Assembly: GCA_050012475.1 (NCBI GenBank)
Contig: JBEKHC010000096.1
Location: 1 to 19,172, forward strand
DNA from: Candidatus Velthaea sp.
Lineage (GTDB): Bacteria; Vulcanimicrobiota; Vulcanimicrobiia; Vulcanimicrobiales; Vulcanimicrobiaceae
DNA: 19,172 nt
Direction of reading: 5' to 3'
Shown here: positions 1-19,172 of the stretch, piece by piece
Position numbering within the stretch: the stretch's first letter is position 1
Layout of the letters: every line of letters starts with the position of its first letter
Translations under genes and position numbers: made by a program
Notes under the pieces: generated by a model
Database searches by the model: none
What the model was told of the DNA's origin: nothing
Seen by the model: the letters and a program-made list of their open reading frames with translations, nothing else

Positions 1-2
1 CG

Positions 3-26
3 CGGTGAAAAATCGTTCACCGTTTT
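3..26 (+). terminator. possible intrinsic terminator of a gene upstream of the window
   Basis: CGGTGAA (3-9) pairs with TTCACCG (16-22), followed by TTTT. Confidence 0.3.
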
Positions 27-167
27 ACACTTATGTCGTGGAATTTGCGAGAATGAGCGTGATGTTGCAGATTCGCTTGCTGGACAAGCTATTGATTTTG
101 GGGGTTTTCGAAGCTATATTTGCGCGGGTATTCCAGCGCTCCTTTGGAACTTGAAGGGCTACCCGCT

Positions 168-422
168 ATGCAGTTCAACCTCGCTGCCGCCAAACGGCTG
201 AGGCAGCAGATAAACGACGTCGCGTGTATCCTGGGCCCGCCGCTGCGGCGCACGATGTGGCGCGCCCGCGGCGCGACGCTGGTGCGCTGCGCAACGTGGG
301 ATTGCGGCTGCGTGGTCGATTATATCGATACGTTCCCCGACGATCGCGAGGCCGGGTTGCACTGGGATGCGTGCGGCGAGCATCGGCAGGCGAGCACCGC
401 GGGCATGAACGGTTTCGCCTAG
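168..422 (+). CDS. small hypothetical protein, possibly metal-binding (CxxxxCGC...CxxH)
   Basis: ATG at 168 (ORF track extends to TTG 120) after an AT-rich upstream region; ends 14 nt from the convergent trmD stop. Confidence 0.6.
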   Translation: MQFNLAAAKRLRQQINDVACILGPPLRRTMWRARGATLVRCATWDCGCVVDYIDTFPDDREAGLHWDACGEHRQASTAGMNGFA

Positions 423-436
423 CGAACGCCCGTGCC

Positions 437-1120
437 TTACGAAAGCGGATTTTTTGCCTTGCGCGCGATGGCTCGATCGCGCGAACGCTGCCGGCGCCAG
501 GCGGCGATGGCAGCATGGTCGCCCGAGAGCAGGACGTCGGGTACCTCGATCCCGCGGAACACCGGGGGCCGCGTATACGCCGGATAGTCGAGCTCGCCCG
601 AGACGAATGATTCAGCGGCCCGTGATTCGGGGGCGATGACGCCGTCGATGAGCCGGACGGCGGCATCGATGAACGCCAGCGCCGGGATTTCTCCGCCGGT
701 CAGCACGAAATCGCCCAGCGAGCGTTCCTCGATCGGGTAGAGCCGGCTCAGCCGCTCGTCGATCCCCTCGTAATGGCCGCAGATCAGAACGAGCCGGTCG
801 GCGGCGGCGAACGCCTGCGCGTCGGCGTGGTCGAAACGCGGCCCCGACGCCGACGTCAGGACGATGCGGCGCCGCTCGTCCGGCGGCGCTCCGGCGAGAA
901 TGCCGTCGATGATCTTCGCCAGCGGCTCGATCCGCAACACCATCCCCGGACCGCCGCCGAAGGGACGCTCGTCGGCGCGCGCGCCGGGTTCGCATGCGCC
1001 CACGACGTCGTGGAGCTCGACCCTGACCAGCCCGCGTTCGACGGACCGGCCGACGATCGATAAACCGATGACCGGCGCGAACATCTCCGGGAAGAGCGTG
1101 ACGACGTCGATGTGCAACAT
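437..1120 (-). CDS. trmD: tRNA (guanine37-N1)-methyltransferase
   Basis: MLHIDVVTLFPEMF start, DERPFGGGPGMVL, LICGHYEGIDER, SLGDFVLTGGE, YTRP, VPDVLLSGDH; start set at ATG 1120. Confidence 0.98.
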   Translation of the reverse strand: MLHIDVVTLFPEMFAPVIGLSIVGRSVERGLVRVELHDVVGACEPGARADERPFGGGPGMVLRIEPLAKIIDGILAGAPPDERRRIVLTSASGPRFDHADAQAFAAADRLVLICGHYEGIDERLSRLYPIEERSLGDFVLTGGEIPALAFIDAAVRLIDGVIAPESRAAESFVSGELDYPAYTRPPVFRGIEVPDVLLSGDHAAIAAWRRQRSRDRAIARKAKNPLS

Positions 1121-1126
1121 GAGCGG

Positions 1127-1609
1127 GTGTCTTTCTTCGCGCGGATGTTCGGAACGACTTGGCCGCGGGCGCCGAAAACGCCGTTTGCCGCCGGCGTCGC
1201 GGCGCTCGAGCAACGGCGCGTCGATGAAGCGCTCGCCCATTTTGCGACGGCCCTGGCGAGCGCAGCAAGCGATCGCGAACGCGCGCTCGTGCACAATAAG
1301 CGCGGGCTCGCGCTCCTGGTGCGGGGGGACCGCAACGCGGCCGTCGCAGCGTTCGTCGCGGCGCTCGACGCGGACGACCGCTGTGCGCCCGCCATCGTCA
1401 ATGTCGGTAACTTATTGCTGGAGGACGGCATCTTGAATGACGCCGTGGCGCACTATGAGGCGGCGTTGGCGATCGACGATGCCTCCGCGGCGGCGCATCT
1501 CAACTTGGGGATCGCGCAGAAGCGCCTTGGCCGGCGGACCGAGGCGGTTCGCGAATTTCGCCGCGCCGCAGCGCTCGAAGCCCGGCAGGCTCGCCCGCGC
1601 CGGACCTAA
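1127..1609 (+). CDS. tetratricopeptide repeat protein
   Basis: TPR patterns (HNKRGLAL, NVGNLL...AVAHYEAAL, AHLNLGIA...EAVREFRRA); probable start GTG 1127 (MSFFARMFG), alternative ATG 1145. Confidence 0.85.
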   Translation: MSFFARMFGTTWPRAPKTPFAAGVAALEQRRVDEALAHFATALASAASDRERALVHNKRGLALLVRGDRNAAVAAFVAALDADDRCAPAIVNVGNLLLEDGILNDAVAHYEAALAIDDASAAAHLNLGIAQKRLGRRTEAVREFRRAAALEARQARPRRT

Positions 1610-2076
1610 TGCAGCTTGGTGCCGACGAGCGTGATGTCTTCCAAGTACTCGAAAAGCTGGGGCAGCGTGATCTTTTCGAGTGCGCTGCGCGCGTTGGCCG
1701 CGCTGCCGTCCTCGCCTTCATCGCGCAGGTAGCAGCGCGATTCCACCCCGCCCGCTCCTTCGCTCAGGAACGAGACCGCGAATCCCTTGCCCATCGTATC
1801 GTCGTAGATCCGCATCGCGGCGGGGTTGAGAATCTCGATCGAGTGCGAGGCATTGTTCGCATCGAAGATGGTGATGGTGAGATAATCCCGGTTGACGATC
1901 TCGATCGAACCGACGACGAACGTGTTCTTGGCGGAAAAGAACTCGTGCCCACGCTTGTTGCGCGAGCTCACTTCGTAGAAGACGCGGTGCGCGACGAACC
2001 GGTTGAGAATTTTGCGGAGGGTGGCGATCGATGCCAGCGTCTCCGTCCGATTCCCGCGCGTATAGATGATTTTCAA
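1606..2076 (-). CDS. hypothetical protein (156 aa, beta-rich)
   Basis: Protein-like composition, TTG start, fills the gap between TPR and tat genes, 4-nt convergent stop overlap. Confidence 0.8.
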   Translation of the reverse strand: MKIIYTRGNRTETLASIATLRKILNRFVAHRVFYEVSSRNKRGHEFFSAKNTFVVGSIEIVNRDYLTITIFDANNASHSIEILNPAAMRIYDDTMGKGFAVSFLSEGAGGVESRCYLRDEGEDGSAANARSALEKITLPQLFEYLEDITLVGTKLH

Positions 2077-2153
2077 AAAATCGGTCGACCGAAGCTTTCG
2101 TCGTATTTTCCGGGACGGGTACGCTTAAGGGCTTTCGGGAAGAAACCCTCCGC

Positions 2154-2528
2154 ATGTTCTCCATTGCCGACATGGCCGTCGCCGGCGCGGTTGCCTTGCT
2201 GCTGTTCGGGCCCGATCAGCTGCCCAAGGTTGCCCGCCGTGCCGGACAGCTTGTCCGGGACGTCCAGAACACATCCCAGTCGTTCATCCGCGAGATGGAG
2301 CGCGCCGCCGATGCCGCCGACGAGGTGCACCCGGCCTCGCCGCCCGCCGATCCCCCGGCGATCGTAGCCGCTGGGGCACTTCCGGCGGCGCCGGCCTACC
2401 ACGAGACGCCGGAGCCGGCCGCCCACGATCTCGTCGCGCACGAGGCTGCGATCGGTCCGCATTCGGCGGAAGCGGAGGTCGGGAAACACGAGCATTCGGA
2501 TCTACCGCCCGGCCAAGCGGCGCCATAG
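2154..2528 (+). CDS. tatB: Sec-independent translocase subunit, TatA/TatB family (TatB-like)
   Basis: N-terminal TM helix, FGPDQLP hinge, amphipathic helix, Pro/Ala/acidic tail; TatA vs TatB uncertain. Confidence 0.8.
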   Translation: MFSIADMAVAGAVALLLFGPDQLPKVARRAGQLVRDVQNTSQSFIREMERAADAADEVHPASPPADPPAIVAAGALPAAPAYHETPEPAAHDLVAHEAAIGPHSAEAEVGKHEHSDLPPGQAAP

Positions 2529-3065
2529 CCCGATCACGCGGCGGACGTACGCCTGTGTTTCGGGATACGGCGGGATGCCGCCGTAGCGGTCGACGGCTCC
2601 GGCGCCGGCGTTATAGGCGGCGATCGAGTGCTCGAAGCGCGCTTGCGGCGGCAACCCGGAATAGCGCCGCAGAAGACCGCTGAGGTGCCGGATCGTCCCG
2701 TCGAGATTCGCGTCGGCATCGGTTGGGTCGACGCCTAACCCGGCTGCCGTTCCCGGCATGAGTTGGCCCAGGCCTTGGGCGCCTACCGGCGAGCGCGCCG
2801 CCGGATCCCAACTCGACTCGACGGCGACGAGCGCCACCACGAGGCGGGCATCAAGTCCATAGTCCGAGGCTTGCGCCACCGTACGCAACGCCAAACGCAG
2901 AGCCCGCGCGTCGTCGAGTCGCGCATCGAATCGTTCGAGCGTGACCGCATACCGCCGAACGACCGTCAGCGCGTCGGCTCGAGCGACGCTGGGCGCGCTC
3001 GCGAGCAGCACGAACGCGCAGAGCACAAACAACGAGCACCGTCGCACGTCGGCGACAGTGCCCAT
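2502..3065 (-). CDS. exported lytic transglycosylase (SLT domain)
   Basis: AVESS catalytic Glu, GLGQLMP, AYNAG, YGGIPPYPETQAYV; signal peptide ending ARA; start uncertain. Confidence 0.93.
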   Translation of the reverse strand: MGTVADVRRCSLFVLCAFVLLASAPSVARADALTVVRRYAVTLERFDARLDDARALRLALRTVAQASDYGLDARLVVALVAVESSWDPAARSPVGAQGLGQLMPGTAAGLGVDPTDADANLDGTIRHLSGLLRRYSGLPPQARFEHSIAAYNAGAGAVDRYGGIPPYPETQAYVRRVIGLWRRLAGR

Positions 3066-3078
3066 CTCGTGCACCCGC

Positions 3079-3120
3079 GATTCGCGCGGTCCCGCGCCCG
3101 ATTCGCGCGGTCCCGCGCCC
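3079..3120. repeat. perfect 2 x 21-bp tandem duplication
   Basis: GATTCGCGCGGTCCCGCGCCC at 3079-3099 and 3100-3120. Confidence 0.95.
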
Positions 3121-3354
3121 TTAGATGTTAAAGTTTTGGCGAATCTCGTTGAGCCGCGACTCGAGCAGGCCGCGGACTTGGCGATGCAGACGGTCGCGCT
3201 GATCGTCGGGAAGGCGCTGATAGACGAGATACCCGGCAGCGGAAATGATGCCGCCGAGCACGCCGACGAGCACCGTACGCCCGGCGTCGTTTTCTGGACC
3301 TGAGGCGCTGGCCGGCGGTTTCGGCTGTTGCAGGGAGTTGTTGATGTCGGTCAT
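3121..3354 (-). CDS. small single-TM hypothetical protein (YtxH-like layout)
   Basis: GGAG upstream of ATG 3354; hydrophobic VLVGVLGGIISAAGYLVY then charged helix. Confidence 0.8.
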   Translation of the reverse strand: MTDINNSLQQPKPPASASGPENDAGRTVLVGVLGGIISAAGYLVYQRLPDDQRDRLHRQVRGLLESRLNEIRQNFNI

Positions 3355-3372
3355 CGTGCGCACTCCGTTCGA

Positions 3373-3741
3373 CTAGCGGTTACCCAAAAACTCCACATCT
3401 GGAGGCGCATGCGAATCTTCGTTCTCGCGCACGATTCTCACGTTGACCGGAAATTGCCACGCCAGCTGCGCGATGGCCAGTTCGGCGGTGCCGACGATGG
3501 CCTTGACGTCTTCGCGCTCTCGGTCGGCTTCGGGGATCGCGAAGCGCATGCTTCCGTCGTCCCGCTCGATGATGCCCGCTAACGATGCATACTCGGACAA
3601 TCCCAATTCGGCAGCCTGCAAAATCGCCGAAGCCGCGGCGCACACGACATCGTCGCCCGCGACTCCGGCCTCGGCATGGCCTTGGGCGAAAACAGAAGAC
3701 AGCCGTTGCCGGCTGTCTCTGCGAAATCGGACCTCGAGCAC
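3373..3741 (-). CDS. prp: ribosomal-processing cysteine protease Prp (YsxB family)
   Basis: GHA...DDVVCAAASAI catalytic His/Cys motif; directly downstream of rplU. Confidence 0.93.
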   Translation of the reverse strand: MLEVRFRRDSRQRLSSVFAQGHAEAGVAGDDVVCAAASAILQAAELGLSEYASLAGIIERDDGSMRFAIPEADREREDVKAIVGTAELAIAQLAWQFPVNVRIVRENEDSHAPPDVEFLGNR

Positions 3742-3745
3742 CGGC

Positions 3746-4063
3746 TTAGGGCAGCTCGATTTTCTCGATGCGGATCTCGGCGAAGCGCTGGCGGTGGCCG
3801 ACGAGCTTGCGGACCCGCTTTTTGGGCTTGTACTTGAAGACCAGGATTTTCTTGTCTTTCGCCTGACGCAGCACTTTGCCCGAGACGCTGGCTCCGGCGA
3901 CGGCTGGGGTGCCGATGGCCACGGCGCCTGCGCCGTTCGAACCGAGGATGACGCGATCGAAGGTTACCGTCGAGCCGACCTCGGCTTCGAGCAGGTCGGT
4001 GCGGATGATGTCACCCTCGGCGACGCGCAATTGCTTGCCGCCGGTCTCTATGATCGCGTACAT
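3746..4063 (-). CDS. rplU: 50S ribosomal protein L21
   Basis: MYAIIETGGKQLRV...FKYKPKK...GHRQ; start ATG 4063. Confidence 0.99.
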   Translation of the reverse strand: MYAIIETGGKQLRVAEGDIIRTDLLEAEVGSTVTFDRVILGSNGAGAVAIGTPAVAGASVSGKVLRQAKDKKILVFKYKPKKRVRKLVGHRQRFAEIRIEKIELP

Positions 4064-4072
4064 AACTTTGGG

Positions 4073-4102
4073 AGGATACCAGAGTCCGTCATTCCCCGTC
4101 AA
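4073..4102 (-). promoter_or_regulatory. sigma70-type promoter for rplU, near-leaderless transcript
   Basis: TTGACG-N18-TATCCT with extended TG; only 9 nt from -10 to ATG; no SD. Confidence 0.7.
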
Positions 4103-4127
4103 CTTCCTTGGCCCGGGGAAAGGGGTG

Positions 4128-4305
4128 ATGGGTGCCCTCGGCTTCGCTCGGTACACCCAAAATCGCTACTGCCGAAAATTTCGCTCCCGCCCTCATGGGT
4201 GCCCTCGCTACCTCGGTACATCCAGCTCCGCGAAACTGTTCGAGCCCCCGCCGCCACCCGCCCCACCCCCGGCCGGCAACGCCTCCCGGCTTGCTGGGGC
4301 GGGTG
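4128..4305. repeat. REP-like palindromic repeat pair plus GC hairpin
   Basis: ATGGGTGCCCTCGGCTTCGCTCGGTACACCCA (4128-4159) and ATGGGTGCCCTCGCTACCTCGGTACATCCA (4195-4224); 11-bp stem 4255-4265/4295-4305. Confidence 0.75.
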
Positions 4306-4543
4306 ATGCTGGTCGCTTCCGTCGCCTTTGTTGGCGCTGACGTCTGCTTTGGGCAGTTTCGTCCGCTGGGGGGTTTTGCAGGGGGTAGGGTGATTTGGGC
4401 TGGGTTGGGTTGCGTTGGTTGAGTGGCGCGTGTTGCCGAGCAGGCGTGTGTTGTTGACTGGCGCGTCAGGATGAGGGGCCGTTGGTTTGGGCTGTGTCTC
4501 CGGCGCGGCTTTGGCGGCTTGGGTCTAGCGCCTGGTTCCAGTT

Positions 4544-4754
4544 GAGTGGCTCGCGTAGGGGCGGTTCGCGTAGCGGCCCGCGTTTATGGCTCGCCCAGAG
4601 CGGTTCGCGTTATGGCTCGCGTAGAGCGGCTCGCGTTTATCGCTCGCGTAGAGCGGTTCGCGCGGAGTGGCTCGCTTTGAGGGGCTCGCGTTGAGCGGTT
4701 CGCGTAGGGTGGCTTGCTTTGAGTGGCTTGCGTTGCGTGCATTGCATTGAGTGG
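4544..4754. repeat. degenerate tandem array, about 15 copies of a 12-15 bp unit
   Basis: Consensus approximately GAGYGGYTCGCGTW, no unique spacers. Confidence 0.9.
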
Positions 4755-4761
4755 GTCTTGT

Positions 4762-4798
4762 AAAAGACGAAGGCGCCCTCTTTTTTGGGGCGCCTTCG
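4762..4798 (-). terminator. intrinsic terminator
   Basis: 11-bp stem CGAAGGCGCCC/GGGCGCCTTCG (4768-4778/4788-4798) followed on the minus strand by TCTTTT. Confidence 0.8.
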
Positions 4799-4805
4799 GT
4801 GCTGG

Positions 4806-4982
4806 TTAGACGGCTGGGGCTCGGTCTTGCTTTGGGTGGTGGAAGGAGGGCGGTTTTCGCGGACGGGCATGGACGGAGAAAATGCGCGGTTCGCCGCTCC
4901 GTGGGCGCGCGTGGATCGGGAGGACTGGAGCTTCGTCGGCTTTCGGACGCGCGTTGGCGGGGTGGGGAAGTGTGATCGGCGT
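4806..4982 (-). other. cryptic 58-codon ORF with ACG start (small gene or decayed pseudogene)
   Basis: AAGGAG 7 nt before ACG, open frame to TAA at 4806, terminator directly after; absent from the ORF track. Confidence 0.4.
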
Positions 4983-5058
4983 GGTAGTTCTCCTTGTGCG
5001 GCTGGGGTTGAGAGCGGGAGTACGGCTCGTGCCAGCGTGGGGCTAGGCGGGCCGGACG

Positions 5059-5103
5059 AAAACGAAACGGCCGTGCGAGTTCCCGGGGGCACTCGGCATG
5101 GCC
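5059..5103 (-). terminator. probable terminator of the pentein gene
   Basis: Imperfect stem GGCCATGCCGAGT/ACTCGCACGGCC followed by GTTTCGTTTT on the minus strand. Confidence 0.55.
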
Positions 5104-5139
5104 GTGTTGGAGGGCATTCGCGCTGCGAAAAAGAGCGCT

Positions 5140-5982
5140 CTATGCCGTCGCTGCGGCGATTCCAATCGCCGGACCATCGTCTAGCTTGAGCGCAAGGCAC
5201 TTCGCACTTCCGCCGGCTTTGTGAAATTCGCTGAGCTCGGTTTGAAAAACGCGGTATCCGGCATGGTTCAGCCGCTCGCGGAGCCGGCGCGAGCACGAAT
5301 GCATCACGATCGCATCACCGAGTTCGATGCTGTTCGCAGCGAACGCCAGGGCATCGTCGACGCCGATTTCGATCAGGTAGCCGGGATCGATCGTGCGGCG
5401 GAGCTGAATTTGGGCGTGCGGGCTGAGCGCGTCCATGTAGACCATGACGTGGCCCGACGAAAGCGGGCAGACCGCCATGTCCAGGTGGTAAAAACGCTCG
5501 TCGACGAGCAGCAGCGGCATGACCCGGCAGCCGATGAGTTCCTGCAGTTGCAGCGTCGCGTTCCGCTCGCTGCGCCAGCCGTAGCCGGCGTACAGAATCG
5601 GGCGAACCGGATCGAAGATCGCGTCGCCCGCACCCTCGAAGTAGGTCTGCTGCAGATAGGTAGTCGCAAAGCCCGCCTTGGTGAGCTGGACACGATAGTG
5701 GCCTTGCTCGCGGCGCCGCTCGGGATGACGAAAGCTCGACAAAACCGCCAAATTCCCGCAGATCAGCGCGGCGTTCGCCGTGAAAACCAGATCCGGGACG
5801 TGCTCGCCGGGTTCCATCGGGATGAGCGAAACGTGGGCCGCCACCGAGAACGTCTCCATCAACCGATCCCATTGGCGTTGCGCATCGGGAGCCGAATAAC
5901 CGACGTTACGCGTCATCCAAGGGTTGATGTCGTAGTTGACCGAGTAGTGAGTTGGTGGGCACACCATCAAGCGCGTCGCCAT
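5140..5982 (-). CDS. amidinotransferase/dimethylargininase (pentein) family hydrolase, ArgZ N-terminal-domain-like
   Basis: CPPTHYSVNYDINPWM, PDLVFTAN, FEGAGD, FYHLD, EFHKAGGSAKC catalytic motifs. Confidence 0.93.
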   Translation of the reverse strand: MATRLMVCPPTHYSVNYDINPWMTRNVGYSAPDAQRQWDRLMETFSVAAHVSLIPMEPGEHVPDLVFTANAALICGNLAVLSSFRHPERRREQGHYRVQLTKAGFATTYLQQTYFEGAGDAIFDPVRPILYAGYGWRSERNATLQLQELIGCRVMPLLLVDERFYHLDMAVCPLSSGHVMVYMDALSPHAQIQLRRTIDPGYLIEIGVDDALAFAANSIELGDAIVMHSCSRRLRERLNHAGYRVFQTELSEFHKAGGSAKCLALKLDDGPAIGIAAATA

Positions 5983-6080
5983 GTAACGATGTTAGCGTAC
6001 ACGCGTTGCGCGCGCATTCGACAATCGGTTAAGCGCGGATTGCGTTCATAACCCGCGTGCTGCGGGTACGAGTTCTACCT

Positions 6081-6314
6081 ATGAAAAGTGAATCGGATTT
6101 CAAAAATGCCTTGCCGAATGAGGTCGACGATCATCCGGATTCGGGCATGCCGCGGCAGCTCCGTACGCAGGCCGACGAGCTTGCGCCGCTGACCTTTCGC
6201 GAAGCTCAGGTCGCGGGAATGACCCGCACGCCTGAGGTCGTCTACGGCGACAGCGACGAGGATCCCAATCGCGACGACCAGCTCGACGAGCATCGCGGCG
6301 CCGAAACAAGTTAG
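6081..6314 (+). CDS. small acidic hydrophilic hypothetical protein
   Basis: ATG 6081; D/E-rich 77 aa ORF between divergent pentein gene and FKBP. Confidence 0.7.
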
Positions 6315-6381
6315 CCGCCCCTTTCGGCGACCGCGCTCCGGTGCGAGAAGCCATCGAAGCGGCGAAAGCGAATGTTTGGGC

Positions 6382-6840
6382 ATGAAACGTCTCATCGCGT
6401 GCTGTGCCGGTTTTGCGCTGTGCTGTCCCCTGATCGCCTCAGCCGCACCGGCGCCCGCGGCCAAGACGCATGGCGCGAAGCCGGCTTCAGCGGTCGGGAA
6501 GACCATCACGACCAAAAGCGGCTTGAAGTATGTCGACCTGGTCGTCGGCAAAGGGCCGATGCCCAAGCCCGGACAGACCATCAGCGTGCTCTACACGGGC
6601 CGGCTGACCAACGGCACGGTCTTCGATTCGACCAGTACGCGGAACAACGAGCCGTTCGAGACCCCGATCGGTGTCGGGCAAGTGATCAAAGGCTGGGACG
6701 AGGGCATGCTCACCATGCGGGTCGGGGGAAAGCGGCGCCTCACGATTCCGCCCGGCCTAGGGTACGGGGCGGAAGCGCAAGGGCCCATCCCGCCCAACGC
6801 GACGCTGATCTTCGACGTTCAGCTGTTGGCGATCAAGTGA
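6382..6840 (+). CDS. exported FKBP-type peptidyl-prolyl isomerase
   Basis: Signal peptide; [45 protein letters not shown]. Confidence 0.97.
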
Positions 6841-6900
6841 CCATCCTCGGCTAACGTCAGCTTCGGCTTCCGGCTCCGAACGCCAAGTGGCTTCTTCGTC

Positions 6901-7390
6901 AACGCCCGCTAACGCCCGCAGCTTCCGGAAAGCGTCAACGCGACCCGACTTGGCCGAGGGCTACAACGCCCGCGACGTGGCGGAAGGCTCAACGCCGGCC
7001 GTCTTTGGTGGGAGGCTCAACGTCCGCACTCGGGCCGAAGGCTTAGAAGCTCGCGACTTGGCAGAAGGCGGAAGGCTCAACGCCCGCACTCGGGCCGAAG
7101 GCTTAGAAGCTCGCGACTTGAAGGCTCGACGCCTGGCGGCTTTGGCGAGACATTCAACCCCCGCGACTTGACGCGCCGGCGGCTTTAGCGGAAGGCTGAA
7201 CGCCCGCGACTCGGGCCGAAGGCCAACCCCCGCGACTCTGGCCGAAGGCTCACGCCCGCGGCTTGGCGGAGCGCTTAACGCCCGCGATTCGGCCGAAGGC
7301 CAAACCCCCGCGGCTTGGAGGAAGGCTTTAGCGCCCACAGCTTGTCGGAAGGCTTGCCGCCCGCGGCTTGGGCCGGAGGCCCAAACGCCA
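6901..7390. repeat. degenerate tandem array, about 17-18 copies of a ~26-bp unit
   Basis: Consensus approximately AACGCCCGCGACTTGGCSGAAGGCTC; near-exact duplication at 60-bp offset (7013-7060 vs 7073-7120). Confidence 0.92.
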
Positions 7391-7423
7391 TGGATTCGCG
7401 GCGCGTTCAGCGCCGCGAATCCA
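7391..7423. terminator. perfect 14-bp hairpin after the Rieske gene (terminator or 3' stabiliser)
   Basis: TGGATTCGCGGCGC-GTTCA-GCGCCGCGAATCCA, 1 nt from the stop; no real U tract. Confidence 0.65.
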
Positions 7424-7424
7424 G

Positions 7425-7733
7425 TTAGGCGTCGATGAAAATATTGTCGCCCTCGAGCCGAACGCGGTACGTCGGCAACGGCAAGATTGCCGGCAGGGTG
7501 AGCGCGGTACCGGTGGTCACATCGAAATAAGCGCCGTGGCGCGGGCACATGATGCGGCACCCTTCGAGTTCGCCGGCATCGAGTGCGCCGCCGTCGTGCG
7601 TGCAGATGTCTTCCACGGCATACAGGGTGCCGTCGACGTTGCACAACAAAATGTCGCGACCGCCGACCGAGACGCGATGCGTCGAACCAATGGGTATTTC
7701 AGAGACTTTGGCGACCGGTGTTACCGTGCTCAT
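7425..7733 (-). CDS. Rieske-type [2Fe-2S] ferredoxin
   Basis: CTH...CPRHGAYFD motif; start ATG 7733 (MSTVTPVAKV). Confidence 0.96.
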   Translation of the reverse strand: MSTVTPVAKVSEIPIGSTHRVSVGGRDILLCNVDGTLYAVEDICTHDGGALDAGELEGCRIMCPRHGAYFDVTTGTALTLPAILPLPTYRVRLEGDNIFIDA

Positions 7734-7746
7734 TGAATGCTCGTGC

Positions 7747-8115
7747 TCATTGGGAGTCCTTCGTGCGCGATTGTTCGCATTCCGCGCCGAGCGCCGGCGA
7801 TTCCCAACCGTCGACGCGCTCGTGCGCGTCGATTTCGACGTGCAACACGCCGACGAGCGAATGGCAGCGGCTCGAAGCTCCGAGTTCGCGCAGGATCGTG
7901 ACGACGATGTCGCCGTGCGTCGAATCGATCTGCGCGCCGGCTCCCGTGAGCGCCGCAACGGCCTGCGAGCGCGATTCGCCGTTGACGAGCACGCCTTCGT
8001 AGCGCGCGATCTCGGCTTGCAGTGCGCCGCGGGTCCGATCGTAGTCGGCGAGCGAGCGGTTCTGCAAGACCGTACCGCGGATCGCGACGCCTACGATGAG
8101 CGCCGATCCGAACAC
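7747..8115 (-). CDS. hypothetical membrane-anchored/exported protein
   Basis: Fills sufB-Rieske gap on the same strand; hydrophobic N-terminus, two Cys; start may lie slightly upstream. Confidence 0.65.
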   Translation of the reverse strand: MFGSALIVGVAIRGTVLQNRSLADYDRTRGALQAEIARYEGVLVNGESRSQAVAALTGAGAQIDSTHGDIVVTILRELGASSRCHSLVGVLHVEIDAHERVDGWESPALGAECEQSRTKDSQ

Positions 8116-8173
8116 GAGAGCGAGGCGGCGCGCGACCGCGCGCGGTCCCAGGCTCCCTCGCGTCGCGCCGGCT

Positions 8174-9607
8174 TTATCCGACGGCGCCTTCCATCTCCAT
8201 CTTGATGAGACGGTTGAGTTCGACCGCGTACTCCATCGGAAGTTCCTTGACGAAGAAGTCGAAGAAGCCGTTGACGATCATCGCGGTCGCGTCGGCTTCG
8301 CTCAATCCGCGGCTCATCGCGTAGAACAGCTGCTCCTCGCCGATCTTCGAAACCGATGCTTCGTGTTCGACCGTCGAGCGTTGCTCGTTGACCTTCATCG
8401 TCGGTTTGGTGTCGCTCGACGACAACTCGTCCATGATCAGCGCGTCGCATTTGACCCGCGTCTTCGCCCCAACCGCGCCGGGGAAGATTTCGACCAAGCC
8501 GCGATAGGTGGTCTTGCCGCCGTGCGCCGACACCGACTTATTGGTGACCACCGACGTCGTATTGGGCGCGGCGTGAATGACTTTCGCACCGGCGTCCTGG
8601 TGTTGACCCTCGCCCGCGAACGCTGCCGACAAGACTTCGCCGCGCGCACCTTCGCCCATGAGATAGATCGCCGGATATTTCATCGTCAAGCGCGAGCCGA
8701 TGTTGCCGTCGACCCACTCGACCGTCGCATTCTTGTACGCGACCGCCCGTTTGGTGACGAGGTTGAAGATGTTGCGATACCAGTTCTGGATCGTCGTGTA
8801 ACGTACCGACGCACCTTCCATCGCGATGATCTCGACGACCGCGCTGTGCAGCGAGGAAGTCGAGAACTTCGGCGCCGTGCAGCCCTCGATGTAGTGCACC
8901 TTGGCGCCTTCGTCGGCGATGATGAGCGTGCGCTCGAACTGGCCCATGTTCTCGGTGTTGATCCGGAAGTACGCCTGAAGCGGCATCGCCACGGTGACGC
9001 CTTTGGGCACGTAGACGAACGAACCGCCCGACCAGACCGCGCTGTTGAGCGCGGCAAACTTGTTGTCGCCCGGCGGGATGATCGTCGCGAAGTATTTCTT
9101 GAGGATGTCGGGATATTGCTTGAGCGCCGTATCCATGTCGCAAAACAGCACGCCGTCTTTTTCGAGCGCCTCGACGACGGAGTGATACACGACCTCGGAT
9201 TCGTATTGCGCCGAAACGCCGCTGAGGAACTTGCGCTCTGCTTCGGGGATGCCCAGGCGATCGAAGGTCCGCTTGATGTCGTCGGGGACGTCGTCCCACG
9301 ACCGTTCGGCGCCCGCAGTCGAGCGCACGAAATAGTGGATGTTGTCGAAGTCGATCTCTTCGAGCAGCGCGGTGTCGCCCCACGTGGGCATCGGCTTGCT
9401 CCTGAAGATATCGAACGCTTTGAGCCGGAACGCCCGCATCCATTCGGGCTCGCCCTTCATCTCCGAAATCCGCTCGACGATCTCGCGTGTCAGCCCCTTG
9501 TCCGATTTGAACTTGTAGTTCGCCTCGGAATCGTGCTGGCCGTGCCGGTAATCCTCGACGATTTCGGCGGGAACGGACGGGTTCGCGACGTTCAATTCGA
9601 TTGCCAT
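8174..9607 (-). CDS. sufB: Fe-S cluster assembly protein SufB
   Basis: [58 protein letters not shown]; start ATG 9607. Confidence 0.99.
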
Positions 9608-9617
9608 AAGTGTCCTA

Positions 9618-9646
9618 ACGCTACCCGCGGCGGGCAGCTTCGTCAA
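9618..9646 (-). promoter_or_regulatory. sigma70-type promoter for sufB
   Basis: TTGACG-N17-TAGCGT, 10 nt before ATG. Confidence 0.6.
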
Positions 9647-9779
9647 GATAGTTCAGTTCTTTCTTTCTTTTCTCCCGAGCGACTCCTGTTTTCCCAGGCG
9701 CGTCCGCATGCGGCAGAGTCTGTCCCGGCCGATCCGGCGAGCGCAAGCCGGCAAGCTCGCATGACCGGCACGCGGTCTG

Positions 9780-10529
9780 CTATGGCTTGCGGGCGACTTG
9801 ATAGGCCGCCGCCTGGGCGATCGGACGGACGACGATGAAATCGACGTTGACGTGCGGCGGACGCGAAACCGCGAAGCCCACGCAGCCCGCGATGTCGTCC
9901 GGCGAAAGGGGCTGCATCCCGGTATAGACCTCGTCGGCCTTGCCGGCGTCGCCCTTGAAGCGGGTGATCGAGAATTCGGTGAGCGTCATGCCAGGCGCGA
10001 CCTCGGTCACCCGAATCGGCTCGCCGTTGAGTTCCAGGCGCAAGGTTTGGGTGATGGCGCGCAGTGCATGCTTCGACGACGCATAGCCTGCGCCGCCCGC
10101 ATAGACCTCGAAACCGGCGATCGAACCGATGTTCACGATGTGGGCGTTCGCGGGGACGCGCAGCAGCGGCAGCAGCGCACGGGTTACGCGAGCCACACCC
10201 AGCACGTTGGTTTCGAGCATCCGCACCCAATCGTCGTCGACCATTTCTCCGATCGGTTCGCGGCCCAGGGCCAGTCCGGCGTTGTTGACCAGCACGTTGA
10301 CGCGGCCAAACTGCGCCCGCAGCGCTTCACCGAACGCCTCGATTGCGGTCCGGTCGCGGACGTCGAGGGTGAAGGCGGTCGCGCCGATTTCGGCGGCGAC
10401 GGCATCCAGCCGGTCACGCCGGCGCGCGGTGACGACGACGTGAAAACCTTGCCGGGCCAATTCATGGGCGGTCGCGGCTCCGATTCCCGACGACGCTCCG
10501 GTTACCACAGCGATGCGTTGCTCTTTCAT
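9780..10529 (-). CDS. SDR family NADP-dependent oxidoreductase (YdfG-like)
   Basis: TGASSGIG, NNAG, YASSK, PPHVNV; start ATG 10529 (or TTG 10547). Confidence 0.95.
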   Translation of the reverse strand: MKEQRIAVVTGASSGIGAATAHELARQGFHVVVTARRRDRLDAVAAEIGATAFTLDVRDRTAIEAFGEALRAQFGRVNVLVNNAGLALGREPIGEMVDDDWVRMLETNVLGVARVTRALLPLLRVPANAHIVNIGSIAGFEVYAGGAGYASSKHALRAITQTLRLELNGEPIRVTEVAPGMTLTEFSITRFKGDAGKADEVYTGMQPLSPDDIAGCVGFAVSRPPHVNVDFIVVRPIAQAAAYQVARKP

Positions 10530-10579
10530 GGGCGAGCCGTTCGTCAACGGGGCTTCCAGATCGTTGTCTGCCGGTGCGG

Positions 10580-11185
10580 TTAGGCGGCGCTGAGGCCGGC
10601 GACGAGCACCGCAACCGCGTGCCGTTCGAGCGCGCTGGTATCGCGCCCATCGAGCATTCCAAGGTTGCCGCCATCTTCGAGGCTGGCCAGCCCATGAACG
10701 AGCGACCACGCGGTCAGCGCGTCGGTCCGCACGCGGTTCGCCGCGCGGCGCGCGCCGCCGGCCGACGGCAGTCCAGCCACGGCCGCGAGCAGGACCTCGA
10801 ACGCCGCTCGCGCTGGACCGCTGGGTTCGTGCGCGCGCCGCCCCGGGCCGAACATCAAACGGTAGAGCTCGGGATTGACGCGCGCGAAGGCGAGATAGGC
10901 AAGTCCCGCCGCCGCCAATCGGTCACCCGCCGTCGAGGCCGCGTCAACGGCACGCGCAAGGTCGGCGTGCAGCCGCTCGAAGCCGACGTCGGCAACCGCG
11001 GTCCAAAGTGCGGCCTTGTCCGAGAAGTGCGCGTACGCTGCGGTATGGCTCACGCCGACGCGTCCGGCCAACTCGCGCATCGATAACCGATCGGCTTCGT
11101 GCGCTTCGAGCGCGCGCAGAACTTCTGCGATCAGCGCTTCGCGCAAGCGATCGTGGTGATATGCCGGCTTCGTCTTCGGGTGCAT
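10580..11185 (-). CDS. TetR/AcrR regulator with WHG-type C-terminal domain
   Basis: YHHDRLREALI, HTH LSMRELAGRVGVSHTAAYAHF, AWSLVHG. Confidence 0.95.
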   Translation of the reverse strand: MHPKTKPAYHHDRLREALIAEVLRALEAHEADRLSMRELAGRVGVSHTAAYAHFSDKAALWTAVADVGFERLHADLARAVDAASTAGDRLAAAGLAYLAFARVNPELYRLMFGPGRRAHEPSGPARAAFEVLLAAVAGLPSAGGARRAANRVRTDALTAWSLVHGLASLEDGGNLGMLDGRDTSALERHAVAVLVAGLSAA

Positions 11186-11244
11186 CTTGACACTGGAAAG
11201 ATTCGCCGTACAATACGGTTATCCTATCTTACCAATGTTAAGTT
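11184..11244. promoter_or_regulatory. two TetR-type operators and a plus-strand sigma70 promoter
   Basis: ATCTTGACACTGGAAAGAT (11184-11202) and ATCTTACCAATGTTAAGTT (11226-11244); TTGACA-N16-TACAAT (11187-11214). Confidence 0.8.
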
Positions 11245-11264
11245 CGTCGTTCCGGAGGTTTTCC

Positions 11265-11714
11265 ATGATTGTCGATGCGTTGCTGGCCTGGTTGCACTTC
11301 ATGTTGGTCTTCGGGCTTTGCGGCTGCCTGTTGGCCGAGCTTTTCTTCTATGGACGCGAACTTTCGCGGTCGACGCTGCGGCGGCTCCAGCGAGTCGACA
11401 TTGCATTCGGTGCGCTCGCCGCGGCTGTCGTCGTCAGCGGCGTCGTGCGCGTCATTTTCTCGCCCAAAGGCGCGGCGTTCTTCCTCCACAATCCGATTTT
11501 TTGGACGAAGATGGGGCTTTTTGGCGCACTCGGCCTGCTGTCGATCGCCCCGACGCTTCATTACATCGCTCTCGGCCGGACGGCGGCCGGCGAGGCAAAC
11601 ATCCGCGTCGGCGACGGCGCGTTCAAAGCCAACCGGAACTATCTTTTTGCGGAGGTCATTCTGCTGCTTCTCATTCCGTGCTGTGCCGCGTTCATGGCGC
11701 GCGGCTTCCATTAA
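11265..11714 (+). CDS. DUF2214-like membrane protein
   Basis: GGAGG SD; LAWLHF...E, D..FG, SG..R, KG..FF.HNP.FWTKM, LLSI.PT pattern with 4 TM segments. Confidence 0.88.
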   Translation: MIVDALLAWLHFMLVFGLCGCLLAELFFYGRELSRSTLRRLQRVDIAFGALAAAVVVSGVVRVIFSPKGAAFFLHNPIFWTKMGLFGALGLLSIAPTLHYIALGRTAAGEANIRVGDGAFKANRNYLFAEVILLLLIPCCAAFMARGFH

Positions 11715-11746
11715 CCGCCGCCCCCAAACGAACTTCCGCAAAAGCA

Positions 11747-11775
11747 TTTACAGGGGGGGCCTGGCGGGGTATGAT
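11747..11775 (+). promoter_or_regulatory. sigma70 promoter for the speD leader
   Basis: TTTACA-N17-TATGAT; predicted start near 11781. Confidence 0.8.
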
Positions 11776-11780
11776 CGTAT

Positions 11781-11916
11781 GCGGACTCGAGACAGGCCCG
11801 GGTTTTATGAGCCAGGGCCCGGTTAAGTTGTCCTACGGAATGGGGGACGGCGCGCCCTACGCGCCTGCGCGGTGGAACGTTCGCGTGTTAGTAAGGACAC
11901 GTCAACAAGAGTTCGC
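11781..11916 (+). ncRNA. candidate structured cis-regulatory RNA in the speD 5' UTR
   Basis: Closing stem GCGGACTC/GAGTTCGC enclosing at least three hairpins. Confidence 0.6.
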
Positions 11917-12009
11917 CGATAGGTCACAATCGAGACGGTGTACCGCACGCGGTTGATGACGCGCCTGGAGGTGGGATTTTCCCAGCCAAGCCCAAGGAGA
12001 TCGGAAAAA

Positions 12010-12429
12010 TTGAAAGCACTCGGAACGCATATTGTGTGCGAGCTGTCCGGTTGTGACCCGCGGTCACTCACCGACGTCGCCGCCGTCGAACGCATGATGG
12101 TCGGAGCGGCCAAAGAAGCCAACGCAACAATTGTGGAGACGGCGTTTCACCGTTTCCAGCCCCACGGCGTTTCAGGTGTTGTCGTGATCCAGGAATCGCA
12201 CCTGTCGATCCACACCTGGCCCGAAACGGGATATGCCGCGATGGACTTCTACACGTGCGGCGACCACACCGATCCCTGGGCGGCCTGCGAATTCGCCGCC
12301 AAGGCGTTGGATGCGCGGAACATGTTGACGACCGAAGTCAAGCGCGGGATCGAAGCGCGCAAGGGTGAGTTCACCCACGTCATCACGACCGACCACGAAG
12401 AACGGTCGTTCGCGAAGAAAACCGCCTAA
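12010..12429 (+). CDS. speD: S-adenosylmethionine decarboxylase proenzyme
   Basis: GTHIVCEL, HRFQPHGVSGVVVIQESHLSIHTWPE (E-S self-cleavage), DFYTCG; AAGGAG then TTG start 12010. Confidence 0.95.
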   Translation: MKALGTHIVCELSGCDPRSLTDVAAVERMMVGAAKEANATIVETAFHRFQPHGVSGVVVIQESHLSIHTWPETGYAAMDFYTCGDHTDPWAACEFAAKALDARNMLTTEVKRGIEARKGEFTHVITTDHEERSFAKKTA

Positions 12430-12646
12430 TCGCAGCGGCTGGCGCTGCGCACTCGACGCCGGGCGACGCGTTCGCCCGGCGTCGCCTTGTCCGGGCTTGC
12501 GGCCCAGGTCATCGGCCACCGCCGGAACCGGCCGGTCGCGCCGGCGATCCGAAACGGCCGTGACGCGTACAGCGTTTGGGTAACGCCGCAGACGCGCGCG
12601 CTGCGGCGCCCCATGTATATCCGCCTCGTCCAGGAGACAGCCGTCC

Positions 12647-13537
12647 GTGCCGAAGACCGAACACTTTCAGTGGTACGTCGAGGAATTCTCGCCGACCGAA
12701 TTTCACCATCACGCCATCGACGAGCTGTATTACTCGGGACGCACGCCATTTCAGAGCGTCGCGGTGTTGCGCACGCCGGCGTTCGGCAAGATGCTCGTGC
12801 TCGACGGCGATACGCAAAGCTCGCAGGCCGACGAGAAGATCTACCATGAATCGCTGGTGCATCCGGCGCTGGCGGCGATCGCCGATCGCACGGAGATCCT
12901 CATCCTGGGCGGCGGCGAAGGTGCGACGCTGCGTGAGGCGCTCCGTCACCCGGGCGTGCGGCGCTGCACGATGGTCGACATCGACGGCGAGGTCGTCGAG
13001 CTGGCCAAGAAATATCTGCCCGAGTGGTCGGCCGGCGCGTTCGACGACCCGCGCGCGCGCCTGGTCATCGGCGACGCGCTGGCTTTTCTCAAGCAGGACA
13101 CGGGTACGTACGGCGCGGTGATCTCCGACCTCACCGAACCGCTGGCCGACTCGCCGTCGTTCCCGCTCTTCAACAGCGAGGTATTTCGCGATATTCGTGC
13201 GCGGCTGGCGCCGGGCGGCGTGTACGTGCTGCAAGCCAGCACCGCCGGCTTTCACAACATGGCGCTGCATGCGAAGATGGCGCGCTCGCTGCGCGCGCAC
13301 TTCGCGCACGTCGCGAGTTTCTACACCCACGTGCCGGCGTTCGACAACGATTGGGCGTTCATCGCGTGCAGCGACGGCATCGACGTTGCGACGCTCGAAC
13401 CAGCGGCGATCGATGCGTACGTCGCCGAGCTGCGCGGCGAAAACTATTTTTACGATGCGCAAACACACCGGCGGCTCTTCAGTTTGCCGCTTTATCTGCG
13501 CCGCCAACTTGCGAAGCAGGGCGACGTCTTCGCTTAG
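12647..13537 (+). CDS. speE: polyamine aminopropyltransferase (spermidine synthase family)
   Basis: FGKMLVLDG, DEKIYHESLVHP, LILGGGEGATLRE, VDIDGEVV, DLTEP. Confidence 0.95.
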   Translation: MPKTEHFQWYVEEFSPTEFHHHAIDELYYSGRTPFQSVAVLRTPAFGKMLVLDGDTQSSQADEKIYHESLVHPALAAIADRTEILILGGGEGATLREALRHPGVRRCTMVDIDGEVVELAKKYLPEWSAGAFDDPRARLVIGDALAFLKQDTGTYGAVISDLTEPLADSPSFPLFNSEVFRDIRARLAPGGVYVLQASTAGFHNMALHAKMARSLRAHFAHVASFYTHVPAFDNDWAFIACSDGIDVATLEPAAIDAYVAELRGENYFYDAQTHRRLFSLPLYLRRQLAKQGDVFA

Positions 13538-13699
13538 CAGCAACTCGAATGAAGAAACGTTCATTCGGCAGCGCGCTGGTCGATGGCATCGAAATCAGCT
13601 CGGAGCACGGCGGCCCTTCTGCGGCGTGGAAACCGTTACGGGGCGGGCCTTGCGTTTTCGCATCTTAAGGGACCCCTTTGGCAGCAGAAGCGTCTCGCG

Positions 13700-14341
13700 C
13701 TACTTTGGCATCGCCTCGCGACGGGCGAGAAGTTGGCCGAAGACGATCTGTTTGAACTCGACGAGAGGAACATTATTCTTTTCGGCGCGCATGCGTAGCA
13801 GCGCCCCCTCCCAGCTATTCAGGACAAACCGACCCAGCAACGCCGCCGGAAATTGGTCGCTGAGGGTCCCCTGTTCCTGAGCCTGCGCAATGCAATCTTC
13901 GAAGAAGCTGCTCCAAGCGTTGAATTGAGCAACGAGCCGCTCACGCACGACCTCGCTATGATCCGCAACTTCGGCGCTAAAATTTCCTAATAAGCATCCC
14001 TTTGTGAATCCGGACGCCTTGAGCGCGTCGATCCTATCGTCGAAGTAAGCCTCCAAGCGGTCCAGCGGCGGAGCATCGTTGTTGCAGAGGATCTCGCGCA
14101 GTTTGTCCCGACCCCAGTCGAAATACGCGTCGATCACCTCCGCTGCGAAGGCCTCTTTGCTGGTGAAGTGGTTGTAAAACGAACCCTTGGGCACATCGAC
14201 GCGCTCGACGATGCGCTGAATGCCCGTCGCCGCGTACCCCTCGGCATGAATCATTTGTAAGCCCGCCCGCAACAGATTCATGCGGGTGTCGGGCTTGGGC
14301 TTCGGGCCTCGGCGGGCGGGAGAAAATTTCACGTATGACAT
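13700..14341 (-). CDS. TetR/AcrR regulator (NemR/AcuR-like)
   Basis: GYAATGIQRIVERVDVPKGSFYNHFTSKE, GCLLGN, WEGA. Confidence 0.95.
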   Translation of the reverse strand: MSYVKFSPARRGPKPKPDTRMNLLRAGLQMIHAEGYAATGIQRIVERVDVPKGSFYNHFTSKEAFAAEVIDAYFDWGRDKLREILCNNDAPPLDRLEAYFDDRIDALKASGFTKGCLLGNFSAEVADHSEVVRERLVAQFNAWSSFFEDCIAQAQEQGTLSDQFPAALLGRFVLNSWEGALLRMRAEKNNVPLVEFKQIVFGQLLARREAMPK

Positions 14342-14343
14342 CC

Positions 14344-14376
14344 TTGACTTATTTAAGACGACCGGTCATATTAAAT
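14344..14376. promoter_or_regulatory. TetR operator overlapping a plus-strand promoter
   Basis: 26-bp near-palindrome ATTTAAGACGACCGGTCATATTAAAT (14351-14376); TTGACT-N17-CATATT. Confidence 0.8.
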
Positions 14377-14419
14377 TCATTGACTGCTCTCATAGCTCCT
14401 GTCGGCGAGGAGGATGGCC

Positions 14420-15300
14420 ATGTTCTCGAAGGTCAGCGTACGGATCCCCGCCGACGAAGGTGTCGAACTCGGAGCCTGGTTGTTTGCGCCGGAGGGCAGT
14501 GGATCGCACCCGGCCATCACAATGGCGCATGGCTTTGCCGGGATCATGGAGCACGGCCTCGAGCCCTTCGCGCACGCGTTCGCTGCGGCGGGCTTCGTCG
14601 TGCTGGTCCACGACCATCGCAAATTTGGGACGAGCGGCGGCGAGCCACGCAACGACGTTGATCCCCCGGACGCAAGTCGCCGACTGGCGCCGCGCGATCT
14701 CCTACCTCGAAACGCGTCCCGAAGTCGATCCGACCCGCCTCGGTCTGTGGGGCACGAGCTACTCCGGCGGACAGGCGATCGTCGTCGGCGCCACTGATCG
14801 TCGCGCGCGTTGCGTCGTCGCAAAAGTCCCGACAATCAGTGGGTAATGAGCAGGGCCTGCGACGCGTATCGCCCGGCGCGGTGCCTGCATTCGAGCGCGC
14901 ATTCAGCGAGGATGACCGGGGCGCAATTGCGCGGCGAGCCGCCGCGCCGTCAAACCGATACCCACGGGTCTGTGGGAAAACACCGTCACCCTTCGCTCGA
15001 CGCGCGCCGCGCGTATGTACGAGCCGGGCATTTGGATTCCGCGGGTGTCGCCGACGCCGCTGCTCCTTCGTCGTCGCTTGCGACGACACGATCACCCTCG
15101 CCGACCTCGCGTTGGCCGCATACGAACGAGCACTCGAACCAAAACGACTTGCACTGATTCCGGGCGGCCATTTCGCGCCGTATCTCGATCAGTTTGCGCT
15201 GGCGGAAGCCGCCGCAACCGGCTGGTTCCGGGAGCATCTCGGTTCCGAAGCCGTCACCAGCACGCACATCTTCGCACATGCGAATGGAGAATACCGATGA
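14420..15300 (+). pseudogene. multiply frameshifted alpha/beta hydrolase (S15/CocE-like)
   Basis: MAHGF, LWGTSYSGG nucleophile, EQGLRR, MYEPGIWIPRVSPTPLL and PGGHF segments lie in different frames. Confidence 0.9.
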
Positions 15301-16169
15301 TCTCACAGCAAACCACGGGCGTCGACCTTCACTGGAACGTGTTCACAAGTAAGCGCCCTGGCCTTGGACGCGATCTTCCTCCGGGCAACGAAAAACTGAG
15401 GTGGGTGGCGAATTCTTCGACGCTCATCTACGGTGAGCGAGACGCGGTCCTTGTCGACACGTTCCTCACCATCGACCAATCGCAGACGTTGCTCGATTGG
15501 GTCATTGCAAGCGGCAAGAACCTCACCGCGATCTACATCACGCACGGACATGGCGATCATTGCTTCGGCCTCGCGCCGCTACTGGAGCGTTTTCCCCGGG
15601 CCAAGGCGTTCGCGGTGCCCCAAGTCGTCGATGCCATGCGTGAGCAGACATCGCCGCCAGTCGTTGACAATTTCTGGCGCAGCCTCTTCCCTGGCCAAAT
15701 TTCCGATTGTCTCGTTGTTGCCGAAACCCTCGAGGGCAATGAATTTCAACTGGACGGAAACCAATTCATCGCCGTAAATGCCGGGCGGACCGATACGGCT
15801 CATTCCACGTGCCTCTACGTCCCCGCGATCGGGCTACTCGTCGCCGGCGATGCCGTCTACAATGGAATCCATCCCTACCTTGGCGAGACCGACAAGCACA
15901 GTCGACTCGAGTGGATTGCCACGCTGGACAAACTCGAATCGCTCAAGCCGCGAGCGGTAATCGCTGGGCACAAAGTGCCCGAAAACGACGACGATCCCCG
16001 GATCATCGGTGAGACCCGGAAATATCTCCAGGATTTCGACCGCCTCGACGAAGGGACGACGACCGCGCAGCAGCTCTACGACGCGATGCTCGAGCTCTAT
16101 CCCGATCGAGTCAATCCGGGTTCCCTTTGGGGTGGCGCTAACGCGGCGAAGACGCAAGCGAAAGCCTGA
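15297..16169 (+). CDS. metallo-beta-lactamase fold hydrolase
   Basis: VLVDT, THGHGDH, AGDAVYN, IAGH; GGAG SD and ATGA overlap at 15297. Confidence 0.93.
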   Translation: MISQQTTGVDLHWNVFTSKRPGLGRDLPPGNEKLRWVANSSTLIYGERDAVLVDTFLTIDQSQTLLDWVIASGKNLTAIYITHGHGDHCFGLAPLLERFPRAKAFAVPQVVDAMREQTSPPVVDNFWRSLFPGQISDCLVVAETLEGNEFQLDGNQFIAVNAGRTDTAHSTCLYVPAIGLLVAGDAVYNGIHPYLGETDKHSRLEWIATLDKLESLKPRAVIAGHKVPENDDDPRIIGETRKYLQDFDRLDEGTTTAQQLYDAMLELYPDRVNPGSLWGGANAAKTQAKA

Positions 16170-16202
16170 GGCGACGCTATGTTCGATCGAGAGTAGGAGA
16201 TA

Positions 16203-16754
16203 ATGAAAAACCTGTTTCTCGCAGCCGCTTTCACCCTGATTGTCCTTGCGACAGGTCCGGCAACCGCGGCGCCCACATCTACCGATCCGCTGGGTACCGA
16301 TCCGCTGGGCGCTCAGACCTTGAGCGTCATCAAATCGAACTTCAGCCGGCTCATGGCTCTGGCAAATCAGCACGACCTCGGGGCGCTCCATGAGATGTTT
16401 TGGCAATCTCCGTCCGTCCTCTTGGTTGCGAAGAGCGCCAATCCGTCCGAAGGCAACTGGGCGGGATATTGGGGCAACGACGCCGTCGATCAGAAACTTC
16501 GCGACATCGCCGGATCCGGGCCTGTGGTCCTCACGCCCGATTTCTCCCAGCTCAAGGTTGTCGGACTGACTTCGGAATTGGCCGAGTCCTACGCGCCAAT
16601 GAACATCACCGTTTCGTACGCAGGACAGGACGGCACACCCAAGCCGTTCTTGATGATCATCGATTGGCTAAAGATCGCGAACGACTGGAAGGTCGCCTCC
16701 GAGATCATCTTGCCCGTGCCGCCCACGCCGGCGGTCGAACGCCATATGAATTAA
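16203..16754 (+). CDS. exported NTF2/SnoaL-like protein
   Basis: AGGAG SD, signal peptide, N.HD...L...F and C-terminal WKV pattern. Confidence 0.75.
   Translation: MKNLFLAAAFTLIVLATGPATAAPTSTDPLGTDPLGAQTLSVIKSNFSRLMALANQHDLGALHEMFWQSPSVLLVAKSANPSEGNWAGYWGNDAVDQKLRDIAGSGPVVLTPDFSQLKVVGLTSELAESYAPMNITVSYAGQDGTPKPFLMIIDWLKIANDWKVASEIILPVPPTPAVERHMN
16281..16310 (+). repeat. in-frame 15-bp tandem duplication (TDPLG x2)
   Basis: ACCGATCCGCTGGGT-ACCGATCCGCTGGGC. Confidence 0.9.
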
Positions 16755-16827
16755 ATCTTCGCGAACACCGCAAGAATGAACCGGGATGTTCGCCGTGATG
16801 GTTGAGAAAGCCGACGGGAGCCGCAGT

Positions 16828-17208
16828 CTAAGTACGTAACGACGAACCCGCCCACAAGGGAACCCTTTTGCGCGGGCACTCGACGACGCGAATCGTATCG
16901 TTCGTAGAATCGCCGAGCGAGACGGCAGCCGCGACGTGCGAGCCGCCAAGCGATGGAGCGGAATAGTCGATCTCGGCATGGTGCCCTGCCCGCGCGTCGG
17001 CTGCCGGATCAAAGAGCGTGCGCTTCGAACGGTCCGAGTCGCGGACGCGCAAAACGGCGACCGACGCAGTCGGAGCGAGCTGCTCGAAGAAGAGGTTGCC
17101 GTTCATCTGTTGCCAATCCGAAATACAAGCAGCGGTTGTCGAAAGTGCGAGTGCTGGCCCCCTCGATAGCGTGCGGACCGCGCGGATCGCATCGGTCTGG
17201 GCTCGCAT
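16828..17208 (-). pseudogene. remnant of a prolyl oligopeptidase (S9) N-terminal region
   Basis: MRAQTD, LFF..L, LRVRD..RTLFDP, IDYSAPS.GGSHVAAAVSLGDS..TIRVV resemble the POP propeller start; no catalytic domain. Confidence 0.65.
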
Positions 17209-17286
17209 GGCCGACTGGGGCCGGTCGCACGCGCCGGCAGCCGACCGAACAAGGCCTACGCGGACCGCATGACGGAAGCCAAGCGT

Positions 17287-18387
17287 ATGCCCGAAACTTT
17301 GCGCCGCACCGCCCTATTCGAAGCGCACCGTGCGCTTGGGGCGAAGCTCGTGCCCTTCGGCGGGTTCGAGATGCCCGTTTCGTATGCCGGCATCTTGCGC
17401 GAACACGCCGCGGTGCGACGGCGAGCCGGGCTGTTCGATCTCTCGCACATGGGGCAGTTCGCGTTGCGCGGCGCGAACGTCGGCGCGTGGGCTGAGACGC
17501 TGACGGTCAATCTCGTCGCAAACATGAAGCCCGGTCAGGCGCGTTACAACATCTTCACCAACGAGCACGGCGGCGCGCACGACGACGTGATTTTTTATCG
17601 GCTCGACGCCGACCGCTGGCTGCTCGTCGTCAATGCATCGAACGCCGACAAGATGTGGAGCTTGGTGAGCGCCGCCGCCCCGGCCGGCATCGAAGTGGTC
17701 AACAACCACGGCGTCGACGCGCTCATCGCGATTCAAGGGCCGCGCTCGGTTGAGATCCTGCGCGATTTCGTCGACGTCGATTTGGGCGCGATGAAATACT
17801 ATTCGTGCGTCCAGACGCCCGTGCGCGGCGTCGCTTCGCTGGTCGCGCGAACCGGCTATACGGGCGAAGACGGCTTCGAGATTTTTTGCGCGTCCGAGTA
17901 TGCGACCAACGTCTGGGACGAGCTGTTGGCTCGCGGCCGGGCGCACGGTCTGGAGCCGGCCGGATTGGGCGCGCGCGACGTGTTGCGGCTCGAAGCGGGG
18001 ATGCCGCTTTACGGCCATGAGCTCAGCGAGGAGATCACGCCGGTCCAAGCCGGGCTGAGCTGGGCGGTAAAGCTGGCCAAACCGTCATTTGCGGGCCGCG
18101 CCGCACTCGAGACGCAGCTTGCCGGAGCAACGTACGACCGCATCGCCGGTCTGATCCTCGACGGCAAAATTCCGGCGCGCAGCGGGTACGCCGTCTACGC
18201 CGGCGACACGCGCGTCGGCGAGGTGCGCAGCGGCTCGACCGCGCCGTCGGTGGGGAATAAGAACATTGCGACCGCGCTCGTCAGCGCCGGCGCGGCGGAA
18301 CTCGGAACGCGGCTGGCGGTCGAAATTCGCGGTACCCGTCACGCTGCGACGGTGTCGCCGCTGCCGTTCTACAAGCGCGCGAAGTAA
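17287..18387 (+). CDS. gcvT: glycine cleavage system aminomethyltransferase T
   Basis: RRTALF, PFGGFEMP, LFDLSHMG, RTGYTGEDGFE, ARDVLRLEAGMPLYGHE; start 17287 (alternative 17269). Confidence 0.98.
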   Translation: MPETLRRTALFEAHRALGAKLVPFGGFEMPVSYAGILREHAAVRRRAGLFDLSHMGQFALRGANVGAWAETLTVNLVANMKPGQARYNIFTNEHGGAHDDVIFYRLDADRWLLVVNASNADKMWSLVSAAAPAGIEVVNNHGVDALIAIQGPRSVEILRDFVDVDLGAMKYYSCVQTPVRGVASLVARTGYTGEDGFEIFCASEYATNVWDELLARGRAHGLEPAGLGARDVLRLEAGMPLYGHELSEEITPVQAGLSWAVKLAKPSFAGRAALETQLAGATYDRIAGLILDGKIPARSGYAVYAGDTRVGEVRSGSTAPSVGNKNIATALVSAGAAELGTRLAVEIRGTRHAATVSPLPFYKRAK

Positions 18388-18492
18388 TGCAACCGTGGTG
18401 AACGAATCGGCGTCAAAAGCGGCGGAGCGTTCGCCAGCGCGCACGATTCGACCAAGTCGGATCCATCATCCAATGAACGTTAGGAGATCGAC

Positions 18493-18876
18493 GTGCCCCA
18501 GCCGGCCGGCCTGTTATATAGCAAAGAACACGAATGGGTGAAGGTGGAAGGTGAGACCGCAACGGTCGGCATCACCGACTACGCGCAGCATTCGCTGGGC
18601 GACATCGTTTACGTCGAACTGCCGCGCGTCGGCGCGGCGCTGCAGCAGTTCGGCAACATCGGCGTGGTCGAGTCGGTCAAGGCCGTTTCGGACATCTTCA
18701 CGCCCATCGGCGGCGAGGTCACCGAGATCAACGCTGCGCTAGAAGACGATCCGGCACTGCTCAATCGCGAACCGTTCGGCGCCGGCTGGCTCTTCAAGCT
18801 CAAAATCGCCGACCAGGGTGAAACGGGCAATCTGCTGTCGCCCGAGAGCTACGACGAACTAACGCACGAGGAATAA
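18493..18876 (+). CDS. gcvH: glycine cleavage system H protein
   Basis: YSKEHEW, GITDYAQ, VESVKAVSD lipoyl-Lys; AGGAG SD, GTG start. Confidence 0.99.
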   Translation: MPQPAGLLYSKEHEWVKVEGETATVGITDYAQHSLGDIVYVELPRVGAALQQFGNIGVVESVKAVSDIFTPIGGEVTEINAALEDDPALLNREPFGAGWLFKLKIADQGETGNLLSPESYDELTHEE

Positions 18877-18877
18877 T

Positions 18878-19005
18878 CAGCAGGTCCTTCGGACCGAGCC
18901 GCGCACGCCGTCTGGCTGAAAAACGGTCCCGGGGCTCGTCCGGTCTAAGAAGGATGCCATGCCTGCTGGCCGAGCAAAGCCGGCCGCGCGAGCCCTCTCT
19001 TTTTT
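18878..19005 (+). other. structured intercistronic element (attenuator-like)
   Basis: Nested stems, alternative pairings and a 6-U tract before gcvPA. Confidence 0.45.
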
Positions 19006-19011
19006 GCGGAG

Positions 19012-19172
19012 TTGCCTACCATTTACACCCCTCATACGCCCAGCGATATCGCGGCGATGCTCGAGGTCATCGGCGTGAACACGCTGGACGAGCTGGTCGC
19101 GGTGCCCGATGCGGTCGCCCTGCGGGGACCGGTCTCGGTGGCCCCGGCCCGAGCCGAGTCGGAGATCGCAGC
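19012..19172 (+). CDS. gcvPA: glycine dehydrogenase subunit 1, N-terminus (truncated by window end)
   Basis: TTG-PTIYTPHTPSDIAAMLEVIGVNTLDELV...ESEI matches the GcvPA start and follows gcvT-gcvH; exact start codon uncertain. Confidence 0.9.
   Translation, partial: MPTIYTPHTPSDIAAMLEVIGVNTLDELVAVPDAVALRGPVSVAPARAESEIA

Follow-up and report, generated by a model that had tools for sequence, protein, structure and literature searches.

A conserved, structured 5' leader with a start-less Shine-Dalgarno-like site upstream of speD in Vulcanimicrobiales

Polyamine-sensing RNAs have long been sought, and the excerpted text of PMC10853860 records a single validated class, which is rare. This spermidine riboswitch is a variant of the SAM-I riboswitch (Salvail et al. 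2023, PMC10853860), characterized in those excerpts by the SAM-I four-stem junction, an intrinsic terminator and 13 examples from Gram-positive genera. In the excerpts of Weinberg et al. (2017, PMC5737381), the orphan ldcC motif is a single bulged hairpin, possibly with an invariant pseudoknot, that occurs in Firmicutes and two spirochaetes in front of several gene types, including decarboxylases and transporters. The odc1 motif of alphaproteobacteria combines, as far as the excerpts of Brewer et al. (2021, PMC8632094) extend, a ribosome site inside its main stem with a fixed upstream open reading frame (ORF) of 11 amino acids that begins at a second UUG shortly ahead of the main start. In respect to STAB-SD elements, the excerpted PMC5737220 describes a ribosome that binds a strong start-less Shine-Dalgarno-like site and blocks RNase J1.

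Here we analyzed a window of 19,172 nt from a Candidatus Velthaea genome (contig JBEKHC010000096.1, order Vulcanimicrobiales), in which the leader of speD covers positions 11781-12009 on the plus strand. The first-pass annotation of this window had proposed a cis-regulatory RNA at this site; its sequences and coordinates were right, and all complementary stretches it listed exist. It had tied the proposal to conservation and covariation among orthologues, and a conserved, covarying cis RNA was indeed found upstream of orthologous speD. Of the fold as drawn only part was kept, the pseudoknot, the hairpin P3 and the start-less GGAGGUG, which is the most conserved element, having been overlooked. 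The literature searched, outside of which most subscription papers lie, yielded no description of this leader motif and no riboswitch paper for this phylum, and the motif was likewise not found in the excerpted text of PMC11109978 and supplement of PMC8632094.

The speD locus and its promoter

The gene behind the leader (12010-12429, plus strand) encodes a class 1b S-adenosylmethionine (SAM) decarboxylase proenzyme of 139 aa (TIGR03330, 150.7 bits at a cut-off of 75.65) and starts, as annotated, with the TTG at 12010. A speE-like polyamine aminopropyltransferase gene follows on the same strand (12647-13537; PRK00811, E 7e-71, just under the cut-off), and 18 of 30 loci have such a gene no farther than 1.9 kb downstream of speD. 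Both speD and the speE-like gene (PF01564) are single copy in this genome, as expected of a true SAM decarboxylase under the criteria in the excerpts of PMC10407285; that the protein is a neofunctionalised ornithine or arginine decarboxylase is unlikely, single copy together with speE being the reverse of what those criteria ask for. The closest relatives of this SpeD belong to the Vulcanimicrobiota (Eremiobacterota), and 99 of 111 homologues share the UUG start. An N-terminal extension of SpeD from an in-frame GUG of this genome was dismissed, its frame not being conserved. Nine loci of the sister family f3 (L032, L033, L035, L036, L038, L042, L045, L049, and L050) carry an out-of-frame AUG 4 nt upstream of the speD UUG, recalling the two-start arrangement of the odc1 motif.

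As upstream neighbor, sufB is found within 1.5 kb in 27 of 30 loci, and it is divergent from speD in 27 of 30, whereas the window has a different upstream gene. The motif remains at speD despite this change of neighbor. A conserved regulator gene next to speD was not found in the 30 loci. An inverted repeat of the ATAGTGAAG ... CTTCA type overlaps the divergent sufB promoter, upstream of the speD promoter, in nine of 30 loci under a strict pattern (L007, L009, L010, L014, L016, L017, L018, L020, and L025), and is possibly the operator of an iron-sulfur cluster regulator. A minus-strand element serving sufB was rejected as an explanation of the leader, which lies downstream of the speD promoter and whose G-U pairs fit the plus strand; the other genes separating sufB in this window also disfavor it.

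Further observations concern the surroundings. The speD-speE spacer of the window (12430-12646, 217 nt) is very G+C-rich and holds several inverted repeats, and in relatives speE lies about 470 to 1700 nt from the speD start. An intergenic, degenerate tandem array at 4544-4735 (14-nt unit, about 14 copies) with a strong G and T skew gave no Rfam match. At 5140-5982 on the minus strand, a gene resembles arginine dihydrolases or dimethylargininases below the respective cut-offs, possibly supplying ornithine for polyamine synthesis.

The promoter proposed earlier, of the sigma70 type, was read directly from the plus strand (11747-11775), with TTTACA at 11747-52, a spacer of 17 nt and TATGAT at 11770-75, and predicts a transcript start at about 11781-11783. 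This site was among those called by promoter prediction, at 2 sites per 2 kb compared with 0.5 in shuffles. The pattern is conserved in 120 of 130 loci, four of the ten misses being truncated at contig ends, and is also present in other families of the phylum. In the promoter spacer (window 11753-11769), G-runs stand right after the -35 and right before the -10 hexamer in most loci of the order, and could be an operator or a lineage-specific promoter feature.

Terminator prediction found no terminator-like site on the plus strand between 11776 and 12010. Contigs of RNA libraries (one study, four runs) extend from 11906 to 12374 and from 11842 to 12029, thus joining the leader to speD, with the qualification that these data are contigs of patchy leader cover and possible DNA origin, from which strand, start and level are not readable. 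Both observations bear on an alternative in which the RNA, being multi-domain and single copy in every genome of the order searched, would be an independent trans-acting small RNA sharing the speD promoter or a diverged housekeeping RNA. We consider this very improbable: there is no terminator between fold and gene, the contigs starting at 11906 and 11842 extend into speD (one study, DNA possible), the distance to the start codon is short and fixed, and matches to SRP and 6S RNA lie elsewhere in five of five genomes (6S over the cut-off in one of the five).

A conserved fold in series

Homologues were collected as DNA upstream of speD from 50 related genomes and 80 loci of a genome collection, giving 130 loci from two overlapping sets. 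GGAGGUSGG precedes speD in 128 of them, both misses having only 25 upstream bases, and the larger core is present in 111 of these 128; the 17 without it comprise three loci cut at contig ends and 14 of family f3. Alignment A2 holds 73 of 94 distinct cores, near-duplicates being excluded. Four of its 73 rows come from unpublished genomes, the contributions being L011 (G032), L020 (G022), L042 (G048), G024, and G031, and L011 has an identical public copy (L096). Resting on single unpublished genomes are the GAG/CUC change in L023 (G024) and, in L009 (G031), the loss of hairpin P0 and an A-U change in stem 2; apart from these items, the conclusions do not depend on single rows. Mean identity across the 73 loci is 0.73 for the core (11843-11983), 0.85 for the pseudoknot, and 0.89 for the 3' module, while for speD of the same loci the values are 0.47 (four-fold degenerate sites) and 0.85 (codon positions 1 and 2).

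Judged by the alignment, the conserved leader is predicted to fold into a pseudoknot and the hairpins P2 and P3 in series, followed by the 3' module, all on the plus strand. A variable 5' hairpin, P0 (11781-11836), differs in length and sequence, lies outside the conserved core and is missing in L009, L034, L037, and L040; the previously annotated GGCCC/GGGCC hairpin falls inside this part and is itself missing in some homologues. The compact H-type pseudoknot (11843-11865) pairs GGGG (11843-46) with CCCU (11855-58) in stem 1, followed by a 2-nt loop (11847-48), and GGCGCG (11849-54) with CGCGCC (11860-65) in stem 2, the latter seen from pairing in the alignment and covariation. This GGCGCG/CGCGCC pairing had been listed as a competing one; it is kept, but as the core stem. 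A hairpin proposed at 11827-11851 had to be given up, as it overlaps and excludes the pseudoknot. The following junction (11866-11869, consensus AUCG, identity 0.83) ends in an invariant G and leads to P2 (11870-11918), which covaries and is composed of P2a (11870-76/11912-18) and P2b (11879-89/11896-11906) with an asymmetric loop AC/AAGAG and a C-C mismatch within P2b. The CGUGUU/GACACG hairpin of the first-pass annotation is kept in homologues. Outer P2 differs in length among homologues, and one genome (L156) has lost P2b yet reaches 84 bits with R1, a covariance model of the core. A kink-turn in the P2 loop was discarded by eye, the tandem G-A pattern being absent. Behind a second junction (11919-11922, AUAG or AAAG with invariant G, identity 0.85), the covarying hairpin P3 (11923-11960) contains internal loops and a terminal GUGU-ACC-GCAC (11938-48). 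The 3' module (11964-11983), delimited by conservation, consists of GGAGGUG (11967-73), GGA and a pyrimidine tract ending in CCC, and is followed in the sequence by the true Shine-Dalgarno AAGGAG (11994-99), an A-rich spacer of 10 nt and the UUG at 12010-12 (together 11994-12012).

In the 73 homologues, 94.5% of the 2917 cells of this structure are paired and 25 of 40 pairs show two-sided changes; slid structures reach 31-43%, and none of 500 shuffles matches the observed level. Because shuffles ignore kinship, the stricter figure is the six of 42 pairs which covary at E <0.05 beyond phylogeny (tree-based null), located in pseudoknot stem 2, P2a, P2b, and P3. A scan of all pairs with no structure given, likewise under a tree-based null, returned three pairs at E <0.05 and a fourth at 0.07, and all four fall inside the described helices. 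Stem 2 is 99.8% paired (pair 11852-11862, E 0.008), P2 holds the covarying pairs 11871-11917 (E 1e-4) and 11886-11899 (E 7e-4), and P3 contributes three pairs at E <0.001, one of which alternates G-A with Watson-Crick. A strain represented in an RNA library differs at 11875 and 11930, both changes turning a G-U of the model into a Watson-Crick pair. Stem 1 of the putative pseudoknot is the weakest structural claim. At least three pairs and a loop of 1-2 nt appear in 62 of 63 distinct genuine versions (one spurious f3 row was dropped from 64), with L011 failing and L156 similarly reduced, and compensatory changes occurred in three lineages (GAG/CUC in L023, AGG/CCU in L107, and, by eye, L008). 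Under the tree-based null, stem 1 showed no significant covariation in the 73 rows, partly because the alignment mixes two registers.

The long-range stem previously drawn between 11781-88 and 11909-16 did not stand as a general feature. At least seven of its eight pairs form in only 35 of 99 distinct leaders, even in the best of 7 registers, and its 3' strand instead belongs to P2a, where it pairs with 11870-76 in 97.8% of cells. The stem is the minimum free energy (MFE) structure for 11781-12013, drops to a probability of 0.0 when folded to 12030, and gives a fold in this genome about 4 kcal/mol worse than the conserved one, the pseudoknot not counted. One subgroup might adopt it as an alternative fold, for which no covariation was seen. 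Folding energy in general is unremarkable (z -0.77 over the full leader, z -2.27 within 11781-11916) and does not single the leader out, so the case rests on the homologues. On this basis, a structured leader before speD is virtually certain to be real; it is conserved, structured on the mRNA strand, single copy and tied to speD, and has the anatomy of translation-level control acting in cis on this gene.

Covariation and conserved unpaired residues in a conserved structured 5' leader, as found here, are general hallmarks of riboswitches. If the leader were a true riboswitch and the founder of a new class, the pseudoknot, both junctions and the bases of the P2 and P3 helices would form a selective aptamer for one metabolite (spermidine, decarboxylated SAM, methylthioadenosine, or SAM), and a switch of the 3' module would conceal the ribosome site or lay it open. 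We regard this as conceivable but doubtful. The sequences of stem 2 and both junctions are more conserved than pairing alone requires, and a variable periphery (P0, outer P2) surrounds a fixed core, which is typical of aptamers. The element also occurs only before a metabolic gene, and according to the excerpts of PMC10853860 such genes are known to be preceded by the spermidine riboswitch. Weighing against a riboswitch, the leader has no terminator, no covarying alternative (switch) helix was seen in the alignment, the element is limited to one order and one gene with no spread, and its most conserved part, the 3' module, is found in relatives that lack the big domain.

The start-less site and the age of the two modules

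In five relatives, the 16S tail has GAUCACCUCCUU at its end, to which GGAGGUG is therefore a perfect match, and GGAGGUGGGA is invariant in 111 of 111 leaders on order level. AUG, GUG, or UUG is absent 3-14 nt behind GGAGGUG in all 150 leaders, a set that includes one doubtful row (L178). Predicted binding of the 16S tail is stronger at the upstream than at the true site in 148 of 150 leaders, with medians in the order of -14.6 and -8.1 kcal/mol, respectively. GGAGGUG begins 21-35 nt upstream of the true Shine-Dalgarno in the order, and the true site is weak and placed mostly 10-14 nt from the start codon; in Escherichia coli, polyamine-sensitive initiation is marked by long spacing and by UUG starts. 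The invariance of GGAGGUG could also reflect a protein or tertiary contact rather than 16S pairing.

Two alternative, mutually exclusive hairpins of the 3' module, YCYG/UGGG and GGAG/YUCC, are each kept in at least 90% of rows, and the pyrimidine tract can pair back onto GGAGGUG. The hairpin which the first-pass annotation had placed at 11970-87 stands as part of the MFE structure in this genome, but its GGGA/UCCC loop would measure at most 2 nt in many homologues. Between the pyrimidine tract and the true site, predicted pairing has a median of 0.67 in f3 and 0.0 in the order, so the mechanism may differ between lineages.

Control by an upstream ORF, for which eukaryotic SAM decarboxylase mRNAs and the odc1 motif provide precedents, would assign a different role to the upstream site, with a leader peptide possibly starting from a near-cognate AUU or AUC behind it. 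Such a codon lies 4 nt behind GGAGG in 139 of 150 leaders, and the module frequently changes at the third positions of a GAG-GUG-GGN frame. This reading is nevertheless highly unlikely, as a canonical start is lacking, the spacing is too short for initiation, the distances to the speD start fall into all three frames (40, 43, and 28 of 111), core length modulo 3 is likewise spread (34, 26, and 33 of 93), stop positions are scattered, and every frame contains stops in 52-76 of 93. A conserved upstream ORF was accordingly not found in the 93 cores and 111 leaders.

A strong start-less match to the 16S tail within a 5' leader also characterizes STAB-SD elements, and RNase J was found in five of five genomes. 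As an alternative without small-molecule sensing, a roadblock of this type would keep a poorly translated mRNA long-lived, the pseudoknot being a barrier to 5' exonuclease or the site of a regulator protein, perhaps SpeD itself. The pseudoknot opens the core on its 5' side and in L034, L037, and L040 lies roughly 10 nt after the predicted transcript start, a placement compatible with such a role, and H-type pseudoknots with a first loop of 1-2 nt are bound by autoregulatory proteins, as in phage T4 gene 32. A function of start-less Shine-Dalgarno-like sites is known from Bacillus subtilis, according to the excerpts of PMC5737220. A plain roadblock would, however, not account for covariation across 100 nt of P2 and P3, for the pyrimidine tract conserved behind the site or for the restriction to speD, and no conserved regulator gene adjoins; we judge it, like the riboswitch reading, conceivable but doubtful.

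The distribution of the core was followed with R1, in whose training set about a third of the genomes with strong hits are contained. The model has one strong match in the genome of the window. Among 101 genomes of the phylum, it detects 32 of 32 in the family, one of one in the other family of the order and zero of four in f3, with only two weak places elsewhere in the phylum; weak matches number four (E 0.003-0.05). Strong matches come from 34 genomes of the order, one each, all about 40 nt or less from the speD match, and include 13 genomes of genus g45, which is absent from the training set. R1 searches of the window's genome and the 101 phylum genomes found no copies before other polyamine genes, and zero of three Bacillota speD leaders matched.

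The 3' module reaches further. It occurs without the big fold at 30 of 34 more distant loci (15 of 15 in f3 and 15 of 19 in other families), where it sits behind short, unrelated leaders; of the remaining four other-family loci, one has a degenerate module and three have none. As the module precedes speD in families that lack the domain, it is the older of the two. In locus L176 (G150, family f18), a long multi-hairpin leader unrelated to R1 stands ahead of the same 3' module, which suggests that different structured domains were added independently. Metagenome searches with the module pattern gave at least 11 occurrences directly before speD among at least 118 matches listed, and the 107 of those listed that lie away from speD look like chance. 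In viral contigs, none of 32 pattern matches preceded speD, and SpeD relatives were not found.

Proposed control and comparison with known polyamine-gene leaders

The explanation we favor, if tentatively, is a two-module 5' leader acting in cis to set SpeD translation, most likely as polyamine feedback via a ribosome-binding decoy. A 30S subunit would bind the start-less GGAGGUG and be unable to initiate there. Parked 21-35 nt upstream, it would cover, compete with, or feed the weak true site, and would in addition block 5' decay, shielding the mRNA from RNase J. GGAGGUG would toggle between a free state and one folded into its own small hairpins. The pseudoknotted domain, presumably added in front of the 3' module in this order, would shift this toggle when its fold is stabilized by spermidine or a related cation, and high polyamine would lead to less SpeD synthesis. 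Direction and signal of this control are deduced from the identity of speD alone. In favor of the decoy explanation, all 34 strong R1 matches directly precede speD, a polyamine gene. Several results count against it: in the 73 rows neither 3' hairpin shows two-sided covariation, no covarying helix connects the big domain with the 3' module, GGAGGUG is not depleted in the genome (observed/expected 1.02), with 40 start-less copies outside crudely called genes, and the R1 searches placed no copy at other polyamine genes, where feedback elements often occur.

A bolder version is rather improbable: a pseudoknotted aptamer, set in one order on an ancient start-less ribosome trap, would bind spermidine or decarboxylated SAM and govern, by a previously undescribed mechanism, the parking of a 30S subunit on the decoy, which would shut the true start. 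If true, it would constitute a new riboswitch class with a decoy ribosome site as expression platform, and possibly the first sensor of decarboxylated SAM. Even without a ligand, a start-less perfect ribosome site before one metabolic gene throughout the phylum represents unexplained translational control. From its sequence features, the leader seems to be a hitherto undescribed means of translational control over a polyamine gene. It provides a compact, well-supported candidate for a polyamine RNA with more than 100 natural variants in an order of soil bacteria, and homologues that naturally lack P0, P2b or the big domain supply ready-made designs for test constructs. As the modules differ in age, the system shows a structured domain being added to a simple ribosome-binding element.

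In comparison to described families, the Rfam check suggested for the leader returned no known family: at gathering score the window has no match, and at E up to 10 only chance-level matches were obtained on the leader and 20 homologous loci, and the same on 20 further loci (19 distant ones plus L156) and on one short distant leader. The earlier statement that a SAM-I consensus is absent was borne out, the covariance model RF00162 giving no match at E up to 10 in the genome of the window and none at the locus in four relatives. With the spermidine riboswitch, as portrayed in the excerpts of PMC10853860, the leader shares the position 5' of polyamine genes including speD, the multi-helix build and the likely action as an off-switch. 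It differs by a 5' pseudoknot and unclosed tandem hairpins with no terminator, and no helix that would close a junction as P1 does shows covariation or persists in 90% of rows.

With ldcC, the excerpts of PMC5737381 indicate an orphan cis-regulatory nature, a position before SAM, ornithine, and arginine decarboxylase genes and a possible pseudoknot as common traits. Set against that description, the speD leader spans 140 nt with three covarying domains and a varying pseudoknot, and is confined to speD and to Vulcanimicrobiota. The suggestion of an ldcC-like relative is thus unsupported, given the multi-domain fold and the lack of any R1 match among the Bacillota speD leaders, ldcC being judged here by its excerpted description. 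A remote relation may exist for the 3' module, since its 20 nt can be read as a bulged hairpin. The speD leaders of Anoxybacillus amylolyticus and Bacillus sp. N5-665 (L337:490-540 and L338:470-520) have some 50 nt in common that are nearly identical and consist of a hairpin and, behind it, a C-run able to pair with the G-run of the ribosome site; this stretch may be the published ldcC motif. Rfam gave no match on this conserved Bacillaceae leader either; the silence of Rfam is consequently no test of ldcC, as the family may be absent there.

Common to the odc1 motif, in the excerpts of PMC8632094, and to the speD leader are a pseudoknot near the 5' end, a polyamine gene, a UUG start, and control at translation initiation. 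Different from odc1 as excerpted, the speD leader has no conserved upstream ORF and its true ribosome site lies outside the fold; its pseudoknot, from 5' flank to loop on a 6-bp stem, is located about 130 nt upstream of that site. STAB-SD, in turn, shares the perfect 16S-tail match without a start codon, the 5' leader position and an RNase J organism (excerpts of PMC5737220). Compared with that description, the match here stands only 21-35 nt before a true site, with a conserved pyrimidine tract behind it and a large covarying domain attached. In summary, the speD leader presumably works like the orphan and validated polyamine-gene leaders, yet it falls outside the SAM-I/spermidine and odc1 classes and is set apart from ldcC by the shape and range described for that motif.
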